Positions 1-64,000 of a stretch of 64,000 bases of DNA are shown here, piece by piece. Positions within the stretch are counted from its first letter, which is position 1, and each line of letters opens with the position of its first letter. The translations under genes and the position numbers were made by a program. The stretch comes from Escherichia phage FL23. The notes under the pieces are model-generated. The model made no database searches and was not told the DNA's origin. It saw only the letters and a program-made list of their open reading frames with translations. The stretch lies in the sequence record PP400787. The stretch is one strand, 5' to 3'.

Positions 1-1
1 T

Positions 2-346
2 ACTGGTTGTGTATCTCAAGGACCGGTAGTAAATCAGTCTGATGTAGGAAAAATTGTAAACTGTTCAAGCAAATTTTATAATCCTAATGTCAAGTGTTAT
101 AAAGAAGCTCCAAAACAGACAGTAGAACAAATGCAGGCGAATTTTGACGAAGCTATTCGTCCAGATGAATCTGCTCAAGCATATCGTAATTCGGATGTAA
201 TTACACGCGAAGAAAAAATTGAAAATTACTGCGCCGTGCTTTGGGCAAATTGGGCTAATAATTACCAGTTGCGTACTGGTAAAAATGCTCCAATGGAGTA
301 TGTAGTGAATTCTTATAATTCATGCGTAAAAAATTTAACTAAGTGA
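2..346 (+). CDS. 3' part of an early ORF running off the window start (imm.1-position hypothetical protein)
   Basis: Frame open from position 2 to TAA at 344-346; lies directly upstream of imm. Confidence 0.5.
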   Translation, partial: TGCVSQGPVVNQSDVGKIVNCSSKFYNPNVKCYKEAPKQTVEQMQANFDEAIRPDESAQAYRNSDVITREEKIENYCAVLWANWANNYQLRTGKNAPMEYVVNSYNSCVKNLTK

Positions 347-353
347 GGAAAAC

Positions 354-605
354 ATGGAAACTTTAGTAGCAGGTTCAATTTTTATGGTTTTAGTTTCAGG
401 CGTGTTGGCTATTATTATATACATGCTTCCATGGTTCATCGCCTTGATGCGTGGGTCAAAATCGACAGTAGGAATCTTTTTCACGTCTTTACTGTTTAAC
501 TGGTCAATTATTGGTTGGTTTATTACATTTATTTGGTCAATTGCGGGTGAAACTAAAAAGTCTGCACAGCCAAATCAAGTAATTATCATCAGAGAGAAGG
601 AATGA
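354..605 (+). CDS. imm: Imm, membrane immunity (superinfection exclusion) protein, 83 aa
   Basis: 83-aa two-helix hydrophobic protein; size, sequence and position upstream of gene 42 match T4 Imm as recalled; GAGGA RBS. Confidence 0.8.
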   Translation: METLVAGSIFMVLVSGVLAIIIYMLPWFIALMRGSKSTVGIFFTSLLFNWSIIGWFITFIWSIAGETKKSAQPNQVIIIREKE

Positions 606-751
606 AAAGCAAAATTATAGCAGTGTTGCTTTTAATCTTGATGATTATAATAAGTATATACTATAGTGTAACGGTTCCTCTTATGATTCCAACTATTATT
701 TTAGGTTGGGGTTTATTACTGTTACAAGTTAAATATGAATGTATCAATTGA
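602..751 (+). CDS. small hydrophobic membrane peptide, 49 aa
   Basis: ATG overlaps imm stop (ATGA); almost entirely hydrophobic; ends 8 nt before gene 42. Confidence 0.4.
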   Translation: MKSKIIAVLLLILMIIISIYYSVTVPLMIPTIILGWGLLLLQVKYECIN

Positions 752-758
752 GGTTTAA

Positions 759-1499
759 ATGATTAGTGACTCTATGACAGTTGAAGAAATCCGTCTTCAT
801 TTGGGGCTTGCATTAAAGGAAAAAGATTTCGTAGTTGATAAAACTGGTGTTAAAACTATTGAAATTATTGGCGCATCATTTGTAGCAGATGAACCGTTTA
901 TTTTTGGCGCTCTTAATGATGAATACATTCAGCGTGAACTTGAATGGTATAAATCTAAGAGCTTGTTTGTTAAAGATATTCCAGGTGAAACACCAAAGAT
1001 TTGGCAGCAGGTAGCATCTTCTAAAGGCGAAATTAACTCGAATTATGGTTGGGCTATCTGGTCAGAAGATAACTATGCTCAGTATGATATGTGTTTAGCT
1101 GAACTTGGTCAAAATCCTGATTCTCGACGTGGTATCATGATTTATACTCGTCCATCCATGCAATTTGACTACAATAAAGATGGTATGTCAGATTTCATGT
1201 GTACGAATACAGTACAGTACCTGATTCGTGATAAGAAAGTCAATGCAGTAGTAAGCATGCGCTCAAATGACGTGGTCTTCGGATTCCGTAATGATTATGC
1301 ATGGCAAAAATACGTATTAGATAAATTAGTATCTGATTTGAATGCAGGCGATTCAACTCGTCAGTATAAAGCAGGTTCTATTATATGGAATGTTGGAAGT
1401 CTTCATGTATATTCTCGTCATTTTTACTTGGTTGATCATTGGTGGAATACTGGCGAAACTCATATTGTGAAAAAAGATTATAACGGTGAGTGGAAATGA
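759..1499 (+). CDS. 42: dCMP hydroxymethylase (gp42), 246 aa
   Basis: Near-identical to T4 gp42 as recalled; thymidylate-synthase-like fold. Confidence 0.93.
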   Translation: MISDSMTVEEIRLHLGLALKEKDFVVDKTGVKTIEIIGASFVADEPFIFGALNDEYIQRELEWYKSKSLFVKDIPGETPKIWQQVASSKGEINSNYGWAIWSEDNYAQYDMCLAELGQNPDSRRGIMIYTRPSMQFDYNKDGMSDFMCTNTVQYLIRDKKVNAVVSMRSNDVVFGFRNDYAWQKYVLDKLVSDLNAGDSTRQYKAGSIIWNVGSLHVYSRHFYLVDHWWNTGETHIVKKDYNGEWK

Positions 1500-2338
1500 T
1501 TCAATTCGTAATTCCAAGTTATCAACGTGTAGGGGCAGTTTCTGCCCTTGATATGTTTCCGACTGATTATGAACCACATATTGTAGTACGTGAACACGAA
1601 GAAGAAGCTTATTATGATGCTTATGGGTCTAGAGCTAAAATTGTAACTATTCCTGATGATGTTAATGGAATTGCCGGTACTCGTAAAGCAATTACTGATA
1701 TGTATGCAGGTCAACGAATCTGGATGATTGACGATGATACTACTATTCGTATGAGTTCAATACGAAAGAGAGACGATAAACGGCGCGTAGATAAAATTAA
1801 TCAATTAACTCGTGAACAGTTCTATGAATTAATTCAATACGTTGAGGATGCTATGGATTGCGGGTATTATCACGGTCATGCTCGTCTACCAATTTTTAAA
1901 ATTACTTCATCTTGGGGTAATTATCGTGAAAACTCATATGGATTCACGAATACATGGTATGACCTCGGAAAACTTACGACAGAACAAATTGGGTATGGAA
2001 AAATTGATTTATGTGAAGATATGTATGCATTTCTCAATTTAATTAATCAAGGTTATCCGCATTTGGCCTTGTTCAAATATCTAGTTGTATCTGGAAAATC
2101 ACACGCTCCCGGTGGGTGTAGTTCAATTCGTAGTAATTCTAAACATAATAGAGCTCTTGAGCAAATCAATAGAGAGTTTCCAGAGCAAGCTCGTTGGAAA
2201 ACATCGAATATTGAAAAACGAAAATCGTTGGGTGAAGAAGACGAGCCATTAAAGGTTCTTCGCATGTGTGTTTCGCGTAAAGAAAAATCAGAAGCATTTC
2301 ATAAGTTTAATGCTATTCATCCAATAGCAGTTGATTAA
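1496..2338 (+). CDS. DNA glycosyltransferase occupying the beta-gt locus (GT-A-like, DxD motif; candidate beta-glucosyl-HMC-alpha-glucosyltransferase type), 280 aa
   Basis: ATG overlaps gene 42 stop (ATGA); WMIDDDTT DxD-type motif; unrelated to T4 beta-gt (351 aa) but in the same slot between 42 and uvsX. Confidence 0.6.
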   Translation: MIQFVIPSYQRVGAVSALDMFPTDYEPHIVVREHEEEAYYDAYGSRAKIVTIPDDVNGIAGTRKAITDMYAGQRIWMIDDDTTIRMSSIRKRDDKRRVDKINQLTREQFYELIQYVEDAMDCGYYHGHARLPIFKITSSWGNYRENSYGFTNTWYDLGKLTTEQIGYGKIDLCEDMYAFLNLINQGYPHLALFKYLVVSGKSHAPGGCSSIRSNSKHNRALEQINREFPEQARWKTSNIEKRKSLGEEDEPLKVLRMCVSRKEKSEAFHKFNAIHPIAVD

Positions 2339-2415
2339 TGCCTAAATTTATTGTGTTATAATTACTTTATCTTTAACCAGTGAGGAAAATATAATGATGC
2401 CTATGGAAAAAATGA

Positions 2416-3597
2416 ATGTCTATTGCAGATTTAAAATCCCGTTTGATTAAAGCTTCCACTTCTAAAATGACTGCTGAACTGACTACATCTAAATTCTTTA
2501 ATGAAAAGGATGTAATCCGTACAAAAATCCCAATGCTTAATATCGCTATTTCCGGCGCGATTGATGGTGGTATGCAGTCTGGTTTAACCATTTTTGCAGG
2601 TCCTTCTAAACACTTTAAATCAAATATGTCTTTGACTATGGTTGCGGCGTATTTGAACAAATATCCTGACGCGGTTTGTCTATTTTATGATAGTGAATTT
2701 GGTATTACTCCAGCTTATTTGCGATCCATGGGAGTTGACCCTGAACGAGTAATTCATACGCCAATTCAGTCAGTTGAACAACTGAAAATTGATATGGTGA
2801 ATCAGCTTGAAGCTATTGAGCGCGGTGAAAAGGTTATTGTATTCATCGACTCAATCGGTAATATGGCTTCTAAGAAAGAAACGGAAGATGCCTTGAATGA
2901 AAAATCTGTGGCAGATATGACTCGTGCTAAATCACTGAAGTCATTATTCCGTATTGTTACTCCTTATTTTAGTATTAAAAACATTCCATGCGTTGCGGTT
3001 AACCATACAATTGAAACAATTGAAATGTTTAGTAAAACCGTGATGACAGGCGGTACAGGCGTAATGTATTCGGCTGATACTGTATTCATTATCGGTAAAC
3101 GTCAGATTAAAGATGGTTCTGATCTTCAGGGGTATCAATTTGTTCTAAATGTAGAAAAATCTCGTACCGTTAAAGAAAAAAGTAAATTCTTTATTGATGT
3201 TAAATTTGACGGTGGTATCGATCCTTATTCTGGATTGTTAGATATGGCTCTTGAATTAGGATTTGTAGTAAAACCTAAAAATGGTTGGTATGCTCGTGAA
3301 TTTCTTGACGAAGAAACTGGCGAGATGATTCGCGAAGAAAAATCTTGGCGTGCAAAAGATACCAATTGCACTACATTCTGGGGTCCTTTATTTAAGCATC
3401 AGCCATTCCGAGATGCTATTAAACGCGCTTATCAGTTAGGTGCTATTGATAGTAATGAAATTGTTGAAGCTGAAGTCGACGAATTGATTAACTCAAAGGT
3501 TGAAAAATTTAAATCTCCAGAAAGTAAAAGTAAATCAGCTGCTGATTTAGAAACTGACCTAGATCAGTTAAGTGATATGGAAGAATTTAATGAATAA
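2416..3597 (+). CDS. uvsX: UvsX RecA-like recombinase, 393 aa
   Basis: Near-identical to T4 UvsX as recalled; Walker A GPSKHFKS. Confidence 0.95.
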   Translation: MSIADLKSRLIKASTSKMTAELTTSKFFNEKDVIRTKIPMLNIAISGAIDGGMQSGLTIFAGPSKHFKSNMSLTMVAAYLNKYPDAVCLFYDSEFGITPAYLRSMGVDPERVIHTPIQSVEQLKIDMVNQLEAIERGEKVIVFIDSIGNMASKKETEDALNEKSVADMTRAKSLKSLFRIVTPYFSIKNIPCVAVNHTIETIEMFSKTVMTGGTGVMYSADTVFIIGKRQIKDGSDLQGYQFVLNVEKSRTVKEKSKFFIDVKFDGGIDPYSGLLDMALELGFVVKPKNGWYAREFLDEETGEMIREEKSWRAKDTNCTTFWGPLFKHQPFRDAIKRAYQLGAIDSNEIVEAEVDELINSKVEKFKSPESKSKSAADLETDLDQLSDMEEFNE

Positions 3598-3934
3598 AGA
3601 TGATTTGGATTTAGATCTAGAAATTATCGACGAATCCCCCTCTTCGGAGGGGGAAGAAGAAAGAAAAGAACGTCTTTTTAATGAATCTCTTAAGATAATT
3701 AAATCTGCCATGGAAAATGTTATCCAGGAGATTGTCATTAAACTAGAAGACGGTTCTACACACATTGTGTATGTGACAAAATTAGATTGGGTTGATGGAA
3801 AAGTCGTAATGGACTTTGCTGTTCTTGACCAAGAAAGAAAAGCTGAGTTAGCTCCTCATGTAGAAAAATGTATTACAATGCAACTACAAGATGCATTTAA
3901 TAAAAGGTCAAAGAAAAAATTTAAATTCTTTTAA
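3590..3934 (+). CDS. 40: gp40 head vertex assembly chaperone (alternative start 3572)
   Basis: Position between uvsX and 41; ATG at 3590 overlaps the uvsX stop; acidic N-terminus. Confidence 0.6.
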   Translation: MNKDDLDLDLEIIDESPSSEGEEERKERLFNESLKIIKSAMENVIQEIVIKLEDGSTHIVYVTKLDWVDGKVVMDFAVLDQERKAELAPHVEKCITMQLQDAFNKRSKKKFKFF

Positions 3935-3943
3935 GGAGTAAGT

Positions 3944-5371
3944 GTGGTAGAAATTATTCTTTCTCATCTCATATTTGATCAAGCTTATTTTTCAAAAGTT
4001 TGGCCATATATGGATTCAGAATATTTTGAAAGTGGTCCAGCTAAAAATACATTCAAATTAATTAAATCTCATGTTAACGAGTACCATAGCGTTCCATCTA
4101 TTAATGCGTTAAATGTTGCGTTAGAAAATAGTTCATTTACTGAAACAGAATATTCTGGTGTAAAAACACTTATTTCAAAACTGGCCGATTCTCCGGAAGA
4201 CCATAGCTGGTTAGTAAAAGAAACAGAAAAATATGTTCAGCAAAGGGCGATGTTTAACGCCACATCTAAAATAATCGAAATTCAAACTAATGCTGAGCTT
4301 CCTCCGGAAAAACGAAATAAGAAAATGCCAGATGTAGGTGCTATTCCTGATATCATGCGTCAAGCATTATCAATTTCATTTGATAGCTACGTTGGTCATG
4401 ATTGGATGGATGACTACGAAGCACGCTGGCTATCTTATATGAATAAAGCTCGTAAGATTCCATTTAAACTCAGAATTCTAAACAAAATTACTAAAGGCGG
4501 AGCTGAGACTGGAACACTGAACGTTTTAATGGCTGGCGTTAACGTTGGTAAGTCATTAGGATTGTGTTCATTGGCAGCAGATTATTTGCAGCTCGGACAT
4601 AATGTTCTTTACATTTCTATGGAAATGGCAGAAGAAGTCTGTGCTAAACGTATTGATGCTAATATGCTTGATGTTTCTCTTGATGACATTGATGACGGGC
4701 ATATTTCTTACGCTGAGTATAAAGGAAAAATGGAAAAATGGCGCGAGAAATCTACTCTCGGTCGTTTAATCGTTAAGCAATATCCTACTGGTGGAGCAGA
4801 CGCTAATACATTTCGATCGCTTTTAAACGAATTGAAGCTCAAGAAGAATTTTGTTCCAACAATCATTATTGTCGACTATCTAGGTATTTGTAAATCTTGC
4901 CGCATCAGAGTTTACTCAGAAAATAGTTACACAACTGTTAAAGCCATCGCAGAAGAATTGCGTGCTCTGGCTGTTGAAACCGAAACTGTTCTTTGGACTG
5001 CAGCACAGGTTGGTAAACAAGCTTGGGACTCTTCCGATGTTAACATGAGCGATATTGCAGAATCTGCCGGTCTTCCAGCAACAGCTGATTTTATGCTTGC
5101 GGTCATTGAAACCGAGGAGCTAGCAGCTGCTGAACAACAACTCATTAAGCAAATCAAATCACGATACGGTGATAAGAATAAGTGGAATAAGTTTTTGATG
5201 GGTGTTCAAAAAGGAAATCAAAAATGGGTAGAAATTGAACAAGATTCTACTCCAACTGAAGTGAGTGAGGTAGCAGGTTCACAACAGATACAAGCTGAGC
5301 AGAATCGCTATCAAAGAAATGAATCCACTCGAGCTCAGTTAGATGCTTTGGCAAATGAATTAAAATTTTAG
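3944..5371 (+). CDS. 41: gp41 replicative DNA helicase (DnaB family), 475 aa
   Basis: Near-identical to T4 gp41 as recalled; GTG start 5 nt after AAGGAG; Walker A GVNVGKS. Confidence 0.93.
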   Translation: MVEIILSHLIFDQAYFSKVWPYMDSEYFESGPAKNTFKLIKSHVNEYHSVPSINALNVALENSSFTETEYSGVKTLISKLADSPEDHSWLVKETEKYVQQRAMFNATSKIIEIQTNAELPPEKRNKKMPDVGAIPDIMRQALSISFDSYVGHDWMDDYEARWLSYMNKARKIPFKLRILNKITKGGAETGTLNVLMAGVNVGKSLGLCSLAADYLQLGHNVLYISMEMAEEVCAKRIDANMLDVSLDDIDDGHISYAEYKGKMEKWREKSTLGRLIVKQYPTGGADANTFRSLLNELKLKKNFVPTIIIVDYLGICKSCRIRVYSENSYTTVKAIAEELRALAVETETVLWTAAQVGKQAWDSSDVNMSDIAESAGLPATADFMLAVIETEELAAAEQQLIKQIKSRYGDKNKWNKFLMGVQKGNQKWVEIEQDSTPTEVSEVAGSQQIQAEQNRYQRNESTRAQLDALANELKF

Positions 5372-5400
5372 TTTACAAGCTGACAAGACTATAGTATAGT
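5371..5400 (+). promoter_or_regulatory. T4-type early promoter (GTTTAC -35, TATAGT -10)
   Basis: gtttacaagctgacaagactatagtatagt immediately after gene 41 and upstream of dmd. Confidence 0.55.
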
Positions 5401-5429
5401 AGTCTTGTTGGTTAAATGAGGAGATTGTT

Positions 5430-5612
5430 ATGGAATTAGTAAAGGTAGTATTTATGGGGTGGTTTAAGAATGAAAGCATGTTTACTAAAGAAACCACAAT
5501 GATGAAAGATGATGTTCAATGGGCTACTACTCAATATGCTGAAGTTAATAAAGCACTAGTTAAAGCTTTCATTGATGACAAGAAAGTATGTGAAGTGGAT
5601 TGCCGAGGATAA
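5430..5612 (+). CDS. dmd: Dmd antitoxin (inhibitor of host RnlA/LsoA RNase toxins), 60 aa
   Basis: 60 aa, matches T4 Dmd as recalled; position 41 to 61.4. Confidence 0.85.
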   Translation: MELVKVVFMGWFKNESMFTKETTMMKDDVQWATTQYAEVNKALVKAFIDDKKVCEVDCRG

Positions 5613-5613
5613 T

Positions 5614-5871
5614 ATGCATATTGTTTTATTTAAACCTACTCCGTATAACGTCAGGAAAAATACGCAATTCAAAGCACTTATTGCAGATACGTGGGAATTG
5701 GTGTTAGATATTCCAGCAGAAGAAAGTCCTCCATTTGGTCGAGTGGAATTTATTAAGTTTGCTGTACGTCCTACGAAGAGGCAGATTCGTCAGTGTAAAA
5801 GGTATTTTCGTAAGATCGTCAAGTTAGAGAAACAGTTTGTAACATGTGATTATGCAAAAGTTTTAAAATAA
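5614..5871 (+). CDS. hypothetical protein (61.4 position), 85 aa
   Basis: ATG at 5614 just after dmd stop with GAGGA RBS; the track ORF 5572 start would overlap dmd. Confidence 0.6.
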   Translation: MHIVLFKPTPYNVRKNTQFKALIADTWELVLDIPAEESPPFGRVEFIKFAVRPTKRQIRQCKRYFRKIVKLEKQFVTCDYAKVLK

Positions 5872-5931
5872 CTGTTTACTTTTATTGGAAATTGAGATAC
5901 TATATAAACATAAACTACTGAGGAGATTATC

Positions 5932-6225
5932 ATGAAAAAATTTATCTTTGCTACAGTTTTTGCTTTAGCTTCTTGTGCTGCTCAGCCTGCTATGGCAGGT
6001 TATGATAAAGATTTGTGCGAATGGTCTATGACTGCGGATCAGACTGAGGTTGAAACTCAAATTGAAGCAGATATTATGAATATCGTTGAGCGCGATCGTC
6101 CTGAAATGAAAGCTGAAGTGCAAAAACAACTTAAGTCTGGTGGTGTAATGCAGTATAATTATGTTCTGTATTGCGATAAAAACTTCAATAATAAAAATAT
6201 CATCGCTGAAGTAGTAGGTGAATAA
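5932..6225 (+). CDS. sp: Spackle periplasmic protein (superinfection exclusion), 97 aa
   Basis: Signal peptide MKKFIFATVFALASCAAQPAMA; 97 aa; position and sequence as T4 Sp. Confidence 0.85.
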   Translation: MKKFIFATVFALASCAAQPAMAGYDKDLCEWSMTADQTEVETQIEADIMNIVERDRPEMKAEVQKQLKSGGVMQYNYVLYCDKNFNNKNIIAEVVGE

Positions 6226-6851
6226 TGCTTTATCAAATGCACAAGTGTAAAGACACGTACAAATATAAAGGTGCCCAGTGTTATATCATTAATCGTGAAA
6301 ACGCAGGTCCAGGTCATTCGCATCAATCACGGTTTGTATTCGTTAAAAATAATGAAATTATAGCAGTTGCCAATTATATGCTTGTGACCAATGATGTTAA
6401 TCCGGTGCCTTTCACATATGACAATCTAATGGACTTGGCATATGATTATAATTGGTTTAATCATGACAATTTAGTTCATATTGAAGGTGTAGGATTTGAC
6501 ATCTCTTATTCTAGTTATTCGTTGTGCCCTATGAGCCGAGCTCATAAAGAGCCTGAATATTTTTCATTTCGTCGGCGTGTAGACTTTAAACGCAGCACAG
6601 AGTATGTCGGTGGAATCTTTGTTAAAGATAATCGAATTACTCGCATTATTTATCCTTTGGGCTGTGGTCAAAAAGATATTGATGTTGATTTAGACTTTAC
6701 TGAAAACATCATTAATCATATTGCTTCTGTGTATTTTGATATTGATCACAAAATTGTAATATGTGGATATGAATTACCATCAGAAAAACAGTCTAAAGTA
6801 AATGTTTCTATTGATGACCAAATTTTTAATGCTTTTATGAATAGAGGTTAA
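6225..6851 (+). CDS. hypothetical protein (61.2 position), 208 aa
   Basis: ORF with ATGA overlap to sp; conserved position. Confidence 0.6.
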   Translation: MLYQMHKCKDTYKYKGAQCYIINRENAGPGHSHQSRFVFVKNNEIIAVANYMLVTNDVNPVPFTYDNLMDLAYDYNWFNHDNLVHIEGVGFDISYSSYSLCPMSRAHKEPEYFSFRRRVDFKRSTEYVGGIFVKDNRITRIIYPLGCGQKDIDVDLDFTENIINHIASVYFDIDHKIVICGYELPSEKQSKVNVSIDDQIFNAFMNRG

Positions 6852-6852
6852 T

Positions 6853-7017
6853 ATGAAAACATATAAAGAATTTATCAAAGAAGATATGGTCGCTGGAGAT
6901 TCAGGTGGTAATCCTGAAAATATCTCTACCGGAACAACGTCAGGCGCTGTAGTAAATAAAGGTCCTGAACAGATTCCTAAAAAGAAAAAAGAGGAATCTA
7001 AAGAAAAAGAAGAGTAA
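6853..7017 (+). CDS. hypothetical protein (61.1 position), 54 aa
   Basis: Short ORF below track threshold, found by reading; fills the gap before gene 61. Confidence 0.5.
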   Translation: MKTYKEFIKEDMVAGDSGGNPENISTGTTSGAVVNKGPEQIPKKKKEESKEKEE

Positions 7018-7019
7018 AA

Positions 7020-8048
7020 ATGTCATCAATACCTTGGATTGATAATGAGTTTGCGTATCGTGCATTAGCTCATTTACCTAAATTCACACAAGTAAATAAT
7101 AGTTCAACTTTTAAATTACGGTTTAGATGCCCTGTTTGTGGAGATTCAAAAACCGACCAGAATAAAGCTCGTGGATGGTATTATGGTGATAATAATGAAG
7201 GAAATATTCATTGTTATAACTGTAACTATCATGCACCAATCGGAATATATTTAAAGGAGTTTGAACCCGATTTATATCGTGAGTATATCTTTGAAATAAG
7301 AAAAGAAAAAGGTAAAAGTCGTCCAGTAGAAAAACCTAAAGAACTTCCTAAACAACCTGAGAAGAAAATAATTAAATCTCTTCCGTCATGCGTTAGATTA
7401 GATAAACTGGCGGAAGACCATCCAATTATAAAATATGTAAAAGCTCGCTGTATTCCAAAGGATAAATGGAAATATCTTTGGTTTACAACCGAATGGCCTA
7501 AATTAGTTAATAGCATAGCACCGGGAACATATAAAAAGGAAATACCTGAGCCTCGTCTTGTTATTCCAATTTATAATGCTAATGGAAAAGCTGAGTCTTT
7601 TCAAGGACGTGCATTAAAGAAAGATGCTCCTCAAAAATATATCACCATCAAAGCTTATCCTGAGGCAACAAAAATTTATGGAGTTGAACGAGTCAAAGAT
7701 GGTGATGTATATGTTCTAGAAGGACCTATAGATTCACTTTTTATTGAAAATGGTATAGCTATTACGGGTGGTCAATTAGACCTAGAAGTTGTTCCATTTA
7801 AAGATAGGCGTGTGTGGGTTTTAGATAATGAACCTCGTCATCCTGACACTATTAAGCGAATGACTAAATTAGTTGATGCAGGAGAAAGGGTTATGTTTTG
7901 GGATAAATCTCCCTGGAAATCAAAAGATGTTAATGATATGATTAGAAAGGAAGGTGCAACCCCTGAACAAATTATGGAATATATGAAAAATAATATTGCC
8001 CAAGGGTTGATGGCTAAAATGCGGCTATCTAAATATGCTAAGATTTAA
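7020..8048 (+). CDS. 61: gp61 DNA primase, 342 aa
   Basis: Zinc ribbon CPVCGDS...CYNC; 342 aa; matches T4 gp61 as recalled. Confidence 0.93.
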   Translation: MSSIPWIDNEFAYRALAHLPKFTQVNNSSTFKLRFRCPVCGDSKTDQNKARGWYYGDNNEGNIHCYNCNYHAPIGIYLKEFEPDLYREYIFEIRKEKGKSRPVEKPKELPKQPEKKIIKSLPSCVRLDKLAEDHPIIKYVKARCIPKDKWKYLWFTTEWPKLVNSIAPGTYKKEIPEPRLVIPIYNANGKAESFQGRALKKDAPQKYITIKAYPEATKIYGVERVKDGDVYVLEGPIDSLFIENGIAITGGQLDLEVVPFKDRRVWVLDNEPRHPDTIKRMTKLVDAGERVMFWDKSPWKSKDVNDMIRKEGATPEQIMEYMKNNIAQGLMAKMRLSKYAKI

Positions 8049-8245
8049 ATTAACCCAACCAAAGCAAATGCTAAATCTACGAATGTATCAAGAGTAATTA
8101 CTGGAATATTAACACCATGAGCAATAGCAATTGGTGATAAAACAAAATTCCAGAGTAAAATTCCTACCATAGCAGAAATAGTAAAAGCTATACGTTTCTT
8201 ATTACCTTTTATGGCATTAACAAGTGCCATTAATTTTTGTACCAT
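8045..8245 (-). CDS. small two-helix membrane protein on the opposite strand, 66 aa
   Basis: ATG preceded by AAGGAGG with 4-nt spacer on the - strand; two hydrophobic segments; sits where I recall T4 dam. Confidence 0.45.
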   Translation of the reverse strand: MVQKLMALVNAIKGNKKRIAFTISAMVGILLWNFVLSPIAIAHGVNIPVITLDTFVDLAFALVGLI

Positions 8246-8316
8246 ATGTCCTCCTTATTGCTTTATATATTTATTGTATAATTAATCTACTAACCCATGA
8301 ATTGAAAGGAAAAATA

Positions 8317-8832
8317 ATGGCTTACTTTAATGAATGTTCACAACTGATTGAAGGCGCTGATAAAGCTCAAAATGAATACTGGGATATTCTCGGTGATGAA
8401 AAAGACCCGCTGCAGGTTATGCTTGATATGCAGAAATCTTTACAGGTTCGTTTAGCAAATGACCGCGAATACTGTTATCATCCAGATAAATTAGAAACTG
8501 CCGGTGATGTTGTTTCTTGGATGCGTGAACAAAAAGACTGTATTGATGATGAATTCCGCGAACTTCTGACTTCTCTTGGTGAAATGTCACGTGGTGAAAA
8601 AGATGCATCGGCAGTTTGGAAAAAATGGAAAGCACGTTATATTGAAGCGCAAGAAAAACGCATTGATGAAATGTCCCCAGAAGATCAGCTCGAAATTAAA
8701 TTTGAGCTTGTGGATATATTTCATTTCGTATTAAATATGTTTGCTGGCCTTGGAATGAATGCGGAAGAAATCTTTAAACTTTATTATTTGAAAAATAAAC
8801 ATAATTTTGAACGTCAAGATAATGGGTATTAA
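8317..8832 (+). CDS. 56: gp56 dCTPase/dUTPase, 171 aa
   Basis: From ATG 8317 (MAYFNECSQLIEG...) matches T4 gp56 as recalled; the track ORF start at 8224 is upstream out-of-context extension. Confidence 0.9.
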   Translation: MAYFNECSQLIEGADKAQNEYWDILGDEKDPLQVMLDMQKSLQVRLANDREYCYHPDKLETAGDVVSWMREQKDCIDDEFRELLTSLGEMSRGEKDASAVWKKWKARYIEAQEKRIDEMSPEDQLEIKFELVDIFHFVLNMFAGLGMNAEEIFKLYYLKNKHNFERQDNGY

Positions 8833-9496
8833 ACAAAAATTTTATAGAACATATATCGTAAAAGTTAGGACGCCGAAAGGCGTCTTTTGGTACGCTGGGA
8901 AACATGAATCATTTATTGTAAATCCATATGATGATAAATATCCGGGGTCAGGCAAAATACTATGGAACATATATCGTAAGTATGGTTTTAATTATAAAAT
9001 ACGTTGGTCAAAATGCCATGGTTCTAGAGAAAAATCATATGAAGTTGAACGCGAGCTAATATCTGCATTAAAACGTAAACACCCAGATACTTGCATTAAT
9101 ATTTCTCCTGGTGGTCAGGGTGGAGAAGGAAGAAAATGGACTGAGCAACAACGATTAGAACATAAACTTAGATTAAACAATCCTGAAACAAAAACTCGGA
9201 TGAAGAATTCACAACGTATAGCCCAAAATAGAGCAGAACGAAAAGCTCGGCAATCTGAAGTAATGAAAAAGTTTTATTCGAATGGCGGAAATAAAAAGAT
9301 TTCAGAAGGAACTTCAAGGGCGCAAAGAAAAGCGCCGCATTGGAATGAACCGCTTAAAAGCGAAATACATGAGTTATGGGTTTCTTTAGGTAAACCAGCA
9401 ACAGGCCCGGTTGTAAAGGCGCTTAAAGGAAAATATGATGTAACAAGTTCAGCTCTTAAGAATTTAATTTACTTATTCAGAAAAGAAGATGTATAA
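8822..9496 (+). CDS. segF: GIY-YIG homing endonuclease (SegF/gp69-like)
   Basis: GIY-YIG-like N-terminus (YRTYIVK...FWYAGKH); basic C-terminal DNA-binding region; position between 56 and soc. Confidence 0.6.
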   Translation: MGIKQKFYRTYIVKVRTPKGVFWYAGKHESFIVNPYDDKYPGSGKILWNIYRKYGFNYKIRWSKCHGSREKSYEVERELISALKRKHPDTCINISPGGQGGEGRKWTEQQRLEHKLRLNNPETKTRMKNSQRIAQNRAERKARQSEVMKKFYSNGGNKKISEGTSRAQRKAPHWNEPLKSEIHELWVSLGKPATGPVVKALKGKYDVTSSALKNLIYLFRKEDV

Positions 9497-9529
9497 ATAA
9501 TCATGTAATTTAAATAAAAGGAGAATTAC

Positions 9530-9775
9530 ATGGCTAGTACTCGCGGTTATGTTAATATTAAAACATTTGAGCAGAAATTAGATGGAAATAAGAAAATTGA
9601 AGGAAAGGAAATTTCTGTAGCTTTCCCTCTTTATTCTGACGTTCACAAAATTTCTGGTGCTCATTACCAGACGTTCCCTTCAGAAAAAGCAGCATATACT
9701 ACTGTATATGAAGAAAATCAGCGTACTGAATGGATTGCTGCAAACGAAGATTTGTGGAAAGTAACTGGTGGTTAA
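9530..9775 (+). CDS. soc: Soc small outer capsid protein, 81 aa
   Basis: Matches T4 Soc as recalled over the full length. Confidence 0.93.
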   Translation: MASTRGYVNIKTFEQKLDGNKKIEGKEISVAFPLYSDVHKISGAHYQTFPSEKAAYTTVYEENQRTEWIAANEDLWKVTGG

Positions 9776-9783
9776 TAATTCAA

Positions 9784-9808
9784 GGACTCCTTCGGGAGTC
9801 CTTTTTTC
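9784..9808 (+). terminator. intrinsic terminator after soc
   Basis: ggactcc-ttcg-ggagtcc hairpin followed by TTTTTT. Confidence 0.8.
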
Positions 9809-9817
9809 ATTTAAATG

Positions 9818-9847
9818 GTTTACTTTCCAAAATGAGTATGGTATAAT
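9818..9847 (+). promoter_or_regulatory. T4-type early promoter
   Basis: gtttac at -35 and tataat at -10, 18-nt spacer. Confidence 0.6.
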
Positions 9848-9873
9848 AGAATTATCTTATAGAGGAGAGCACT

Positions 9874-10080
9874 ATGTTAAATCGTTGGATTAAACCGAAT
9901 GAAGATTTAGATATTATCATTTCACGGCATGTAATGAAGAAATATGAACTACAGCCATGGTCTACAGAAGTTGTTGTGCATTCATTTATGATGTACGCAG
10001 ATGGTTCTGTTGAATTTAATGCAGAGATTCGATACGATTATGGCGAGAAGCAAGTTGAATTCAAAAGAGGCTTTTTGTAA
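9874..10080 (+). CDS. hypothetical protein (soc.1 position), 68 aa
   Basis: ORF with GGAG RBS. Confidence 0.55.
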   Translation: MLNRWIKPNEDLDIIISRHVMKKYELQPWSTEVVVHSFMMYADGSVEFNAEIRYDYGEKQVEFKRGFL

Positions 10081-10421
10081 TGTTTATCTTTAATTGGTTT
10101 AAAAGTTTCTTTACGGATTTTTTCTCTACAACTCCCGGAGAAGGTGTAGTTCCTATTTCAAATGATTACCTTCCTTTAACTGTAGTTGAATATGTTTATA
10201 TGGGAGATGGAACAGTAGAAGCAGTTACTATGACTTATGAAGAAGCCCAAGAATATTATAAAAATCCTTGGCGCTGGTCAACACCTACTACATCATCTAA
10301 TACGCAGAATACACAGTCTAGTTCTGATTCATATGACACTAATGTTCCTGTTCATGTATGGACGGGCGATTCATGTGGAAGTTCTTGCGATTCTAGTTGT
10401 TCATCTACATCTTGTGATTGA
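10080..10421 (+). CDS. hypothetical protein with Ser/Cys-rich C-terminal tail (soc.2 position), 113 aa
   Basis: ORF; C-terminus [18 protein letters not shown]. Confidence 0.55.
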
Positions 10422-10429
10422 GGAAAATT

Positions 10430-10915
10430 ATGGAAGCGATTTTGTTTGAAATGTCTATCAATAGTATTAGTATGGCGTTTGTCAAGGATGTTCCAATTAC
10501 CGTAGCAGTAATGATTGATAAAAGATATGACAATAACATGTATCTAGTAGAAGATTTTATTTCAATGCCAATTCCAGAAGATGTTGAAATAAAACTTAAA
10601 AAGATCGGAATTATTGAAACTGTACAAAATTCTCCATTTATGGCAATTCAAGCATTTACTAAATCTAACTATATTGATGTTAGTGAAGCATATTATAATA
10701 ATAAACCATTGTCCTTCTATTCATATGATTCAATATATGACTGGAAAATAGATAAGGGAAATAAATTTATAATTACGGAAGAAAATGCGCTATCATATTT
10801 TATTACCTCTTTATGGAATAATTTAAATCCAAATTTACTCAAAATTCATAAATTTGACGATGCTCCTACTATTGTTTTAGGTAAAATAAATGAAAGCTCT
10901 CAAGAAGATTCTTGA
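10430..10915 (+). CDS. mrh: Mrh-like protein (modulator of host rpoH phenotype), 161 aa
   Basis: Position and 161-aa length from ATG 10430. Confidence 0.45.
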
Positions 10916-11093
10916 ATGGTTCAATAGACCAAACTCAATGTACATTGACGATGGTTGGGTTGAACAAGCAAATAAAGAAATGCAAAACGAATCAGAAGAA
11001 TGGATGAAATCAATGATTAGTGCTGAGAAAGAAAAGAAATTAGAACGCTCAGCGCTTAAATTGATGAGAGACATCTATGGGGATAAATCATGA
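10890..11093 (+). CDS. hypothetical protein, 67 aa
   Basis: ORF in early-gene series. Confidence 0.45.
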
Positions 11094-11254
11094 ACAGAGA
11101 TATGACGCTAGAAGAGGCCAAGGCTAAAGCAAATGAAGCATTGGATTTGCTTCTTAAAATTGGCAGTAAAATGATGGAAGAAAATGAGAAATATATCCAG
11201 GAAAACAAAATTCCTGACGGCCCATTAGTAGGCAAGAGGAAATCACATGATTGA
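11090..11254 (+). CDS. hypothetical protein, 54 aa
   Basis: ORF found by reading; ATGA overlaps with both neighbours. Confidence 0.4.
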
Positions 11255-11717
11255 AGTAGCAAAACATTATTCAATAGAATTTATGTCTAAAGAAGGTAAA
11301 TCGGTAAATACACTTGATAAAAAGTGCTCATTAATTATTCCTTTAGCAGAAAATCCGGATATTTTAATTAAAGATATAAAAGAAAGAAAATATCCAGAAA
11401 ATGTTATTCTAATTATAAAGCATACTGAAGATATTTTGCAGAACACTGATTCACCATTTTCTTCTTCTGAAGCTTTAACTATTAAAGGCTATAAAAGAGC
11501 TCATGAATATGGTCTTTTTGACCTGTTTGAAGACGATAAAGTTAAATTAGTTAGTCAACCTTCTAAAAGTAAAACATTCATTATTGAAGATATTAAAGAT
11601 ATAAATGCATTTGTTAAGATGGTCTGGGCTCATTTTGATGTTGGACTACGCTGGAGAATGTCCGAAGAAGAAAGAAAGATTATTGAAACTAATCGTTATT
11701 TTGGTTTTTATCGCTAG
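11247..11717 (+). CDS. hypothetical protein, 156 aa
   Basis: ORF in early-gene series. Confidence 0.5.
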
Positions 11718-11725
11718 GAATTAAT

Positions 11726-11908
11726 ATGGATTTATTTGAGATGTTAGAAGATAATCATTCTACGAATATCCAGAATGATTCTAGTGATTATAAGAAAGAG
11801 TACCGTATAGTATTACAGAATTATGGAATTGAAGCCCCAGATGCTCTTTTAGAAGAACTAGCTTCATACCATCTTGACCCTCCGCCCTGGGCTCCCTGGG
11901 CAAAATAA
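11726..11908 (+). CDS. hypothetical protein, 60 aa
   Basis: ORF with RBS. Confidence 0.4.
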   Translation: MDLFEMLEDNHSTNIQNDSSDYKKEYRIVLQNYGIEAPDALLEELASYHLDPPPWAPWAK

Positions 11909-11918
11909 TTCAAAAAGT

Positions 11919-11950
11919 TGTTTACTTTCCTTCCTAACAATGATATGATA
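11919..11950 (+). promoter_or_regulatory. T4-type early promoter
   Basis: gtttac -35, tatgat -10 upstream of modB. Confidence 0.5.
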
Positions 11951-11975
11951 GCTTCTGAAGTATATGGAGGCTATC

Positions 11976-12599
11976 ATGATTATTAATCTTGCAGATGTTG
12001 AACAGTTATCTATAAAAGCTGAAAGTGTCGATTTTCAATATGATATGTATAAAAAGGTCTGTGAAAAATTTACTGACTTTGAACAGTCAGTTCTTTGGCA
12101 ATGTATGGAAGCCAAAAAGAATGAAGCTCTTCATCGGCAGTTGAATAAAATCATTAAAAAGCATTTAACTGAATCACCTTATCAGTTATATCGTGGTATA
12201 TCAAAATCGACAAAAGAACTTATTAAAGATTTACAAGTTGGAGAAGTGTTTTCAACGAACAGAGTAGATTCATTTACTACTAGTTTGCATACAGCGTGTT
12301 CTTTTTCTTATGCTGAATATTTCACTGAAATAGTACTTCGCTTAAAAACTGATAAAGCTTTTAATTACTCTGACCATATCAGCGATATTATACTTTCTTC
12401 TCCTAATACTGAGTTTAAGTACACGTATGAAGATACTGATGGATTAGATTCAGAGCGTACTGATAACTTAATGATGATTGTGCATGAACAAGAATGGATG
12501 ATTCCAATTGGAAAGTATAAAATAACTTCTATTTCAAAAGAAAAATTACACAATTCATTTGGAACATTTAAAGTTTATGATATTGAGGTAGTTGAATGA
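11976..12599 (+). CDS. modB: ModB ADP-ribosyltransferase, 207 aa
   Basis: GGAGG RBS then ATG 11976; 207 aa; paralogous to the following ORF; position as T4 modB. Confidence 0.75.
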   Translation: MIINLADVEQLSIKAESVDFQYDMYKKVCEKFTDFEQSVLWQCMEAKKNEALHRQLNKIIKKHLTESPYQLYRGISKSTKELIKDLQVGEVFSTNRVDSFTTSLHTACSFSYAEYFTEIVLRLKTDKAFNYSDHISDIILSSPNTEFKYTYEDTDGLDSERTDNLMMIVHEQEWMIPIGKYKITSISKEKLHNSFGTFKVYDIEVVE

Positions 12600-13198
12600 A
12601 ATACTCAGTAATGCAACTAAAAGATTTTAAAATAAAATCAATGGATGCATCGGTGCGTGCTTCTATTCGTGAAGAATTACTTTCTGAAGGGTTTAATTTA
12701 TCTGAAATTGAACTTTTAATTCATTGTATTACCAACAAACCAGATGACCATACTTGGTTAAATGAAATAATCAAATCTCGTTTGGAACCAAACGATAAAC
12801 CTCTTTGGAGAGGTGTTCCAGCTGAGACTAAACAAGTATTAAATCAAGGAATTGATATTATTAAATTTGATAAAGTAGTATCAGCTTCATATGATAAAAA
12901 TATAGCTCTACATTTTGCTTCCGGTTTAGAGTATAACACACAAGTTATTTTTGAATTCAAAGCTCCTATGGTATTCAATTTCCAGGAGTATGCTATAAAA
13001 GCTCTACGCTGTAAAGAATACAATCCAAACTTTAAGTTTCCGGATAGTCATCGTTATCGTAATATGGAATTAGTTTCAGATGAACAAGAAGTAATGATAC
13101 CAGCTGGAAGTGTATTTAGAATTGCAGATAGATATGAGTACAAAAAGTATTCAACATACACTATCTATACTCTTGAATTTGAAGGATTTAATCTATAA
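12596..13198 (+). CDS. modA: ModA ADP-ribosyltransferase, 200 aa
   Basis: 200 aa; shared architecture with ModB; position as T4 modA. Confidence 0.75.
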   Translation: MKYSVMQLKDFKIKSMDASVRASIREELLSEGFNLSEIELLIHCITNKPDDHTWLNEIIKSRLEPNDKPLWRGVPAETKQVLNQGIDIIKFDKVVSASYDKNIALHFASGLEYNTQVIFEFKAPMVFNFQEYAIKALRCKEYNPNFKFPDSHRYRNMELVSDEQEVMIPAGSVFRIADRYEYKKYSTYTIYTLEFEGFNL

Positions 13199-13255
13199 TG
13201 GAAGGACTTAGATTCATTATACCATGAAAGTTTTAAAGCATTTTTACATAAAGTT

Positions 13256-13288
13256 GTTTACAAGTTAAGGTAAAAATGTTATAGTATA
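13256..13288 (+). promoter_or_regulatory. T4-type early promoter
   Basis: gtttacaagttaaggtaaaaatgttatagtat. Confidence 0.5.
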
Positions 13289-13321
13289 AGTAGTTAACCG
13301 TCCGTAAGATGTGAGAAAAAT

Positions 13322-14068
13322 ATGAAGCTGTCTAATAATCAAATTCGTAAAATTAAACGTCGTCTAGAGCATACTCAGGCATCTGCAAAAAGACGTTCTA
13401 AAGATTTTAACTTAGACTTCAATTACATTAAGAACATTTTAGATCAGAAAGTTTGTGCTTACTCGGGAGAACCTTTTGATAATCGTATTGAAGGAGAGAA
13501 ATTATCATTAGAACGTTTTGATAATAACGTTGGATACATTAAAGGGAATGTTATTGCAGTAAAGAAAAAGTATAATACATTTCGTTCTGATTATACTTTA
13601 GAAGAGTTGATTGAAAAGCGTGATTTATTTGCTTTGCGAATTGGTCGTTCATCTGCGAAAAAAGTTCATAAACTAAATTTAGATGAAAAGAAATGGGCTA
13701 AAATCAAAAAGACTTATAATCAAATTAAAGCTATACAGAAAAAACGTGAAAACCGAATTGAACACATTTCTCAGCTTTCTAAATCAAAACAGACCTCTGA
13801 CATTAAGCTAAGGATTATAGCGCTTAAAGCTCGTATTGATGGTTCTCGCATAGCAGAAGGCGTTGAAGTTGTTAAATTGAACGTTCTTCTTAAAGGCTCG
13901 GATTGGAAAATTGTGAAAAAGTTGTCAGAAGCAGAAATGCAATATGATATGTGTGATAAAATTATTCAAGGTGTAGAGCGGTATCAAAACTTGTCTTTTA
14001 TTGATAAACTTAAACTGAAAAGAGGATATCCGCTAAATTGTTCAATTTTTAAACTTATCCGAGGATAA
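13322..14068 (+). CDS. srd: Srd-position protein (anti-sigma-like), basic, 248 aa
   Basis: Position between modA and dda.1; lysine/arginine-rich. Confidence 0.5.
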   Translation: MKLSNNQIRKIKRRLEHTQASAKRRSKDFNLDFNYIKNILDQKVCAYSGEPFDNRIEGEKLSLERFDNNVGYIKGNVIAVKKKYNTFRSDYTLEELIEKRDLFALRIGRSSAKKVHKLNLDEKKWAKIKKTYNQIKAIQKKRENRIEHISQLSKSKQTSDIKLRIIALKARIDGSRIAEGVEVVKLNVLLKGSDWKIVKKLSEAEMQYDMCDKIIQGVERYQNLSFIDKLKLKRGYPLNCSIFKLIRG

Positions 14069-14069
14069 T

Positions 14070-14381
14070 ATGGTTTATGTATATGCGATAGTTTACCGAG
14101 ACAAAGACGGATTTACGGCGCCAGTTCCGCTTGATGAACATCGTCCTGCTGTATTTTTTGAATGGAAGATTGCTGATAAAGTATTTACCACTCTTAAAGA
14201 GCAGTATCAACTAGCTTTAGGTAAGGGAATTCCAAGATTAGTTGAGACTCCACGTAAATTTTGGTTTAATAAAATAGAAGTTAAACATGTTAAGCCTGAC
14301 GTAGACACACAAAGATTATATCAGCGAATTTTAGATACTGGGCGTATTGTTAGTATACCAATTGCAGGGAATTTACGATGA
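14070..14381 (+). CDS. hypothetical protein (dda.1 position), 103 aa
   Basis: ORF; ATGA overlap with dda. Confidence 0.55.
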   Translation: MVYVYAIVYRDKDGFTAPVPLDEHRPAVFFEWKIADKVFTTLKEQYQLALGKGIPRLVETPRKFWFNKIEVKHVKPDVDTQRLYQRILDTGRIVSIPIAGNLR

Positions 14382-15697
14382 CATTTGATGATTTGACCGA
14401 AGGCCAGAAAAATGCCTTTAACATTGTTATGAAGGCTATTAAAGAAAAGAAACATCATGTAACTATTAATGGACCTGCTGGTACTGGTAAGACTACTCTT
14501 ACCAAGTTCATCATTGAAGCTTTAATATCTACGGGTGAAACTGGTATTATTTTAGCAGCTCCTACTCATGCAGCTAAAAAGATTCTTTCAAAACTATCAG
14601 GGAAAGAAGCAAGTACTATTCATAGTATTCTTAAAATTAACCCAGTAACATATGAAGAAAATGTTCTTTTTGAACAGAAGGAAGTACCAGATTTAGCTAA
14701 ATGCAGAGTATTAATCTGCGACGAAGTGTCAATGTATGATAGAAAGCTATTTAAAATTTTGCTTTCAACTATTCCACCATGGTGTACTATAATTGGAATA
14801 GGAGATAATAAGCAAATTAGACCTGTTGACCCAGGAGAAAACACTGCTTATATCAGTCCATTCTTTACACATAAAGATTTTTATCAGTGTGAACTCACTG
14901 AAGTTAAACGCAGTAATGCTCCTATTATTGATGTAGCTACTGATGTTCGCAACGGTAAGTGGATTTATGATAAAATTGTTGACGGGCATGGAGTACGTGG
15001 ATTTACTGGTGATACCGCTTTACGCGATTTTATGGTAAATTATTTTTCAATCGTAAAATCACTAGATGATTTGTTTGAAAATCGCGTAATGGCATTTACG
15101 AATAAATCTGTTGACAAGTTAAATAGCATTATTCGCAAAAAGATTTTTGAAACTGATAAAGATTTTATCGTTGGTGAAATTATTGTAATGCAGGAACCAT
15201 TAATTAAAACATATAAAATTGATGGAAAGCCTGTGTCAGAAATTATTTTTAATAACGGACAATTAGTTCGTATTATAGAAGCAGAGTATACATCAACGTT
15301 TGTTAAAGCTCGTGGTGTTTCTGGAGAATATCTAATTCGTCATTGGGATTTAACAGTAGAAACTTACGGCGATGATGAATATTATCGTGAAAAGATTAAA
15401 ATAATTTCATCTGATGAAGAGCTGTATAAGTTTAACTTATTTTTAGGTAAAACGGCAGAAACTTATAAAAATTGGAATAAAGGTGGAAAAGCTCCATGGA
15501 GTGATTTTTGGGATGCTAAATCGCAGTTTAGTAAAGTGAAAGCACTTCCTGCATCAACATTCCATAAAGCTCAGGGCATGTCTGTAGACCGTGCTTTTAT
15601 CTATACGCCTTGTATTCATTATGCAGATGCTGAACTAGCTCAGCAGCTTCTTTATGTTGGTGTAACACGTGGTCGTTATGATGTGTTTTACGTATGA
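14378..15697 (+). CDS. dda: Dda DNA helicase (SF1), 439 aa
   Basis: Matches T4 Dda as recalled; Walker A GPAGTGKT. Confidence 0.95.
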   Translation: MTFDDLTEGQKNAFNIVMKAIKEKKHHVTINGPAGTGKTTLTKFIIEALISTGETGIILAAPTHAAKKILSKLSGKEASTIHSILKINPVTYEENVLFEQKEVPDLAKCRVLICDEVSMYDRKLFKILLSTIPPWCTIIGIGDNKQIRPVDPGENTAYISPFFTHKDFYQCELTEVKRSNAPIIDVATDVRNGKWIYDKIVDGHGVRGFTGDTALRDFMVNYFSIVKSLDDLFENRVMAFTNKSVDKLNSIIRKKIFETDKDFIVGEIIVMQEPLIKTYKIDGKPVSEIIFNNGQLVRIIEAEYTSTFVKARGVSGEYLIRHWDLTVETYGDDEYYREKIKIISSDEELYKFNLFLGKTAETYKNWNKGGKAPWSDFWDAKSQFSKVKALPASTFHKAQGMSVDRAFIYTPCIHYADAELAQQLLYVGVTRGRYDVFYV

Positions 15698-15718
15698 TTA
15701 AATTCGAGGAAGCTATTC

Positions 15719-15964
15719 GTGGAAATAACTAAAGACCAGTTTTATCTGCTCCAAGATAAAGTAAGCGAAATTTATGAAATAGCTTATAGCAAAAATCGCA
15801 AAAATGTGAAAACTGAATCAGGCAAGTTAATGCTTCAATTGGAAGAAATCGAACGAGATTTGATTGCGTTAGAATTCTTTTGTGGTGAAGTAAAAACTGT
15901 TACAATCAGTGATTACATTTTAGGTGAAATTAGCCATCTTTATAAGGCGGTTATTAATGATTGA
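15719..15964 (+). CDS. hypothetical protein (dexA.2 position), 81 aa
   Basis: GTG start after GAGGA; paralogous to next ORF. Confidence 0.5.
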   Translation: MEITKDQFYLLQDKVSEIYEIAYSKNRKNVKTESGKLMLQLEEIERDLIALEFFCGEVKTVTISDYILGEISHLYKAVIND

Positions 15965-16199
15965 ATTAAGTTGGTGTCAGTTTAAATCTCTTATGACAAA
16001 TGTTAAAGCTGTCATTGAGGAAAATCCAGGACCTGATAATGTTACTATTCGCGAAAAAGCTTCAAAGATAGTATACAGTCTTGAAGAGATACAAAAAGAT
16101 ATTGAATCTATGACAAAATTTATTGATGAGCCCATTAATAAAGTTTATATCCAAGATTATACTGTAGGTCAAATTCGCGATTTAGCAAGGAAAATTTAA
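15957..16199 (+). CDS. hypothetical protein (dexA.1 position), 80 aa
   Basis: ATG 15957; shares LEEI(E/Q)(R/K)D(L/I)...(S/Q)DY..G(E/Q)I..L pattern with previous ORF. Confidence 0.5.
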   Translation: MIELSWCQFKSLMTNVKAVIEENPGPDNVTIREKASKIVYSLEEIQKDIESMTKFIDEPINKVYIQDYTVGQIRDLARKI

Positions 16200-16882
16200 T
16201 GTTTGATTTTATTATAGATTTTGAAACAATGGGAAGTGGTGAAAAAGCAGCTGTTATTGATTTGGCTGTTATTGCCTTTGACCCTAATCCAGAAGTAGTT
16301 GAAACATTTGATGAATTAGTTTCACGTGGCATTAAAATCAAATTTGATTTAAAAAGCCAAAAAGGACATCGTCTTTTTACTAAAAGCACTATTGAATGGT
16401 GGAAAAATCAGTCTCCTGAAGCTCGAAAAAATATTGCGCCATCAGATGAAGATGTAAGCACCATCGATGGTATTGCAAAATTTAATGATTACATCAATGC
16501 GCATAACATCGATCCTTGGAAATCTCAAGGCTGGTGCCGTGGAATGTCATTTGATTTTCCAATTTTAGTCGATCTCATTCGCGATATTCAACGTCTTAAT
16601 GGCGTTTCTGAGAATGAACTTGACACATTTAAGTTAGAACCATGTAAATTCTGGAATCAGCGTGATATTCGTACCAGAATTGAAGCACTTCTTCTTGTTC
16701 GTGATATGACCACGTGTCCTCTTCCAAAGGGAACTTTAGATGGATTCGTTGCACATGATTCTATTCATGACTGTGCGAAAGACATCCTGATGATGAAGTA
16801 TGCTTTGCGATATGCTATGGGTCTTGAAGATGCTCCGTCAGAGGAAGAGTGCGATCCTCTGTCTCTTCCAACAAAACGATAA
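16199..16882 (+). CDS. dexA: DexA exonuclease A (DEDD 3'-5' exonuclease), 227 aa
   Basis: Matches T4 DexA as recalled. Confidence 0.9.
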   Translation: MFDFIIDFETMGSGEKAAVIDLAVIAFDPNPEVVETFDELVSRGIKIKFDLKSQKGHRLFTKSTIEWWKNQSPEARKNIAPSDEDVSTIDGIAKFNDYINAHNIDPWKSQGWCRGMSFDFPILVDLIRDIQRLNGVSENELDTFKLEPCKFWNQRDIRTRIEALLLVRDMTTCPLPKGTLDGFVAHDSIHDCAKDILMMKYALRYAMGLEDAPSEEECDPLSLPTKR

Positions 16883-16888
16883 AAAGTT

Positions 16889-16920
16889 GTTTACTTCCTC
16901 GGTTAGTTGTGGTATTATAA
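16889..16920 (+). promoter_or_regulatory. T4-type early promoter
   Basis: gtttacttcctcggttagttgtggtattataa. Confidence 0.6.
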
Positions 16921-16945
16921 CACCATAGCTACTGAGGATAATAAA

Positions 16946-17446
16946 ATGAAAATTTATCGTGTTGAATCATCTTTTAGTATTCTTAATTATGAAGATGCTA
17001 TAACAATACGTCGAAATCTTTGTGTTCAAATAACGCCGTACAGGAGTATAATAGATTCATGGAGCGAAGAGTGGTTATTACACGTAGGTTATGATAGACC
17101 TAATTTTATGCATCATAGCGATAATAATAAAAGAATTCCTTTACCACACGAAGATAAACTATTAGTTAAAAACGCTAATATAGTAATTAATACTAAGTTC
17201 AAGAAAGATTATGTTGGAGTAGAATATCATATTCCCGGATGGTTTATAGGTCTTTATCATTTTGCTTTCGCTAGTGAATATGATATGATGAGATGGTTCA
17301 CACGAGAAGAGCGTGAAGAATTAGCTTCTAAAGGATTTTATCTTGCTGTATACGAAGTTCCTGAAGATGAAGTTATCATTGGCGGGCACCAAGTAATGTT
17401 CCGCAAATCGCATGCTGAATTAAAAGGCTTTATTACCTTAGATTAA
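16946..17446 (+). CDS. hypothetical protein, 166 aa
   Basis: ORF from ATG 16946 (track ORF starts upstream at 16907). Confidence 0.5.
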   Translation: MKIYRVESSFSILNYEDAITIRRNLCVQITPYRSIIDSWSEEWLLHVGYDRPNFMHHSDNNKRIPLPHEDKLLVKNANIVINTKFKKDYVGVEYHIPGWFIGLYHFAFASEYDMMRWFTREEREELASKGFYLAVYEVPEDEVIIGGHQVMFRKSHAELKGFITLD

Positions 17447-17456
17447 AGAGAAAATT

Positions 17457-17891
17457 ATGATTAAAATTAATACTACGTATCAAATGAAAAAACCGTCTGA
17501 AATTGATTTTCAGACAATGTCGAATACGACTGATAGCAAGTTTTGGGAACTTCTTGGTACAACTGGCGGATATCCTTTTACTGTTATTAGTGTTAATAGC
17601 GGAATTCTCATTGGTACAGTGTACATGGAAATTAGAAACTATTATGGAAGGGTATCATCATTCATCATCTATGAAGAAGATTTTAATCTATTGACAGAAA
17701 TTGAAAAATATGAAGACCCGACTGATTTGTTGTGTAAGGCAGTTTATATTCGTCGTCCATTCGCGAATCCGATTGGCGGTTGGGTAACTGACCAGTGGAT
17801 TGAAGATGGCGTTGAACTTCTTAATGTAGTTCATGCTGGAGAGTATTCTGTCGTTCCTCGCAGCGCAGTGATTAATGTTCGTGTAAGCTAG
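17457..17891 (+). CDS. MotB-family paralog, 144 aa
   Basis: C-terminus (TDQWIEDGVELLNVVHAGEYSVVP) parallels the next ORF. Confidence 0.5.
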   Translation: MIKINTTYQMKKPSEIDFQTMSNTTDSKFWELLGTTGGYPFTVISVNSGILIGTVYMEIRNYYGRVSSFIIYEEDFNLLTEIEKYEDPTDLLCKAVYIRRPFANPIGGWVTDQWIEDGVELLNVVHAGEYSVVPRSAVINVRVS

Positions 17892-17920
17892 TTTACAAAC
17901 TCTTGGGACCAGAGTATAAT
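17891..17920 (+). promoter_or_regulatory. T4-type early promoter
   Basis: gtttac -35, tataat -10; -10 lies inside a gggacc/ggtccc hairpin. Confidence 0.55.
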
Positions 17921-17964
17921 GGTCCCGCGGAGTATAAAATCTTTTTAACAAGTGAGAAATAACT

Positions 17965-18462
17965 ATGATTATTAATATTGGTGAATTAGCTCGTGTATCT
18001 GATAAATCCCGCTCTAAAGCAGCAGGAAAATTGGTCGAAATTGTAAGCATTCAGCTTAAACATGGCGTTAAAGATGAAGATTCTGAAGTAAAAGTGCGTA
18101 TCATTCCTAAAGATGGAAAGTCTAAACCCCAGTTTGGCTATGTTCGTGCGAAATTTCTTGAATCTGCGTTTTTGAAAGCTGTTCCTGCTAAAGGAATTGA
18201 AACGATTGATACTTCGCATGTAGGCGTAGACTTTAAGTGGAAACTCGGTCAAGCTATTAAGTTCGTTGCTCCTTATGAATTCGAATTTACTGAAGATGAG
18301 GAAGGGGTTGTTCAAAAACACCGTACTCGTGCTATGTGCGCATACATTACCGATCAGTGGGTAGAAGATGGTGTTAAGCTGTACAACGCGGTATTTTTAG
18401 GAACATACAAAGTCATTCCTGAAAGTTGGATTAAACACTACAGCAAAGCTCGTTGTGCATAA
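17965..18462 (+). CDS. motB: MotB-like protein (modifier of transcription), 165 aa
   Basis: Size and position; C-terminal domain shared with preceding ORF. Confidence 0.55.
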   Translation: MIINIGELARVSDKSRSKAAGKLVEIVSIQLKHGVKDEDSEVKVRIIPKDGKSKPQFGYVRAKFLESAFLKAVPAKGIETIDTSHVGVDFKWKLGQAIKFVAPYEFEFTEDEEGVVQKHRTRAMCAYITDQWVEDGVKLYNAVFLGTYKVIPESWIKHYSKARCA

Positions 18463-18558
18463 AGTTTAAATTTTTTCATAAAACTATATACATCAGTAGT
18501 TGATTATGGTACTATATCAATATCAACTACTGATACAGAAAACAACTTGGAGAATAAA

Positions 18559-18828
18559 ATGGAAAACTTAATTATCATCGAGCAATCTTTTAATGATTAT
18601 GGTATGGCTTACGGTTATCGTGCGATAATGGAAGATTCTCGTGGATGTGTTATCGATATTGCTGAATGTAAAGATTTACTGCAGCTTTTGAAGATTGTTC
18701 GTAAAAATTGGGATTGTGAAAACATTAAAGTTCGTGTTGTAACGGAAGAAGAAACTGTTTTTCATGATGTAAAATTTGCCAAAGGTGCTGCTACTCTTCT
18801 GAAACGCATCGCTCCACTGTTCAATTAA
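18559..18828 (+). CDS. hypothetical protein, 89 aa
   Basis: ATG 18559 after GGAGAA; track ORF begins at upstream TTG. Confidence 0.45.
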   Translation: MENLIIIEQSFNDYGMAYGYRAIMEDSRGCVIDIAECKDLLQLLKIVRKNWDCENIKVRVVTEEETVFHDVKFAKGAATLLKRIAPLFN

Positions 18829-18841
18829 TGAGGAAATTGTA

Positions 18842-19057
18842 ATGAAACGTAAAACTGTTCAGAAATGCACTAATGACGAATTTGAAGATGTATTATTCGA
18901 TCCAGATTTGGTAGTGGTTCAAAAGGAACACACTGCTAAGTTTACTCACTTGACTTCAGTTTATGTGTATGAAAAGGTTGGTGATAAACAACCGATTTAT
19001 GGTGTATTCCGTGAAATCACTGAAGACTGTACAACTTACTGGAAGGAAATTTATTAA
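18842..19057 (+). CDS. hypothetical protein, 71 aa (size and position compatible with cef)
   Basis: ORF; ATGA overlap with next. Confidence 0.4.
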
Positions 19058-19461
19058 TGGCTATTAGATTTGAAGTTAATAAATGGTATCAATTTAAAAA
19101 TAAACAAGCTCAAGAAGCTTTTATTAAAGACCATACTGATAACGGAATCTACGCACGCCGTTTAGGTATGGAACCTTTTAAAATTTTAGATGTTGACCAT
19201 CTCAGTCGTCCTACTAAAATTGTGACATCCACAGGTGTACTCAAACGTTGTGCCGGCGCTGATATCCTTGACGAAAACTTTATCTGGCTCTCTACTAACG
19301 AAGCTGAGTTCTTTGATGAAGTGGAAAATCCATACCAAGCTTCTGAAGAGCAAGAACAGATAGAAGATTTTACAGAATTCCCGGTAATGAAAGTTACTAT
19401 TGAAAATAATGAACATGCATGGTCCTTGTATCAGATGTTGAAAGCACATTTTAAGGAATAA
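19057..19461 (+). CDS. hypothetical protein, 134 aa (goF position)
   Basis: ORF. Confidence 0.45.
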
Positions 19462-19463
19462 TT

Positions 19464-19640
19464 ATGCCAATGTATGATTATAAATGCCAATCCGAAGATT
19501 GCGGGCATGAATATGAAAAAATTAAAAAGATTTCTGAACGAGAAAATGATGTTTGCCCTAAATGTCATCGTCTGTCTATTCGTCGGCCTTCTGCTCCTAA
19601 GCATGTGAATGGCGGTTTTTACGACTTACTTAAAGGGTAA
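19464..19640 (+). CDS. zinc-ribbon protein (CxxC...CxxC), 58 aa
   Basis: MPMYDYKCQSEDCGHEYE...CPKCH pattern typical of FmdB-like Zn ribbons; found by reading. Confidence 0.5.
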   Translation: MPMYDYKCQSEDCGHEYEKIKKISERENDVCPKCHRLSIRRPSAPKHVNGGFYDLLKG

Positions 19641-19642
19641 TT

Positions 19643-20014
19643 ATGTTTAAAATCGGTAAGAAGTATCGTATTCGCGAAGGCGAAGAAAAGAAATATCTAT
19701 TTTCTGCTATTTATAGGAATGGTTCTATTAGTAATGTAATATCTACAAGCGAATTTATCGTTGAAGATATGAAGGGTAATAATGTTACAATGATTAGTAC
19801 AGCATCTGGAAATGATGGAAAAATTCTTCACAGTTTTCAGAGTAATGTTCTAATTTATGATGAAGAGTTTGACCTATTTGAAGAAGTTACAGAAGATTTT
19901 GATTTTGGATGCACCATCACTATGAAATCTGGTGACCCTCTTTCTTTTACAGTTAAAGATGAAAGAAGTCGCTTGAGAATTATTAGTCTCCTTCAAGCCA
20001 TTAAATTTGAGTGA
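19643..20014 (+). CDS. hypothetical protein, 123 aa
   Basis: ORF. Confidence 0.5.
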   Translation: MFKIGKKYRIREGEEKKYLFSAIYRNGSISNVISTSEFIVEDMKGNNVTMISTASGNDGKILHSFQSNVLIYDEEFDLFEEVTEDFDFGCTITMKSGDPLSFTVKDERSRLRIISLLQAIKFE

Positions 20015-20018
20015 AATT

Positions 20019-20279
20019 ATGAAATATGTTAATCGTTCTATCGCGGCATTAGTATTAGCAGTATCTTTAGTAGGATGTACTGATGCTGATAATGCAACCA
20101 AAGTTTTGTCTTCAAGTGGTTTTACTAATATTGAAATTACTGGATATAATTGGTTCGGTTGCTCTGAAAATGATTTCCAACATACTGGATTTCGTGCTAT
20201 TGGACCTACCGGGCAGAAAGTAGAAGGAACCGTATGTTCTGGTCTATTCTTCAAGGATTCGACTATCCGCTTTAAATAA
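20019..20279 (+). CDS. putative lipoprotein, 86 aa
   Basis: Signal peptide with lipobox LVGC (MKYVNRSIAALVLAVSLVGC). Confidence 0.5.
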   Translation: MKYVNRSIAALVLAVSLVGCTDADNATKVLSSSGFTNIEITGYNWFGCSENDFQHTGFRAIGPTGQKVEGTVCSGLFFKDSTIRFK

Positions 20280-20280
20280 A

Positions 20281-20302
20281 AGGCCTTCGGGCCTTTAGCT
20301 TT
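20281..20302 (+). terminator. hairpin terminator
   Basis: aggcc-ttcg-ggcct followed by T-containing tail. Confidence 0.5.
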
Positions 20303-20348
20303 ATGATTACTGGAGTATAATATTCCCGAAACCAAACGAGGATAAGTG

Positions 20349-22166
20349 ATGATTAAGAATGAAATTAAAATTCTGAGCGATATTGAACATATCAAAAAGC
20401 GTAGCGGCATGTATATTGGCTCTTCTGCTAATGAAATGCATGAGCGCTTTCTGTTTGGTAAATGGGAAAGTGTTCAGTATGTACCTGGTCTTGTTAAGCT
20501 TATTGATGAAATTATCGATAACTCAGTAGATGAAGGTATTCGTACTAAGTTTAAATTCGCGAATAAAATTAATGTTACTATTAAAAACAATCAAGTAACA
20601 GTTGAAGATAACGGTCGTGGTATTCCACAGGCGATGGTTAAAACACCTACCGGTGAAGAAATTCCTGGTCCTGTTGCTGCATGGACTATTCCAAAAGCAG
20701 GTGGTAACTTCGGTGATGACAAAGAACGCGTCACTGGCGGTATGAACGGTGTTGGTTCTAGTTTAACTAACATTTTTTCTGTGATGTTTGTCGGTGAAAC
20801 TGGCGACGGTCAAAATAATATTGTAGTTCGTTGTTCAAACGGCATGGAAAATAAATCATGGGAAACTATTCCTGGAAAATGGAAAGGAACTCGCGTTACT
20901 TTCATTCCTGATTTTATGTCATTTGAAACTAATGAGCTATCTCAAGTTTATCTTGACATTACACTAGATCGTCTCCAGACACTTGCAGTAGTTTATCCTG
21001 ATATTCAATTTACCTTTAATGGTAAAAAGGTTCAGGGCAATTTTAAGAAGTATGCACGCCAGTATGATGAGCATGCTATCGTTCAAGAACAGGAAAATTG
21101 CTCTATTGCGGTTGGTCGTTCACCGGATGGTTTTCGTCAATTAACATACGTCAATAACATTCATACTAAGAATGGTGGTCATCACATTGACTGTGTTATG
21201 GATGATATTTGTGAAGACCTTATTCCACAAATCAAACGTAAATTTAAAATTGATGTAACTAAAGCACGCGTTAAAGAATGTTTGACTATCGTCATGTTTG
21301 TTCGTGATATGAAAAACATGCGATTTGATTCTCAAACTAAAGAGCGTTTGACTTCTCCATTTGGTGAAATTCGTAGTCATATTCAGCTTGATGCTAAAAA
21401 GATTTCACGTGCTATTTTAAATAATGAAGCAATTTTAATGCCAATTATTGAAGCTGCTTTGGCTCGTAAATTGGCGGCAGAAAAAGCAGCAGAAACTAAA
21501 GCAGCTAAAAAGGCTTCTAAAGCTAAGGTTCATAAACATATTAAAGCGAATCTTTGTGGTAAAGATGCTGACACTACTCTTTTCTTGACTGAGGGTGATT
21601 CCGCTATCGGATATCTTATTGATGTTCGTGATAAAGAACTTCATGGTGGTTATCCATTACGTGGTAAAGTTCTCAACAGTTGGGGTATGTCATATGCTGA
21701 TATGCTTAAAAACAAAGAACTGTTTGATATTTGCGCAATCACTGGATTGGTTCTTGGTGAAAAAGCTGAAAACTTAAATTATCATAATATTGCAATTATG
21801 ACCGATGCTGACCATGATGGTCTAGGAAGCATTTATCCTTCTCTGCTCGGATTTTTCAGTAATTGGCCAGAACTGTTTGAACAAGGAAGAATTCGCTTTG
21901 TCAAAACTCCTGTAATCATCGCTCAGGTCGGTAAAAAACAAGAATGGTTTTATACAGTCGCTGAATATGAGAGTGCTAAAGATGCTCTACCTAAACATAG
22001 CATCCGTTATATTAAGGGACTTGGCTCTTTGGAAAAATCTGAATATCGTGAGATGATTCAAAATCCAGTATATGATGTTGTTAAACTTCCTGAGAATTGG
22101 AAAGAGCTTTTTGAAATGCTCATGGGAGATAATGCTGACCTTCGTAAAGAATGGATGAGCCAGTAG
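20349..22166 (+). CDS. 39: DNA topoisomerase II large subunit, fused 39+60 form (GyrB-like ATPase plus Toprim), 605 aa
   Basis: ATPase N-terminus and Toprim (EGDSA...DADHDG) in one frame; T4 splits this into 39 and 60. Confidence 0.9.
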   Translation: MIKNEIKILSDIEHIKKRSGMYIGSSANEMHERFLFGKWESVQYVPGLVKLIDEIIDNSVDEGIRTKFKFANKINVTIKNNQVTVEDNGRGIPQAMVKTPTGEEIPGPVAAWTIPKAGGNFGDDKERVTGGMNGVGSSLTNIFSVMFVGETGDGQNNIVVRCSNGMENKSWETIPGKWKGTRVTFIPDFMSFETNELSQVYLDITLDRLQTLAVVYPDIQFTFNGKKVQGNFKKYARQYDEHAIVQEQENCSIAVGRSPDGFRQLTYVNNIHTKNGGHHIDCVMDDICEDLIPQIKRKFKIDVTKARVKECLTIVMFVRDMKNMRFDSQTKERLTSPFGEIRSHIQLDAKKISRAILNNEAILMPIIEAALARKLAAEKAAETKAAKKASKAKVHKHIKANLCGKDADTTLFLTEGDSAIGYLIDVRDKELHGGYPLRGKVLNSWGMSYADMLKNKELFDICAITGLVLGEKAENLNYHNIAIMTDADHDGLGSIYPSLLGFFSNWPELFEQGRIRFVKTPVIIAQVGKKQEWFYTVAEYESAKDALPKHSIRYIKGLGSLEKSEYREMIQNPVYDVVKLPENWKELFEMLMGDNADLRKEWMSQ

Positions 22167-22195
22167 TTTACTTTACCACAAGGATGTGGTATAAT
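22166..22195 (+). promoter_or_regulatory. T4-type early promoter
   Basis: gtttactttaccacaaggatgtggtataat. Confidence 0.65.
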
Positions 22196-22220
22196 TAATT
22201 GGGCAAATGAGGATATTGAA

Positions 22221-22424
22221 ATGAAATCATATAAAGTAAATTTAGAACTTTTTGATAAAGCAGTTCATCGAGAATATAGAATCATTCAACGCTTTTTCGA
22301 TATGGGAGAAGCCGAAGAGTTTAAAAACCGCTTTAAGGATATTAGAGATAAAATTCAATCCGACACTGCAACTAAAGATGAACTACTAGAAGTTGCTGAA
22401 GTTATTAAACGCAATATGAATTAA
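22221..22424 (+). CDS. hypothetical protein (rIIA.1 position), 67 aa
   Basis: ORF with GAGGA RBS. Confidence 0.55.
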
Positions 22425-22434
22425 TGAGGAAATT

Positions 22435-24612
22435 ATGATTATCACCACTGAAAAAGAAACAATTCTTGGTAATGGTTCTAAATCAAAGGCATTTAGCATC
22501 ACAGCATCTCCTAAAGTATTTAAAATTTTGTCATCTGATTTGTATACAAACAAGATTCGCGCAGTAGTCCGCGAATTGATTACCAACATGATTGATGCCC
22601 ATGCTCTCAATGGAAATCCTGAAAAATTTATCATTCAAGTTCCAGGACGATTAGATCCGCGATTTGTTTGTCGAGATTTTGGTCCAGGTATGAGCGATTT
22701 TGATATTCAAGGTGATGATAATTCTCCTGGGTTGTATAATTCATACTTCAGTTCATCTAAAGCTGAATCTAACGATTTCATTGGTGGATTTGGTTTAGGT
22801 TCTAAATCTCCATTTAGTTATACTGATACGTTTAGTATTACTTCATATCATAAAGGTGAAATTCGTGGTTATGTAGCTTATATGGATGGTGATGGTCCAC
22901 AGATTAAACCTACATTCGTAAAAGAAATGGGTCCAGATGATAAAACTGGTATTGAAATCGTAGTTCCAGTTGAAGAAAAAGACTTTAGAAACTTTGCTTA
23001 TGAAGTTTCTTATATCATGCGACCGTTCAAAGATTTGGCTATCATTAATGGTCTTGACCGCGAAATTGATTATTTTCCGGATTTTGATGATTATTATGGC
23101 GTAAATCCAGAAAGATACTGGCCAGATCGTGGTGGATTGTACGCTATCTATGGTGGTATTGTTTATCCTATTGACGGTGTTATTAGAGACCGTAACTGGT
23201 TAAGCATTCGCAATGAAGTGAATTATATTAAGTTTCCAATGGGTTCACTTGATATTGCTCCATCGCGTGAGGCTCTTTCGCTGGATGATCGTACTCGTAA
23301 AAATATTATTGAGCGTGTTAAAGAGCTTAGTGAGAAGGCATTCAATGAAGATGTAAAACGATTTAAAGAATCTACATCTCCTCGTCATACATACCGTGAA
23401 TTGATGAAGATGGGATATTCTGCTCGAGATTATATGATTAGCAATTCAGTCAAATTCACGACTAAAAATCTGTCATATAAAAAGATGCAGAGCATGTTTG
23501 AACCTGACAGTAAGTTATGCAATGCAGGGGTTGTGTATGAAGTAAATCTTGACCCTCGACTGAAACGCATTAAGCAAAGCCATGAAACTTCAGCCGTTGC
23601 GTCAAGCTATCGTCTGTTTGGTATTAATACGACAAAAATTAATATTGTTATTGATAATACTAAAAATCGTGTTAATATTGTCCGTGGATTAGCACGCGCG
23701 TTAGATGATAGTGAATTTAATAACACTTTGAATATTCATCACAATGAGCGGCTTCTGTTTATTAATCCGGAAGTAGAATCACAGATTGATTTACTCCCTG
23801 ATATTATGGCAATGTTTGAAAGTGATGAAGTTAACATTCATTATTTGTCAGAAATTGAAGCTTTAGTTAAAAGTTATATTCCAAAGGCAGTAAAAAGTAC
23901 AGCTCCTCGTCCTAAAGCTGCTACTGCATTTAAGTTTGAAATTAAAGACGGGCGCTGGGAAAAAGAGGAACTATTTACGCTCACATCAGAAGCAGATGAA
24001 ATTACTGGTTATGTAGCATACATGCATCGTTCTGATATTTTCTCTATGGATGGTACTACATCGCTTTGTCATCCATCTACGAGTATTTTGACTCGTATGG
24101 CTAATCTTATTGGCATTAATGAATTTTATGTTATTCGTCCGCTTTTGCAGAAAAAGGTAAAAGAACTCGGTCAGTGTCAATGTATTTTTGAAACTCTACG
24201 TGATTTATATGTAGATGCTTTTGATGCTGTAGATTATGATAAGTATGTAGGTTATTCAAGTTCAGCTAAACGATACATTGATAAAATTATCAAGTATCCT
24301 GAGTTAGATTTTATGATGAAGTACTTCAGTGTAGATGAAGTTTCTGAAGAATATACACGACTCGCTAATATGGTTAGTTCATTACAGGGTGTATATTTCA
24401 ACGGTGGAAAAGATACCATCGGTCATGACATCTGGACAGTAACTAATCTTTTTGATGTATTATCAAATAATGCTTCAAAAAACAGTGATAAAATGGTTGC
24501 TGAGTTTACCAAGAAATTCCGTATTGTTTCCGACTTCATCGGTTATCGCAACTCTTTAAGTGATGATGAAGTTTCCCAAATCGCTAAAACTATGAAGGCC
24601 CTTGCGGCCTAA
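22435..24612 (+). CDS. rIIA: RIIA lysis-inhibition/exclusion protein, 725 aa
   Basis: Matches T4 rIIA as recalled; GHKL-type ATPase motifs. Confidence 0.93.
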
Positions 24613-24623
24613 TAAGGAAAATT

Positions 24624-25562
24624 ATGTACAATATTAAATGCCTGACCAAAAACGAACAAGCTGAAATTGTCAAACTGTATTCAAGTGGTAATTACACCCA
24701 ACAGGAATTGGCTGATTGGCAAGGTGTATCGGTGGACACAATCCGTCGTGTTTTGAAAAATGCTGAAGAAGCTGAGCGCTCCAAAGTTACCATTAGCGGT
24801 GACATTACAGTTACAGTTAATAGCGATGCAGTTATTGCTCCAGTTGCTAAATCTGATATTGTTTGGAATGCATCTAAAAAATTCATTTCAATTACCGTTG
24901 ACGGCGTAACTTATAACGCAACTCCTAATACTCATTCAAACTTCCAAGAAATTCTTAATCTGCTTGTTGCAGATAAATTGGAAGAAGCTGCGCAAAAAAT
25001 TAACGTTCGTCGCGCTGTTGAAAAATATATTTCCGGTGATGTTCGAATTGAAGGTGGAAGCTTGTTCTATCAAAACATTGAATTACGGTCTGGTTTAGTT
25101 GATCGTATTCTCGATTCGATGGAAAAAGGTGAAAACTTTGAATTTTATTTTCCGTTCCTGGAAAATCTGCTGGAAAACCCAAGCCAAAAAGCAGTATCTC
25201 GACTCTTTGATTTCTTGGTAGCAAATGATATTGAAATTACAGAAGATGGTTACTTCTATGCTTGGAAAGTAGTTCGCAGCAATTACTTTGATTGTCACTC
25301 AAATACCTTTGATAACAGCCCTGGTAAAGTAGTTAAAATGCCACGTACTCGCGTGAATGACGATGATACGCAAACTTGTTCTCGTGGTCTGCATGTGTGT
25401 TCTAAATCTTATATTCGTCACTTTGGCAGTTCAACCAGCCGAGTTGTAAAAGTTAAAGTACATCCTCGCGATGTAGTATCAATTCCGATTGATTATAACG
25501 ACGCTAAAATGCGTACCTGCCAATACGAAGTAGTTGAAGACGTTACTGAACAATTTAAATAA
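24624..25562 (+). CDS. rIIB: RIIB protein, 312 aa
   Basis: Matches T4 rIIB as recalled; follows rIIA. Confidence 0.93.
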   Translation: MYNIKCLTKNEQAEIVKLYSSGNYTQQELADWQGVSVDTIRRVLKNAEEAERSKVTISGDITVTVNSDAVIAPVAKSDIVWNASKKFISITVDGVTYNATPNTHSNFQEILNLLVADKLEEAAQKINVRRAVEKYISGDVRIEGGSLFYQNIELRSGLVDRILDSMEKGENFEFYFPFLENLLENPSQKAVSRLFDFLVANDIEITEDGYFYAWKVVRSNYFDCHSNTFDNSPGKVVKMPRTRVNDDDTQTCSRGLHVCSKSYIRHFGSSTSRVVKVKVHPRDVVSIPIDYNDAKMRTCQYEVVEDVTEQFK

Positions 25563-25575
25563 GGGCTTCGGCCCT
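25562..25575 (+). terminator. GC hairpin after rIIB
   Basis: agggc-ttcg-gccct; weak U tract. Confidence 0.45.
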
Positions 25576-25590
25576 TAACTAAGGAAAATT

Positions 25591-25785
25591 ATGTTAGGTT
25601 ATCAAGCACGAGTAAAAGAAGAATACGATCAATTAATGCTCAAAATTAATGCACTGAGCAAATTTTTAGAAAGTGAAAAGTTTTCAACGGTTAATGCAGT
25701 TGAGCAAGAACTGTTGCTTTCGCAGTTCATCTCAATGAAATCTTACGCGGATTGTTTAGAGAAAAGAATTGCACAGTTCAAATAA
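25591..25785 (+). CDS. hypothetical protein, 64 aa
   Basis: ORF with AAGGAAAA RBS, bracketed by two hairpins. Confidence 0.5.
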   Translation: MLGYQARVKEEYDQLMLKINALSKFLESEKFSTVNAVEQELLLSQFISMKSYADCLEKRIAQFK

Positions 25786-25789
25786 AATA

Positions 25790-25813
25790 AGGGGCTTCGG
25801 CCCTTTTGTTTTA
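25790..25813 (+). terminator. intrinsic terminator
   Basis: aggggc-ttcg-gcccct followed by TTTGTTTT. Confidence 0.75.
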
Positions 25814-25823
25814 AGGAAAAATT

Positions 25824-26153
25824 ATGATTTATTGTATGAATATCGGTGATTCCGACATAAAAGAGATTAAACTGCACGGAAATCATCACGCTAATATTGT
25901 GTACTGCAATAAATTTGAGTTTGGTCATGAAAAACTTGGGGTTCTTTATTGCAATGATGTTATAATCATGGATAAAAAGGAACTCGATGAACTCGACCGT
26001 GAGTCTTTAGATGAAAATGACAGAATTTATTATGGTACTCTTAAAGTATATAACGCTTATCTTAGCGGTAAAAAGGAAAGTCTAAATGCAGAAAACGAAT
26101 CCGGGTTTACAGAGACTATTTCAGATTCCGACATTTACCCTATCGAACAATGA
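25824..26153 (+). CDS. hypothetical protein, 109 aa
   Basis: ORF. Confidence 0.5.
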   Translation: MIYCMNIGDSDIKEIKLHGNHHANIVYCNKFEFGHEKLGVLYCNDVIIMDKKELDELDRESLDENDRIYYGTLKVYNAYLSGKKESLNAENESGFTETISDSDIYPIEQ

Positions 26154-26643
26154 TTTGACTAGTGAAATGAAGGTCAAAATTGCTGATACAGCAAGATACT
26201 CTTTAAAACAAAACCCAAACCAGGATAAAGCAGAAGTCATTGAAAGATGTCGTATCGCTGTGTACGCAGAATTTTTTGTAGCAGATTGGCTGAGCGGGTA
26301 TGTTAACAAAGGCCAAGAGGATGTTAATGACCCATATACATATGCGTGGGATGTATTGGCGCATCCAAGATATTGCGGGCTTCGTGTAGAAGTCAAAACA
26401 CACCAAACTGACTCACGTTGGATTTCTGTAACAACAGGATGCAGCGGAGAGTATCCATACGGTTCTGGAATAAATCTAGGGCCCATTCTGAATCATCAGG
26501 TCGCTGACTGTATAATTATATTCAACACTAAAGAAATTCATCCAGGTGTCATCCAGTACACTCCGAAGTTCATCGGTGATAGAGAAGACCTTCGTAAGGT
26601 TGTAAGAAAAAGCAACTACAACGGATGGTATCTTTCCATTTAA
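26086..26643 (+). CDS. denB: DenB endonuclease IV candidate, 185 aa (start uncertain; overlaps previous ORF)
   Basis: 185 aa and position after rIIB as in T4; start could be internal ATG 26167. Confidence 0.55.
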   Translation: MQKTNPGLQRLFQIPTFTLSNNDLTSEMKVKIADTARYSLKQNPNQDKAEVIERCRIAVYAEFFVADWLSGYVNKGQEDVNDPYTYAWDVLAHPRYCGLRVEVKTHQTDSRWISVTTGCSGEYPYGSGINLGPILNHQVADCIIIFNTKEIHPGVIQYTPKFIGDREDLRKVVRKSNYNGWYLSI

Positions 26644-26659
26644 AAATTTTCACAAAACG

Positions 26660-26690
26660 GTTTACATACCACAAGGACTGTGGTACTATA
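26660..26690 (+). promoter_or_regulatory. T4-type early promoter (copy 1 of a repeated ~50-bp promoter cassette)
   Basis: ggtttacataccacaaggactgtggtactatacaactatcaac. Confidence 0.65.
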
Positions 26691-26723
26691 CAACTATCAA
26701 CTGATACGGATTTGGAGAACAAA

Positions 26724-26930
26724 ATGTTTACTACAGCTGAATTAAAACGAGCAAAAGCTAAGAAAGGGCAAGGAAAATATAAAGCTGAATTAGTTAAAGA
26801 ACTTCAGTTTGCTGAGGCTGAATTGAATTCAATGATTATTCAAAATGCTCCAGAAGCTGAAATCGCTCTTAAACGTATTGCGAATAAGTGTCTTCGTGAT
26901 GCAATCGTCGATCTTTTAGCGGATTATTGA
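26724..26930 (+). CDS. hypothetical protein, 68 aa
   Basis: ATG 26724 downstream of promoter with GGAG RBS. Confidence 0.5.
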   Translation: MFTTAELKRAKAKKGQGKYKAELVKELQFAEAELNSMIIQNAPEAEIALKRIANKCLRDAIVDLLADY

Positions 26931-26958
26931 GTAAAATGAAAATCGTTGAGATTGAACT

Positions 26959-27045
26959 ATGAGTTCACTATGGTGGTGTTTTGTTTGGTTAATTAGTATT
27001 CCAGTAATTTGTTTAACATTTACTTTTGTAGTGAGGTTATTATGA
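26959..27045 (+). CDS. tiny hydrophobic peptide, 28 aa
   Basis: Found by reading; MSSLWWCFVWLISIPVICLTFTFVVRLL. Confidence 0.3.
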   Translation: MSSLWWCFVWLISIPVICLTFTFVVRLL

Positions 27046-27140
27046 AAATTTTGAATTCTGTACTTATTGCTTGCGCGTGGTGGGTTGCACAGGTTTCAGC
27101 GGTAGTAGTTGGTATTCACATTTATTACGAATATTTTTAA
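27042..27140 (+). CDS. tiny hydrophobic peptide, 32 aa
   Basis: Found by reading; GAGG RBS; ATGA overlap. Confidence 0.3.
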   Translation: MKILNSVLIACAWWVAQVSAVVVGIHIYYEYF

Positions 27141-27147
27141 AAAAGTT

Positions 27148-27178
27148 GTTTACAAGACTGTTCCTCTGTGGTACTATA
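27148..27178 (+). promoter_or_regulatory. T4-type early promoter (copy 2)
   Basis: gtttacaagactgttcctctgtggtactatacaactatcaac. Confidence 0.65.
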
Positions 27179-27205
27179 CAACTATCAACTACGGAGGAAC
27201 AGAAA

Positions 27206-27319
27206 ATGAAAAAGATTGTTAAAGCTATATGGAATGTAGTTATAATATTAGTAGTTTTGAGTATATTCCCAATCGTTTTAATGATTGATGTATTAAACGC
27301 TTACTTTGGATTTATGTGA
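27206..27319 (+). CDS. small membrane peptide, 37 aa
   Basis: ATG 27206 after GGAGGAA; hydrophobic. Confidence 0.4.
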   Translation: MKKIVKAIWNVVIILVVLSIFPIVLMIDVLNAYFGFM

Positions 27320-27326
27320 GGAAAAT

Positions 27327-27524
27327 ATGAAGCGTAAACGCAGTGCTTTTACATTTATTGAATGGTTTTTCGATAATATTTTTCCAGCTTTATTCATTTT
27401 CATGCTGATTTTCGCCTTGGGTTCAGTTGTAGTTGGAATCTATTTGATGGCAGTTGTCGGAATGGACATTCATCAAAATGGCTTAAAATCTGTAGTTGAA
27501 ACAATTTGGAATGGTGTAAAATGA
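27327..27524 (+). CDS. small membrane protein, 65 aa
   Basis: ATG 27327 after GAGGAAAA; two hydrophobic segments. Confidence 0.45.
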   Translation: MKRKRSAFTFIEWFFDNIFPALFIFMLIFALGSVVVGIYLMAVVGMDIHQNGLKSVVETIWNGVK

Positions 27525-27631
27525 TGAATTTGCTGAGTGGTTGGTTTTATATTCTTATGTTTTACATTGGCGCAAATTTTCCATATTGGATGGGATGGTC
27601 AACAACTGCATTTGGATTTTATACTCCTTGA
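27521..27631 (+). CDS. tiny hydrophobic peptide, 36 aa
   Basis: Found by reading; ATGA overlap. Confidence 0.3.
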   Translation: MMNLLSGWFYILMFYIGANFPYWMGWSTTAFGFYTP

Positions 27632-27639
27632 GGTGAATT

Positions 27640-27855
27640 ATGAAAATCTTTAAAGATGTAAAAGTTGGTGAAATTTTTTGTTTAGATAATGGTGATCAGT
27701 TAATTCGTATTTCGCCCCTTAAAAGCACTAGCGAGAAAATGACAGTTAACGCTACTTTAGCAAATAACAGCAATGAACGTTTCTGTATTGAAAATGATAC
27801 TGAAACTTATACTGTAGAAGAGTTCTGGGAATTAATCGTCGCAGTCGACGATTAA
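27640..27855 (+). CDS. hypothetical protein, 71 aa
   Basis: ORF with GAGG RBS. Confidence 0.5.
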   Translation: MKIFKDVKVGEIFCLDNGDQLIRISPLKSTSEKMTVNATLANNSNERFCIENDTETYTVEEFWELIVAVDD

Positions 27856-27915
27856 TTTATCGGCCGTATGTATTCATGCGGCCTTGGAGTAGAAAATAAT
27901 TTAGAGGAAATTAAT

Positions 27916-28374
27916 ATGAAATACATGACTGTTACTGATCTGAATAATGCAGGCGCTACTGTTATTGGTACAATCAAGGGTGGTGAGTGGTTTTTGGGAA
28001 TTCCACATAAAGATATTTTATCTAAACCTGGATTTTACTTTTTGGTGAGTAAATTAGATGGTCGTCCATTTAGTAATCCGTGTGTGTCTGCACGATTTTA
28101 TGTAGGTAATCAGCGTTCTAAGCAAGGATTTAGTGCGGTTCTAAGTCATATTCGTCAACGTCGGTCTCAGCTTGCGCGTACTATTGCAAATAACAATGTT
28201 CCATACACAGTATTTTATCTGCCTGCTTCTAAGATGAAACCTCTGACGACGGGATTTGGAAAAGGACAGTTAGCTTTAGCGTTTACTCGTAATCATCATT
28301 CTGAGTATCAAACACTTGAAGAAATGAACCGTATGTTGGCTGATAACTTTAAATTTGTTTTGCAGGCATATTAA
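27916..28374 (+). CDS. ndd: Ndd nucleoid disruption protein, 152 aa
   Basis: From ATG 27916 ([13 protein letters not shown]...) matches T4 Ndd as recalled. Confidence 0.85.
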
Positions 28375-28461
28375 TGAGTAATTTCCATAACGAACATGTG
28401 ATGCAGTTCTATCGTAATAATCTTAAAACTAAAGGCGTCTTCGGACGCCAGTGAGGAAAAT

Positions 28462-28620
28462 ATGAATATCGCAAAATTATTAGGAGTTATTTCATTTATT
28501 TGTTGGATAGTAGCATGTGTTTTAACTATCTGTATTGATGCCAGCAGCGTGTTTTCACAAGCTTTAGCTCAGGGTATGTGTGCATATTTAACATTTGTGT
28601 TGTTATCTACTAATGATTAA
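28462..28620 (+). CDS. small membrane protein, 52 aa (size compatible with ac)
   Basis: GAGGAAAA RBS; hydrophobic; preceded by ggcgtc-ttcg-gacgcc hairpin. Confidence 0.4.
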   Translation: MNIAKLLGVISFICWIVACVLTICIDASSVFSQALAQGMCAYLTFVLLSTND

Positions 28621-28753
28621 GAAAATCTTGGGCTACTCAGTAGCCCTTGCTGCTTTATTGGTAGCACTATATTATGGAGTAATGTTCGGATTAATTCAAG
28701 TCGTGCTTTTCATTTCTGATGTTATTATGGCACTACATTCACTAGTATGGTAA
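28613..28753 (+). CDS. small membrane peptide, 46 aa
   Basis: Found by reading; hydrophobic. Confidence 0.35.
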   Translation: MIKKILGYSVALAALLVALYYGVMFGLIQVVLFISDVIMALHSLVW

Positions 28754-28757
28754 ATTT

Positions 28758-30086
28758 ATGCAACTGAATAATCGCGATTTAAAAAGTATCATTGATAATG
28801 AAGCATTGGCTTATGCTATGTACACGGTTGAAAATCGTGCTATCCCAAATATGATTGACGGATTTAAGCCAGTCCAACGATTTGTTATTGCTCGAGCTCT
28901 TGATTTGGCACGAGGAAATAAAGATAAGTTTCACAAACTTGCTTCTATTGCAGGTGGTGTAGCGGACCTTGGATATCATCATGGTGAAAACTCTGCGCAA
29001 GACGCAGGTGCTTTGATGGCTAACACTTGGAATAATAACTTTCCTCTGTTAGATGGTCAAGGAAACTTCGGTTCTCGTACCGTTCAAAAAGCAGCAGCAA
29101 GTCGTTATATTTTTGCTCGTGTAAGTAAAAATTTCTATAACGTATATAAAGATACTGAATATGCTCCGGTACATCAAGATAAAGAACACATTCCGCCTGC
29201 TTTCTATTTGCCTATTATTCCTACTGTTCTTCTTAATGGCGTTTCCGGTATTGCAACTGGTTATGCAACTTACATTCTTCCTCATAGTGTTTCTTCTGTC
29301 AAGAAAGCTGTACTACAAGCTCTTCAAGGAAAGAAAGTAACTAAACCGAAGGTAGAATTCCCAGAATTTCGTGGTGAAGTCGTTGAAATTGACGGTCAAT
29401 ATGAAATTCGTGGAACATACAAGTTTACTTCACGAACTCAAATGAATATCACTGAGATTCCATATAAGTATGATCGTGAAACTTATGTGAGTAAAATCTT
29501 AGACCCACTTGAAGATAAAGGCTTCATTACATGGGATGATGCTTGCGGTGAGCACGGTTTTGGATTCAAAGTTAAATTCCGCAAAGAATACTCTTTGAGC
29601 GATAACGAAGAAGAACGCCATGCAAAAATCATGAAAGACTTCGGGTTGATTGAGCGTCGTTCACAGAATATTACTGTTATTAATGAGAAAGGAAAGCTGC
29701 AAGTTTACGACAACGTAGTTGATTTAATTAAAGACTTCGTTGAAGTTCGTAAAACTTATGTCCAAAAACGAATTGATAACAAAATCAAAGAAACTGAATC
29801 AGCATTTCGTTTAGCCTTTGCCAAGGCGCATTTCATTAAGAAAGTAATTTCAGGTGAAATTGTTGTACAAGGTAAAACTCGCAAAGAACTGACCGAAGAA
29901 CTTTCTAAAATTGAGATGTATTCTTCTTATGTTGATAAACTAGTCGGAATGAATATTTTTCATATGACTTCTGATGAAGCAAAGAAACTTGCTGAAGAAG
30001 CTAAAGCTAAGAAAGAAGAAAACGAATATTGGAAAACTACTGATGTAGTTACCGAATACACTAAAGATTTAGAGGAAATCAAATGA
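28758..30086 (+). CDS. 52: DNA topoisomerase II medium subunit (GyrA-like), 442 aa
   Basis: Matches T4 gp52 as recalled. Confidence 0.93.
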   Translation: MQLNNRDLKSIIDNEALAYAMYTVENRAIPNMIDGFKPVQRFVIARALDLARGNKDKFHKLASIAGGVADLGYHHGENSAQDAGALMANTWNNNFPLLDGQGNFGSRTVQKAAASRYIFARVSKNFYNVYKDTEYAPVHQDKEHIPPAFYLPIIPTVLLNGVSGIATGYATYILPHSVSSVKKAVLQALQGKKVTKPKVEFPEFRGEVVEIDGQYEIRGTYKFTSRTQMNITEIPYKYDRETYVSKILDPLEDKGFITWDDACGEHGFGFKVKFRKEYSLSDNEEERHAKIMKDFGLIERRSQNITVINEKGKLQVYDNVVDLIKDFVEVRKTYVQKRIDNKIKETESAFRLAFAKAHFIKKVISGEIVVQGKTRKELTEELSKIEMYSSYVDKLVGMNIFHMTSDEAKKLAEEAKAKKEENEYWKTTDVVTEYTKDLEEIK

Positions 30087-30232
30087 GTCCATTCATTGGT
30101 ATTACAAGCGCGGCATTAGTATCTGGTAGCATTTTACTGGCGGGTTTAGGTGTTGTTCCAGCCGTAGCAGGAGGTCTTCTTGCGTTTGGAATTCAACGTG
30201 TTATCATGACAGTTATCACAGTCATGCAGTAA
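30083..30232 (+). CDS. small membrane peptide, 49 aa
   Basis: ATGA overlap with gene 52 stop; glycine/alanine-rich hydrophobic. Confidence 0.4.
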   Translation: MSPFIGITSAALVSGSILLAGLGVVPAVAGGLLAFGIQRVIMTVITVMQ

Positions 30233-30237
30233 TTTTA

Positions 30238-30266
30238 GGGAGAGCCTCGGCTCTCCCTTTTTTATT
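30238..30266 (+). terminator. intrinsic terminator
   Basis: gggagagcc-tcg-gctctccc followed by TTTTTTATTTT. Confidence 0.85.
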
Positions 30267-30290
30267 TTAAAATTTTTTTTTCACAAAACG

Positions 30291-30321
30291 GTTTACAACC
30301 AAAGCATACTGTGGTACTATA
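30291..30321 (+). promoter_or_regulatory. T4-type early promoter (copy 3)
   Basis: gtttacaaccaaagcatactgtggtactatacaactatcaactactgatacag. Confidence 0.65.
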
Positions 30322-30361
30322 CAACTATCAACTACTGATACAGAATTACGGAGATTAGAAA

Positions 30362-30997
30362 ATGTCTAAAGTAACTTACATCATCAAAGCTTCTAACGAT
30401 GTTCTGAATGAAAAAACTGCTGCGATTTTAATTACCATTGCTAAGAAAGATTTCATTACAGCTGCAGAAGTTCGTGAGGTGCATCCAGATTTAGGTAACG
30501 CAGTAGTTAATAGTAATATTGGGGTATTGATTAAAAAAGGCCTGGTGGAGAAATCTGGTGATGGATTAATCATTACAGGTGAAGCTCAGGATATCATTTC
30601 AAATGCAGCAACTTTATATGCGCAGGAAAACGCTCCAGAACTGCTGAAAAAACGAGCAACTCGTAAAGCTCGCGAAATTACTTCTGATATGGAAGAAGAT
30701 AAAGACTTCATGTTAAAACTTTTAGATGAAAATGGATTTGTTCTTAAAAAGGTTGAAACTTATCGTAGTAACTATCTCGCTATTTTAGAAAAACGCACTC
30801 ACGGAATTCGCAATTTTGAAATTAACAACAATGGAAATATGCGAATTTTTGGATACAAAATGATGGAACATCATATTCAGAAATTTACTGATATCGGAAT
30901 GTCATGCAAAATCGCTAAAAATGGTAATGTGTATCTTGACATTAAACGCTCGGCAGAAAACATTGAAGCAGTAATCACCGTAGCATCTGAACTGTGA
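30362..30997 (+). CDS. motA: MotA middle-transcription activator, 211 aa
   Basis: Matches T4 MotA as recalled. Confidence 0.92.
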   Translation: MSKVTYIIKASNDVLNEKTAAILITIAKKDFITAAEVREVHPDLGNAVVNSNIGVLIKKGLVEKSGDGLIITGEAQDIISNAATLYAQENAPELLKKRATRKAREITSDMEEDKDFMLKLLDENGFVLKKVETYRSNYLAILEKRTHGIRNFEINNNGNMRIFGYKMMEHHIQKFTDIGMSCKIAKNGNVYLDIKRSAENIEAVITVASEL

Positions 30998-31007
30998 GGA
31001 ATAAATA

Positions 31008-31337
31008 ATGAACAAGTTAGAAATTGTTAATGAACTTCGTCGTTGTGCAGAACCCACTCAAGAGGGGTGGGACATCTGGTATCATGGAGCTTATCTTGGA
31101 ACTATCGTAAAGATTAAGACTGGTAAATACATGATTATTCGTGAAAGTAAAGATGCTCCAGTAGGTATTCGCAATAATTTTATGGCAGCGATAAGTTCAT
31201 TTACGGATGCAGCTTACGAAATTTACCTTGCCGATTATAAAGAATTCCAGGAATCTCAACCGGTTATTCGTTCAATTGGTGTTAACAAAGCTCAGCAGAA
31301 AACTTTGTGGCAACGTATTAAAGGATGGTTTAAATGA
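31008..31337 (+). CDS. hypothetical protein, 109 aa
   Basis: ORF. Confidence 0.55.
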
Positions 31338-31795
31338 ACCCATTTATTAATCGTTTAAAAATGCTGAATGTTCCTTTATCTCGTGAAACTCCAGAAAGTC
31401 TTGTTGAAAAATTTAAAGCGCATGGTTATAAATGCGCAGAAGAAGATATTCTGAAAGAAGTTCCTGAAATCTGTTGGCAGACTGCGTATTGGGATGAAAA
31501 CCAAAAGTATCAACGACGAATTGTCTGTGCAGCCAACCGTTTTAAATTAAAAGATGGACGAACTCTTATTATTCCAGGTGCTCGTCATTATTCTAAAGAT
31601 ATGGCAGAAGTTTTAGATGTAGTTAAACCCCAATTAGTTACTCAGCAAGTTTGTGATGATGACCAAGGGTTTATTGACCAATATAGTAATTATTGGACAC
31701 GTGAAGAAGCAATGATTATTGCAACTTATGCTGGACAAGTACGTATTGAACGTGGTGGTAGTGAAAAAGAACTTTACTCTGAGGACCTTTACTAA
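31334..31795 (+). CDS. hypothetical protein, 153 aa
   Basis: ORF; ATGA overlap. Confidence 0.55.
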
Positions 31796-32091
31796 TGAAT
31801 ATTAAAAAGTTTCAAATTGATGGAATTATGAATCAAATTCAGGCGCTGGAATATGCCAATAAAATGATGTCAACTAAATGGGGAATTTATGCCAATGAAC
31901 CAGCATTTCAGTTCTGTAATATGGAATTCACTAAAAAGCTCGTAGGAAAAGATTATGTATGTCCATTTAGTTCTCCAGCAAATGGAATGCTAAAACCTGC
32001 TCTACGCGATCTTTATATTGCGATGAACGAAGAAATGATAAAAGAGCTAAAACGTCAACTGAAGGTGATTCAATTTGGCCAGGGAAATTAA
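31795..32091 (+). CDS. hypothetical protein, 98 aa
   Basis: ORF. Confidence 0.5.
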   Translation: MNIKKFQIDGIMNQIQALEYANKMMSTKWGIYANEPAFQFCNMEFTKKLVGKDYVCPFSSPANGMLKPALRDLYIAMNEEMIKELKRQLKVIQFGQGN

Positions 32092-32293
32092 TTCAAAATC
32101 CGATTATTTTAACTCTCTCAATGATAAAGATAAAAATCTAATACGGCATTTTATTGTTGAGATGGGATATACCGATACACGCGATTTAAGAGAACATATA
32201 TTTGAATGTGGTGTAGCTAAAAAGTTTTCATTCACATGCAAATGTTTAAGAGAGGTAATTCAGCACTATGAACAATTTAGTCGCAAAACATAA
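32075..32293 (+). CDS. hypothetical protein, 72 aa
   Basis: ORF. Confidence 0.45.
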   Translation: MAREINSKSDYFNSLNDKDKNLIRHFIVEMGYTDTRDLREHIFECGVAKKFSFTCKCLREVIQHYEQFSRKT

Positions 32294-32376
32294 TTTTAAT
32301 AAAGCTTCTGTTCATAAGGATAAGAAGAAAGCGTTTAAAGAATCTAATCGCAAACAGAAACATAAGGGGAAGGTCT

Positions 32377-32655
32377 ATGATTATTGATTCTCAATCCGTG
32401 GTTCAATACACAATCAAAATTGATATTCTAGAAAAGCTATATAAGTTTCTACCAAACCTATACCATTCAATTGTTAATGAATTAGTTGAAGAACTACATC
32501 TTGAGAATAATGATTTCTTAATTGGAACTTATAAAGACCTCTCAAAAGCAGGATATTTCTACGTAATTCCAGCTCCAGGAAAAAGTATTGATGATGTATT
32601 AAAAACTATAATGATTTATGTCCATGATTATGAAATTGAAGATTATTTCGAATGA
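32377..32655 (+). CDS. acidic 92-aa protein, candidate Arn (anti-restriction DNA mimic)
   Basis: 92 aa, acidic, located between motA and asiA where I recall T4 arn. Confidence 0.4.
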   Translation: MIIDSQSVVQYTIKIDILEKLYKFLPNLYHSIVNELVEELHLENNDFLIGTYKDLSKAGYFYVIPAPGKSIDDVLKTIMIYVHDYEIEDYFE

Positions 32656-32804
32656 GTCATAATCTTGAAAAGGTAATCGAGCATAATGTAGCTCAGGAAC
32701 GTAAGTCGTTCAAGGAATTCGTAGAAAAAATTTTTGAAGAAAATAACACAGACCAGTTTACAAATCAAGCGTCTGATGATATTATAACAAAGTCAACTAA
32801 TTGA
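32652..32804 (+). CDS. hypothetical protein, 50 aa
   Basis: Found by reading; ATGA overlap. Confidence 0.35.
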   Translation: MSHNLEKVIEHNVAQERKSFKEFVEKIFEENNTDQFTNQASDDIITKSTN

Positions 32805-32816
32805 GTGGTATAGTTA

Positions 32817-33089
32817 ATGAATAAAAACATTGATACAGTTCGTGAAATTATTACTGTTGCGTCTATTTTGATTAAATTTTCCAGAGAAGATATTGTTGAG
32901 AATCGTGCTAATTTTATTGCATTTCTGAATGAGATTGGAGTAACGCATGAAGGTAGAAAATTAAATCAGAATTCATTCCGTAAAATTGTTTCTGAATTAA
33001 CTCAAGAAGATAAGAAAACCCTCATCGACGAATTCAACGAGGGTTTTGAGGGTGTATATCGATATCTAGAGATGTATACGAACAAATAA
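32817..33089 (+). CDS. asiA: AsiA anti-sigma-70 factor, 90 aa
   Basis: Matches T4 AsiA as recalled. Confidence 0.92.
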   Translation: MNKNIDTVREIITVASILIKFSREDIVENRANFIAFLNEIGVTHEGRKLNQNSFRKIVSELTQEDKKTLIDEFNEGFEGVYRYLEMYTNK

Positions 33090-33746
33090 TTATTTAGCCC
33101 TTCCTAATATTCTGGCCGCCTGAGCACATATTGATTCAAGGCGGTCATTACTTATATGATCATTTCTATACCAGTACATGGTTATCGTTCCAGCATAGAT
33201 ATTATCCAAATTAAAATATGGACAACTGTACATGTAGTTTATTTCGGGAGTAGGCTTTTTAGTTGGTAAAAAAGCAAATTTTGAGTTGGAATAATAATGA
33301 CGTCCATTTAAATGAACTGCATATTCATCCATAGTTTTATCAACAGGATATCCTCCAAGTGATTTTTCACTTATTGTTGAAGGTAATTTTCCTTCATATG
33401 CTATAATATCAACAAAATAGTTTAAGTTTTTAGGGCGGAAAGAATACACCGCACTAAAGTCTGCCTCAGATGATATATGAACTATCTGGAGTTGTTCCAG
33501 GGCGACAGATTCAAAGCGTGCATTTCTTTCCTTTTCAATAATTTCACTGTATGTTTCATACTTTGATTGCTTGTAGTACTCAAAGAAACTATCTCCCCTA
33601 TACCAAACAATCGCCATTATAAACAAAAGAATTACGACAGCTACCCGGGAAGCAAGAACTTTCCCGGTAGCGTTATCTTTGAACAAGCGATCTAGAACAC
33701 CAAACAGAATATCAGAGGGCGAAAATGATATTCTAGGTGCTGCCAT
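33090..33746 (-). CDS. t: Holin T, 218 aa
   Basis: Matches T4 holin as recalled; single TMD near N-terminus. Confidence 0.92.
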   Translation of the reverse strand: MAAPRISFSPSDILFGVLDRLFKDNATGKVLASRVAVVILLFIMAIVWYRGDSFFEYYKQSKYETYSEIIEKERNARFESVALEQLQIVHISSEADFSAVYSFRPKNLNYFVDIIAYEGKLPSTISEKSLGGYPVDKTMDEYAVHLNGRHYYSNSKFAFLPTKKPTPEINYMYSCPYFNLDNIYAGTITMYWYRNDHISNDRLESICAQAARILGRAK

Positions 33747-33776
33747 AGACCCTCCTTTTAAGGATATTTATTCAAA

Positions 33777-34553
33777 TTATACTCTTGGACCATATATTGC
33801 TCCAACATTTATCCACGTTGGAGCAGACCCTATAACAGCATAACCAGCAGCGCCGCCATTATATTCAGATCCTTGACCGCGAATATTGCATCTACCTCCC
33901 GCGGAACCTACTTCACCACCGTTTCCGCCGTTATAGATACCATTCACGGATCCTGAGCCAGGTGCAGAAATAGTACCACCAGTCGCGCCTGATTGCATAT
34001 CAATAGATCCGCCTGGCGCACCAAAAGGACGACCGCCACCGCCGCCAAAGGTCAATCTCATTTGTGAAAAAGGAGAATAATATCCGCCGCCACCGCCGCC
34101 GCCACCGCCTGCAATAGCTCCACCATTATTAATTCTTAGTCTCCCACCAATATCGTTTTGAATACAATGACCTCCAGCTGAGCCAGGACTATTGCTACCG
34201 CCATTCCCGCCACGACCATACATCGTTACGCCGTGTATATTTAACTGAACATATTCATTCGGTGTATCTCCGTACATGAAGAATAAAGGAACATCTTTAG
34301 AATATGATACTAAATCTCCAGTGATATTAAACACTATAGGTGCACTACCTGCCTCAAAACATCTATCTCGGAACCATTGACCATTGAAGTTATGGTCTGC
34401 TCCAAGCGTGTGAATTACTTCAACAGATCGACCTATCATATTACTCATCCAAAATGGAATTCCCATTCTCAATCTCTGCGCGGCACCACCCATCCAAGGG
34501 TCTCCAGTTTGTACCCTCGCAGACCATCCTACCCACGGTCCTTCAACTGCCAT
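33777..34553 (-). CDS. 38: gp38 long-tail-fibre tip adhesin, T2-type with glycine-rich segments, 258 aa (alternative start 34583)
   Basis: Poly-Gly tracts ([23 protein letters not shown]) separating variable segments; GGAGG RBS before ATG 34553. Confidence 0.85.
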
Positions 34554-34584
34554 ATAAACCTCCAAGGGGCCGAAGCCCCTCATT

Positions 34585-37500
34585 TTATTTTAACAATGAT
34601 TTGACTAATTTTTTAAGCTCTTCAATCTCTGACTTAAGTTCCGCAATTTCTGTAGTATGTTCATTTATTGCAGCTGTATTTAAACCAATTACACCGTTAT
34701 AGTTCAAACGAAGTAAAGCTTCGCCATCAGGGTCACCTTCAACTAATTCTGGTAAAATAGCTTGAACTTCTTGGGCTATCAAACCGGCGTTAGGTTCCCA
34801 TTTCTGATTGCCTTCTTCGTCCGTTCCACGTTTCTGCATATAAGTGTAACCGTTAATTTTAGAAAGCTTCTGAGAAGCATTTTCAAATTTAACAAGGTCT
34901 TTTTTAACACGAATATCAGAACGGACATAAACATCACGGACAAACGTTGAATAACTATCATTTGCCTGAACGAGATGCCCATGAGAAACGATAGCTCTTC
35001 CAACTTCTGTCCAAAAAGCACCGGTTGAATCCCAAAGCCCAGGATGAGATTGATAGCCTGCTCCCCAGTTTGCAATATGTACACCATTGGCAACCATGTT
35101 AATTCGCCCATCACCACCATGAACTAATCCGGTATCATTATCACCAATAACAAGACATGGTCCAGTCCACGCCGGGTCACCACCGCCAGCCGATAATCTT
35201 GCTCCGGCTTTAACCATGTCAGGAACGTACATGTTTCCATTATAGTGGAATTCGAAGATAGCTTGTGGGTCGGAACCGTTTTCCTGATTACCTACACGAA
35301 TAATACCTTGTGCCCAGTTATTAGGAATGCGTCGCATACCAAAATCAACACCAGATACGTATCCTTCATTCGTAATAACAGATTTTCCTTTGATAATTGG
35401 ATAATAACTATCATTACCGACGTAGCCAAAATCCACAAATATCGGAGCTTCCTGGCGCCATTGATTTCCCCAATCGCCGGCCTGGTGACTGGTCCAGACA
35501 GAGCCATTAATAAAAAGTCGGTCCCTATTAAAATTAAAAGTGGCAGACCCTTCCGGGTTTAAAGCAATATCACCACCATTATTAACATATATGCCTGATC
35601 TATTTTGGAAACTATAAAACGATATGGCATTATCAGCACCACCATTACCTACATACCAGTTATCAACGCCTGCTTTTTGTCCTTTCAAATAGCCAGATTC
35701 GGTTGCCGCGCTATTAATAACGATGGCATCAGAGTTTGCATTAAGAGTTAAGCGACCTGTCAGCGTATCGCCTTCTTTTGAAACACGGCTATAGACAGCA
35801 CCAAGAAGATTGGTTATATCACCGGAAGAATTAAACGTTTTCCAGATATCAGACCAGATGTTACCATTGCGACCAATAGTAGCTTCACCACCACCAACCT
35901 GGACATTATCAGGGAAGTTAACAGTACCGTCTTGATTAAAACGAGACGTATGGCCTTGTGATCCATCTTCTTTCAGATGATGAATAACGAATGTACCCGA
36001 ATTAATTTCAGTACCTAAAGACCAAACGGCTTTACCGTTTAAAAACTTCTGTTTAACAATAGGATAATATTTGCTTACAGCATCATCATCGATTTCCTGG
36101 AAAATAGGAGCCGCTTGAACATATTGAATATCATAACCACCAGCGCCTGCGCCATGACCAGTAAATTTAATATAGCCGTTTGCTGCGAACGTATTGTAAC
36201 TTGATTGTAAATCTGGAATAGTAACTTTACCAGTATCTAAAGCCATACTAAACGGGCGAAGTGGACCGATATCACCATTTTTACCTTCACCATAAGCAGT
36301 TGGAATAATATGAAGACTTCCTTCTGAACGTCTAAAAATAGCTCCATAATCTGCATTCCAAATGCGAAGAGCATTCACTGCTCCAGATGAAATTTCGCCT
36401 GTTGTGTGAACTCCCCTATTTCCAGCAGTAACACCAGATGATTCAAATGAACCGTTAACGTTCATTTCTACTTCACCTGTTGTAAGTCTTTGAATATAGC
36501 TCATCCAACTAGTTGCATCAGAAATTTCCATGACATTTTTACGATTACCTACACTAGGATTAGTAAACGTATTACCCCAAACAGAAATTGTCATATTATC
36601 AACTGAACTACTACCAGTTGTGTTACCTCTAAACAACAGTGTAGAAGCATTATTTATACCATCGATATTAACAGAACCACCAATAACGTCAATATTACCA
36701 GGAGTAACTAACAAACCGCCATGAGTATTAATGTTTGTAGTACCCTTACCACGGAAATAGTGATGATAATTACCGCCTTGATAATATCCTAAAAGAGTCT
36801 GACCATCTCCAAACGCGTTATTATCGTGGTATGTCACTACAGTAGCAAGAGCATAATTTTCAGTTGGAGGAGTAGTTAAATCGGTTCCGTTAGTAGAATA
36901 TCCAGCTACAAATTTTCTTAGGCTAGTTGTTTCGCTTGGACTAAATAAAAACGTTTTTGTGCCATTGTTAACACTGAAATAATATCCGTCTTGATGCCAT
37001 TTAAATCCAGTATCATTATCTCCTAAAGCAATTGAGGACGTTCCTAATTCAGAATATCCTTTAGGGCCGCCTGGGGTGCCTATAGAAATAGAATGACCCG
37101 CTTTCAATCCACCGGACCATGTAAACGACCAAAGATAAGCGTCAAGTCCATCACCTGCATACCAAGTTATCCCATCATTGTCTTTAACCTCATGAAAAAT
37201 ACCTGCACCTACGGCATTACGCATGACACGAAGATGATTAATAGCAGTAGTGCTTTCAGATAATGGGGTGTTATTTGCTAATGAATAGATATCATAATCT
37301 CCTGCCTTCTTCCCGTTTGTAATAACTTTGTCGGTCAGAATTTGTGGAGACGAAATAGATTTCCATGCTGATACTTCAGGTGAAGTAAATAGGCCACTGC
37401 CTGAAAATGCATAAGTGCTTTCGCTACCAGCGGCGTAGTCTTGAACCCTGATATTAAGTACTTGTGTAGTTAAACCATCATTAGCCGGGGAATAAATGAT

Positions 37501-37896
37501 TCCACGTTCGCGACTATTGCCATCGAAAAAACGAACATGCGCTGTACCTGAACTTTTTGTAATAAGTTCTCCGCCTTCAGTCATAATCTGCCCAGCAGCA
37601 ATAATATCGCGAGTTACTCGAGCAATACCAGTTAAATTAAAATTACCAGTCTGAGTGAAGGTGCCATCTAAAGTATAATCGCCAGTTTGGTTATAATTGC
37701 CTGTATGAATAACATTCCCGTCAATACTACCGCCTTTAGCAAAACCCAGATCAATAATATTTCCTTGGTCATCTTTAGTAAAAAGTACACGGTCTTTTAA
37801 GTTTATAGCCAATTCACCTTCGGCTAATACTGAAGCGGCAGGACGTGCTCCTGCAGTTTTGCTTCTTTTAAATTGTATTTGTTTTAAAGTAGCCAT
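34585..37896 (-). CDS. 37: gp37 long tail fibre distal subunit, 1103 aa, with C-terminal intramolecular chaperone-like domain
   Basis: Position and size; C-terminus SDIRVKKDL...GLIAQEVQ resembles S74-type self-cleaving chaperone domains. Confidence 0.88.
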
Positions 37897-37904
37897 AAGT
37901 CCTC

Positions 37905-38561
37905 TTAATAATAGCCGAAATCTTGAACAGAATCCTTAATAACAATTTGATCAAATCGTGGAACATGTGAGGGTTGAGATGCAGGATTCTGTGAAAAAAG
38001 GTTTGGCGCAGTTAAATTTCCTGTCATAGTGTCTCCAGAGCGTAATACCCTAGAGTTTGCGTTTGCTGTAACAATATTTATTGCTCCATCAACATAATCT
38101 TTCCGCGTAAGGTCATAATTATTTACTGGTGATAACGAAGTTACACGGATTTGTGATGCTTCAATTACACCCTTTGAGCTAATATCTCCATTTCGCGTGT
38201 TAATTACTACAGTTCTACCTGCTGTTCCTTGTGATGATTTAAAACCAATACCATACCACGAAACAATATCCATATTTGTAGTATCATACGTGGCACTATC
38301 ACCAGGACCAGCAAAAATACCATTATCACCTGACCCTGCGCCAGGAACAGTCATTCCTTTATTAAAAATTACTTTATTTAAATAAGTACCACCATTAGCT
38401 TTAGAAACGAAATCGTTATCAGCAGCTTGCGGTTTATTGTATTCTGAATATATTTTAAATGATTTATAGAGTACATCGTCACCGGCTGGATTCAATGGAA
38501 AATTTCCTTGATGCCAAATGACAGAGCCTCCGGTTGTTGAACCTACTTTTAAATCAGCCAT
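37905..38561 (-). CDS. 36: gp36 long tail fibre hinge connector, 218 aa
   Basis: Position and size as T4 gene 36. Confidence 0.85.
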   Translation of the reverse strand: MADLKVGSTTGGSVIWHQGNFPLNPAGDDVLYKSFKIYSEYNKPQAADNDFVSKANGGTYLNKVIFNKGMTVPGAGSGDNGIFAGPGDSATYDTTNMDIVSWYGIGFKSSQGTAGRTVVINTRNGDISSKGVIEASQIRVTSLSPVNNYDLTRKDYVDGAINIVTANANSRVLRSGDTMTGNLTAPNLFSQNPASQPSHVPRFDQIVIKDSVQDFGYY

Positions 38562-38584
38562 TGTATGCCCCTTTATTTTAATAG

Positions 38585-38592
38585 TATTTATA
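38585..38592 (-). promoter_or_regulatory. late promoter TATAAATA upstream of gene 36
   Basis: Reverse complement tatttata ~25 nt before gene 36 start; preceded by hairpin after gene 35. Confidence 0.6.
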
Positions 38593-38623
38593 AAGAAAAA
38601 GGGAACCCGAAGGCTCCCTCAAT

Positions 38624-39739
38624 TTAAACTTCTCTAAATTCTTGTCCAAACACTTTACCAGTTTTAGACGATGCTTGTGTAGGAAGTACCATTATATCTG
38701 GAGGTGAAGCAGATTCACAGACATAATTAACGCGAATACCGTTGACGCCAAATTCAGCAGGTTTTGAAATGCCGCCATTTCTTGATACTTCAGAAAAGCT
38801 TAAATTTCTCATGCCTCCTTGACCTGCTTGGGCAGTTCTTTGTGCATATATCGTAAATCCTACCGCATTTTCAGGAACAACTACATAGTCTTCCTTTAAT
38901 TCCCATGACCCAGCTTGACCAGTAAACTCAGCATGTGTTGAAGAAATATATCCATCCGATTCATTATAAAATCTAATGGATATATTCGTAGTTCCAAGAG
39001 CAAGTAAATCAGCATCAGCATATAGTTGTGCTTTAAGATAAAGAACATCGCCTGGAATTAAATTATAATCAGATAATTTACTTATAGCAGCTGAAGTTGG
39101 TAGACGCGCAATTTCGTTATTAGTTCCACCAACCGCTGACATAAACTGCTCAACGCTTTCATATGTTCTTCTTGGAAACCCGGTAGCTCCGACGTCTTCT
39201 AAACTGTCAAATACAACATCTAAAATAGTTTGATAATCATCCGTGCTTTTTCTGTTGCTCAGTTTAACATGCTCTAATGCGATAGCTCTTTTAGAAGAAG
39301 TGTAAAAAGCAGCATATGATACATCAAATCTTGACAATACAGAGTCAGATGGAAAAGCAGACGTTCCTGCTGTTCTTAACCAAGATACTACTTCAGGAGG
39401 AAAATTAACCTTTCCGCTAGTTAATATAGCAACAATTCTATTATTCGTCAAAGAATTCATGAAACTAACAAAAGCGGCTGATGTAGTATCATTTGAAGTA
39501 GAAAAAGCATATGACTTACTATCAACTAATGCTCCTGTAGAGGGATCAAAAACTCTTAAATGAAGACCTGCGCTAAATGTTTGATTTCCTACAGGATTAT
39601 CCTGAAATTTAACATATGGTCCTGCGGTAGAAAGCGGGCAAGAACCCGCTATACTTATTTTGTATCTTACTGAATTGCTTTCCGATAAAAATGGCGTTTG
39701 GACATATCCTTGTCCAAACTCTGCCATAAATTTTTCCAT
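38624..39739 (-). CDS. 35: gp35 long tail fibre hinge protein, 371 aa
   Basis: Position and size as T4 gene 35. Confidence 0.85.
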   Translation of the reverse strand: MEKFMAEFGQGYVQTPFLSESNSVRYKISIAGSCPLSTAGPYVKFQDNPVGNQTFSAGLHLRVFDPSTGALVDSKSYAFSTSNDTTSAAFVSFMNSLTNNRIVAILTSGKVNFPPEVVSWLRTAGTSAFPSDSVLSRFDVSYAAFYTSSKRAIALEHVKLSNRKSTDDYQTILDVVFDSLEDVGATGFPRRTYESVEQFMSAVGGTNNEIARLPTSAAISKLSDYNLIPGDVLYLKAQLYADADLLALGTTNISIRFYNESDGYISSTHAEFTGQAGSWELKEDYVVVPENAVGFTIYAQRTAQAGQGGMRNLSFSEVSRNGGISKPAEFGVNGIRVNYVCESASPPDIMVLPTQASSKTGKVFGQEFREV

Positions 39740-39747
39740 AATACCTC

Positions 39748-42700
39748 TTATTCAACCCATTCAAATTTAACAGTTTTATTCACTGGGTCAGGAACAATGC
39801 GAACATTACCAATTCGTAAGAAATCACGAATAGTAAGATTCCCCATTATAGCATTATCAGATGGTAAAGCACCAATATCAGATGGCTGAGGAGGGTTACC
39901 CCCATCAAATACTTGAACAAAACTTGACCAAGAGTTTTTGGTTTTCTGCCATGTACGTGTCCAACGAGTGGTACGTGCTTCTGGTGTTGTTGGATAAGTA
40001 ATCCAATCTTGGTAAAGCGAATCAAGTGTGTTACCAAACTGAGTCAGTGTACCAGGAGATTTAACTTCTTCGCCACGTTCTAAGTATGGAAGTCCAGTCA
40101 CTTCATTAGTTTTTTCAACCATTTTAAAATAACCAGGGAACTGGTTATAAGTGGCTGAATCGTTAATATCGATTGACCAGAATCCTACTGTATCAGATGT
40201 TGGTGCGCGGGTGTATAAATCAGATGTTTTAGTACCCTGAGAACGAATTCTCGAGTTAACAGTTAAACCACCGCTGTTAATTGTTGCTCCACCTTTACTA
40301 ATGATAAGCCCTTCACCAATTGTAACTTGACCGGATTGATTATTAATTGATAATGGACGTAATCCATTAAATCCACCAAACTGATCACCGGCTGCAGTGA
40401 GCATAAAATAGGTGTCATTACCAGCATTACGAATAAAGAATCCGTAATTTCCATTTATTGCTCTAAAAGCATTTGCTGATTTACTGGTAAATTCTCCATT
40501 AGCAGTAACTGAATTACCAAATGTTGCAACGCCATTCGCATTCAATGAACCAGAAGCATTTACATCTATCGGCATTACAGTACCATTGATATTAAACAAT
40601 ATCTTTCCAGCTGTATTGCGCTGAGAATAAAAGTGATGAGATGTTTCATCACCAACTTCAAATACAGTAGAACGCGTTGAATCTGGTCTGCCACTAAACT
40701 GGTTTCCCCAAACTTTGATAGTCATCGTCTGCGCTGGGTTAGTTTCAGTTTGAGGTCCTTTCTCAAAAATCAGACGAGCTGCTGTTCCAGTTTTAGAAAT
40801 AGTTAATGTATTTACCGAAACTGAACCACCAAACGTAGCAGTACTAGATGATACAAGAGGGGCACTCAGATTCGTTTGTTGGGTTAAGGTTAGTGAACCA
40901 TTAACCGTCTGTGCAATATCCCTACGAATGAACTGAGATGAATCTAGACCATCCAATAAATTACTATCTACAGCTTTTGCTTTTAACGGCAGATAATTTG
41001 CTAATACACGGTTTAATTCATATGGTGATATTGCATAGCTATTTTTCTCATATGATTCTAATGGCTGTGTTGAACCTACCGTATCATTACCAACGAACGT
41101 AATTGAACTAGATGAAGTTTTAACAAAACCTCTTATCGCAGTAGTAGCTGCCCAGGTAGGTTCACTCTGCACAATCCATTTTAAATTTTTTGGAGATACA
41201 GCAGTATTTGCTGACGTTCCAGTCACAGTTTCAGACTGAGTTGCAACTTTAATAACGCCTTCCTGTGCTTCAGTAGATTTAGTACCTAAAAGCTTTTTAG
41301 GAGTTATTAGAACATTATCCAATGTTCCTGCAGCAGCTTCAACTTGTGTAGCTACACGAAGTGTACCACGCTGTGTCTCATTTGCTTCAAGAATATTAAG
41401 GGTATAATGGTCCCAGAGAGTTCCTGATTCAACTAATCCAGATAGAGCAACAACAGAAGTACGATCAGTACTATTAAATCTGGTTTTAATTTTTAATGGT
41501 GTAGAGATACGAGTATCGTCGACGCCTGCGTCGAATTCAACTTGCGTAGCAATTTCAGCTATACCACTTAAACTTTCAGTTGCTCTACGGTCATTTAAAG
41601 TTTTAGGAGTGACTGCACGAGTATAGTCAGTTCCTGTATTAACTTCACTTTGCGTAGCAATTTCAATTAAACCAATTCTTCCATCAGTTGATGTCTTTTT
41701 ATGTAACGTTTCTGGCGTTACAACAGCATTTGCCCATCCTTGCTGACTTTGTCCAGCAATTACTTCACTTTCAACTGCTAAAATTACTGCACCCTGTTGA
41801 GTAGGCGTAGCTTTATACTGATCCAAAGCTTTAGGTGAAACAACTAAATTATTAGTGTTTTTATTATAAACATTCGTACCATTTAATTCACGGCTAGAAG
41901 CTGGAGTAGCTCCTGCAGTAGATACAAAAGTTACAATACCAGATAATGATTCAGAACCTTGACGAGCTTGAAGCTTTTTAGGAGTGATGATTGTAGTATC
42001 ATCAGTACCTGCATTAGTTTCTTGCTGCGTAGCAATTTCAGCAACACCTCTACGAGTTTCTGTAGCAGTTCTTTCATTCAGCTTTTTAGGAGTAATGATA
42101 AGGTCATCTGCAAAAGAGAATGTGGTGTTCTGATTCACTTGAGCAGTAGTTGCTATTCTTGCAATACCTCTACGAGTTTCAGTAGCAGTACGATTAGCTA
42201 ACGTTTCTGGAGTAATTGCTAATTCTTTTTGTGGAGAATTTTCTAAATCGACATTAGCTTGAGCTTGTGTAGCTAAAGCAATTACGCCTAATCTTGCTCT
42301 AGTAGAATCATTTAAAGAATCTACTCTTTCTACAGTTGGAACGTTTTGCTGTACAACCCAGTATTTTCCATCAGAATCTTCTATATAAGCAAGTTGTAAA
42401 ACTGGAACATAATTAGTTTCGCCATTAAAAACTAATTCTTGGACTGTAACCCATTTAGTTTCAGGCGGATATTCTGAACGTTTTGGGAATTGCAGCAATT
42501 GAACTGAAGAAGCAATTTTATCTTCATCAGCAGCTTTGATTTTAACTGTTTGTCCTTTTCTCATGTAATTCATGGAAATTTTAACAGTATCACCAACAGA
42601 AATATCAGTCGGAAGCTGAAGCTCAATTGTCTGAGCTGTTCCGTTATTCGCACCAAATACCATAACTTCTTCATTTGGACGAATATTAGAATTAGTTGTT

Positions 42701-43617
42701 ATAATACGTAAACGCGCTTTACTATCCCCGTCAAACAATCTCCACAATTTCTCATTATCATCAAACATCAAGAAACCGTCAATCGTTGTACGGCCTTCAA
42801 TGGAATGAGTTCCAACTTCTTGTATTGAAGTCGTTTCATCGTATGTAGTAACAATTGTATGATAAAGCGGATTTAGTTTATCTAAATCGACGAAATTAAT
42901 AATATCGCCATGATTAGCAAATCTTGGAAGTTTAACATTAATTGGTGCAGCAGAAGTAAATCTACGCACGATAAAATCGTTGGATTGCGCTTGATAAGTA
43001 TTCGCTGGTGTTACAACTATAGCTTCTCTACTATAATCAGCAACATACATTTGCCACAGACGATTACTAAAAATTAAAACTAGCTGTGACTTTGGATGAG
43101 TCATTAGTACTGAACGTACCTGTTCACCTCTAAAGTTTACAATACTTTGCACTGGAGCTACAATTAAAACTTGGTTAACTCCAGGTTTTCCTCCAATATC
43201 TTGGAGAACGATAGTATCACCATCAATTGGAGAAGATGGTAAAGTAAACGTGATGTCATTTCCAGCTGCGGTGTTAACCGAAATTGCTTCACCCGATTTT
43301 AATTGATATGAACCAGATGAAACCGTAATCCAGTTAGCATCGGTACGTAATGCTCTCCAGCGTCCGCTATTAAAAGCTCCTGCTGGTTTTGGAATATCAT
43401 TTATAGCAGCCCAAAAGCGGTTATCATAAATGATTACAAAATCTTTTAAATATCCACGAGTTGGATCATATTGTTGAACTGTGTTTTCTTGAATTAAGTA
43501 ATCAACGTTAACACCGTCAGTTCCTACGGTACGATCAGCTAAAGCTACGTTGATTATTTTATCGCCACCTGCGTCCAGACCATCTTCTGCTCTGAACTTT
43601 CTTTTAATCTCGGCCAT
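39748..43617 (-). CDS. 34: gp34 long tail fibre proximal subunit, 1289 aa
   Basis: 1289 aa; internal beta-helix-like repeats (TPKKL...ATxxExxxG). Confidence 0.9.
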   Translation of the reverse strand: MAEIKRKFRAEDGLDAGGDKIINVALADRTVGTDGVNVDYLIQENTVQQYDPTRGYLKDFVIIYDNRFWAAINDIPKPAGAFNSGRWRALRTDANWITVSSGSYQLKSGEAISVNTAAGNDITFTLPSSPIDGDTIVLQDIGGKPGVNQVLIVAPVQSIVNFRGEQVRSVLMTHPKSQLVLIFSNRLWQMYVADYSREAIVVTPANTYQAQSNDFIVRRFTSAAPINVKLPRFANHGDIINFVDLDKLNPLYHTIVTTYDETTSIQEVGTHSIEGRTTIDGFLMFDDNEKLWRLFDGDSKARLRIITTNSNIRPNEEVMVFGANNGTAQTIELQLPTDISVGDTVKISMNYMRKGQTVKIKAADEDKIASSVQLLQFPKRSEYPPETKWVTVQELVFNGETNYVPVLQLAYIEDSDGKYWVVQQNVPTVERVDSLNDSTRARLGVIALATQAQANVDLENSPQKELAITPETLANRTATETRRGIARIATTAQVNQNTTFSFADDLIITPKKLNERTATETRRGVAEIATQQETNAGTDDTTIITPKKLQARQGSESLSGIVTFVSTAGATPASSRELNGTNVYNKNTNNLVVSPKALDQYKATPTQQGAVILAVESEVIAGQSQQGWANAVVTPETLHKKTSTDGRIGLIEIATQSEVNTGTDYTRAVTPKTLNDRRATESLSGIAEIATQVEFDAGVDDTRISTPLKIKTRFNSTDRTSVVALSGLVESGTLWDHYTLNILEANETQRGTLRVATQVEAAAGTLDNVLITPKKLLGTKSTEAQEGVIKVATQSETVTGTSANTAVSPKNLKWIVQSEPTWAATTAIRGFVKTSSSSITFVGNDTVGSTQPLESYEKNSYAISPYELNRVLANYLPLKAKAVDSNLLDGLDSSQFIRRDIAQTVNGSLTLTQQTNLSAPLVSSSTATFGGSVSVNTLTISKTGTAARLIFEKGPQTETNPAQTMTIKVWGNQFSGRPDSTRSTVFEVGDETSHHFYSQRNTAGKILFNINGTVMPIDVNASGSLNANGVATFGNSVTANGEFTSKSANAFRAINGNYGFFIRNAGNDTYFMLTAAGDQFGGFNGLRPLSINNQSGQVTIGEGLIISKGGATINSGGLTVNSRIRSQGTKTSDLYTRAPTSDTVGFWSIDINDSATYNQFPGYFKMVEKTNEVTGLPYLERGEEVKSPGTLTQFGNTLDSLYQDWITYPTTPEARTTRWTRTWQKTKNSWSSFVQVFDGGNPPQPSDIGALPSDNAIMGNLTIRDFLRIGNVRIVPDPVNKTVKFEWVE

Positions 43618-43651
43618 TCTCCCGGGCTCCTATTGTGTTTTCAATAATAAG

Positions 43652-43659
43652 TATTTATA
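43652..43659 (-). promoter_or_regulatory. late promoter TATAAATA for gene 34
   Basis: tatttata on + strand, ~35 nt upstream of gene 34 ATG on - strand. Confidence 0.65.
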
Positions 43660-43662
43660 CTT

Positions 43663-43692
43663 GTTTACTTTAAGATTTGGATGGTATATAAT
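43663..43692 (+). promoter_or_regulatory. early promoter for rnh, divergent from the gene 34 late promoter
   Basis: gtttac -35, 18 nt, tataat -10. Confidence 0.55.
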
Positions 43693-43721
43693 AGAAATCT
43701 CACTAATTGAACGAGGTTCAT

Positions 43722-44639
43722 ATGGATTTAGAAATGATGCTGGATGAAGATTATAAAGAAGGAATTTGCTTTATTGACTTTAGTCAAATTGCGCTTTCAA
43801 CTGCTCTTGTAAACTTCCCAGATAAAGAAAAAATTAATTTATCAATGGTTCGTCATTTGATATTGAACTCAATTAAGTTTAATGTCAAAAAAGCAAAAAC
43901 GCTTGGATACACTAAAATTGTACTGTGTATTGATAATGCGAAATCTGGATATTGGCGTCGTGATTTCGCGTATTATTATAAGAAAAACCGCGGAAAAGCA
44001 CGAGAAGAATCTACTTGGGACTGGGAAGGTTATTTTGAATCCAGCCATAAAGTTATAGATGAATTGAAAGCTTATATGCCATACATTGTTATGGATATTG
44101 ATAAGTATGAAGCGGATGACCACATTGCTGTTCTTGTTAAAAAGTTCTCTTTAGAAGGACACAAGATTTTAATCATTTCATCGGATGGTGACTTTACACA
44201 GCTTCACAAATACCCAAATGTTAAGCAATGGTCGCCGATGCATAAGAAATGGGTTAAAATTAAAAGCGGTTCTGCTGAAATTGACTGTATGACTAAAATC
44301 CTTAAAGGCGACAAAAAGGATAACGTTGCTTCAGTTAAAGTACGATCTGACTTTTGGTTTACCAGAGTTGAAGGTGAACGAACTCCTTCAATGAAAACTT
44401 CAATCGTTGAAGCTATTGCTAATGACCGTGAGCAAGCTAAGGTGCTTCTCACTGAATCTGAATATAATCGTTATAAAGAAAATTTAGTTCTAATTGATTT
44501 TGATTATATTCCTGATAATATTGCTTCAAACATTGTGAATTACTATAATTCATATAAATTACCACCGCGTGGCAAAATTTATTCATATTTTGTAAAAGCG
44601 GGTCTTTCTAAATTAACTAATAGCATTAATGAATTTTGA
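43722..44639 (+). CDS. rnh: RNase H / 5'-3' flap endonuclease, 305 aa
   Basis: From ATG 43722 matches T4 RNase H as recalled. Confidence 0.92.
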   Translation: MDLEMMLDEDYKEGICFIDFSQIALSTALVNFPDKEKINLSMVRHLILNSIKFNVKKAKTLGYTKIVLCIDNAKSGYWRRDFAYYYKKNRGKAREESTWDWEGYFESSHKVIDELKAYMPYIVMDIDKYEADDHIAVLVKKFSLEGHKILIISSDGDFTQLHKYPNVKQWSPMHKKWVKIKSGSAEIDCMTKILKGDKKDNVASVKVRSDFWFTRVEGERTPSMKTSIVEAIANDREQAKVLLTESEYNRYKENLVLIDFDYIPDNIASNIVNYYNSYKLPPRGKIYSYFVKAGLSKLTNSINEF

Positions 44640-44647
44640 GGTGAATA

Positions 44648-44917
44648 ATGGCTAAAAAAGAAATGGTTGAATTTGATGAAGCTATCCATGGCGAAGACTT
44701 GGCCAAATTTATCAAAGAAGCATCTGATCATAAACTGAAAATTTCCGGTTATAATGAACTGATTAAAGATATTCGAATTCGTGCCAAAGATGAACTTGGC
44801 GTTGATGGTAAGATGTTTAATCGTCTGTTAGCTTTGTATCATAAAGATAACCGTGATGTGTTTGAAGCTGAAACTGAAGAGGTAGTTGAACTTTATGACA
44901 CAGTTTTCTCTAAATGA
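44648..44917 (+). CDS. dsbA: DsbA dsDNA-binding late transcription protein, 89 aa
   Basis: Matches T4 DsbA as recalled. Confidence 0.88.
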   Translation: MAKKEMVEFDEAIHGEDLAKFIKEASDHKLKISGYNELIKDIRIRAKDELGVDGKMFNRLLALYHKDNRDVFEAETEEVVELYDTVFSK

Positions 44918-45233
44918 TATTCGTCCGGTCGATGAGACCGGTCTTTCAGAAAAAGAACTTTCAATTAAGAAAGAAAAAGATGAAATTGCAAAGCTTCTTG
45001 ACCGTCAAGAAAATGGATTTATTATTGAAAAAATGGTAGAAGAGTTTGGAATGAGTTATCTTGAAGCTACAACAGCATTCTTAGAAGAAAACTCTATTCC
45101 TGAAACTCAATTTGCTAAATTTATTCCTTCGGGTATAATTGAAAAAATTCAGTCAGAAGCTATTGACGAAAATCTTTTACGTCCTTCTGTTGTTCGTTGT
45201 GAAAAAACTAATACATTAGATTTTCTGCTATGA
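44895..45233 (+). CDS. 33: gp33 late transcription co-activator, 112 aa
   Basis: Position and size; start ATG 44895. Confidence 0.85.
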   Translation: MTQFSLNDIRPVDETGLSEKELSIKKEKDEIAKLLDRQENGFIIEKMVEEFGMSYLEATTAFLEENSIPETQFAKFIPSGIIEKIQSEAIDENLLRPSVVRCEKTNTLDFLL

Positions 45234-45883
45234 TTAAACTCCGCATGCCTGCTGGTGGTGAAAGATACATTGATGGTAAATCAGTTTATAAATTATACTT
45301 AATGATAAAACAACATATGAATGGAAAGTATGATGTTATTAAGTATAATTGGTGCATGCGGGTGTCTGATGCCGCTTATCAAAAGCGAAGGGATAAGTAT
45401 TTTTTCCAGAAGTTATCAGAAAAATATAAATTAAAGGAACTTGCTTTAATTTTTATAAGTAATTTGGTTGCTAACCAAGATGCTTGGATTGGTGACATCT
45501 CTGACGCTGATGCACTTGTGTTTTATCGTGAATATATCGGACGCTTAAAGCAAATTAAATTTAAGTTTGAAGAAGATATTCGCAACATTTATTATTTTAG
45601 TAAAAAAGTTGAAGTTTCTGCTTTTAAAGAAATCTTTGAATATAATCCAAAGGTTCAGTCAAGTTATATTTTTAAACTTCTGCAATCGAACATAATTTCG
45701 TTTGAGACGTTTATCTTGCTTGATTCATTTTTAAATATAATTGATAAACATGATGAACAGACTGATAATTTAGTCTGGAATAATTATTCTATAAAGTTAA
45801 AGGCTTATAGAAAAATTTTAAATATTGATTCACAGAAAGCTAAAAATGTTTTCATTGAAACTGTGAAATCTTGCAAGTATTAA
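45230..45883 (+). CDS. 59: gp59 helicase loader, 217 aa
   Basis: Matches T4 gp59 as recalled. Confidence 0.92.
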   Translation: MIKLRMPAGGERYIDGKSVYKLYLMIKQHMNGKYDVIKYNWCMRVSDAAYQKRRDKYFFQKLSEKYKLKELALIFISNLVANQDAWIGDISDADALVFYREYIGRLKQIKFKFEEDIRNIYYFSKKVEVSAFKEIFEYNPKVQSSYIFKLLQSNIISFETFILLDSFLNIIDKHDEQTDNLVWNNYSIKLKAYRKILNIDSQKAKNVFIETVKSCKY

Positions 45884-45891
45884 TTGCTTAT

Positions 45892-45899
45892 TATAAATA
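45892..45899 (+). promoter_or_regulatory. late promoter TATAAATA upstream of gene 32
   Basis: ttataaatag ~85 nt before gene 32 ATG. Confidence 0.6.
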
Positions 45900-45915
45900 G
45901 ATTATAATTATCTCA

Positions 45916-45982
45916 CTGACCAGCTATGAGGTCATACATCGTCATAGCACCAACTGTTAATTAAATTAAAAAGGAAATAAAA
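45916..45982 (+). promoter_or_regulatory. gene 32 translational operator (pseudoknot plus unstructured A/U-rich leader)
   Basis: tgaccagctatgaggtcatacatcgtcatagcac followed by ttaattaaattaaaaaggaaataaaa before the ATG. Confidence 0.7.
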
Positions 45983-46891
45983 ATGTTTAAACGTAAATCT
46001 ACTGCTGAACTCGCTGCACAAATGGCTAAACTAGCTGGAAATAAAGGTGGTTTTTCTTCTGAAGATAAAGGCGAGTGGAAACTGAAACTCGACAATGCGG
46101 GTAACGGTCAAGCAGTAATTCGTTTTCTTCCGTCTAAAAATGATGAACAAGCACCATTCGCAATTCTTGTAAATCATGGTTTCAAGAAAAATGGTAAATG
46201 GTATATTGAAAACTGTTCATCTACCCACGGTGATTACGATTCTTGCCCAGTATGTCAATACATCAGTAAAAATGATCTGTACAACACTGATAATAAAGAG
46301 TACAGCCTTGTTAAACGTAAAACTTCTTACTGGGCTAACATTCTTGTTGTAAAAGACCCGGCTGTTCCAGAAAACGAAGGTAAAGTATTTAAATACCGTT
46401 TCGGTAAGAAAATCTGGGATAAAATCAATGCAATGATTGCGGTTGATGTCGAAATGGGTGAAACTCCGGTTGATGTAACTTGTCCGTGGGAAGGTGCTAA
46501 CTTTGTACTGAAAGTTAAACAAGTTTCTGGTTTTAGTAACTACGATGAATCTAAATTCCTGAATCAATCTGCGATTCCAAACATTGACGATGAATCTTTC
46601 CAGAAAGAACTGTTCGAACAAATGGTTGACCTTTCTGAAATGACTTCTAAAGATAAATTCAAATCGTTTGAAGAACTGAGCACTAAATTCGGTCAAGTTA
46701 TGGGAACTGCTGCTATGGGCGGTGCCGCAGCAACTGCCGCTAAGAAAGCTGATAAAGTTGCTGATGATTTGGATGCATTTAATGTTGATGACTTCAAAAC
46801 AAAAACTGAAGATGATTTTATGAGCTCAAGCTCTGGCAGTTCATCTAGTGCTGATGACACGGACCTGGATGACCTTTTGAATGACCTTTAA
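45983..46891 (+). CDS. 32: gp32 single-stranded DNA-binding protein, 302 aa
   Basis: Matches T4 gp32 as recalled; acidic Ser/Asp-rich C-terminus. Confidence 0.95.
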
Positions 46892-46913
46892 CGGATTATA
46901 TTACTAATTAATT

Positions 46914-46940
46914 GGGGACCCTAGAGGTCCCCTTTTTTAT
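46914..46940 (+). terminator. intrinsic terminator after gene 32
   Basis: ggggacc-ctaga-ggtcccc followed by TTTTTTATTTT. Confidence 0.85.
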
Positions 46941-46964
46941 TTTAAAAAATTTTTTCACAAAACA

Positions 46965-46995
46965 GTTTACATACCACAAGGACTGTGGTACTATA
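46965..46995 (+). promoter_or_regulatory. T4-type early promoter (copy 4)
   Basis: gtttacataccacaaggactgtggtactatacaactatc. Confidence 0.65.
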
Positions 46996-47037
46996 CAACT
47001 ATCGGCAATACTGCTGATGATTAAAGAGGAAAACAAT

Positions 47038-47265
47038 ATGGCTAAAGTTGATATTGACATCGTTGATTTTGAATATATTGAAGAAATTATTCGTAATCGT
47101 TATCCTGAACTTAGTATCACAAGCGTACAAGATTCTAAGTTTTGGAGTATTCAAATCGTTATTGAAGGTCCTCTTGAAGACCTCACCCGCTTTATGGCTA
47201 ATGAATATTGTGATGGCATGGATTCTGAAGACGCAGAATTTTACATGGGATTGATTGAACAATAA
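47038..47265 (+). CDS. hypothetical protein (frd.3 position), 75 aa
   Basis: ATG 47038 after AGAGGAAAA; the track ORF begins upstream inside the promoter. Confidence 0.55.
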
Positions 47266-47271
47266 TTATCA

Positions 47272-47288
47272 AGGGGCTATTAAGCCCC
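47272..47288 (+). terminator. GC hairpin
   Basis: aggggc-tatta-gcccct; weak U tract. Confidence 0.35.
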
Positions 47289-47308
47289 TATCAAAATGAG
47301 GAAACGTA

Positions 47309-47689
47309 ATGTATATTGGCAAAAAGTATGAACTTGTTCCAAGACTTATTGATACATTTATTAATTATAGCCCACGTTCTAATTCATCAATCGTTAAAGC
47401 TATTCGAGATAATGGCGGATGGTTTGAAGTTAAAGAAGTTTCCGTCGCTAATGGATATAAAGCAGTAAAACACATTGAATGCGCAAATGGAAAGCATTTT
47501 TACCTCAAAGATAGACTTTTAGAAATTTGCGAAGATGAATTTCATTGTTTTCGTGAGTATAAAGAACCGACTTCTGAAGAAGATGAAGTCAAAGACAAGG
47601 TTTCTGGCGTAACAAAAATTCACTGCATTGTTGACGAAAACAATGTAGATGAAATCATTGAACTTTTGCAAAAAACTTTCAAAAAGTAG
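47309..47689 (+). CDS. hypothetical protein, 126 aa
   Basis: ORF with GAGGAAA RBS. Confidence 0.55.
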   Translation: MYIGKKYELVPRLIDTFINYSPRSNSSIVKAIRDNGGWFEVKEVSVANGYKAVKHIECANGKHFYLKDRLLEICEDEFHCFREYKEPTSEEDEVKDKVSGVTKIHCIVDENNVDEIIELLQKTFKK

Positions 47690-47827
47690 TTTACAGTAGG
47701 GTAGTAGTGTGATGCTATTACCCTATCAAAACTAATGGAGAAAAGAAAATGTTCGCACCTTATATTATGGCAGCAGTTATGTTGGTCTGTTTATATCTTT
47801 TGATTAAAGCTTGCTAAGGAGAATAAA

Positions 47828-48070
47828 ATGAGATTACAACGCCAGAGCATCAAAGATTCAGAAGTTAGAGGTAAATGGTATTTTAATATCATCGGTAAAG
47901 ATTCTGAACTTGTTGAAAAAGCTGAACACCTTTTACGCGATATGGGATGGGAAGATGAATGTGATAGATGCCCTCTTTATGAGGATGGAGAAAGCGCAGG
48001 ATTCTGGATTTATCATTCTGACGTTGATCAGTTTAAAGCTGATTGGAAAATTGTGAAAAAGTCTATTTGA
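47828..48070 (+). CDS. hypothetical protein, 80 aa
   Basis: ORF with AAGGAGAA RBS. Confidence 0.5.
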   Translation: MRLQRQSIKDSEVRGKWYFNIIGKDSELVEKAEHLLRDMGWEDECDRCPLYEDGESAGFWIYHSDVDQFKADWKIVKKSI

Positions 48071-48080
48071 GGAAAATATT

Positions 48081-48413
48081 ATGTCTGACATTCATGTAAC
48101 TGGAATTTCACAAGTAAATATTCGCTGCCAATTTAAAACTGTACCCGGGGTGACTCATATTACTTTATCACACGACCCATATTCTCGTGGAAGACAGTTA
48201 ACTGGTGTAATTAAGTTTTTCGGTGGAATTGGTGGTAATGAATTTACTATAGGCGATGAAGAAATTGTTGGCTGTAAATTAAAAGTTCAGAAAGGCGTGT
48301 TAGAACTTTTTAGTGATGAAGTTTTTGATGAAATCTCACGGGCAGTTAACAAAGGAATGTTAACGTTAATTAAAATGATTAAAGCTAGCGGATATGTTCC
48401 TGATCCTTTTTAA
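48081..48413 (+). CDS. hypothetical protein, 110 aa
   Basis: ORF with GAGGAAAA RBS. Confidence 0.5.
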   Translation: MSDIHVTGISQVNIRCQFKTVPGVTHITLSHDPYSRGRQLTGVIKFFGGIGGNEFTIGDEEIVGCKLKVQKGVLELFSDEVFDEISRAVNKGMLTLIKMIKASGYVPDPF

Positions 48414-48424
48414 TAGGAGATAAT

Positions 48425-49251
<827 letters not shown>

Positions 49252-49271
49252 AATAACGCGTGGCGGAAAAT

Positions 49272-49619
49272 ATGAATTTTAATTATTACCCTATTCTATT
49301 AGAAAAAGACATGAAACAGCCAAAATGGCAAGGTCCTCAGTTTATTAAAGGTGTCTATCAATTAGTAGTTCCTAAAGACAAGATTTATAGCAGTTGTTTC
49401 ACTGAATCCGCTTGCAGTATTTTCGGTAATAGTTCTCCGTATTGGAATTTTGACATAAAGCTGGATAGAAATATCGATATTTGGTTGAAAGCTATGGATA
49501 TTGGTAATATCACGTTTGATGAGAATAATTATCATATTATTGGTCGCTTTTCCAAACGCGGTAAAGAATTATATTTCACGCCTGAAATTGAGAGAAAATT
49601 TGATGCTAAACCGTATTGA
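49272..49619 (+). CDS. hypothetical protein inserted between frd and td, 115 aa (GTG 49260 alternative)
   Basis: Open frame filling a ~410-bp spacer between frd and td; weak RBS. Confidence 0.45.
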   Translation: MNFNYYPILLEKDMKQPKWQGPQFIKGVYQLVVPKDKIYSSCFTESACSIFGNSSPYWNFDIKLDRNIDIWLKAMDIGNITFDENNYHIIGRFSKRGKELYFTPEIERKFDAKPY

Positions 49620-49663
49620 TTATTAGCTTCATAAAATGTATTATAATTTATATAAGGTACTAA

Positions 49664-50212
49664 ATGAAACAATACCAAGATTTAATTAAAGACATTTTTG
49701 AAAATGGTTATGAAACCGATGACCGAACAGGCACAGGAACAATTGCTTTGTTCGGTACTAAATTGCGTTGGGATTTAACTAAAGGTTTTCCTGCAGTAAC
49801 AACTAAGAAGCTCGCCTGGAAAGCTTGCATTGCTGAGCTGCTTTGGTTTTTATCGGGAAGCACAAATGTCAATGATTTGCGATTAATTCAACATGATTCG
49901 TTAATCCAAGGCAAAACAGTTTGGGATGAAAATTACGAAAATCAAGCAAAAGATTTAGGATACCATAGCGGTGAACTTGGTCCAATTTATGGAAAACAGT
50001 GGCGTGATTTTGGTGGTGTAGACCAAATTATAGAAGTTATTGATCGTATTAAAAAATTGCCAAATGATAGGCGTCAAATTGTTTCAGCATGGAATCCAGC
50101 TGAACTCAAGCAGATGGCATTACCGCCTTGTCATATGTTCTATCAGTTTAATGTGCGTAATGGATACCTTGACCTTCAGTGGTATCAACGATCAGTAGAT
50201 GTTTTCTTGGGT
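49664..50212 (+). CDS. td: thymidylate synthase, exon 1 (183 codons)
   Basis: TS N-terminal sequence ending ...DVFLG, followed immediately by the intron 5' end TAATTGAGGCCTGAGTATAAGGTGAC. Confidence 0.92.
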
Positions 50213-51228
50213 TAATTGAGGCCTGAGTATAAGGTGACTTATACTTGTAATCTATCTAAACGGGGAACCTCTCTAGTAGACAATCCCGTGCTAAATTGTA
50301 GGACTGCCCTTTAATAAATACTTCTATATTTAAAGAGGTATTTATGAAAAGCGGAATTTATCAGATTAAAAATACTTTAAACAATAAAGTATATGTAGGA
50401 AGTGCTAAAGATTTTGAAAAGAGATGGAAGAGGCATTTTAAAGATTTAGAAAAAGGATGCCATTCTTCTATAAAGCTTCAGAGGTCTTTTAACAAACATG
50501 GTAATGTGTTTGAATGTTCTATTTTGGAAGAAATTCCATATGAGAAAGATTTGATTATTGAACGAGAAAATTTTTGGATTAAAGAGCTTAATTCTAAAAT
50601 TAATGGATACAATATTGCTGATGCAACGTTTGGTGATACATGTTCTACGCATCCATTAAAAGAAGAAATTATTAAGAAACGTTCTGAAACTGTTAAAGCT
50701 AAGATGCTTAAACTTGGACCTGATGGTCGGAAAGCTCTTTACAGTAAACCCGGAAGTAAAAACGGGCGTTGGAATCCAGAAACCCATAAGTTTTGTAAGT
50801 GCGGTGTTCGCATACAAACTTCTGCTTATACTTGTAGTAAATGCAGAAATCGTTCAGGTGAAAATAATTCATTCTTTAATCATAAGCATTCAGACATAAC
50901 TAAATCTAAAATATCAGAAAAGATGAAAGGTAAAAAGCCTAGTAATATTAAAAAGATTTCATGTGATGGGGTTATTTTTGATTGTGCAGCAGATGCAGCT
51001 AGACATTTTAAAATTTCGTCTGGATTAGTTACTTATCGTGTAAAATCTGATAAATGGAATTGGTTCTACATAAATGCCTAACGACTATCCCTTTGGGGAG
51101 TAGGGTCAAGTGACTCGAAACGATAGACAACTTGCTTTAACAAGTTGGAGATATAGTCTGATCTGCATGGTGACATGCAGCTGGATATAATTCCGGGGTA
51201 AGATTAACGACCTTATCTGAACATAATG
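50213..51228 (+). mobile_element. td group I self-splicing intron (1016 nt) carrying I-TevI
   Basis: 5' sequence matches the T4 td intron as recalled; ends ...ACATAATG before exon 2. Confidence 0.88.
50344..51081 (+). CDS. I-TevI: I-TevI GIY-YIG homing endonuclease, 245 aa
   Basis: MKSGIYQIKNTLNNKVYVGSAKDFEKRWKRH GIY-YIG motif; C-terminal zinc finger and DNA-binding domain. Confidence 0.92.
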   Translation: MKSGIYQIKNTLNNKVYVGSAKDFEKRWKRHFKDLEKGCHSSIKLQRSFNKHGNVFECSILEEIPYEKDLIIERENFWIKELNSKINGYNIADATFGDTCSTHPLKEEIIKKRSETVKAKMLKLGPDGRKALYSKPGSKNGRWNPETHKFCKCGVRIQTSAYTCSKCRNRSGENNSFFNHKHSDITKSKISEKMKGKKPSNIKKISCDGVIFDCAADAARHFKISSGLVTYRVKSDKWNWFYINA

Positions 51229-51540
51229 CTTCCATTTAATATTGCATCATATGCTGCGTTAGTTCATATTGTAGCTAAGATGTGTAATCTTATCCCAGGA
51301 GATTTGATATTTTCTGGTGGTAATACTCATATCTATATGAATCACGTAGAACAATGTAAAGAAATTTTACGTCGTGAGCCTAAAGAACTGTGCGAACTTA
51401 AAATTGATTGGCCTATAGAGTTTGAAAATTGTGACACCGAAACACAGCTTTACTGGTTAACTGAATACATGAAACCGAAAGATTTTATCCTTGAAAATTA
51501 TGAATCGCATCCGGCAATTAAAGGGAAAATGGCAATATGA
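51229..51540 (+). CDS. td: thymidylate synthase, exon 2 (103 codons)
   Basis: In-frame continuation [15 protein letters not shown]...; exon 1 + exon 2 = 286 aa. Confidence 0.9.
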
Positions 51541-51800
51541 TTTTACGATTTAAAGATACTTCTGGCGTTGTTCTTTTTACACTTCCTAACCCAAGCGAGT
51601 TAGAAGTTCCAGGACCAGAACAGCCTATTATCATTTATGGTAAAAAATATTATACTCATAAAATGACTCGTGAGTATTTTGATAATAAAATTTCCACAGT
51701 TAAAACTTCTTCAGATTGTTACTATGATATTACTGTATTAACGGAAAAACAATATGACGAATTATCAACGCGCGGGCCGTCTATGCCAGGTAGTGAATAA
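51537..51800 (+). CDS. hypothetical protein, 87 aa
   Basis: ATGA overlap with td stop. Confidence 0.5.
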
Positions 51801-52080
51801 ATATAAATCCGACTTTGATGTTAATATTCACCGTGGTACATTTTGGGGAAATTACGTCGGTAAAGATGCTGGCAGCCGGGAGGCTGCCATTGAATTATTC
51901 AAAAAAGATTTTATACGTCGAATTAAATCCGGAGAAATAACTAAAGCACATTTAGAGCCTTTACGTGGAATGAGGCTAGGATGCACATGTAAACCAAAGC
52001 CGTGTCATGGTGATATAATAGCTCATATAGTTAACCGATTGTTTAAAGACGATTTTCAAGTTGAGGACTTATGCAATTAA
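51754..52080 (+). CDS. hypothetical protein, 108 aa
   Basis: ORF; overlaps both neighbours. Confidence 0.5.
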
Positions 52081-53504
52081 TTAATGTTATCAAAAGTAGT
52101 GGTGTTTCTCAGAGCTTTGACCCGCAAAAAATTATTAAAGTTTTATCTTGGGCAGCTGAGGGAACATCAGTAGATCCTTATGAATTATATGAAAATATTA
52201 AATCATATCTCCGTGATGGAATGACCACTGATGATATTCAGACTATTGTCATTAAGGCCGCTGCGAATTCTATTTCGGTTGAAGAACCTGATTATCAATA
52301 TGTAGCTGCACGCTGTTTAATGTTTGCTCTTCGTAAGCATGTTTATGGGCAGTATGAACCACGTTCATTTATTGACCATATTTCTTACTGTGTAAATGAA
52401 GGTAAATATGACCCTGAATTATTGTCAAAATATTCAGCAGAAGAAATTACATTTTTAGAATCAAAAATTAAGCACGAACGGGATATGGAATTTACTTATT
52501 CCGGGGCGATGCAATTAAAAGAAAAATATCTAGTTAAAGATAAAACCACTGGTCAAATTTATGAAACTCCGCAGTTTGCATTTATGACTATTGGAATGGC
52601 ACTGCATCAAGATGAACCTGTTGACAGATTAAAACATGTTATTCGTTTTTATGAAGCAGTATCTACTCGACAGATTTCACTGCCAACTCCTATTATGGCT
52701 GGTTGCCGTACTCCAACTCGACAGTTTAGTTCATGCGTTGTTATTGAAGCAGGTGATTCGCTGAAGTCTATCAATAAGGCTTCTGCTTCAATTGTTGAGT
52801 ATATTTCTAAACGAGCTGGAATTGGCATTAACGTTGGTATGATTCGTGCTGAAGGTTCTAAGATTGGCACAGGTGAAGTGCGTCATACTGGCGTTATTCC
52901 TTTTTGGAAACATTTTCAGACTGCTGTTAAATCATGCTCACAGGGTGGAATTCGTGGCGGCGCTGCTACTGCTTATTATCCTATTTGGCATTTGGAAGTT
53001 GAAAATCTTCTCGTTTTGAAAAATAACAAAGGCGTAGAAGAAAACCGTATCCGTCATATGGATTATGGCGTCCAGCTGAATGATTTGATGATGGAACGTT
53101 TTGGAAAGAACGACTACATCACTTTGTTCAGTCCACATGAAATGGGTGGCGAACTTTATTATTCTTATTTTAAAGACCAAGACCGTTTCCGTGAATTGTA
53201 CGAAGCAGCAGAAAAAGACCCTAATATTCGTAAAAAGCGTATTAAAGCTCGTGAACTATTTGAATTGCTCATGACTGAACGTTCAGGAACAGCAAGGATT
53301 TATGTACAGTTCATTGATAATACGAATAACTATACTCCGTTTATTCGTGAAAAGGCGCCTATTCGTCAGAGTAACTTGTGCTGTGAAATTGCTATTCCAA
53401 CAAATGATGTGAATAGCCAACAAACCCGTTTAATCAAAATTAAGAAGTCGGATGTAGCTAAGTTTTATGAAGCTAATCCTGGCGGTATAATTCAAAGCAA
53501 ATAA
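52071..53504 (+). CDS. nrdA: ribonucleotide reductase alpha subunit, N-terminal fragment (NrdA-a), 477 aa
   Basis: Class Ia RNR alpha homology through active-site NLCCEIAIPTNDV, then ~30 unrelated codons and stop. Confidence 0.85.
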   Translation: MQLINVIKSSGVSQSFDPQKIIKVLSWAAEGTSVDPYELYENIKSYLRDGMTTDDIQTIVIKAAANSISVEEPDYQYVAARCLMFALRKHVYGQYEPRSFIDHISYCVNEGKYDPELLSKYSAEEITFLESKIKHERDMEFTYSGAMQLKEKYLVKDKTTGQIYETPQFAFMTIGMALHQDEPVDRLKHVIRFYEAVSTRQISLPTPIMAGCRTPTRQFSSCVVIEAGDSLKSINKASASIVEYISKRAGIGINVGMIRAEGSKIGTGEVRHTGVIPFWKHFQTAVKSCSQGGIRGGAATAYYPIWHLEVENLLVLKNNKGVEENRIRHMDYGVQLNDLMMERFGKNDYITLFSPHEMGGELYYSYFKDQDRFRELYEAAEKDPNIRKKRIKARELFELLMTERSGTARIYVQFIDNTNNYTPFIREKAPIRQSNLCCEIAIPTNDVNSQQTRLIKIKKSDVAKFYEANPGGIIQSK

Positions 53505-53549
53505 AGTACACAGACCGTTAATAAATAATCCATAACAAGAGGAAAAGTT

Positions 53550-54260
53550 ATGGATTATTTTAAAATTTACAATAACCTTATTTCTAAAGCTAAGAATAGA
53601 AAATTAGATTGCTATACCGAATCACACCATATTATACCTCTGTGTATTGGTGGTTCTGATACAAAGGAAAACCTGGTAGATTTGACACCAGAAGAGCATT
53701 ACATAGCTCATCAATTATTAGTAAAGATATATCCAGATAATCATAAATTGATATTTGCCGCTAATATGATGTGTGTTTATTCTAAAGATAATATTGAACG
53801 AAAGAACACCAATAAACGCCATGGGTGGCTTAGAAGAAAATTGGCTATTTCTGTATCTGAAAATAATAAAGGCAAACCAGCTTGGAACAAAGGTATTCCT
53901 ATGTCTCCAGAAGTTAAATCTCGACTTCAAACATCTTGGGTGTTTACATTTCCGGATGGTCATGAGGAAATTCATCGAGGTCTTAACGAATTTTGTAAAG
54001 AGCATAATTTAAATCCATCTGCAATGTCAGCCGTTTGTAAAGGTAAACGGTCGCATCACAAAGGATTTAAGTGTAAGAAATTGGATAAGATTTCAGAGCT
54101 TGATAATTTAGTTTTCGTCAGTAAACCTCATCCAAAGGGATTAAAACCCCATAACTTAATTGCTGTAAAAATAAACGGTATAGAATATCAATCAATACAT
54201 CGAGCATCTAAAGCTTTAGGAATTACTAGAAAAAAGGTAGAAGAATTAAATGAATATTGA
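53550..54260 (+). CDS. HNH homing endonuclease (Mob-like) inserted within nrdA, 236 aa
   Basis: HNH motif ESHHIIP...KENLV...EEHYIAH; C-terminal NUMOD-like motifs (GKPAWNKG, IEYQSIHRASKALGI). Confidence 0.8.
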   Translation: MDYFKIYNNLISKAKNRKLDCYTESHHIIPLCIGGSDTKENLVDLTPEEHYIAHQLLVKIYPDNHKLIFAANMMCVYSKDNIERKNTNKRHGWLRRKLAISVSENNKGKPAWNKGIPMSPEVKSRLQTSWVFTFPDGHEEIHRGLNEFCKEHNLNPSAMSAVCKGKRSHHKGFKCKKLDKISELDNLVFVSKPHPKGLKPHNLIAVKINGIEYQSIHRASKALGITRKKVEELNEY

Positions 54261-55239
54261 TTATGAATTTGTAGATGAATTTTACGAAGATGATGAGTAT
54301 ACTACAATAAAAGTTATTGAAAACAAGGGAGAAGTGGGGCTTTGTACTCTCTCTGCATTCGTACTAGATAATTTTGACTGGCAAGACCAAGATAAAATTA
54401 ATGAATTGGCAGAAGTTCAAGTTCGTGCTCTTGATAATCTTTTGGATTACCAAGGATATCCAGTTCCTGAAGCAGAAAAAGCTAAAAAGCGTCGTAACCT
54501 TGGTGTAGGTGTTACTAACTATGCAGCTTGGCTGGCAAGTAACTTTGCTTCTTATGAAGATGCTAACGATTTAACACATGAACTATTTGAGAGATTACAG
54601 TATGGACTCATTAAAGCATCCATTAAGCTCGCCAAAGAAAAAGGACCTTGCGAATATTATTCAGACACTCGTTGGTCTCGAGGCGAACTACCTATCGACT
54701 GGTACAATAAAAAGATTGACCAAATCGCAGCTCCAAAATACGTTTGTGACTGGTCGTCGCTGCGGGAAGACCTTAAGCTCTTTGGCATCCGTAATAGCAC
54801 ATTATCAGCACTTATGCCATGTGAGTCATCTTCCCAAGTTTCTAACAGTACAAACGGTATCGAGCCTCCACGTGGACCGGTAAGTGTTAAAGAATCAAAA
54901 GAGGGTTCATTTAATCAAGTTGTTCCGAATATTGAGCATAACATAGACCTTTACGACTATACATGGAAATTAGCTAAGAAAGGTAATAAACCTTATCTTA
55001 CGCAGGTAGCTATTATGCTGAAATGGGTATGTCAATCGGCTTCAGCGAATACATATTATGACCCACAGATTTTTCCAAAAGGAAAGGTTCCAATGTCAAT
55101 AATGATTGATGATATGCTATACGGATGGTATTATGGCATTAAAAATTTCTATTATCATAATACCCGCGATGGTTCTGGTACTGATGATTATGAAATAGAA
55201 ACTCCAAAAGCAGATGATTGTTCATCCTGTAAATTATGA
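54250..55239 (+). CDS. nrdA: ribonucleotide reductase alpha subunit, C-terminal fragment (NrdA-b), 329 aa
   Basis: From GEVGLCTLSAF colinear with NrdA C-terminal half to the CxxC tail; own ATG overlapping the HNH stop. Confidence 0.85.
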   Translation: MNIDYEFVDEFYEDDEYTTIKVIENKGEVGLCTLSAFVLDNFDWQDQDKINELAEVQVRALDNLLDYQGYPVPEAEKAKKRRNLGVGVTNYAAWLASNFASYEDANDLTHELFERLQYGLIKASIKLAKEKGPCEYYSDTRWSRGELPIDWYNKKIDQIAAPKYVCDWSSLREDLKLFGIRNSTLSALMPCESSSQVSNSTNGIEPPRGPVSVKESKEGSFNQVVPNIEHNIDLYDYTWKLAKKGNKPYLTQVAIMLKWVCQSASANTYYDPQIFPKGKVPMSIMIDDMLYGWYYGIKNFYYHNTRDGSGTDDYEIETPKADDCSSCKL

Positions 55240-56848
55240 TATAATTACCACAAGGATGTGGTTAACTAAGAATAACGCTATGTTTGATAATATATACAAA
55301 AACGGAAAGTTTCTTCCATTTGGAGAAGAAAAACTTAAATCTAGACTAACAGAAGAAGATAAAGCTCTTCTAACTGATGGAATAGATTTTAAGCTCAATG
55401 TGTTCCAAATTATGGAAGGCATTGACATTAACGATCTAAAATGTGCAGTTTGTGGAAATTTCATTTCTCTGAAAACGGCAAAGAAACGTGTATTTCCAGC
55501 AACATGTAGTAAATCCTGCGCAGGGATATTTTTCGCGGATAAGAGAATTCAAAGCCGTGATACAAATTTTGGCGGAAAAGAAAAATATAAAAAATATTTG
55601 TCTGAACTTCAACGCAAAAATTCTTTAGAAAAATATGGAACAACTCATCAAAAAATTTCAAGAAATAAAAATAGAAAAACTTTAATTGAACGATATGGGG
55701 TAACGCATAATTCACAATTAGAAAGTGTGAAAGAAGCGAGAAAAGTTATAGAAAACGGTAAATCAGTTGATATTCTGAATTCTAGAAAATCTCGCGAAAA
55801 ATCTAAGAAGACTAAATTAAATTGGACTGAAGAATATAAGGCATCGTTATATTCATCTATAGGAAAATCTATTAAAAATAACGGTCATATTAATCATGAT
55901 ATACTAGATAAAATCAATTACAAAATTTCTATAGAAGAACTACAACAATTAGCAAATTGTTCTCGGATGACGGCTTATAGAGCTCTTTCATCCAAAGGAC
56001 TAATTGACGTTCATTATACTCAAAGTTCTATAGAGCAATTCATTTTAGATCTAGGATTTGATTGCGTAGAAACTAGAAAAATTATTCCTCCGTATGAATT
56101 AGATATTTACATTCCTGAGAAAAAATTGGCTATAGAATACGATGGAATTTATTGGCATTCTAGCGGGTCAAAGGAAACAGATAAAATTAAAGAAACTTAT
56201 CATTTGATGAAGACAGAGATGTGTGAAGCACAAGGAATTCAATTACTTCACATCTTCGAAAATGAATGGATTGATGATACAAAAAGAGAGATCTGGAAAT
56301 CCATTATAAAGCATAAATTAGGATTATCAGAAAGAATACCAGCCCGAAAATGCAAAGCGCGTTTTGTTAATAAGGATGAGGCAAAAGAATTTATTAATAA
56401 GAATCATCTTCAAGGATTTTGCTCGGGAGCTCATACGTATAAAGGACTTTATTACAATAATGAGTTAGTTCAAATTATTTCTATCGGTAAATCTAGATAT
56501 AGCTCAGGTGATGAACTTTTAAGGATGTGTTCAAAATTAGGGATTTGTGTTGTAGGAGGAGCCTCAAAATTATTAAAAGGAATTAATTGTCTATCTTATG
56601 GCAATCGAAGATGGTGCAGTACATTATCAAATGTTTATGACTCTGTCATGGAATTTAGTCATATCTCTGAGCCGTGTTATTGGTATGTCGATAAAGGAGA
56701 GGTATTTCACCGCTCGAGCTATATGAAACATAAGCTTAAAAACAAGCTTAAAAATTATGATGATACAATAACTGAAGTAGAAAATTGTTATGCAAATGGT
56801 CTTAGAAGAATCTGGGACTGTGGAAATTTAGTTTACAGGACAAAATAA
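55214..56848 (+). CDS. large putative nuclease: Zn ribbon, YG-TH repeats, Vsr/DUF559-like PD-(D/E)xK core and uncharacterised C-terminal domain (up to 544 aa; likely start 55256 or 55280)
   Basis: Motifs CAVCGNF...CSKSC, EKYGTTH/ERYGVTHNSQ repeats, YELDIYIPEKKLAIEYDGIYWHS...GIQLLHIFENEW. Confidence 0.6.
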   Translation: MIVHPVNYDIITTRMWLTKNNAMFDNIYKNGKFLPFGEEKLKSRLTEEDKALLTDGIDFKLNVFQIMEGIDINDLKCAVCGNFISLKTAKKRVFPATCSKSCAGIFFADKRIQSRDTNFGGKEKYKKYLSELQRKNSLEKYGTTHQKISRNKNRKTLIERYGVTHNSQLESVKEARKVIENGKSVDILNSRKSREKSKKTKLNWTEEYKASLYSSIGKSIKNNGHINHDILDKINYKISIEELQQLANCSRMTAYRALSSKGLIDVHYTQSSIEQFILDLGFDCVETRKIIPPYELDIYIPEKKLAIEYDGIYWHSSGSKETDKIKETYHLMKTEMCEAQGIQLLHIFENEWIDDTKREIWKSIIKHKLGLSERIPARKCKARFVNKDEAKEFINKNHLQGFCSGAHTYKGLYYNNELVQIISIGKSRYSSGDELLRMCSKLGICVVGGASKLLKGINCLSYGNRRWCSTLSNVYDSVMEFSHISEPCYWYVDKGEVFHRSSYMKHKLKNKLKNYDDTITEVENCYANGLRRIWDCGNLVYRTK

Positions 56849-57523
56849 TGAGTACAGTTTTTAATACTAAACAGGTCGATGTTTTAAAAGAACCTATGTT
56901 TTTTGGTTCAGGTCTTGGTATTGCGCGTTATGATATTCAACGGCATCGAGTATTTGAAGAACTTATTGAACGTCAGCTCTCGTTTTTCTGGCGTCCTGAA
57001 GAAGTAAACTTGATGATGGATGCTGCACAGTTTAATAAGCTTCCTCAGTATCAACAAAATATTTTTACTAATAATCTGAAGTATCAATCATTACTTGATA
57101 GTATTCAAGGTCGTGCGCCGTCTGCTGTACTTATGCCATTGCTTTCAGACCCAAGCCTTGATACATGGGTTGCTACATGGACTTTTAGTGAAACTATTCA
57201 CAGTCGTTCATATACTCATATCATGCGAAATCTTTATACTGATCCGTCAAAGGTATTTGATGAGATTGTATTAGATGAAGCTATTATGAAACGTGCTGAA
57301 TCTATCGGTCGTTATTATGATGATGTTCTGACTAAAACCCGTGAATGGGAAAATGCTAAAGAATTTGTAGAACTAGCTAAAGAATCTCCTGATGCCGACT
57401 TTCGTTTAAACCGAGCTATTAAACAAGAAGCCGAAGCTAAACGTGCTTTAATGAAATCTCTTTACCTCTGTTTGCACGTTATTAATGCCTTAGAAGCTAT
57501 TCGTTTTTATGTATCTTTTGCGT
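56848..57523 (+). CDS. nrdB: ribonucleotide reductase beta subunit, exon 1
   Basis: NrdB homology to ...IRFYVSFA; frame is then interrupted; junction assigned so the split codon T|GT gives the conserved Cys. Confidence 0.85.
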
Positions 57524-58115
57524 AAAATGCGCCTTTAAACGGTAACGTTTATCGAAAACTCCTTTAATTGCTGGAAAGTCCTTTATAGGAAAACTAGCAG
57601 CCAAGGTTTTGCTTGCACCTTTAATTAGTATAATATGATTATACTTTTAAGAGGATGCACAATTGAACTATAGAAAAATTTGGATAGATGCTAACGGACC
57701 TACCTAAAGATTCTGATGGAAGACCATAAGAAAAGAACATCAGCAAAAACATTAGAAATGGTTAAGAATGGGACCCATCCTGCACAAAAAGAAATCACAT
57801 GTGATTTCTGCGGTCACATTGGTAAAGGTCCTGGATTTTATCTAAAACATAATGACAGATGTAAATTAAATCCAAATAGAATTCAATTGAATTGTCCATA
57901 TTGTGATAAGAAAGATTTATCACCATCAACATATAAACGATGGCACGGCGACAATTGCAAAGCAAGGTTCAACGACTAGTCTTCGGACGTAGGGTCAAGC
58001 GACTCGAAATGGGGAGAATCCCTCTGGGATTGTGATATAGTCTGGTCTGCATAGTAATATGTAGCAGTTCATAAGAGAACGGGTTGAGAATTAGCGAGCT
58101 CAATCGAACATAACG
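57524..58115 (+). mobile_element. nrdB group I intron (~592 nt) with truncated endonuclease ORF
   Basis: Non-coding insertion at the position of the T4 nrdB intron; 3' end ...GAACATAACG parallels td intron 3' end; boundaries approximate. Confidence 0.75.
57716..57979 (+). CDS. I-TevIII-like remnant (Cys-rich DNA-binding part, no HNH domain), 87 aa
   Basis: CDFCGH...CPYCDKK...C zinc-finger motifs only; inside the nrdB intron. Confidence 0.5.
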   Translation: MEDHKKRTSAKTLEMVKNGTHPAQKEITCDFCGHIGKGPGFYLKHNDRCKLNPNRIQLNCPYCDKKDLSPSTYKRWHGDNCKARFND

Positions 58116-58618
58116 GTACCTTTAACTTCCATAAAAACATGGAAATCATGGAAGGTAATGCCAAGATTATGAAGTTCATTGCACGTGATGAGCAGCTTCA
58201 TCTTAAAGGTACACAATATATTATTCGTCAACTTCAATCTGGTACTGATGGCGATGAATGGGTTAAAATTGCTCAAGAGTGCGAGCAAGAAGCAGTTGAT
58301 ATTTTCATGGAAGTTAACCGCCAAGAAAAAGATTGGGCAGTTCATTTATTTAAAGATGGCGATGTTCCTGGATTAAATACAAATAGCATGTGGAGCTTTA
58401 TTGATTACTTAACTGTATCTCGTATGAAACAGTGTGGTCTTCCATGCCCAATTACCGATGCTCCGGTTAAACACCCATATCCTTGGATTCGTGAATATCT
58501 TAATTCTGATAATGTTCAATCCGCGCCACAAGAAGTAGAACTGTCATCTTACCTTGTTGCGCAGATTGATAATGATGTTGATGATAAAGTTATGATGAGT
58601 TTTAAAAAATACTTTTAA
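58116..58618 (+). CDS. nrdB: ribonucleotide reductase beta subunit, exon 2
   Basis: Continues ...TFNFHKNMEIMEGNAKIMKFIARDEQLHL, colinear with NrdB. Confidence 0.85.
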
Positions 58619-58623
58619 GGAGT

Positions 58624-58643
58624 GGGCCGCAAGGCCCATTTTA
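58624..58643 (+). terminator. hairpin after nrdB
   Basis: gggcc-gcaa-ggccc followed by ATTTTATT. Confidence 0.55.
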
Positions 58644-58645
58644 TT

Positions 58646-60233
<1,588 letters not shown>

Positions 60234-60236
60234 GCT

Positions 60237-60266
60237 GTTTACAAGTCCCTCGTGTTGTGTTATAGT
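60237..60266 (+). promoter_or_regulatory. T4-type early promoter
   Basis: gtttacaagtccctcgtgttgtgttatagt. Confidence 0.5.
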
Positions 60267-60297
60267 AGTCTTACTGACATAACATGAGGACTTTATG

Positions 60298-60801
60298 ATG
60301 GATTTACAACTTATTACTACTGAAATGGTCGTTGAAGCATACGGTGATACTACAGATGGGATTTCTGTATTCAAAGGAAATCGTCGAGTTGGATATATCA
60401 CCGATCTTAAGAAAGATTTAGCTAAGCAAGTCAAGCGGAAAACGACCATTAAAGAATATCGAAATCGTCGTCTTGAGCAAGCCCGTGATATGCTTCCTGA
60501 TGCGGTTGAAGAGATGAAAGTCTTTTTAGAAAATCAACTCGCTAAGTATGAGTGCGAAGTATTCATTAATCAGACTCAACCCAATGTTCATATCAATAGC
60601 TGCAAATGCTACATTATTGTTAATCCTTTGACGGGAAAGCATCGTCTTGGAATTAGTAATCCAAATCGTAGTGCATCGGATATGGCAGAAGATGTTGAGG
60701 CATGCTTTAAAATTTCTAAATCTCCAGCTGAACATCATATTTTAATTAACGGTCTTTCTCAAGACGATATTATAGAGGTTATTAAAACTTTATGCAATTA
60801 A
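60298..60801 (+). CDS. alc: Alc (host transcription unfoldase/terminator), 167 aa (alternative start 60295)
   Basis: Size and position after rnlA. Confidence 0.7.
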   Translation: MDLQLITTEMVVEAYGDTTDGISVFKGNRRVGYITDLKKDLAKQVKRKTTIKEYRNRRLEQARDMLPDAVEEMKVFLENQLAKYECEVFINQTQPNVHINSCKCYIIVNPLTGKHRLGISNPNRSASDMAEDVEACFKISKSPAEHHILINGLSQDDIIEVIKTLCN

Positions 60802-61145
60802 GTAATACAACAGCTGGATTGCTATTACTTGTAATAGCATTTGGCGGAACATCTATTATTTTAAAAAATAAGGTAGAAAGATTAGAAACATCAGTTACTG
60901 AAATTACAAAAACGGCCAATGAAAACGCCTTAGCATTAAATAATTTGCGAATTCAGTATAATTATATTGATGCGATGAATAATAAAAATCGTGAGGCAAT
61001 TGCTGCTATTGAGCGTGAAAATGAAAAACTGCGCAAAGACGCAAAGAAGGCGGATGTGGTGGCTCATAAGCCAGGATTGGTTGAAAAACAAATCAACAAC
61101 TCCTTCAACAAGTTCGCAGAAGACATCCAGGACCTTTCTAAATGA
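60792..61145 (+). CDS. i-spanin candidate (PseT.3-like), 117 aa
   Basis: N-terminal TMD then coiled-coil-like region; next gene is a lipoprotein. Confidence 0.6.
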   Translation: MQLSNTTAGLLLLVIAFGGTSIILKNKVERLETSVTEITKTANENALALNNLRIQYNYIDAMNNKNREAIAAIERENEKLRKDAKKADVVAHKPGLVEKQINNSFNKFAEDIQDLSK

Positions 61146-61441
61146 TTAAACTATCAGCAGTAATATTATCTATTGGTCTTCTAGTTGGTTGTTCGACAAA
61201 GCCTCTAGAAGTAAAGAAAGAAACAGTTCATCCTAATTGGCCAGTACAAATAAAGTCATACGATGAAGCTAAACTATCCTGGCAAGTTAAAGTTATTGAT
61301 GGTAAAGCTTGGGTCGGTATGCCATTTGAAGATTCCCAGGAATTTCGCATTTGGCTTAATGATGTAAAACGATATGTACATGATCAGAAAACTATGATAT
61401 GTTATTATCGTCAAGAGTTAAAAGAGGATAAATGCAAATGA
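61142..61441 (+). CDS. o-spanin candidate (PseT.2-like outer-membrane lipoprotein), 99 aa
   Basis: Lipobox LLVGC in signal peptide; ATGA overlap with preceding gene. Confidence 0.6.
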   Translation: MIKLSAVILSIGLLVGCSTKPLEVKKETVHPNWPVQIKSYDEAKLSWQVKVIDGKAWVGMPFEDSQEFRIWLNDVKRYVHDQKTMICYYRQELKEDKCK

Positions 61442-61662
61442 TTTCATGGCATCAATTTGAACATCTCAAAGGATTGATTTATGAATCCGAGATGGCTGCA
61501 ATGATTTATGGACGCCAGATTCAACGGTTAGAATCTTTACCTCCAACTAATGATGTTTTATTAGCTCAATCTCGGGCTAATCTTAAAAATGAATACCAAA
61601 ATAAGTGGGGTAAAGCATCTAAAGACCTGCATGATTATATTCAATCATTGGTTGAGAAATAA
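61432..61662 (+). CDS. hypothetical protein, 76 aa
   Basis: ORF. Confidence 0.5.
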   Translation: MQMISWHQFEHLKGLIYESEMAAMIYGRQIQRLESLPPTNDVLLAQSRANLKNEYQNKWGKASKDLHDYIQSLVEK

Positions 61663-61665
61663 TAA

Positions 61666-62890
<1,225 letters not shown>

Positions 62891-62891
<1 letters not shown>

Positions 62892-63088
62892 TGGCTTTGC
62901 ATCATGAAACTTGGGCTATTGTTATTGTAAATAGCGGTTTAGTTGGTACTAGTAATGGTCAATTTTGTGATTTCACTAGTGAAATCAGAGCTTGGGAGGA
63001 ATGTCTTAAATTAAGAGAAAAGAATCCCGATGTTGAACTAACAGTAAAGAAAACTAAACTGCCTTTACCGTGGAAAACTTATGAATAA
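62891..63088 (+). CDS. hypothetical protein, 65 aa
   Basis: ORF; ATGA overlap. Confidence 0.45.
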
Positions 63089-63281
63089 TCTAGAAAAGAT
63101 TTATCGTCTTTGTGATAAAATTGAAAAAGAAAAGAAATATCTATTTTGTTTATGGCCTATTGTTGACGGAAGAGTAGGCCTAGATGTTCTTGATTATGAA
63201 ACAGAAGACAAAGTAGATGGTTCAACTTTTGATAACGCTTTGGATGTTATTGATTGGCTCGAAGAAAATTATGTGAGGTAA
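63081..63281 (+). CDS. hypothetical protein, 66 aa
   Basis: ORF. Confidence 0.45.
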   Translation: MNNLEKIYRLCDKIEKEKKYLFCLWPIVDGRVGLDVLDYETEDKVDGSTFDNALDVIDWLEENYVR

Positions 63282-63283
63282 AT

Positions 63284-63559
63284 ATGTTTCCGACTTACTC
63301 TAAAATCGTAGAAGTAGTGTTTAGCCAAATTATCGCTAATAACATGTTTGAAAAGCTTGATAATGCAGCTGAACTTCGAATCCACGCTCAAGTGACTCAT
63401 GTATTGAATACTTTGCTTCCAGACCAGGTGGATTCTGTTGCCATCACGTTGTATCCAGGTTCCGCGCATATCATTGTTGTATTCGGTCTTGATGCTGAGC
63501 TAGTCATCAAAGGCGATATTCGCTTTGAATCACAGACATCAGAATTCAAAGCAATTTAA
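63284..63559 (+). CDS. hypothetical protein, 91 aa
   Basis: ATG 63284 after GTGAGG; the track ORF begins at upstream TTG. Confidence 0.45.
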   Translation: MFPTYSKIVEVVFSQIIANNMFEKLDNAAELRIHAQVTHVLNTLLPDQVDSVAITLYPGSAHIIVVFGLDAELVIKGDIRFESQTSEFKAI

Positions 63560-63561
63560 TA

Positions 63562-63592
63562 GTTTACTTTACGGTAGAGTTGTGATATTATA
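63562..63592 (+). promoter_or_regulatory. T4-type early promoter
   Basis: gtttactttacggtagagttgtgatattatag. Confidence 0.5.
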
Positions 63593-63621
63593 GCTCTACC
63601 AAAACAAACGAGGAAATTGAA

Positions 63622-64000
63622 ATGAGCGAATGGTTTGAAGAAGATAAGGTTTATCGCTTTAAAACTGGGTATAAAGATATTTTTAATGAAACTTGCGGGG
63701 CTAATAAACGAATTGCCCAGTTTATTGGGGAAAATTCATTTAAAGTAAAAATAGATCCTGCGAAAAATGTTATTAGCATTAAACGCGAAATTGATGACTG
63801 CTGGTATAAAGCTGTTGATGTAATGGGCGAATCTTATAAAGTTAGCCCGTTATTTTCAATTGCTTATATGTTAGAATATTCTTTTTTCGAAGAAGTTCAA
63901 AAAGATGATTCTGTCAGTAAATTTGAAATTAAAGCTGATAAAGAAATTAAGTGGAAAGTAGTAGGTATTACTGGTTGTATGTTTTATATCTATGCTCAAA
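63622..64000 (+). CDS. hypothetical protein, 5' portion (runs off window end)
   Basis: ATG after GAGGAAA; open to the end of the window. Confidence 0.5.
   Translation, partial: MSEWFEEDKVYRFKTGYKDIFNETCGANKRIAQFIGENSFKVKIDPAKNVISIKREIDDCWYKAVDVMGESYKVSPLFSIAYMLEYSFFEEVQKDDSVSKFEIKADKEIKWKVVGITGCMFYIYAQ

Follow-up and report, generated by a model that had tools for sequence, protein, structure and literature searches.

The 280-aa protein encoded at positions 1496-2338 of the analysed Escherichia phage FL23 DNA is, with a probability of about 93%, a beta-glucosyl-HMC-alpha-glucosyltransferase of the T2/T6 type (ba-gt, also called ggt or TAGT). By comparison with its relatives, it would transfer a second, beta-1,6-linked glucose onto alpha-glucosyl-hmC and so produce gentiobiosyl-hmC. 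The stretch we analysed covers 64,000 nt of one strand of FL23 (PP400787), and "the window" refers to this whole stretch. Identity, family, locus, predicted fold class and conserved residues of ba-gt were established here, while the chemistry and the phenotypes of T6 deletions come from the literature. The gene is already known and sits in its usual place, and the initial annotation identified it correctly.

Identity of the gene between gene 42 and uvsX

The ba-gt open reading frame (1496-2338, +) is intact and runs from the ATG at 1496 to the TAA at 2336-2338. A mechanical ORF listing had placed the start at the GTG at 1490, which would give 282 aa. We rejected this start since every homologue begins with MIQF, and this sets the start at the ATG at 1496.

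On its left lies gene 42 (759-1499, +), the dCMP hydroxymethylase of hmC precursor synthesis, which matches Pfam Thymidylat_synt (E 1.1e-15) and is annotated as gene 42 at the same position in T4, T2 and T6. Its final five codons are unlike those of T4. The gene 42 stop codon and the ba-gt start codon overlap in an ATGA (1496-1499, +) that can be read directly from the sequence. Annotations of FL44, T2, T6, EL, Geo and BGP show the identical 4-nt overlap, and translational coupling of the two genes is probable. The right-hand neighbour is the 393-aa uvsX recombinase (2416-3597, +; Pfam T4_UVSX_C, E 4.7e-39, and RecA, E 2.4e-11), followed by ORFs of 120 and 475 aa at the position of T4 genes 40 and 41. 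The slot between gene 42 and uvsX is the one that ba-gt holds in T2 and T6.

Farther upstream of gene 42 we found imm (354-605). Between imm and gene 42 there is a hydrophobic ORF of 49 aa (602-751, +), whose ATG overlaps the imm stop codon. It is annotated as hypothetical in FL44, has no Pfam match and has no annotated counterpart at this place in the T4 record. The same early region carries an anti-defence gene, encoding a 204-aa protein (6237-6851, +) that matches Pfam PF23813, AdfA (anti-DarT factor A), with an E value of 8.7e-134. A scan of window positions 1-4000 for promoters and terminators gave 16 and 2 hits, compared with 16.7 and 1.9 expected from shuffled sequence. One terminator-like hairpin (1530-1550) falls within the ba-gt coding sequence and was taken as a chance occurrence.

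The initial annotation had suggested, from size and position, that the protein fits the T2/T6 enzyme, and the alignments bear this out. Over all 280 residues it shares 96.4% identity with the T2 protein (AP018813) and 95.7% with the T6 protein (AP018814), both encoded in the same locus. The copy of Escherichia phage FL44 is 100% identical. The proteins of EL, Geo and BGP, which are identical to one another, agree with it at 279 of 280 positions, and K37E is the sole difference. The family assignment is consistent with this: residues 3-207 align with positions 2-205 of the 205-position Pfam profile PF20691 (TAGT, TET-associated glycosyltransferase) at 39.7 bits (gathering cut-off 27.5), and PHROG 842 "beta-glucosyl-HMC-alpha-glucosyltransferase" is matched with an E value of 3.6e-88. 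A search of NCBIfam with the protein gave no match.

The protein also proved to be a different glycosyltransferase from the one T4 carries in this slot, as had been claimed. The motif WMIDDDTT, noted as typical of GT-A enzymes, is found at residues 76-83. Could it nevertheless be a strongly diverged T4-type beta-glucosyltransferase (GT63, PF09198), a GT-B enzyme mono-glucosylating hmC in beta linkage? Only its position, the slot of T4 beta-gt, speaks for this. BLASTP against T4 beta-gt revealed no similarity (best E 4.1), Pfam gave no beta-gt match up to an E value of 1, and the predicted fold is of the GT-A and not of the GT-B type (see also PMC13216743). Furthermore, the protein has 280 aa and T4 beta-gt has 351 aa, a length that the initial annotation had given correctly, and homology to T4 breaks off exactly at the edges of the cassette. 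The chance that we are dealing with a diverged beta-gt is practically negligible, and the initial statement that the protein bears no resemblance to T4 beta-gt holds. T4 alpha-gt (GT72, PF11440) showed no similarity to the protein either, with a best BLASTP E value of 0.95 and no match in Pfam.

Predicted fold and conserved residues

Searches of PDB sequences returned nothing significant, neither with the single protein (best E 1.6) nor with a 10-sequence profile (best E 0.23). Since there is no relative with a solved structure, the fold was taken from a model. Pfam Glycos_transf_2 did not match ba-gt up to an E value of 1, and the homology search for the alignment yielded 11 clusters only. 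The AlphaFold2 model built from the 10-sequence alignment is of moderate quality (pTM 0.71, mean pLDDT 68.9). Residues 1-80 reach block means of 83-95, while the loops 126-151 and 195-211 lie below 50.

The only structural matches of the model are GT-A/GT2-type folds. In the model, a single Rossmann-like nucleotide-sugar-binding domain carries an acidic DxD after strand 4. By its predicted fold, ba-gt is a GT-A, GT2-like enzyme and so probably inverting and metal-dependent. An inverting GT2-like mechanism would fit the formation of a beta-1,6 bond from UDP-alpha-glucose.

Three conserved sites stand out. The IPSYQR motif (aa 6-11; 1511-1528, +) follows strand 1 and resembles the nucleotide-binding start of GT2 enzymes. 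I6, P7, S8, Y9 and R11 are invariant in our family alignment (A2), the motif is matched by IPTYNR in 9jma, a GT2 enzyme, and the strand (E3-7 in the model) belongs to the blocks with pLDDT of 83-95. The second site is DDD (D79-D81; 1730-1738, +), a DxD-type, putative metal- and UDP-sugar-binding motif after predicted strand 4 (aa 74-77). It is invariant in the alignment, down to a relative of 28% identity, and in the profile search it aligned with DDDD of the solved structure of 9jma, which supports the earlier guess of a GT-A enzyme with a DxD motif. The third site is E174-D175 in "CEDMY" (2015-2020, +), at the start of the model helix 174-184, where D175 is invariant and E174 nearly so. This pair may be the counterpart of the ED/TED motif of GT2 enzymes. 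By analogy, DDD would hold the UDP-sugar and the metal, and D175 would likely serve as the catalytic base expected in an inverting enzyme of the GT-A type, but these roles are not firm because the model is only moderate, with a mean pLDDT of 68.9 and two loops below 50.

Distribution of the gene among phages

Megablast with the 843 nt of the gene retrieved 478 phage records, 474 of them with at least 80% query coverage, and the match to FL44 is 100%. Nearly all are isolates of Tequatrovirus, from Escherichia, Shigella, Yersinia, Salmonella and Citrobacter, and beta-glucosyl-HMC-alpha-glucosyltransferase is the annotation in many of them. On the protein level, tblastn found 688 phage records (684 at 80% coverage or more), so ba-gt is no chance ORF. 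Homologues of 60-80% identity adjoin gene 42 in about 200 more records, from phages of Klebsiella, Enterobacter, Salmonella and Cronobacter. For DNA of T4-type beta-gt the count was 29 phage records, most of them T4 stocks, compared with the 478 for ba-gt.

The published surveys give the same picture. Twelve of 14 T4-like RB phages have alpha-gt together with ba-gt (PMC6024577), and alpha-GT and beta-GT occur together in only 6 of 753 glucosyltransferase-encoding genomes (PMC13216743). The combination of alpha-gt and ba-gt is the usual state in Tequatrovirus, and the alpha-gt and beta-gt pair of T4 is the rarity. The ba-gt of the window is a textbook gene carried by most Tequatrovirus genomes, and its presence as such matters little here.

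Boundaries of the exchanged segment and a ba-gt stub in T4

We compared the window with T4 by blastn. A segment of 946 nt (1482-2427, +) has no T4 homology except for an island of 25 nt. The left flank is homologous up to 1481 (92%), where gene 42 has five codons left, and homology resumes at 2428 (94.6%), just inside uvsX. In T4, the counterpart of this segment measures about 1.9 kb and contains beta-gt, a short hydrophobic mini-ORF and segA.

The 25-nt island (2316-2340, +) consists of the final 20 nt that code for ba-gt, the TAA and 2 nt beyond it, and is identical at 24 of 25 positions to T4 NC_000866 24262-24238. In T4 this ba-gt stub immediately precedes the start codon of segA. In eight phages, including ESh36, PD112 and Manna, the gene order is ba-gt, segA, uvsX, and these match T4 by 97-99.7% from exactly the island onward. 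Because of the stub and of these eight phages, it looks as if the beta-gt of T4 had secondarily replaced the ba-gt of an ancestor with the order ba-gt, segA, uvsX. A recent NAR paper on the T4 glucosyltransferases mentions neither segA nor a remnant.

Relation to FL44 and the partner alpha-gt

The outcome of ba-gt activity depends on alpha-gt, because its acceptor is alpha-glucosyl-hmC. In the 64-kb window we detected neither an alpha-gt nor a beta-gt homologue (tblastn E above 2; alpha-gt best E 5.2). Positions 1-20279 of the window are 100% identical to FL44, and positions 20299-64000 (43.7 kb) are 99.39% identical, with 254 mismatches and 8 gaps. To judge from this alignment, FL23 is either a sibling of FL44 or a mosaic of it. 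Aligned to the FL44 record, the window would span the point at which that record begins. In the FL44 genome, genes 47 and 55 flank an alpha-gt that is 91% identical to that of T4 and lies some 10 kb upstream of where the window begins. From FL44 we infer that alpha-gt is present in the FL23 genome as well.

A 224-aa ORF (8822-9496, +) overlaps the end of the dCTPase gene and is annotated as "homing endonuclease" in FL44. It was our candidate when we looked for a Dam-like gene as a co-determinant of the modification pattern of EL, Geo and BGP, which is described below. The ORF had no Pfam match up to an E value of 0.01, and we rejected it as a Dam methylase. With this one candidate ORF scanned and no Dam-like match found, the background of FL23 may differ from that of EL, Geo and BGP.

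Predicted modification of FL23 DNA

The classical chemistry of phage hmC glucosylation has been summarised (PMC6024577). In the pathway we propose, gene 42 and the dCTPase would supply hmdCTP, which replaces C in the phage DNA. An alpha-glucosyltransferase of the phage, whose gene lies outside the window, would then place an alpha-linked glucose on most hmC. Finally, ba-gt would use host UDP-glucose as the donor and attach a second glucose by a beta-1,6 bond to the first one, giving gentiobiosyl-hmC. Any hmC skipped by alpha-gt would stay bare because there is no beta-gt. The resulting DNA would be a mixture of hmC, alpha-glucosyl-hmC and gentiobiosyl-hmC without beta-glucosyl-hmC.

Chemical data from close relatives agree with this proposal. 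HPLC/MS of EL, Geo and BGP DNA gave 5-hmdC, alpha-glucosyl-mdC and alpha-gentiobiosyl-mdC at about 1:2:2 (PMC13390438). The beta-glucosyl form was not detected in these Durham phages, and the authors assigned the second glucose to the TAGT gene (PMC13390438). In T6, deletion of ba-gt left only alpha-glucosyl-hmC, and the DNA became a substrate of Brig1 and the phage more sensitive to it (PMC11078745). In addition, DNA of T6 delta-g-gt releases glucose under BapA, whereas wild-type DNA does not (bioRxiv 10.64898/2026.02.25.707755). The initial annotation had expected a sugar decoration, and with it a restriction sensitivity, unlike those of T4. The EL, Geo and BGP DNA (PMC13390438) and the T6 deletion (PMC11078745) speak in favour of this, by way of relatives of FL23.

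The same data bear on whether this TAGT family member has another specificity, so that its acceptor (bare hmC or beta-glucosyl-hmC) or its sugar donor would differ from that of the T2/T6 enzyme. Specificity does vary in the family, as TAGT homologues elsewhere are paired with a beta-GT or stand alone (PMC13216743, PMC6024577), and the FL23 allele has the private substitution K37E. However, a protein identical at 279 of 280 residues occurs in EL, Geo and BGP, whose DNA contains only the hmC, alpha-glucosyl and gentiobiosyl forms. All invariant residues of the family are retained, and the partner gene in FL44 is an alpha-gt. A changed specificity is thus very unlikely.

If FL23 ba-gt acts as the T2/T6-type enzyme, the predicted composition, namely gentiobiosyl-hmC and alpha-glucosyl-hmC with some bare hmC and no beta-glucosyl-hmC, would affect which host defences see the DNA. 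Brig1 acts on alpha-glucosyl-hmC, and gentiobiosyl-rich T6 DNA is not degraded by it. Bare hmC is the target of Brig3, gentiobiose is beyond trimming by BapA, and GmrSD-type enzymes cut all forms. The sugar pattern also bears on which laboratory restriction enzymes cut the DNA.

Alleles of ba-gt and lesions in laboratory phages

The fraction of di-glucosylated hmC cannot be read from the gene, because gentiobiosylation amounts to 5% in T2 and 72% in T6 though the two proteins are nearly identical. We compared eight aligned sequences, which fall into two groups. The first allele (window, EL, Geo, BGP and ESh36) has V50, I89, K95, R97, I101, S202 and H203. The second (EH2, T2 and T6) has I, M, R, C, V, A and Q at positions 50, 89, 95, 97, 101, 202 and 203. 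Among the eight, K37E is private to the window, together with FL44. In the model, five allele sites (89, 95, 97, 101 and 202/203) are placed in two low-confidence loops beside DDD and the invariant GG. About two thirds of the cytosines in EH2 DNA are gentiobiosylated, with little alpha-glucosyl-hmC, and in EL, Geo and BGP DNA only about 40% are gentiobiosylated.

The T2 protein differs from that of EH2 only by R11H and P251S, and both T2 records (AP018813 and MH751506) have these changes. In the family alignment R11 is invariant and P251 nearly so, which suggests that the T2 enzyme is weakened by R11H/P251S. These two substitutions could explain the low gentiobiosylation (5%) of T2. The T6 records carry lesions of their own. 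In MH550421, codon 10 is TAG (amber) and the coding sequence is annotated from M20, and AP018814 has lost one Asp codon of DDD in frame. We considered the DD variant of T6 as a sign that two aspartates suffice, but did not adopt this reading, since the other T6 record has DDD plus the amber codon. Either T6 record may come from a mutated laboratory stock.

Such lesions make one ask whether ba-gt of FL23 is itself an inactive or dispensable, decaying copy, which would leave the DNA alpha-mono-glucosylated only. Precedents are the T6 laboratory stocks, hit at codon 10 and in DDD, and T2, with a change at the invariant R11 and only about 5% gentiobiosylation. The FL23 gene, however, is of full length and every invariant or near-invariant residue of the alignment, R11, DDD, D175, G206, G207 and P251, is intact. 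Moreover, a protein identity of 96-100% is maintained in hundreds of field isolates. We consider a decaying copy extremely improbable, and an active T2/T6-type enzyme remains our reading of the gene.

A more far-reaching idea is that the allele determines what share of the alpha-glucosyl-hmC is converted, so that phages tune the ratio of mono- to di-glucosyl forms via ba-gt. FL23 would then have the "partial" setting, and R11H would explain the 5% of T2. We find this tentative and rather doubtful. If true, the ratio set by the allele would govern how far the phage is exposed to Brig1, BapA/Brig3, GmrSD and similar defences.

Comparison with known systems

Cellular inverting GT-A enzymes of GT2 (BcsA, TarP 6H1J, RmlT and AvpGT 9JMA) are only 6-18% identical to ba-gt. 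They differ from it in that the acceptor of ba-gt is a sugar on DNA and that the C-terminus of ba-gt is extended by a basic stretch of about 70 aa.

T4 beta-gt (GT63, PDB 1JG7) resembles ba-gt in its genomic slot, in its use of UDP-glucose, in acting on phage hmC DNA and in the beta linkage it forms. It differs in having no sequence similarity, in its GT-B instead of GT-A fold, in its acceptor, which is bare hmC and not alpha-glucosyl-hmC, and in its length (351 versus 280 aa).

The likeness to T2 and T6 ba-gt extends to the locus, the length, the ATGA overlap with gene 42 and the alpha-gt partner found in the closest genome, FL44. Unlike T2, FL23 ba-gt has kept R11 and P251, and unlike the T6 records it has no amber codon and a full DDD. 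The closest relatives with chemically analysed DNA are the TAGT proteins of the Durham-collection phages EL, Geo and BGP, which share the seven-residue allele with the window.

Follow-up and report, generated by a model that had tools for sequence, protein, structure and literature searches.

A conserved small gene between genes 61 and 56 of a dam-less T4-like phage, probably late-expressed and membrane-targeted

Results

Gene order at the locus

The window, by which we mean the whole 64-kb stretch of DNA that was analysed, belongs to a T4-like phage. Over 1 kb at the locus it matches Escherichia phage FL44 (PP400790.1, Tequatrovirus) with 100% identity and many T4-like phages with 95-97%. The gene order along the window is 61.1, 61, a small reverse-strand ORF, 56, a segF-like homing endonuclease gene and soc, and the plus strand corresponds to the strand of early-gene transcription in T4. 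The features of the locus are as follows.

7020-8048, plus strand: gene 61 (DNA primase, 342 aa), convergent with the small ORF
8045-8245, minus strand: the small ORF, a 66-aa CDS known from the ORF list and by homology, orthologue of T4T dam.1, RB32ORF030w and RB69ORF029w (PHROG 2024)
8250-8256, minus strand: Shine-Dalgarno sequence AAGGAGG, 4 nt before the ATG
8256-8257, no strand: junction at which T4-type genomes carry about 880 extra bp, located by three-way alignment, with no trace of dam in the window
8256-8282, plus strand: predicted MotA-dependent middle promoter of gene 56 (MotA box and -10)
8268-8275, minus strand: predicted gp55-type late promoter box AATAAATA (-13 to -6), 22 nt before the ATG of the small ORF
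8317-8832, plus strand: gene 56 (dCTPase/dUTPase; dUTPase_2 domain), divergent from the small ORF

The stop codons of gene 61 and the small ORF overlap by 4 nt. With gene 61 ending at 8048 and gene 56 starting at 8317, the interval between them is 268 bp long (8049-8316), as a sequence-only reading of this DNA had already reported. That reading saw one credible coding unit in the interval, a minus-strand ORF of 66 aa, and the ORF list (threshold 25 aa or more) agrees: the 4-nt overlap aside, 8045-8245 (-) is the sole ORF of at least 25 aa wholly inside the interval. A second ORF on the list, 8224-8832 (+), extends gene 56 upstream in the same frame. The control region left between the small ORF and gene 56 is only 71 bp long (8246-8316) and lines up with the region between dam and 56 in T4.

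The small ORF is a conserved gene

T4T Dam.1 (ADJ39749.1) has the same length as the protein encoded in the window and is 95.5% identical to it in amino-acid sequence. The two genes share a convergent overlap with the gene 61 stop and a Shine-Dalgarno sequence, and differ in their upstream neighbour, which is dam in T4 and the gene 56 middle promoter in the window. The protein also matches the profile of PHROG 2024, a family whose function label is unknown, over almost its whole length (residues 2-66 against profile positions 1-65 of 65, E 5.4e-31).

Searching with tblastn gave 692 phage records with an intact copy of the ORF, at amino-acid identities of 48-100%; about 500 of them are Tequatrovirus at 90% or more and about 190 Mosigvirus at about 50%. 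In every record with inspected annotation it converges on primase gene 61 and adjoins its 3' end. The Mosigvirus copy, RB69ORF029w, likewise lies between 61 and 56, and two metagenomic lineages (68% and 52% identity) keep the order 56, ORF, 61. With a family profile, gp16.1 of Salmonella phage S16 (E 6e-10) and a protein of a Klebsiella T4-like phage (E 5e-9) were recognised as homologues, each at the corresponding position. Members of the family thus occur in Tequatrovirus, Mosigvirus, Gelderlandvirus and the Klebsiella phage. The same profile found no homologue in the Karamvirus and Winklervirus genomes examined, so some T4-like phages can do without the gene. When 1.84 billion cluster representatives were searched exhaustively with a profile, six proteins came back, all of them family members or fragments; the family is thus restricted to enterobacterial T-even-like phages. 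A profile search of all the FL44 ORFs found no paralogue.

The conservation of the interval might have a cause other than coding. The ORF would then be fortuitous, and the DNA would be kept as the terminator or 3' UTR of gene 61, as the promoter region of gene 56 and oriA, or as the template of a late antisense RNA. There is something to be said for this: a plus-strand hairpin followed by a T-run lies inside the ORF at 8211-8230 (-8.9 kcal/mol, z -2.2), the first 75 nt are less variable than the rest (4 against 16 variable sites, few in either case), and no minus-strand terminator was found downstream within gene 61, so that a late transcript would run antisense to it. However, the reading frame stays open across genera at only 27-55% amino-acid identity, and a core of W-N-[FY]...P...[HY]G..(L/I)P..P(L)[DE], with its W-N-F/Y, HG and P..PLD/E motifs, is kept across the family. 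Among eight Tequatrovirus copies, changes are concentrated at third codon positions (6, 2 and 12 variable sites at positions 1, 2 and 3), the amino-acid changes are all conservative, and pairwise dN/dS is 0.07-0.30, well below 1; the strong Shine-Dalgarno sequence is conserved as well. By this codon pattern the ORF is under purifying selection. A role as antisense RNA or terminator would be compatible with coding but cannot take its place, and we regard a fortuitous ORF as barely credible. Judged by its conserved frame and position, the small ORF is a genuine protein-coding gene, the orthologue of T4T dam.1 and RB69ORF029w.

The reference T4 annotations AF158101 and NC_000866 omit the gene, whereas T4T and several newer T4 records list it; omics studies mapped to the AF158101 or NC_000866 annotation will miss dam.1. 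A literature search on dam.1 and RB32ORF030w found no mention of either, and one T4 RNA-seq paper does not mention the locus.

The absence of dam

In T4, dam sits between 61 and 56. The sequence-only reading had placed it there, and the T4T record agrees. A tblastn search with T4 Dam gave no hit at E<=1 in the window or in the rest of the FL44 genome (172.5 kb, overlaps verified), and the absence first noticed at this locus therefore holds for the genome outside the window. The alignment of the window with T4 holds as far as the complement of the Shine-Dalgarno sequence and resumes at the ATTGCTT that follows the T4 dam stop. About 880 bp are missing relative to T4, comprising dam and about 100 bp upstream of it, and the T4 match to a 1001-bp query spans 1882 bp.

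As dam is absent here and present at the corresponding position of T4, the small ORF had been thought a possible remnant of a replaced cassette, and it might instead be a substitute for one, which would make the locus a special rearrangement of this phage. The comparison with other phages does not bear this out. T4T, phage F1 and the L009 type all carry an intact small ORF beside dam, and the coexistence of the two genes in T4 is enough to refute the idea. The ORF is, moreover, intact and under purifying selection by the measures given above, and the arrangement without dam is both the majority and the outgroup state. We give almost no weight to an origin of the ORF in the replacement of dam.

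T4-type Dam (at least 90% identity) is found in 182 phage records, the Tequatrovirus-type small ORF in about 502, and an essentially identical 272-bp dam-less interval in 334, the counts including some GenBank/RefSeq duplicates. Roughly two thirds (about 64%) of sequenced Tequatroviruses thus lack dam at this locus. All the outgroups examined (Mosigvirus, Gelderlandvirus, the Klebsiella T4-like phage and the two metagenomic lineages) have the order 61, ORF, 56 without dam. T4-like phages that are less closely related do have homologues of dam (about 55% identity), but at another place, next to nrdC, 49 and nrdD. With dam-less outgroups and a dam-less majority, the dam-less state is probably the ancestral one, and dam probably an accessory insertion, about 880 bp long, which about one third of Tequatroviruses have at this locus. 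The earlier description of the locus as having lost dam therefore probably has the polarity wrong. It is possible that dam was lost secondarily, by recombination, in the lineage of FL44, T-even genomes being mosaic. On this comparative evidence the absence of dam is unrelated to the small ORF.

A predicted late promoter within a predicted middle promoter

The minus-strand sequence upstream of the ORF reads ...TATACAATAAATATATAAAGCAATAAGGAGGACAT-ATG. The AAGGAGG at 8256-8250 stands 4 nt off the ATG, the good spacing that had been noticed from the letters, and (A)AGGAGG or AAGGAG precedes the ATG in every lineage examined. Further upstream lies the predicted late promoter box, which at -13 to -6 would place the transcript start near 8262 and give a 17-nt leader.

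In T4, a late promoter is a box of 8 bp, TATAAATA, spanning -13 to -6; of the 50 promoters listed, 32 match it perfectly and nine carry A at position -13 (PMC2988020). In T4-like phages other than T4, -13 is often A or T (PMC1524935). These figures make AATAAATA the commonest accepted variant, and to call the element a near-miss to the late consensus, as the sequence-only reading did, is to undersell it: the same variant stands before the holin gene t. The box also lies on the gene's own strand and upstream of it, as the gp55-dependent late genes of T4 have it.

In the 64-kb window, WATAAATA is depleted, with 14 copies against 23 +/- 5 expected. Seven or more of these precede, at 18-34 nt, an ORF with a Shine-Dalgarno-led ATG; among such ORFs are soc, the holin gene t and two of tail-fibre size. 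In the window, AATAAATA stands 18 nt upstream of gene t. Gene t and the small ORF are thus alike in having this box 18-23 nt before a Shine-Dalgarno-led ATG, the promoter of the small ORF being a predicted one.

Comparison between phages points the same way. The sequence NATAAATA is found 19-22 nt before the ATG of the small ORF in five arrangements with differing flanks: the window type, the T4 type (GATAAATA), the L009 type, Mosigvirus and the lineage L017. The T4 box, GATAAATA, is a rarer deviation than the AATAAATA of the window. The surroundings of the box differ as well. In the window it lies within the spacer of the gene 56 middle promoter, in Mosigvirus between the MotA box and the Shine-Dalgarno sequence, and in T4 in dam-proximal, T4-specific sequence. 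A fixed distance from box to ATG in such different contexts argues for selection on the promoter. The lineage L015 and S16 have no canonical late box upstream of the homologue, and a list of 31 RB69 late promoters predicted by hidden Markov model includes none near the locus on the strand of ORF029w (Nolan et al.).

The orientation of the gene, opposite to its early neighbours, had been considered unusual. In T4, early and middle transcripts have a single polarity, opposite to that of the small ORF, but late transcripts may have either (PMC2988020), and a late gene on this strand is nothing out of the ordinary. In a T4 dRNA-seq study, 150 start sites were reported for the phage, 22 of them antisense (10.1101/2024.04.04.588121). 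In the 650 nt that follow the ORF, no terminator was found on the minus strand, which suggests that a late transcript may run antisense into gene 61.

Taken together, the box, its conservation and its position suggest that the small ORF is probably expressed late. Early or middle expression from another promoter, for instance as an exclusion or anti-defence factor, would suit a gene lying among early genes, and Imm and Sp are known as small early membrane proteins of T4. However, a scan of the minus strand upstream of the ORF found no sigma-70-like promoter, and the late box is conserved at a fixed distance from the ATG. We consider early or middle expression extremely unlikely.

The opposite strand of the control region carries the predicted middle promoter of gene 56. 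Its MotA box, TATTGCTTTA at 8256-8265 (+), matches the consensus exactly and is followed by an 11-bp spacer and a -10 element, TATAAT, at 8277-8282. The published consensus, (a/t)(a/t)(a/t)TGCTTtA at 12+/-1 bp from TAtaaT (PMC2988021), accommodates this spacer. Within it lies the late box of the minus strand (8268-8275), and the complement of the Shine-Dalgarno sequence abuts the MotA box, so the divergent promoters physically overlap in the dam-less phages. In T4T, oriA is annotated just inside gene 56. If the two predicted promoters are both used, late polymerase bound at the nested promoter could help to switch off the gene 56/oriA middle promoter and origin priming.

Sequence and predicted topology of the protein

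The N-terminal 18 residues of the protein include five basic and no acidic residues, and no basic residue occurs after residue 18. In the hydropathy profile, residues 19-42 are strongly hydrophobic. They are followed by a conserved loop, HG-x-x-(L/I)P-x-x-P-L-D/E, and a short hydrophobic C-terminal helix. An alignment-based AlphaFold2 model of moderate confidence (pLDDT 76.6) places helices at residues 2-12, 16-42 and 52-63. The last of these has about 12 residues, including two conserved acidic ones, D53 and D57, and at that length is probably too short for a normal membrane span. For RB69ORF029w, one transmembrane segment (residues 21-41) and no signal peptide were predicted (Nolan et al.).

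The sequence-only reading had described a two-helix hydrophobic protein. It was right about the hydrophobic segments, but a second full span is made improbable by the modelled helix at 52-63 and by the single transmembrane segment predicted for RB69ORF029w. From the model and the predicted expression, the product is probably a late-expressed single-pass inner-membrane protein. Its most likely topology, by the positive-inside rule, has the N-terminus in the cytoplasm, one transmembrane segment, and the HG..P..PLD loop and short helix at the periplasmic face.

Database searches added little. Neither Pfam nor NCBIfam matched the protein. A PDB profile search gave only a weak match (E 0.03) to the transmembrane helices of NqrE, which we take to be generic transmembrane similarity. 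A fold search of BFVD returned only family members, together with one protein automatically named 'Holin'.

On the strength of that name, the protein might be taken for a holin or for a lysis protein of the pinholin kind. Class II holins and pinholins resemble it in size (60-70 aa), hydrophobicity and late timing; it is itself small, hydrophobic and probably expressed late. The UniProt name of the OE5505 orthologue is 'Holin', and the promoter type AATAAATA is common to the small ORF and gene t. However, the small ORF differs from that class in having neither a charged C-terminal tail, its sequence ending ...DLAFALVGLI, nor the context of a lysis cassette: its neighbours encode primase and dCTPase, and no endolysin or spanin gene adjoins it. 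There is probably only one full transmembrane segment (about 19-42), the second hydrophobic helix having about 12 residues in the AlphaFold2 model. A canonical holin T is already encoded at 33090-33746 (-) (PF11031, E 2e-117), no holin family in Pfam or NCBIfam matches the small protein, and the name 'Holin' appears on a single automatically named entry. Taking these points together, we think a holin function very unlikely.

Discussion

The best overall explanation of the locus, to which we give a probability of about 0.7, is that the small ORF is a real gene that is expressed late and probably encodes a single-pass membrane protein, and that the absence of dam is a separate and probably ancestral matter. 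The facts that the sequence-only reading took from the letters have all stood; its interpretation is only partly supported. Its suggestion of a late-expressed membrane factor is credible and probably correct, given the late box and the hydrophobicity of the product.

In this form the feature is ordinary and already known, combining an annotated hypothetical gene of T4 itself with a common gene-content polymorphism, the lack of dam. What interest remains lies in the gene, which is conserved, probably late and membrane-targeted, missing from the reference T4 annotation and uncharacterised.

A plausible course of events can be drawn from these predictions. After DNA replication begins, the RNA polymerase modified by gp55, gp33 and gp45 would start at AATAAATA, on the strand opposite to the early genes, and produce an mRNA whose leader is about 17 nt long and whose Shine-Dalgarno sequence is strong. 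The lysine- and arginine-rich N-terminus of the product would stay in the cytoplasm, one helix (about 19-42, with the conserved W-N-F/Y and Pro) would span the membrane, and the conserved loop and short hydrophobic helix would face the periplasmic side or re-enter from it. So placed, the protein may act through a membrane or periplasmic partner on late envelope events such as lysis timing, lysis inhibition or late exclusion. A role in the envelope or in lysis is a guess from location and timing; of the elements of this picture, only membrane targeting and late timing draw support from the sequence.

A more specific version can be put forward tentatively, though we think it unlikely as it stands. 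The product of dam.1 would be functional, working late at the inner membrane of cells infected by T-even phages in a role new to T4 genes, for example the tuning of lysis inhibition or late superinfection exclusion through HG..P..PLD, and in dam-less phages the nested late promoter might also help to switch off the middle promoter of gene 56 and oriA. T4 offers some parallels in the RI antiholin, Imm and Sp, which like the predicted product of the small ORF are small and located at the inner membrane or periplasm. The small ORF is dispensable in some relatives, and no sequence or fold similarity was detected between its product and these three proteins.

The comparison also corrects a misreading: by their distribution, the small ORF has nothing to do with dam being absent, and dam is not a core T4-like gene; the practical value of this is modest. 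FL44 and most Tequatroviruses should be without phage-encoded GATC adenine methylation, which bears on restriction sensitivity, host-range expectations and methylation-aware sequencing.

The L009 arrangement may say something about how dam arrived. There, a 186-aa ORF lies between the small ORF and dam. It has a weak, sub-threshold match to DpnII endonuclease (E 0.0045), and the region upstream of T4 dam still encodes its last 16 residues. The DpnII-like match and the remnant in T4 together hint that dam was brought in within a cassette resembling a GATC restriction-modification system.

Possible origin of dam

Some Tequatroviruses carry an additional ORF between dam and the small reverse ORF, the T4T dam.1 orthologue:

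L009:841-1401, minus strand: 186-aa ORF in the interval between the small ORF and dam.

At E 0.0045, the product shows a weak, sub-threshold match to the DpnII restriction endonuclease; it also contains a PD-(D/E)xK-like motif, DIV...EIK. Its last 16 residues, DEELYNSFFAAINERI, are still encoded upstream of T4 dam (L001:2060-2158). This ORF and its remnant in T4 together suggest that dam may have arrived within a GATC restriction-modification-like cassette that has since decayed. In the more distant T4-like phages EC-F1 (Enterobacter) and RCIP0006 (Klebsiella), a dam homologue (~55% identity) adjoins nrdC, gene 49 and nrdD, and in EC-F1 it is directly preceded by an N4-cytosine methyltransferase gene. 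This difference in location argues, from gene neighbourhood, that dam is a mobile accessory gene among T4-like phages.

Overlapping predicted promoters upstream of gene 56

The predicted late promoter of the small ORF overlaps the predicted middle promoter of the dCTPase/dUTPase gene:

8256-8282, both strands: divergent predicted promoter pair, the gene 56 middle promoter and the late box.

The predicted MotA-dependent middle promoter of gene 56 has a perfect MotA box, an 11-bp spacer and a TATAAT, and the minus-strand late box, AATAAATA, is nested within that spacer. The position of T4 oriA is inside gene 56, just downstream of the overlap. With this arrangement of sequence elements, it is possible that the two predicted promoters interfere with each other late in infection.

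The AATAAATA variant also occurs at the holin gene t (33090-33746, minus strand) and at two ORFs, at about 50.3 kb and 53.5 kb, that resemble homing endonuclease genes. Window-wide, the motif WATAAATA is depleted, with 14 copies against 23 expected, and at least 7 of the 14 lie 18-34 nt 5' of ATG ORFs led by a Shine-Dalgarno sequence. Two examples of the motif are:

33765-33772, minus strand: WATAAATA copy.
9492-9499, plus strand: WATAAATA copy.

A hairpin within the reverse ORF

Near its start, the reverse ORF contains a structure on the opposite, early strand, ~165 nt 3' of gene 61:

8211-8230, plus strand: terminator-like hairpin, an 8-bp stem followed by TAATTTTTGT.

The hairpin has an energy of -8.9 kcal/mol and a z of -2.2. 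Variation is also lower over the initial 75 nt of the reverse ORF, with 4 variable sites against 16 in the remainder, though both are small numbers.

Annotation of the region

The small ORF is annotated in T4T (as dam.1) and in several recent T4 records, but is unannotated in the T4 reference records AF158101 and NC_000866; omics work mapped on the annotation of those two T4 records would overlook it. In the FL44 record, PP400790.1, more than 12 consecutive genes of the nrdC-tk region are named 'thioredoxin', and the name 'molybdenum ABC transporter' is given to genes close to mrh. Such product names have evidently been propagated, and the annotation of this record is unfit for function calls.

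Downstream of gene 56 is an annotated homing endonuclease:

8822-9496, plus strand: segF-like homing endonuclease gene.

Despite that annotation, it has no Pfam match at E<=0.001. It overlaps the end of gene 56, an arrangement shared with T4.

Follow-up and report, generated by a model that had tools for sequence, protein, structure and literature searches.

The gp37–gp38 host-range module of a T6-like Tequatrovirus: a tail fibre with a predicted self-cleaving chaperone, a Tsx-type adhesin and a conserved intercistronic hairpin

Introduction

How does a T-even-like phage build the tip of its long tail fibre so that it recognizes a particular receptor, and what is the role of the small GC-rich hairpin that lies between the genes for the fibre and its adhesin? 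We have addressed these questions for the gene 37/38 locus in a 64,000-nucleotide stretch of DNA from Escherichia phage FL23 (record PP400787; hereafter the window). On the minus strand the genes run 36, 37, 38, t, with gene 37 on one side of the gp38 gene and the holin gene, t, on the other, and the region 33600–35200 shares 100% identity and all gene calls with Escherichia phage FL44 (PP400790.1, Tequatrovirus). With high confidence we regard the locus as the host-range module of the distal long tail fibre in a T6-like Tequatrovirus. The module sets which bacteria are open to infection, which gives it relevance to host-range engineering for phage therapy. Its parts and their mechanism are already known from published work, and the Tsx receptor has been published for FL44; mildly new are only the breadth of conservation of the hairpin and the differing placement of the Shine-Dalgarno sequence in T4.

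Results

The C-terminal chaperone domain of gp37

The gp37 open reading frame (34585–37896, minus strand) encodes 1103 amino acids ending in ...SLLK. Its mature part, a trimeric distal half-fibre, comprises residues 1–992 (34921..37896, minus strand) as delineated by the reading frame, Pfam and the structure 6F45_A, with the boundary placed by homology to the cleavage site of Salmonella phage S16; both Pfam profiles Gp34_trimer and gp37_trimer match this part. Residues 993–1103 together with the stop codon (34585..34920, minus strand) are assigned to an intramolecular chaperone of the Peptidase_S74 type on the basis of PF13884 and 6F45_A. The profile matches residues 993–1052 (E 2.1e-12; 47.6 bits against a curated cutoff of 22), and 6F45_A, the S16 gp37 construct, is matched by residues 914–1103 (E 1.2e-43) as well as by the last 116 residues (E 5.1e-33). 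The S74 domain sits at the extreme C-terminus and ends in a heptad-like helix, and the part upstream of it matches the trimeric 6F45_A tip and the fibre trimerization profiles. An earlier note on this DNA had proposed that roughly the last 120 residues of gp37 resemble a chaperone that is cut off after folding. The domain itself is borne out by the profile and structure matches and by the Ser-Lys motif described below; its length is corrected to 111 residues.

The domain starts with a Ser-Lys motif of the form SDxRxK, S993-D-I-R-V-K998, in which SDIRVK aligns with SDRRIK in S16, SDIRLK in T2, SDSRLK in T6, and ADLRAK and SDERLK in 7DC3 (MYRF) and 8JOV, respectively. When the chaperone domain alone was searched against the PDB, matches beyond S16 were weak (E 0.014 for 7DC3 and E 0.026 for 8JOV), and these two were used for the motif alignment only. 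S993 (codon 34920–34918) and K998 are predicted to be the catalytic residues. For S16 gp37 the cleavage site has been defined experimentally as DLNVS^SDRRIKK, with removal of 113 residues (PMC7917993). Because the two sites align, we place the cut in the present gp37 (and hence that of FL44) at DVYVR^SDIRVKK, i.e., between R992 and S993, which would release 111 residues. The last strand of the processed fibre, DVYVR, is predicted to provide the face on which gp38 docks. C-terminal processing of gp37 followed by capping with gp38 is established for T2 and T6 (PMC3157838, citing Drexler 1986).

gp38 is assigned as a receptor-binding adhesin

The gp38 open reading frame (33777–34553, minus strand) encodes 258 amino acids and divides into two domains. 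Residues 1–40 (34434..34553, minus strand) constitute the N-terminal attachment domain and match the whole of Gp38_N (PF21721, model positions 1–40 of 40, E 5.1e-20). Residues 41–258 with the stop codon (33777..34433, minus strand) constitute a receptor-binding domain built of a β-helix and a polyglycine-II (PGII) sandwich, as identified from PF05268, 9V85 and 6F45_D: the GP38 profile (PF05268) matches residues 45–258 over its full length (model positions 1–218 of 218, E 2.9e-71), and the two PDB entries, both solved PGII sandwiches, are matched with E 2.1e-78 (9V85) and E 1.4e-50 (6F45_D). Glycine tracts occupy residues 115–119, 149–157 (nine consecutive glycines), 170–174 and 209–213. In an alignment of eight adhesins, i.e., those of FL44, T6, T2 and five metagenomic relatives, the tracts are invariant and the segments between them vary, in agreement with the earlier description of polyglycine tracts flanking variable segments. 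Invariant in the same eight sequences are W7, W20 and W35; in S16 the conserved gp38 tryptophans have been described to plug into the gp37 tip (PMC6851490).

T4 gp38 shows no sequence similarity to the present gp38 (BLASTP E 0.98). By these comparisons gp38 is classed as a T2-type adhesin and not as a T4-type assembly chaperone, as had been claimed. The opposite view, that the main task of gp38 is that of a T4-like assembly chaperone for gp37 and that gp37 itself contacts the receptor, could draw on records such as that of T6, in which homologues are labelled 'distal long tail fiber assembly catalyst'. However, gp37 carries a chaperone domain of its own, a homologous gp38 caps the fibre tip in the solved structure 6F45, and receptor specificity tracks the phylogeny of gp38, that of FL44 included (PMC12032242). 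Together with the dissimilarity to T4 gp38, this makes an assembly-chaperone role scarcely credible.

The variable segments of the adhesin, which the earlier note had taken to determine receptor specificity, point to Tsx as receptor. Residues 41–258 show 92.7% identity to T6 gp38 and differ from it by only about four substitutions in the variable segments, and the protein as a whole is 93.8% identical to RB27 gp38. T6-like adhesins, that of RB27 among them, use Tsx (PMC3157838). The variable loops of gp38 are T6-like, corresponding to a Tsx receptor, and for FL44 Lutz et al. 2025 (PMC12032242) showed with deletion mutants that the phage needs Tsx: it does not plate on a mutant with tsx deleted.

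The start codon of gp38

Two in-frame ATG codons lie at the start of gene 38, as the earlier note had described. The first gp38 codon is the ATG at 34553, which follows a Shine-Dalgarno sequence, GGAGG (34559..34563, minus strand), read from the sequence 5 nt upstream; relatives carry a GGAG/AGGA-type motif at the equivalent position. The preference of the earlier note for this codon stands: Gp38_N residues 1–40 fit the 258-residue form, the methionine of MAV... is where both S16 gp38 and the Gp38_N profile start, and the codon is annotated at 34553 or its equivalent in FL44, RB27, vB_Eco_CP and ESh32.

The other ATG (34583–34581, minus strand; 34583..34585 with the end of the stop codon) begins one base after the TAA stop codon of gp37, the last base of which is at 34585. 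Were gp38 to begin here, it would have 268 residues, and the hairpin would lie within its coding sequence and might regulate translation of this longer form. The codon does open the longest mechanically called reading frame, and its proximity to the gp37 stop codon makes termination-reinitiation coupling conceivable. Against this stands the observation that it is a private two-base variant: the junction reads TAAAATG in FL44 but TAATAAG in relatives, no relative examined has the ATG, not even those with 94–97% identical gp38, and exact matches in IMG/VR number zero for the FL44 junction and four for the common one. In addition, no Shine-Dalgarno sequence is found upstream of ATG 34583, the U and G of this codon are paired within the hairpin stem, and both the annotations and the homologous N-termini agree on the downstream start. 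Initiation at 34583 is thus very improbable, and we treat the 268-residue reading frame as an artefact of the private ATG and 34553 as the start of gp38.

A conserved hairpin at the gene 37/38 junction

A C(UUCG)G hairpin (34563..34582, minus strand), identified by folding, conservation and covariation, separates the stop codon of gp37 from the Shine-Dalgarno sequence of gp38. Its 16-nt GC core, aggggcttcggcccct, is located at 34580–34565 on the minus strand, just where the earlier note had placed it. With A-U and G-U pairs the hairpin spans 34582–34563 and has a stem of eight pairs capped by a UUCG loop (GAGGGGC-UUCG-GCCCCUU); it begins 4 nt past the gp37 stop codon and reaches as far as the gp38 Shine-Dalgarno sequence. 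For the intergenic RNA of 37 nt the folding energy is -13.3 kcal/mol. A larger structure around the stem was rejected, the 91-nt context showing no gain in folding energy over shuffles (z -0.97), and the signal therefore resides in the local stem alone.

The hairpin is kept in position in 19 of 20 divergent phages compared, and occurs at the 37/38 junction in at least six genera of the Straboviridae with compensatory changes in the stem. Covariation was counted in the 15 sequences with 4-nt loops, since MAFFT misplaced the five with 3- or 5-nt loops. In these 15, both bases change in four of seven pairs, and pairing is retained in 94.3% of cells; none of 500 shuffles reached the observed covariation score, and controls in which the stem was slid were at most 74% paired. 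Hairpins of this kind are enriched in the window as a whole, with eight C(UUCG)G hairpins of at least six stem pairs against 0.11 expected, mostly positioned just after stop codons. A scan of 32500–39000 against Rfam with E values up to 1 returned a chance snoRNA match only, and the hairpin therefore has no curated RNA family.

Transcription and the role of the hairpin

The late-promoter match TATAAATA is present upstream of gene 36 and was not found between genes 37 and 38, and a separate late promoter for gene 38 was rejected on this ground. A further match at 36658–36651, inside gene 37, belongs to a set whose number, 7, does not exceed the 10.4 expected by chance. Genes 36, 37 and 38 are probably expressed as one late transcript.

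Could the hairpin be an intrinsic terminator, acting partially on the late 36–37 transcript or on antisense, early-direction transcripts of the plus strand that enter the late fibre genes? A scan with the terminator consensus flags it on the plus (antisense) strand only, with CATTTTATTT after the stem; the annotation of Klebsiella phage Miro labels its counterpart a 'terminator', and at the adjoining 35/36 junction a UUCG hairpin carries a true U-run. On the sense strand, however, the stem is followed by UUGGAGGUUUAU and not by a U-run, and a canonical intrinsic terminator in this direction was rejected. The T-richness on the plus strand simply complements the A-rich end of gene 37. Full termination would furthermore leave gene 38 unexpressed, because it has no late-promoter match of its own, and the same hairpin is known in T4 from translation initiation, not termination (PMC3014915). 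We consider a terminator function unlikely. Most likely, the hairpin keeps the expression of gp37 apart from that of gp38, as a barrier in RNA stability or processing or as a weak attenuator.

Discussion

Proposed mechanism

The mechanism that we propose for the module follows that of its homologues. gp37 would fold as a trimeric β-helical fibre with its last 111 residues acting as intramolecular chaperone. Once the trimer has formed, the S993/K998 dyad would cut between R992 and S993, and the chaperone would depart. A single gp38 monomer would then cap the newly exposed tip at the last strand, DVYVR, with its three-helix N-terminal domain inserting W7, W20 and W35 into pockets of the trimer, and its C-terminal PGII sandwich would display variable loops of the T6 type for binding to Tsx, a nucleoside channel of the outer membrane. 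gp38 would be translated from ATG 34553 behind GGAGG, on a probable late transcript shared with genes 36 and 37, and the hairpin may serve to separate expression of gp37, with three copies per fibre, from that of gp38, with one.

The analysis contributes some small additions to this picture, i.e., a predicted gp37 cleavage site for FL44 (R992^S993), the recognition of the 268-residue gp38 reading frame as an artefact, and the 37/38 UUCG hairpin with covariation across genera and with Shine-Dalgarno sequences on opposite sides in T2-type phages and T4. In the searched passages of the FL44 paper (PMC12032242), neither the chaperone domain of gp37 nor the hairpin nor the upstream ATG is discussed.

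Comparison with known systems

The hairpin belongs to the kind of RNA element found between many T-even genes. An almost identical hairpin, GAGGGGCUUCGGCCCUUC, occurs at the 37/38 junction of T4, where it forms part of a 'split' ribosome-binding site that brings the Shine-Dalgarno sequence and the AUG of gene 38 from 22 nt to 5 nt (PMC3014915). Unlike in T4, the Shine-Dalgarno sequence comes after the stem, on its 3' side, at normal spacing in the present phage and in T2, T6, S16, CC31, Miro and others, and the hairpin here therefore cannot bridge Shine-Dalgarno sequence and AUG. A more far-reaching reading, to which we give little weight, is that the hairpin is an ancient element fixed in position across the Straboviridae whatever gene 38 follows. 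It would set a gp37:gp38 ratio of about 3:1 in T2-type phages, by protecting the gene 37 message or by damping gene 38 translation. The T4 arrangement would then be derived, a Shine-Dalgarno sequence 5' of the retained hairpin having taken over after replacement of the adhesin gene.

A close structural counterpart is the gp37(3)–gp38 tip of Salmonella phage S16 (PDB code 6F45; Dunne et al. 2018), which has a trimeric gp37 with a self-cleaving C-terminal chaperone and a monomeric gp38 cap with three tryptophan prongs, a β-helix and a PGII sandwich; by homology, the architecture here would be the same. S16 gp38 is 46–50% identical to the present one, but its variable loops differ, corresponding to OmpC in S16 and Tsx here. 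The residue preceding the cleaved serine is Ser in S16 and Arg at the predicted site, and the S16 hairpin at the equivalent intergenic position has a UACG instead of a UUCG loop. With C-terminal chaperones of the endosialidase type (PF13884), gp37 has in common the profile match, the extreme C-terminal position, the SDxRxK motif and the heptad-like helix; those chaperones are borne by tailspikes, whereas the present one is located on a T-even long tail fibre, the cut end of which is capped by a separate adhesin.

Over 33600–35200 the window does not differ in sequence from the gp37/gp38 region of FL44 (PP400790.1), the phage for which Lutz et al. 2025 (PMC12032242) describe Tsx dependence. The receptor-binding part of gp38 resembles that of T6 gp38 and the T6-like adhesins of RB27, RB14 and RB5, all Tsx users (PMC3157838), but the attachment domain (residues 1–40) shares only 50% identity with its T6 counterpart, and the gp37 chaperone domain only 30% with the one in T6, compared with 57% with the one in S16. 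The fibre tip and docking domain are therefore assigned to an RB27/S16-like lineage and the receptor-binding part to a T6-like one, and judged by these identities the combination is the usual modular mosaic of fibre tip and adhesin.

The tail-fibre locus

Genes 36 (37905–38561), 37 (34585–37896, 1103 residues), 38 (33777–34553, 258 residues) and t, encoding the holin (33090–33746), follow one another in this order on the minus strand, convergent with the plus-strand genes asiA and motA, and constitute the canonical T-even long-tail-fibre block. According to a database sequence search, the 1.6 kb at 33600–35200 matches, with 100% identity, Escherichia phage FL44 (PP400790.1), a Tequatrovirus from pig faeces in Denmark with E. 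coli MG1655 as isolation host, and the genes are referred to here by that name; 578 further phage records match the same segment at lower identity. As a host-range cassette of the T2/T6 type the module is textbook material, and it is already known, the exact phage and its receptor having been published. Every feature described in the earlier note is present in the sequence and its interpretation is supported. Our additions are modest: a cleavage-site prediction for FL44 gp37, the dismissal of a longer gp38 ORF, and, for the 37/38 hairpin, cross-genus covariation and a Shine-Dalgarno sequence that has switched sides relative to T4. Downstream, at 33015–33047 (−), the t transcript has a terminator-like hairpin of 14 pairs, located in the 3'-terminal part of the coding sequence of the convergent asiA.

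The gp37 chaperone domain

The proposed resemblance of the gp37 C-terminus to an intramolecular chaperone domain is borne out by profile search, since residues 993–1052 match Pfam Peptidase_S74 (“chaperone of endosialidase”) with E 2.1e-12 and 47.6 bits (cutoff 22). Against PDB 6F45 chain A, the construct of the gp37 tip of phage S16, the C-terminal 190 residues give E 1.2e-43, and the C-terminal 116 by themselves E 5.1e-33. The chaperone domain starts with S993-D-I-R-V-K998, and the S-D-x-R-x-K motif is common to gp37 of T2 (SDIRLK), T6 (SDSRLK) and S16 (SDRRIK); it also aligns, in weak PDB matches, with other self-cleaving domains, i.e., MYRF (7DC3) and a tail fibre (8JOV). In S16 gp37, cleavage at DLNVS/SDRRIKK removes 113 residues (PMC7917993), and for T2 and T6 gp37 C-terminal cleavage with subsequent capping by gp38 is reported in PMC3157838, citing Drexler 1986. 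With the S16 site as reference, FL44 gp37 is predicted to be cut at DVYVR/SDIRVKK, between R992 and S993 (S993 codon at 34920–34918), which would free 111 residues.

The gp38 adhesin and its receptor

The assignment of gp38 as a T2-type adhesin rather than a T4-type chaperone holds. The 258-residue protein covers the whole Pfam GP38 model (E 2.9e-71), and its residues 1–40 match positions 1–40 of Gp38_N (E 5.1e-20); it matches the receptor-binding domain of the OmpC-binding phage PP01 (9V85; E 2.1e-78; PMC12892980) and full-length S16 gp38 (6F45_D; E 1.4e-50). Comparison with T4 gp38, the chaperone, gave no similarity (E 0.98). Glycine tracts occupy residues 115–119, 149–157 (nine glycines in a row), 170–174 and 209–213. 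In an alignment of gp38 from FL44, T6, T2 and five metagenomic relatives, these tracts are invariant and the segments between them variable, and W7, W20 and W35, whose equivalents in S16 gp38 are the three “prongs” by which it docks on the gp37 trimer (PMC6851490), are likewise invariant. One metagenomic relative (IMGVR_UViG_2974787500, 1501–2334) carries an in-frame tandem duplication of a glycine tract and the second variable segment in its gp38; such duplication may be a way to change the receptor range.

Over residues 41–258, gp38 is 92.7% identical to T6, 69% to Ox2, 52% to T2 and 50% to S16, with only about four substitutions relative to T6 within the variable segments, and RB27 gp38 is 93.8% identical to that of the window. 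Tsx is the receptor of T6-like adhesins, RB27 included (PMC3157838), and Lutz et al. 2025 (PMC12032242) showed directly, on MG1655 receptor-deletion mutants, that FL44 is Tsx-dependent; the receptor check proposed in the earlier note has therefore already been answered experimentally. Identity to T6 falls to 50% in the N-terminal domain of gp38 and to 30% in the gp37 chaperone domain, which shares 57% with S16. The low T6 identity of the docking and chaperone domains thus assigns the fibre tip and docking domain to an RB27/S16-like lineage and the receptor-binding domain to the T6 lineage. Such modular shuffling at this locus is well described. The mosaic breakpoint falls close to gp38 residue 40 (gp38, 33777–34553, and gp37 chaperone domain, 34585–34920, both −).

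The gp38 start codon

The start considered probable, ATG 34553 after GGAGG, agrees with several lines of evidence: GGAGG lies 5 nt upstream, this methionine aligns with the first position of the Gp38_N profile and of S16 gp38, and the annotated start in FL44, RB27, vB_Eco_CP and ESh32 is this ATG or its equivalent. An in-frame ATG at 34583, one base past the gp37 stop codon, would yield 268 residues. No Shine-Dalgarno sequence precedes it, and two of its bases, U and G, take part in pairing at the foot of the stem. Where FL44 has TAAAATG, TAATAAG is present in all 13 relatives from IMG/VR and in the three nearest in GenBank, and FL44 alone in this comparison has ATG 34583; the FL44 version of the junction has 0 exact IMG/VR matches and the common version four. 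The longer ORF is rejected as an artefact of two private substitutions because its ATG is private to FL44, without a Shine-Dalgarno sequence and partly in the stem.

The 37/38 hairpin

The 16-nt GC hairpin noted between the gp37 stop and the gp38 start was located as the palindrome aggggcttcggcccct at 34580–34565 (−). As RNA, GAGGGGC-UUCG-GCCCCUU forms a stem of 7–8 pairs capped by a C(UUCG)G tetraloop, and the intergenic folding energy is −13.3 kcal/mol. A GC-rich hairpin occupies the same site, a few nt past the gp37 stop and directly before the gp38 Shine-Dalgarno sequence, in Tequatrovirus (T2, T6, Ox2), Gelderlandvirus (S16), Moonvirus (Merlin), Karamvirus (CC31, KMB17), Slopekvirus (Miro), Kagamiyamavirus (EcS1) and an Erwinia phage; among the compared phages it is missing only in Yersinia phage fHe-Yen9-01, with a junction of just 7 nt. 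Stem variants include GGGGC/GCCCC, GAGGGC/GCCCUC, GAGCC/GGCUC, GGGCC/GGCCC and GGGGGC/GCCCCC. Among the 15 sequences with 4-nt loops, to which the count was restricted, 94.3% of cells are paired and both sides change at 4/7 pairs; the observed covariation score was reached by 0/500 shuffles, and pairing falls to 74% or less in slid registers. Compensatory changes beyond these controls show that the hairpin structure is under selection. An Rfam search found no family covering it.

The 37/38 hairpin belongs to a class of C(UUCG)G hairpins with stems of at least 6 pairs, of which the window holds 8 versus 0.11 expected from Markov-1 surrogates (CTTCGG, 25 versus 13.5): 3635–3654, 9782–9803, 20279–20296, 25560–25577, 25789–25806 and 28434–28449 on the plus strand, and 38620–38599 (35/36 junction) and 34582–34563 (37/38 junction) on the minus strand. 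Almost all follow directly after the stop codon of an ORF on the same strand.

At the 35/36 junction (38620–38585, −), a terminator-like UUCG hairpin with a U-run is followed directly by the late-promoter match TATAAATA (38592–38585, −) upstream of gene 36; a single late transcription unit of genes 36-37-38 is therefore probable. No TATAAATA match was found between 37 and 38 that would give gene 38 its own late promoter. A canonical sense-strand terminator is rejected for the 37/38 hairpin, the stem of which is without a U-run, and the terminator scan is positive on the plus strand only. On that strand (34565–34590), the palindrome followed by CATTTTATTT passes the scan and could stop early-direction antisense transcripts entering the late fibre genes. 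For the sense strand, the role best inferred is that of a barrier acting on RNA stability or processing, or of weak attenuation, by which the hairpin would uncouple the amount of gp37 made (three copies per fibre) from that of gp38 (one copy per fibre).

Comparison with T4

T4 gene 38 is unrelated to gene 38 of the window and T4 gp37 is without the chaperone domain, yet the T4 37/38 junction (NC_000866; 5621–5652 of the T4 sequence compared) carries a nearly identical hairpin, UAAGGAGAGGGGCUUCGGCCCUUCUAAAUAUG (compare 34553–34587 of the window). This is the known “split” initiation region of T4 gene 38, where a gap of 22 nt between Shine-Dalgarno sequence and AUG is reduced by the stem to 5 nt (PMC3014915). 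The Shine-Dalgarno sequence is located 5' of the stem in T4, but 3' of it and at normal spacing in FL44 and all T2-type phages examined, T2, T6 and S16 among these, and the bridging role of the T4 hairpin is therefore impossible in FL44.

Follow-up and report, generated by a model that had tools for sequence, protein, structure and literature searches.

The small gene between frd and td in Escherichia phage FL23 is td.1, very probably an ancestral gene of T4-like phages that was deleted in T4

In phage T4, the genes for dihydrofolate reductase (frd) and thymidylate synthase (td) are fused at their junction: in the reference genome (NC_000866), on the minus strand, frd ends at 145109 and td starts at 145112, with a 4-bp ATGA overlap and no ORF between them. 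The nucleotide-metabolism genes of T4-like phages are interleaved with small, conserved early-region genes, i.e., frd.1 (DUF5417), frd.2 (FRD2), frd.3, nrdA.1 (DUF4326) and nrdA.2, which, like the gene described here, are of unknown function. In a published genome-wide CRISPRi-ART knock-down screen, frd.2 was the only T4 gene of unknown function to be scored as fitness-important, and the phage used, T4, has no td.1 (PMC11879866). T-even phages also carry free-standing homing endonucleases, the seg enzymes being of the GIY-YIG and the mob enzymes of the HNH type (PMC2988022). The closest described relatives of the gene in question are td.1 of T6 (ABI48938 in AY262134.2, a "hypothetical protein"), which occupies the same position between frd and td, and RB32ORF229c, which is the same gene in RB32 and RB51; in the library of papers searched, none names either td.1 or RB32ORF229c.

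The DNA analyzed here, referred to as the window, is a stretch of 64,000 nucleotides from Escherichia phage FL23 (PP400787), a Tequatrovirus; over the 701 bases around the ORF, identity is 100% with Escherichia phage FL44 and 98% with many T-even-type phages (Table 1). The original prediction, made from the letters of the window, gave the ATGA overlap of T4 correctly, and its description of the FL23 junction, a gap of about 410 bp holding an ORF of 115-119 aa with a weak ribosome-binding site and no recognizable motif, was accurate. The gap is 412 bp long, and td.1 is its sole long ORF on the + strand, beginning at either an ATG (the start used in the T6 record) or a GTG codon. The only Shine-Dalgarno-like element is an imperfect GGCGGA, a putative ribosome-binding site for td.1, and neither Pfam, NCBIfam nor PADLOC returned any family for the protein at E<=10. 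Promoter- and terminator-like matches across the region were no commoner than in shuffled sequence, and no promoter is claimed, since a MotA-box-like AGCTTCA within the spacer is wrongly spaced from TATAAT. An Rfam search of the region gave no family for td.1 or the spacer, and no stable RNA fold was found in the td.1-td spacer (z 0.28).

Table 1. Features at and near the frd-td junction of the FL23 window, and positions of the td.1 paralogue and the 68-aa ORF in other loci (numbered within each locus)
Feature	Position	Strand	Remarks
frd.2	47309-47689		Pfam FRD2; same gene cluster
frd.1	47828-48070		DUF5417
DUF7247 protein	48081-48413		110 aa
81-aa ORF	48425-48670		No Pfam match
frd (dihydrofolate reductase)	48670-49251	+	Pfam DHFR_1 E 1.5e-19; DHFR label in all matching phage records
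Inverted repeat, left arm TATATAAAT	49241-49249		9 nt, perfect
Direct repeat TAAATGAAA, left copy	49245-49253	+	9 bp; includes frd stop TGA (49249-49251) and ATGA motif
Mini-ORF of two codons (ATG AAA TAA)	49248-49256	+	Opened by the ATGA motif at the frd stop
frd-td spacer	49252-49663		412 bp
td.1, alternative GTG start	49260-49619	+	119 aa
Shine-Dalgarno-like element GGCGGA	49262-49267	+	Imperfect; 4 nt 5' of td.1 ATG; same in T6; putative
td.1 CDS	49272-49619	+	ATG start, 115 aa plus TGA stop; starts MNFNYYPILLEKDMKQPKW
Sigma-70-like match TTGATT-17-TATTAT	49616-49644	+	From sequence; matches in promoter scan at or below chance
td.1-td spacer	49620-49663	+	44 nt
Inverted repeat, right arm ATTTATATA	49646-49654		9 nt, perfect
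td ribosome-binding site TAAGG	49653-49657	+	Putative, read from sequence; inside td.1-td spacer
Direct repeat TAAATGAAA, right copy	49661-49669	+	9 bp; includes td start codon (49664)
td exon 1 (thymidylate synthase)	49664-50215	+	Pfam Thymidylat_synt E 8.8e-65; open frame runs into group I intron
td group I intron	50216-51225
I-TevI	50344-51081		GIY-YIG domains; carried by td group I intron
Rfam Intron_gpI match	50950-51180		42.5 bits
td exon 2	51226-51540		Thymidylat_synt E 1e-25
td.1 paralogue, locus L004	2817-3173
td.1 paralogue, locus L006	2059-2493
td.1 paralogue, locus L007	2809-3156
td.1 paralogue, locus L008	2790-3143
td.1 paralogue, locus L011	4332-4673
td.1 paralogue, locus L012	4344-4688
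68-aa ORF, EC121 (locus L009)	2539-2745
68-aa ORF homologue, locus L011	4670-4879
68-aa ORF homologue, locus L008	3226-3354

Several features of the surrounding region deserve mention in their own right. The ATGA motif retained at the frd stop equals the start of td in T4 and the start of another small ORF, described below, in Escherichia phage EC121, and may be a relic of translational coupling. The td gene of FL23 is interrupted by a group I intron whose I-TevI gene is intact (GIY-YIG, zinc finger and DNA-binding domains), and the Rfam match to this intron falls under the gathering score of 50. The presence of td.1 is independent of that of the intron: T6 and FL23 have both, T4 has the intron only, and FriedrichMiescher has td.1 and an uninterrupted td. 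On the other side of frd, the DUF7247 protein and the 81-aa ORF, both absent from T4, lie between frd.1 and frd, an interval that in T4 is only a 71-nt gap, and thus T4 looks reduced there as well.

The ORF between frd and td is td.1, an already annotated small gene of T4-like phages. Its product is 99% identical to that of T6 td.1 and matched PHROG 1928 along its whole length (E 1.8e-35; residues 4-111 against profile positions 2-125/126), and it belongs to that family both by this match and by its same-strand position between frd and td. At a DNA identity of at least 80%, td.1 occurs in 362 phage records. Some records carry other labels for it, i.e., "putative homing endonuclease" (BASEL phages and ValerieMcCarty04; records MZ501066, MZ501050, MZ501113, MZ501067 and OR271596) and "putative dihydrofolate reductase" or "reductase" (OM386666, OK272484, PV287714, OK272476 and PP526941). 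The neighboring gene has been affected as well: gp175 of Potts1 (MN013081), which stands in the frd position and has ~47% identity to the Frd of the window, is labelled "putative single stranded DNA-binding protein".

An imperfect ribosome-binding site and the lack of a known domain are what one might see in a chance ORF, or a decaying pseudogene, within a non-coding spacer. Against this, a stop-free run of the length of td.1 arose in only 7 of 5000 shuffles of the spacer (p about 0.0014), the reading frame is intact across the 362 records, dN/dS is 0.05-0.13 across pairs, and the predicted fold of the product is confident. Between the window and Mosigvirus PTK, td.1 has 30 synonymous and 11 non-synonymous differences by the Nei-Gojobori method, giving a dN/dS of 0.053, compared with 0.19 for frd in the same pair, and the values for td.1 in other pairs were 0.04-0.16 before synonymous sites saturate. 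Ratios this low (0.05-0.07) show that td.1 is translated, and by these comparisons the gene is under strong purifying selection. The selection analysis rules out the chance ORF or pseudogene, to which we assign a negligible probability.

By tblastn, the td.1 protein was found in 580 phage records, in 218 of which its identity was under 60%, and at least seven T4-like genera (Tequatrovirus, Mosigvirus, Kanagawavirus, Jiaodavirus, Roskildevirus, Gelderlandvirus and Marfavirus) carry the gene in the interval from frd to td, in the orientation of its neighbors. The order is frd, td.1, td in Mosigvirus PTK and Jiaodavirus ValerieMcCarty04; frd, td.1, a td.1 paralogue, td in Kanagawavirus PEi26 and Gelderlandvirus STML-198; frd, td.1, paralogue, a 42-aa ORF, td in Marfavirus Potts1; and frd, paralogue, td.1, td in Roskildevirus Cronus. 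Two metagenomic T4-like contigs likewise have a homologue at this site and in this orientation. The start and stop codons of td.1 overlap those of its neighbors, usually by 1-23 nt, in both contigs and in six of the seven genera inspected, which suggests co-translation. Across the loci inspected, identity to the window proteins was 31-66% for Td.1, 46-50% for Frd and 78-87% for Td, and the Mosigvirus td.1 has diverged from that of the window about as much as its flanks have. With a divergence about like that of Frd, td.1 resembles a vertically inherited gene of moderate constraint.

In wider searches the family was confined to T4-like phages. HMMER, run exhaustively over 1.84 billion representative proteins, gave 22 matches, two of which were repetitive false positives, and the true matches, about 20 clusters, were all phage-like and 95-116 aa long. 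A word-indexed search with a combined profile of td.1 and its paralogue produced 31 proteins of 113-148 aa, all "hypothetical", and none of the 31 had a Pfam domain, a domain fusion or an informative name. In BFVD, two proteins of Aeromonas phages, A0A2H4YFY2 of Ah1 (157 aa) and E1A2K1 of phiAS5 (161 aa), bear a partial structural likeness to the Td.1 model (Foldseek E 0.009-0.03, TM 0.42-0.45), and the family may therefore reach the Aeromonas T4-like phages.

The paralogue adjoins td.1 in PEi26 (ORF-252), STML-198 (AFU63914), Potts1 (gp177), Cronus (AWD90399), where the order of the two is reversed, and both metagenomic contigs. It shares with td.1 the motifs LLE.D.VQKKW, HG.Y and GRF.K.G...F, a similar length and the same operon, and, unlike td.1, has an insert of ~20 aa directly after QKKW. 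The two were matched by hmmsearch at E 6e-17 to 6e-9, and at 1.9e-7 in the reverse direction; neither the rest of the window nor the T4 locus contains a paralogue. A third ORF of 68-69 aa (MSNKLKVKDVP...SWM) is located directly 5' of td in one metagenomic contig (L011) and is truncated in Potts1. Within Tequatrovirus, the 68-aa ORF (MSNKLKVKDVPNAM...YSWMN) is an alternative occupant of the junction, e.g., in EC121, where its start forms an ATGA overlap with frd, and it was found in about 137 Tequatrovirus records at an identity of at least 90%. This ORF is unrelated to td.1 and has no Pfam family. The set found in other lineages thus comprises three genes: td.1, its paralogue and the 68-aa ORF.

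How T4 came to have neither of these ORFs was approached through the junction itself. A 40-nt probe able to match nothing but a fused frd/td junction identified 32 records, about half of them T4 or T4 laboratory variants and the others RB55, RB59, vB_EcoM_112, HY03, SG1, G28, F1, FN, JEP6, FL12, FL18 and G2133, with a probe identity of 100% in all except G2133 (97.5%); the other junction states are those with td.1 (the 362 records) and with the 68-aa ORF (about 137). In FL23, td.1 lies between two copies of the direct repeat TAAATGAAA, and the in silico removal of one copy together with the 407 bp between them gave a sequence that agrees with T4 at 88 of 89 positions. The repeats are identical at 12 of 13 nt if extended, and identity of at least 9 bp at random pairs of positions 416 bp apart has a frequency of 0.00035 in the window. 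The T4 flanks have one mismatch in 89 to the td.1 allele and are 94% and 89% identical to the 68-aa allele; since they are closer to the former, the immediate ancestor of T4 probably carried td.1.

The original prediction had regarded the ORF as an accessory gene at a typical landing site for mobile genes. One part of this stood, i.e., that the ORF is real, additional to T4 and, inasmuch as T4 lacks it, dispensable, and the comparison of the junction across relatives showed it to be absent from T4 and without decay elsewhere; the part that did not stand was the insertion. A recent insertion where frd meets td in an ancestral T4-like phage, with duplication of a 9-bp target, would have left the 416-bp segment bounded by direct repeats that is seen here, but such repeats alone fit target duplication and microhomology-mediated deletion equally, and insertion is disfavored despite them because the outgroup genera are syntenic. 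The segment is also bracketed by a perfect 9-nt inverted repeat, TATATAAAT and ATTTATATA; since this is short, AT-rich and like the T4 late-promoter motif TATAAATA, it is probably a product of chance, and no terminal inverted repeat other than such short AT-rich matching was found around td.1. The GC content of td.1 (0.322) is slightly below that of frd (0.381) and td (0.375); it is nevertheless within the phage range, and its GC3 resembles that of the neighboring genes. In addition, Pfam detected no transposase or integrase domain in the td.1 protein, nor any nuclease motif, the Mosigvirus copy is about as diverged as its flanks, orthologues stand at the same site in distant genera, and the fused junction is limited to T4 and close relatives of near-identical sequence. 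Synteny thus largely refutes a recent insertion, which we consider very improbable. The fused junction is the rare state and equals a deletion between the 9-bp repeats around td.1: T4 is the exception (32 records with the fusion compared with about 500 with a gene there), and taking T4 as the baseline gives an ancestral gene the look of an insertion.

We therefore favor, with high confidence, a history in which td.1 is a genuine ancestral gene whose absence from T4 reflects repeat-mediated deletion. In this history td.1 is an ancestral member of the frd-td operon in T4-like (Tevenvirinae) phages, older lineages having as many as three small genes in this interval, their start and stop codons mostly overlapping. 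Tequatroviruses have retained td.1 alone, as in the window, the 68-aa ORF alone, or neither, and the empty state of T4 and a few close relatives arose by a 416-bp deletion between the two TAAATGAAA repeats, which joined the stop codon of frd to the start codon of td as ATGA.

The protein itself gave few matches. A Pfam scan of 23 family members found scattered single matches only (E>0.01), and PDB sequence profiles gave only noise (e.g., dynein and TagH, E>=0.045). The AlphaFold2 model, built from a 23-sequence alignment, is confident (mean pLDDT 92, pTM 0.84), with predicted strands at residues 6-12, 27-34, 38-40, 48-50, 62-64, 80-82, 86-96 and 99-104 and a helix at 68-76, i.e., the product is predicted to be a compact, mostly beta, mildly basic and aromatic-rich domain of about 110 aa. 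The median pI of the family is 8.6, and aromatic residues make up about 9% to 20% of its members and about 17% of the window protein. The residues W19, G27, G91, K95 and G97 are invariant in td.1 and its paralogues, and Q16, L9, Y29 and F93 are nearly so, as are N79 and F102 among td.1 orthologues alone; Q16 is invariant in the 23 td.1 orthologues but not when paralogues are added. Conserved sites are found in three places: the loop that follows strand 1 (Q16, K17/K18, W19), the beginning of strand 2 (G27, Y29) and the final hairpin (G91-R-F-x-K95-x-G97). The family alignment has no invariant Asp, Glu, His or Cys, and Td.1 shows no sign of being an enzyme.

A search with the Td.1 model found no significant structural neighbor, and OB-fold matches fell below the threshold; the lists of weak matches consisted mostly of OB-fold proteins (SSB, RPA, RuvA domain I, RMI, HIN, Teb1, Cdc13 and S1). 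The OB fold is a closed barrel of five beta strands, with a helix between the third and the fourth, and its ligand is bound by the loop that follows strand 1 and by the last hairpin. OB-fold domains are small and beta-rich, with one helix before the last hairpin, as in the Td.1 model, whose predicted order of elements (strand 1, a long loop, strands, helix, final hairpin) matches that fold, and the conserved aromatic and basic residues of Td.1 would sit at the places where OB folds bind ligand. The resemblance is a lead, not a demonstration. Td.1 would act by binding rather than by catalysis, with single-stranded nucleic acid or a partner protein as its likeliest ligand, and would be produced early in infection along with DHFR and thymidylate synthase; T4 shows that it is dispensable in the laboratory. 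The pI of 8.6 and the conserved W, K, R, F and Y residues bear on nucleic-acid binding only indirectly. As an assignment in its own right, a small OB-like domain that binds single-stranded nucleic acid or a partner protein is tentative, possible but somewhat doubtful; the account as a whole, i.e., an ancestral td.1 that T4 has lost and a product that is a binding, OB-like protein, we regard as probable.

Other functions have been suggested by database labels or can be proposed from the position of the gene. The records of the BASEL phages and of Klebsiella phage ValerieMcCarty04 would make Td.1 a free-standing homing endonuclease, for which there is the label and an intergenic site beside a gene that hosts a mobile intron, and nothing else. 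GIY-YIG, HNH, LAGLIDADG and other nuclease domains were absent from it at E<=10 in Pfam, although the same scan readily found I-TevI, 700 bp away, which served as a positive control, and the only match to a nuclease family among the 23 members scanned was a non-significant one to CdiA-CT RNase A in a single member (E 0.14). Since none of the invariant residues is acidic, His or Cys, the label is unsupported. At 95-119 aa the proteins have no separate DNA-binding domain, and they are distributed stably and in synteny, not sporadically, with a divergence that parallels that of Frd. On the grounds of nuclease domain, catalytic residues and distribution, a homing endonuclease was rejected and is extremely unlikely.

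A role in anti-defence or host takeover, in which a small early protein blocks a host factor, e.g., a defence protein or a nucleotide-depleting enzyme, and is kept or lost according to the hosts met, would suit a gene that is small, phage-restricted, without enzymatic motifs and dispensable in T4, at a junction polymorphic for presence, absence and replacement inside one genus. Its deep synteny, a dN/dS of 0.05 and a divergence parallel to that of Frd are, however, unlike those of typical arms-race genes, and Td.1 is not acidic, unlike DNA-mimic inhibitors. PADLOC and the other searches gave no defence-related match, which is weak negative evidence because PADLOC covers defence systems and not phage inhibitors; we consider such a role rather unlikely. 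A further alternative is an adaptor of the thymidylate cycle, i.e., that Td.1 binds to one or both of DHFR and thymidylate synthase, or connects them with the replication machinery in a dNTP-synthesizing complex of the T4 type. The invariable position between frd and td, together with the overlapping start and stop codons, speaks for it, but in phages the order of genes is by itself weak evidence, the same pathway operates in T4 in the absence of td.1, about 137 Tequatrovirus records have the unrelated 68-aa ORF instead, and no homologue is fused to a metabolic domain, all of which makes the adaptor quite unlikely. Still more speculative, and in our view improbable, is that Td.1 and its paralogue represent either a small fold not described before or an OB fold that has diverged extremely far, restricted to T4-like phages, that couples the DHFR/thymidylate synthase pair to ssDNA or RNA or regulates the pair. 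If such coupling were real, a component of T-even nucleotide metabolism would have been overlooked by the classical T4 model, because T4 had deleted the gene.

An ancestral gene with a binding product is the reading we carry forward. The view of T-even biology is unchanged unless the function of td.1 is tied to thymidylate synthesis or host defence, and the wrong public labels on td.1, i.e., homing endonuclease and reductase, should not be propagated. The gene is as constrained as that of a neighboring enzyme and encodes a domain with a confident fold and no significant solved relative, and for these reasons it is a clean, small target for the discovery of function in T2, T6 and therapeutic Tequatrovirus phages.

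Set beside the described systems, td.1 of FL23 is an ordinary, already known ORF: it has no material difference from T6 td.1, RB32ORF229c or PHROG 1928, none of which has been assigned a function. The frd.1-type small ORFs are unrelated to it in sequence; they are present in T4 and have Pfam families, and td.1 has neither distinction. Like the seg and mob endonucleases, td.1 has conserved genes on either side and is polymorphic among the T-even phages, but it differs from them in having no nuclease domain or catalytic residues, in being half their size or less, and in its vertical, syntenic inheritance.

Follow-up and report, generated by a model that had tools for sequence, protein, structure and literature searches.

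What interrupts td and nrdB in this phage, and how do nuclease genes come to lie inside nrdA and between nrdA and nrdB? The 64,000-nt stretch of DNA analysed here (the window) matches Escherichia phage FL44 (Tequatrovirus) at 100% over 9.1 kb; on sequence grounds, the reading of both interruptions as phage-T4-family group I self-splicing introns in a T4 relative is the best explanation, with a probability of roughly 93%. The introns and both extra homing-endonuclease elements are correctly described, ordinary and already known from T4, RB3, U5 and Aeh1; the finding is ordinary because it comprises two textbook T4 self-splicing introns in a sequenced T4 relative together with known flanking homing-endonuclease elements. 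As a whole the region is a typical homing-endonuclease island, of which only the split nrdA is mildly noteworthy. The coordinates and descriptions given in a preliminary description of the locus all hold against the ORF list, the splice translations and domain searches (Table 1).

Table 1. Features of the td-nrdA-nrdB region (window positions).
Feature	Position	Strand	Details
td exon 1	49664..50212	+	ends ...TTCTTGGGT; spliced translation matches T4 Td 1TIS residues 1-183
td group I intron, T4 td type	50213..51228	+	1016 nt; T4 near-identity, Rfam Intron_gpI
I-TevI, intact GIY-YIG homing endonuclease	50344..51081	+	245 aa; Pfam and PDB matches
td exon 2	51229..51540	+	in-frame ...LG/LPFNIASYA..., aligned to 1TIS
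nrdA-a	52071..53504	+	N-terminal 449 residues of NrdA + 28-aa basic tail (QQTRLIKIKKSDVAKFYEANPGGIIQSK, pI 10.0)
MobE-type insertion cassette	53419..54330	+	912 bp, 31.8% GC; alignment to uninterrupted nrdA of T4 and G8
MobE-like HNH homing endonuclease gene	53550..54260	+	236 aa; Aeh1 MobE homology
nrdA-b	54250..55239	+	29-aa acidic head (MNIDYEFVDEFYEDDEYTTIKVIENKGEV, pI 4.05) + C-terminal 300 residues of NrdA
hef, free-standing homing endonuclease gene	55214..56848	+	544 aa; U5 Hef identity
nrdB exon 1	56848..57523	+	ends ...TTTTGCGT; ORF list, splice translation
nrdB group I intron, short (ORF-deleted) form, RB3-type backbone	57524..58115	+	592 nt
I-TevIII N-terminal stub	57663..57707	+	TTG start, MNYRKIWIDANGPT then stop; alignment to RB3 ORF start
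I-TevIII C-terminal remnant	57716..57979	+	87 aa; two CCHC zinc-finger-like motifs; RB3 identity
nrdB exon 2	58116..58618	+	in-frame ...SFAC/TFNFHKNMEIMEGNAK..., aligned to E. coli R2

Two introns in td and nrdB

Excision at the proposed boundaries restores the reading frame in both genes. Removal of the td intron, which is preceded by the exon-final T 50212 and closes with G 51228, joins the exons in frame into a Td of 286 aa that aligns from 1 to 286 with T4 Td (1TIS, E 6e-180), gap-free across ...VDVFLG/LPFNIA...; removal of the nrdB intron, preceded by T 57523 and closing with G 58115, gives an in-frame NrdB of 392 aa that aligns without gaps to E. coli R2 across ...FYVSFAC/TFNF.... The (T/C)G noticed earlier at the 3' ends of the introns is found as ...GAACATAATG and ...GAACATAACG, one per intron.

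Both introns have the P1 U.G pair and the terminal G. The last U of td exon 1 provides the P1 U.G pair, UUGGGU facing GCCUGA (50221-50226) with all six pairs standard or wobble, and the terminal base of the intron is G; the ribozyme core lies in two parts, 5' and 3', around the I-TevI ORF. In nrdB, exon GCGU pairs with intron GCGC (57529-57532) to form P1. Allele comparison reveals compensatory changes in td P8, and the nrdB P9 hairpin carries a compensatory G-C to A-U change relative to T4. Compared with their group I counterparts in td and nrdB of T4/RB3, the two introns show ~97-99.7% identity; for nrdB, identity is 97-98% outside a deletion (alignment with RB3, T4, SG1 and CE1, plus seven other short forms). 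Across eight short-form nrdB introns, the lineage-specific indels are concentrated in the ORF and around the promoter, and the ribozyme core is nearly invariant.

Self-splicing is established for the T4 introns to which those of the window are near-identical (PMC2988022). This near-identity suggests that the td and nrdB RNAs would fold into a group I core and be excised by two guanosine-initiated transesterifications, which would rely on the P1 U.G pair formed by the last exon base and on the G that ends the intron; exon joining would then yield functional mRNAs for thymidylate synthase and the small subunit of ribonucleotide reductase (RNR).

Four endonuclease-related elements

The td intron was said to carry full-length I-TevI, and the 245-aa ORF indeed contains the Pfam GIY-YIG, I-TevI_ZnF and I-TevI_DNA-bd domains, matching PDB entries 1MK0/1LN0 over residues 1-97 and 1I3J over residues 130-245. 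The gene, which would sit in a peripheral loop of the intron, is preceded at 50313 by a late-promoter-like AATAAATA, and its leader contains a predicted hairpin (-16.6 kcal/mol) in which the Shine-Dalgarno sequence is sequestered. On the T4 model, I-TevI would be expressed late in infection, its ribosome-binding site being masked in the hairpin on early read-through transcripts and exposed on transcripts from the intron-internal late promoter; the enzyme may then cleave the intron-less td of co-infecting phages, whose repair would copy the intron in.

In the nrdB intron, the 87-aa ORF is Cys-rich, as had been noted, with two C-x2-C...H-x3-C motifs. Its residues 2-87 are 100% identical to residues 184-269 of full-length RB3 I-TevIII (positions 184-269 of 269 in PHROG 12324), and the HNH_3 domain of RB3 (residues 4-48) falls within the deleted stretch; the ORF is thus the C-terminal zinc-finger DNA-binding part without HNH, in agreement with the preliminary description. 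A 491-nt deletion between imperfect repeats GAAGA(A/C)CA (junction GAAGACCA at 57719-57726) took out the HNH domain and put I-TevIII out of frame. In the T4 nrdB intron, too, 491 nt are missing between these repeats, and the junction there reads GAAGAACAT where the window has GAAGACCAT. Judged by its sequence, the remnant is more decayed than that of T4: an extra 6-nt deletion has taken away the late promoter TATAAATA that T4 and RB3 have; the loss of 2 further nucleotides brings an early stop that shortens the N-terminal stub; and the remnant ORF has 87 aa versus 97 aa in T4.

With a complete ribozyme core and a relic of an endonuclease gene, the nrdB intron would splice and have no homing by its own means; it persists probably through the rarity of precise loss. 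Co-conversion may help as well, whenever nrdB is cut by an endonuclease encoded nearby, as in the MobE-dependent trans-homing of the defunct T4 nrdB intron (PMC2790892); by this analogy the neighbour would here probably be Hef, in the place of mobE, which may mobilise the intron in trans.

The large nuclease ORF reported between nrdA and nrdB is present and corresponds to Hef, an endonuclease already known (PHROG 3339, homing endonuclease, E 7e-152; weak Pfam match to REase_MTES_1575). Hef of phage U5 was reportedly described by Sandegren, Nord and Sjoberg in 2005; that protein (AY262133.2) is 98.9% identical over all 544 aa, with about six amino-acid differences, and its gene occupies the same nrdA-nrdB intergenic position. 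Hef has been reported to cleave nrdB (PMC2988022).

The HNH gene described inside nrdA is likewise present. It belongs to a cassette that stands in place of 8 nt of uninterrupted nrdA. The cassette opens with the end of nrdA-a, which encodes one tail, continues through a 45-nt spacer and the HNH gene, and closes with the start of nrdA-b, which encodes the other. The HNH protein is 46% identical to Aeh1 MobE over 227 aa (E 1e-57), is assigned to PHROG 655 (homing endonuclease) and has an I-HmuI NUMOD-like domain and a weak HNH match in Pfam. Its AUG is enclosed in a predicted 14-bp hairpin (-14.5 kcal/mol, z -3.9), and the AATAAATA motif recurs ahead of the gene at 53520. The NrdA halves are 96% (nrdA-a, up to ...NDVNS) and 94% (nrdA-b, GLCTLSAF onward) identical to T4 NrdA, and should reassemble through their oppositely charged tails.

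All four endonuclease-related elements counted earlier in this cluster are thus there; the differing "states of activity" ascribed to them are read from sequence integrity. From homology we infer splicing, the activities of I-TevI, Hef and MobE, and the assembly of the split RNR.

Weighing of alternative explanations

It could be argued that the interruptions are inactivating insertions, that td and nrdB are pseudogenes and that the phage relies on host enzymes, as the GenBank annotation of FL44 gives each gene as two separate CDS with no intron marked and both introns of the window fall under the Rfam gathering threshold. A covariance-model scan with Rfam Intron_gpI does match both, yet at 42.5 bits for td (3' half) and 34 bits for nrdB, below the cut-off of 50 bits. 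In these alignments, the 5' half of the model is placed on ORF sequence, not on the true 5' core, and alleles of these introns that naturally lack the ORF, with cores 97-99% identical, exceed the cut-off at 57.9-72.7 bits (td: HMD-9 72.7 and HP3.2 70.3, cores 97-98% identical; nrdB: CE1 68.6 and SG1 57.9). The boundaries moreover restore perfect frames, and the sequences are near-identical to introns of T4 with established self-splicing (PMC2988022). As the exons are also fully conserved and free of other lesions, the pseudogene reading deserves virtually no credence, and group I introns remain the preferred one. No further group I intron signal appears in the entire 64-kb window at E up to 0.01, and to that limit every Rfam match is to Intron_gpI.

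RNR genes are frequent hosts of introns and inteins, and the insertion in nrdA, between active-site cysteines, occupies a typical site for either. The authors of the Aeh1 study raised the idea that the tails might derive from a degenerate split intein (PMC3045599). There is nevertheless only a very slim chance that the HNH gene is housed by a self-splicing intron that escaped recognition, or by a degenerate (split) intein, with NrdA restored by RNA or protein splicing: 53419-54330 has no Rfam match of any kind even at E = 10, neither NrdA half contains an intein or Hint domain, and the tails of 28 and 29 aa are too short for an intein fold. The stop codon of nrdA-a and the separate ATG of nrdA-b, which overlaps the HNH gene, reproduce the layout of Aeh1, where mass spectrometry found the tails retained in two separate mature proteins (PMC3045599). 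Rather than being carried by an intron or intein, the HNH gene forms an Aeh1-type mobE cassette, which turns nrdA into two separately translated genes. It is also very unlikely that the 87-aa zinc-finger ORF encodes a functional small DNA-binding protein, acting as a repressor or as a protector of the I-TevIII homing/operator site. The frame is open, both CCHC motifs are intact, residues 2-87 are those of the DNA-binding end of an active enzyme, and autorepression via the DNA-binding domain is known or proposed for the intron endonucleases of T4 (PMC2988022). However, the ATG at 57716 has no Shine-Dalgarno sequence upstream and the late promoter of the intron is deleted; related short forms carry differing frameshifts in or just after the start (FL12 -2, FL18 and ESh36 -1, ESh36 -12) and AV114 a longer deletion in the start region, so that the reading frame is not conserved. 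Since the whole nrdB intron is ~97-99% conserved, amino-acid identity to RB3 carries no signal of selection.

Comparison with known systems

The td intron shares with that of T4 (NC_000866) its insertion site, 1016-nt architecture, I-TevI protein, promoter and hairpin leader; the two differ by 3 nt in all (one indel and two substitutions). One T of T4 is missing from a TT run that directly precedes the late promoter/operator region, and between P7 and P9 the window reads A for the C of T4; the I-TevI gene shows one synonymous change. Among database sequences this form is the usual one, and several phages match the window at 100%; the C-terminal 45 aa of the td exon 2 product diverge from T4 Td. 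The nrdB intron has the insertion site and ribozyme core of T4 and RB3 (AY262130.2), with backbone polymorphisms of RB3 type, not T4 type; it measures 592 nt versus about 598 nt in T4 and ends in ...CATAACG versus ...CATACG. Where T4 has mobE in the nrdA-nrdB gap, the window has hef, here flanked by a split nrdA upstream and a short-form nrdB intron downstream.

The nrdA-a/mobE/nrdA-b insertion of Aeh1 occupies this loop too, with the equivalents of Cys439 and Cys462 on either side, and the layout is the same, with a 45-46-nt spacer, an HNH gene of 236/237 aa and an 11-14-nt overlap with nrdA-b. The tails are homologous (basic C-tail of pI about 10 and acidic N-tail of about 4 in both), the nrdA-b head sharing ...YED.EYTT... 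with that of Aeh1 NrdA-B; the function of the Aeh1 tails has been described (PMC3045599), and "Aeh1 and several others" are mentioned as unpublished in bioRxiv 10.1101/2022.08.31.505936. Against the rest of its genome, the Aeh1 cassette stands out as AT-rich, whereas the 31.8% GC found here is near the 35% of the host genome. The phages belong to different genera, Tequatrovirus and Cinqassovirus, and the allele is polymorphic here, close relatives such as T4 and G8 having an uninterrupted nrdA. The coliphage version is known from its sequence.

Organization of the region and its relatives

The interruptions of td and nrdB had been taken in the preliminary description for group I introns, one with an intact and the other with a decayed homing endonuclease gene, in a nucleotide-metabolism cluster holding two further endonuclease genes. 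This observation is confirmed and its interpretation supported. The sequence itself shows the intron boundaries, the restored reading frames, the core elements, which domains are present, the deletions and the homology to elements already characterised. The finding itself is already known: these are the classic T4 introns, td with I-TevI and nrdB with a defective I-TevIII, in a deposited T4-like genome. The sole part with some research value is a coliphage nrdA split in the manner of Aeromonas phage Aeh1, with tails homologous to those of Aeh1.

The genes follow one another on the + strand in the order frd, an extra 119-aa ORF, td (interrupted), nrdA.2, nrdA.1, nrdA (interrupted), a 544-aa ORF, nrdB (interrupted), denA and rnlA, an order that agrees with the T4 gene map. 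The 9.1 kb at 49600-58700 are 100% identical to the Tequatrovirus FL44 (PP400790.1), an isolate from pig faeces, and share 96-98% identity with many further T4-like phages; the region is matched in about 1013 phage records, and its full 9.1 kb are covered at 99% or more by only three genomes (FL44, F26 and Manna). The 119-aa ORF (49260-49619, between frd and td) belongs to PHROG 1928 (function unknown; E 2e-35) and gave no match in a Pfam search; since frd and td overlap directly in T4, about 410 bp have been inserted here by comparison with that phage. Between nrdB and denA, the sequence TGGGCCGCAAGGCCCATTTT (58619-58650), a GC-rich hairpin with a T run behind it, resembles an intrinsic terminator, and the annotation of phage G8 has a terminator at the matching place; denA probably starts at ATG 58646 rather than at GTG 58622.

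The practical value of the analysis lies in correcting the annotation of PP400790.1 for the td and nrdB introns, the antisense ORFs and the 544-aa ORF. In that record td, nrdA and nrdB are each entered as two separate CDS and the introns are unmarked; four antisense "hypothetical proteins" are called in the nrdB intron (window 57496-58103), a small ORF is called where the td intron begins (window 50213-50311), and the product of the 544-aa ORF is labelled "hypothetical protein". In the HY01 record the split nrdA halves stand without any annotation.

Features of the introns and of the interrupted nrdA gene (window positions)
Feature	Position	Strand	Length and remarks
td intron	50213-51228	+	1016 nt; preceded by exon-final T 50212, last base G 51228
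I-TevI ORF	50344-51081	+	245 aa; inside td intron
nrdA-a	52071-53504	+	ends in 28-aa basic tail (pI 10.0), then stop
HNH gene in nrdA		+	236 aa; 45-nt spacer after nrdA-a
nrdA-b	54250-55239	+	starts 11 nt before HNH gene end; 29-aa acidic head (pI 4.05)
nrdB intron	57524-58115	+	592 nt; preceded by T 57523, last base G 58115
I-TevIII stub	57663-57707	+	14 codons, MNYRKIWIDANGPT, then stop
I-TevIII C-terminal ORF	57716-57979	+	87 aa; residues 2-87 = RB3 184-269, 100% identity

Splice sites and restored proteins

The boundaries first proposed for the two introns proved exact in position and length when checked in the sequence, as did their 3' ends, ...GAACATAATG and ...GAACATAACG. Failure to restore the td and nrdB frames had been named as a result that would tell against introns; excision at these sites restores both frames and the conserved proteins, spliced td being an open frame of 861 nt (286 aa) and spliced nrdB one of 1179 nt (392 aa). 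Residues 1-286 of spliced Td align end to end with the sequence of the T4 Td structure 1TIS (E 6e-180), without a gap at the junction ...VDVFLG|LPFNIA..., and the alignment of spliced NrdB to E. coli R2 is likewise unbroken across ...FYVSFAC|TFNF.... In exon 2 of td (51229-51540), the last ~45 codons diverge strongly from T4 Td, the remainder of which is near-identical; this points to a mosaic or recombination boundary on the 3' side of the intron.

Group I intron cores

The class tested was the group I intron of Rfam RF00028 (T4 td/nrdB/nrdD subgroup IA2), with a gathering score of 50 bits. The covariance-model scan put forward as a check of the introns bore them out in part: an E-value scan of the 64 kb placed Intron_gpI exactly twice, once at 50950-51180 with 42.5 bits and once at 57824-58064 with 34 bits, thus at both introns, although both scores lie under the cut-off, and at the gathering threshold the whole 64-kb window returned zero matches. 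The scan gave nothing else apart from weak matches at E > 1 (L20 leader, snoRNAs), which are due to chance, the L20-leader match stemming from the hairpin between nrdB and denA. The low scores arise because the 5' half of the model is matched to ORF sequence, the true 5' core sitting some hundreds of nucleotides before the ORF. Introns of some T-even phages in which the ORF is deleted or reduced provide a natural control: the td intron scores 72.7 bits in HMD-9 (254 nt) and 70.3 bits in HP3.2 (320 nt), and the nrdB intron 68.6 bits in CE1 (304 nt) and 57.9 bits in SG1 (418 nt), with cores 97-99% identical to those of the window on either side of the ORF. Natural alleles of the same introns thus pass the gathering score once the ORF is absent, and as these alleles and the E-value scan explain the shortfall, the blank at the gathering threshold is not taken as evidence against introns. 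In CE1, SG1, HMD-9, HP3.2 and e11/2 together, the endonuclease ORF is partly or wholly gone, leaving td introns of 254-445 nt and nrdB introns of 304-418 nt; such alleles represent graded steps of decay and can serve as convenient, compact positive controls when covariance models are run.

The expected core elements are found in both introns, each of which closes on a G. P1 is formed in td by exon UUGGGU with intron GCCUGA (50221-50226; 6/6 pairs, terminal U.G wobble) and in nrdB by exon GCGU with intron GCGC (57529-57532; 4/4 pairs, terminal U.G). The few substitutions seen in the helices are compensatory, their scarcity following from how close the compared introns are in sequence: in nrdB P9, CUGCAUG/CAUGCAG of T4 is CUGCAUA/UAUGUAG in the window (G-C to A-U plus G-C to G-U), and in td P8, AACUUG/CAAGUU of the window is AUCUUG/CAAGAU in HMD-9. 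The 3' halves of the td and nrdB introns share ~70% mutual identity, as expected from the homology of the T4 introns to each other.

Relative to T4 (NC_000866), the td intron differs by one indel and two substitutions. At 50259-50262 it has one T fewer in the TT run of ...GGACTTGCCC..., and the missing T adjoins the late promoter/operator region of I-TevI on its upstream side; several phages in the databases match the window here with 100% identity, so that it may be the reference sequence of T4 that is the uncommon form. Matches to the td intron came from 289 records, in 196 of which no less than 80% of its length is covered, and matches to the nrdB intron from 128, mostly with full-length I-TevIII. 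Guanosine-dependent self-splicing is established for the T4 introns (PMC2988022), and the introns of the window, 97-99.7% identical to these, would be expected to self-splice as well.

An intact and a decayed intron endonuclease

I-TevI, described at the outset as full length, is intact by every sequence criterion. An N-terminal GIY-YIG domain (Pfam, E 2e-18), a linker zinc finger (I-TevI zinc finger, 1e-20) and a C-terminal DNA-binding domain (I-TevI DNA-binding, 3e-32) follow one another in the protein; residues 1-97 match the catalytic-domain structures 1MK0/1LN0 and residues 130-245 the DNA-binding structure 1I3J, and a single synonymous change separates the gene from that of T4. Its leader, in which a late-promoter-like AATAAATA stands at 50313 and the Shine-Dalgarno sequence is hidden in a hairpin (-16.6 kcal/mol), agrees with the regulation described for T4 (PMC2988022). 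Late expression of I-TevI, and homing, are predicted for this phage.

In phage RB3, I-TevIII is a full-length protein of 269 aa with an HNH_3 domain at residues 4-48. Compared with RB3, the window is missing 491 nt between two imperfect direct repeats, GAAGAACA and GAAGACCA; codons 22-183 are absent and the remaining stub is frameshifted. The comparison with RB3, which had been suggested as a check, shows the C-terminal zinc-finger region to be identical and the N-terminal part deleted, and the 87-aa Cys-rich ORF is what it had been described as, the DNA-binding part of I-TevIII without its HNH domain. This ORF has two C-x2-C...H-x3-C (CCHC) motifs, a Pfam search with it returned nothing below E = 0.03, and the N-terminal HNH catalytic domain, looked for in the nrdB intron of the window, is absent. 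With codons 22-183 deleted, the stub frameshifted and the 87-aa ORF without a Pfam match below that E-value, it ranks as a remnant and not as a member of the enzyme family.

The T4 I-TevIII is likewise defective, a loss of the 491-nt type being annotated there as "defective ... deletion in proximal half" (PMC2790892). By comparison with T4, the copy in the window is further decayed: a 6-nt deletion has taken out the TATAAATA late promoter, and an extra 2-nt deletion cuts the stub. Upstream of ATG 57716 no Shine-Dalgarno sequence is found. The same deletion is common to eight short-form introns, and in that of AV114 the loss at the junction is larger by 13 nt; all have private indels within the ORF and around the promoter, and an almost invariant ribozyme core, which is the pattern expected of an unselected relic inside a selected ribozyme.

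This raises the question as to whether the deletion occurred once or several times. The junction (window 57719-57726) reads GAAGACCAT in five phages (FL44, G8, FL18, Manna and ESh36) and GAAGAACAT in T4, and the two forms place the crossover at different points within one imperfect 8-nt repeat. That the T4 and FL44 junctions differ by one base would fit a deletion arising independently in each at the same microhomology; however, GAAGACCAT is found on RB3-type and T4-type backbones alike, which makes such recurrence the less likely reading. A single old event, spread by recombination and followed by one substitution in T4, is simpler and is the preferred reading. The series that runs from full-length I-TevIII through the 491-nt deletion and further frameshifts to ORF-less introns records the decay step by step.

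Hef and the fate of the nrdB intron

The large nuclease ORF noted between nrdA and nrdB encodes Hef: its 544-aa product shares 98.9% identity with Hef of phage U5 from end to end, and 16 records contain Hef at no less than 95% identity. The gene occupies the nrdA-nrdB gap, where T4 has mobE. Hef of U5 and MobE both cleave nrdB, according to a review of T4 mobile elements (PMC2988022), and MobE mobilises the defunct T4 nrdB intron in trans (PMC2790892). The nrdB intron of the window is presumably immobile by itself; by analogy with T4, Hef, rather than MobE, might keep this dead intron circulating by trans-homing or co-conversion. The region illustrates, in compact form, the life cycle of homing endonucleases, with one intron endonuclease active to judge from its sequence, one decayed and two free-standing.

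A split nrdA and its counterpart in Aeh1

The HNH gene reported inside nrdA is present as an ORF of the Mob family between nrdA-a and nrdA-b. The gene is uninterrupted in T4 and G8; in the window 8 nt, the codons for PDA in ...NDVNS-PDAEI-GLCTL..., are swapped for a 912-bp cassette (53419-54330, 31.8% GC) between the codons for Cys439 and Cys462, nrdA-a having its own stop and nrdA-b its own start. The HNH start codon lies within a 14-bp hairpin, and a late-promoter-like AATAAATA overlaps the 5' arm of that hairpin, a start-codon hairpin with a late promoter being the usual control of T-even endonucleases. An intron or an intein as carrier of the HNH gene is rejected, since 53419-54330 has no Rfam match at E up to 10 and Pfam finds no intein/Hint domain at the interruption.

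The same architecture is seen in nrdA-a/mobE/nrdA-b of Aeh1 (41-45 kb of that genome), with a 46-nt spacer, a MobE of 237 aa and a 14-nt overlap. The HNH protein of the window is 46% identical to Aeh1 MobE over 227 aa, and the two oppositely charged tails, which derive from the cassette, align with those of Aeh1, the basic one along L.K.KKS.V.KF and the acidic one along M.I..E...E.YED.EYTT. In a reciprocal tblastn with the Aeh1 tail as query, the matches are Aeh1 and the coliphage cassette only. A homologue search based on the N-terminal 71 aa of NrdA-b yielded one 73-aa fragment, which tells little. The coliphage tail occurs, 98-100% conserved, in 34 records, all of them T4-like phages of Escherichia, Shigella, Yersinia or Salmonella, and the cassette, present in these 34 and absent from T4 and G8, is polymorphic among coliphages.

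For Aeh1, and for Aeh1 only, it has been shown that the two polypeptides form an active RNR and that the charged tails are essential to it; as of 2010 the tails had no database match (PMC3045599). The split NrdA halves of the window would by analogy assemble in the same way. A 2022 preprint (10.1101/2022.08.31.505936) mentions, as unpublished data, "Aeh1 and several others" with insertions and conserved extensions, so that split nrdA of the coliphage type was already known in outline. With a probability of roughly 0.6, the mobE cassette is a self-contained mobile unit that brings its own "antidote", the charged tails through which RNR is reassembled, and that is now mobile and polymorphic in the T-even phages of E. 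coli. If so, a split RNR enters the genetics of T4 and E. coli, where homing and tail function become directly testable, and the origin of the Aeh1 tails would be settled: given their homology to the FL44-type tails, they would belong to the element as a conserved component instead of being DNA captured at random.
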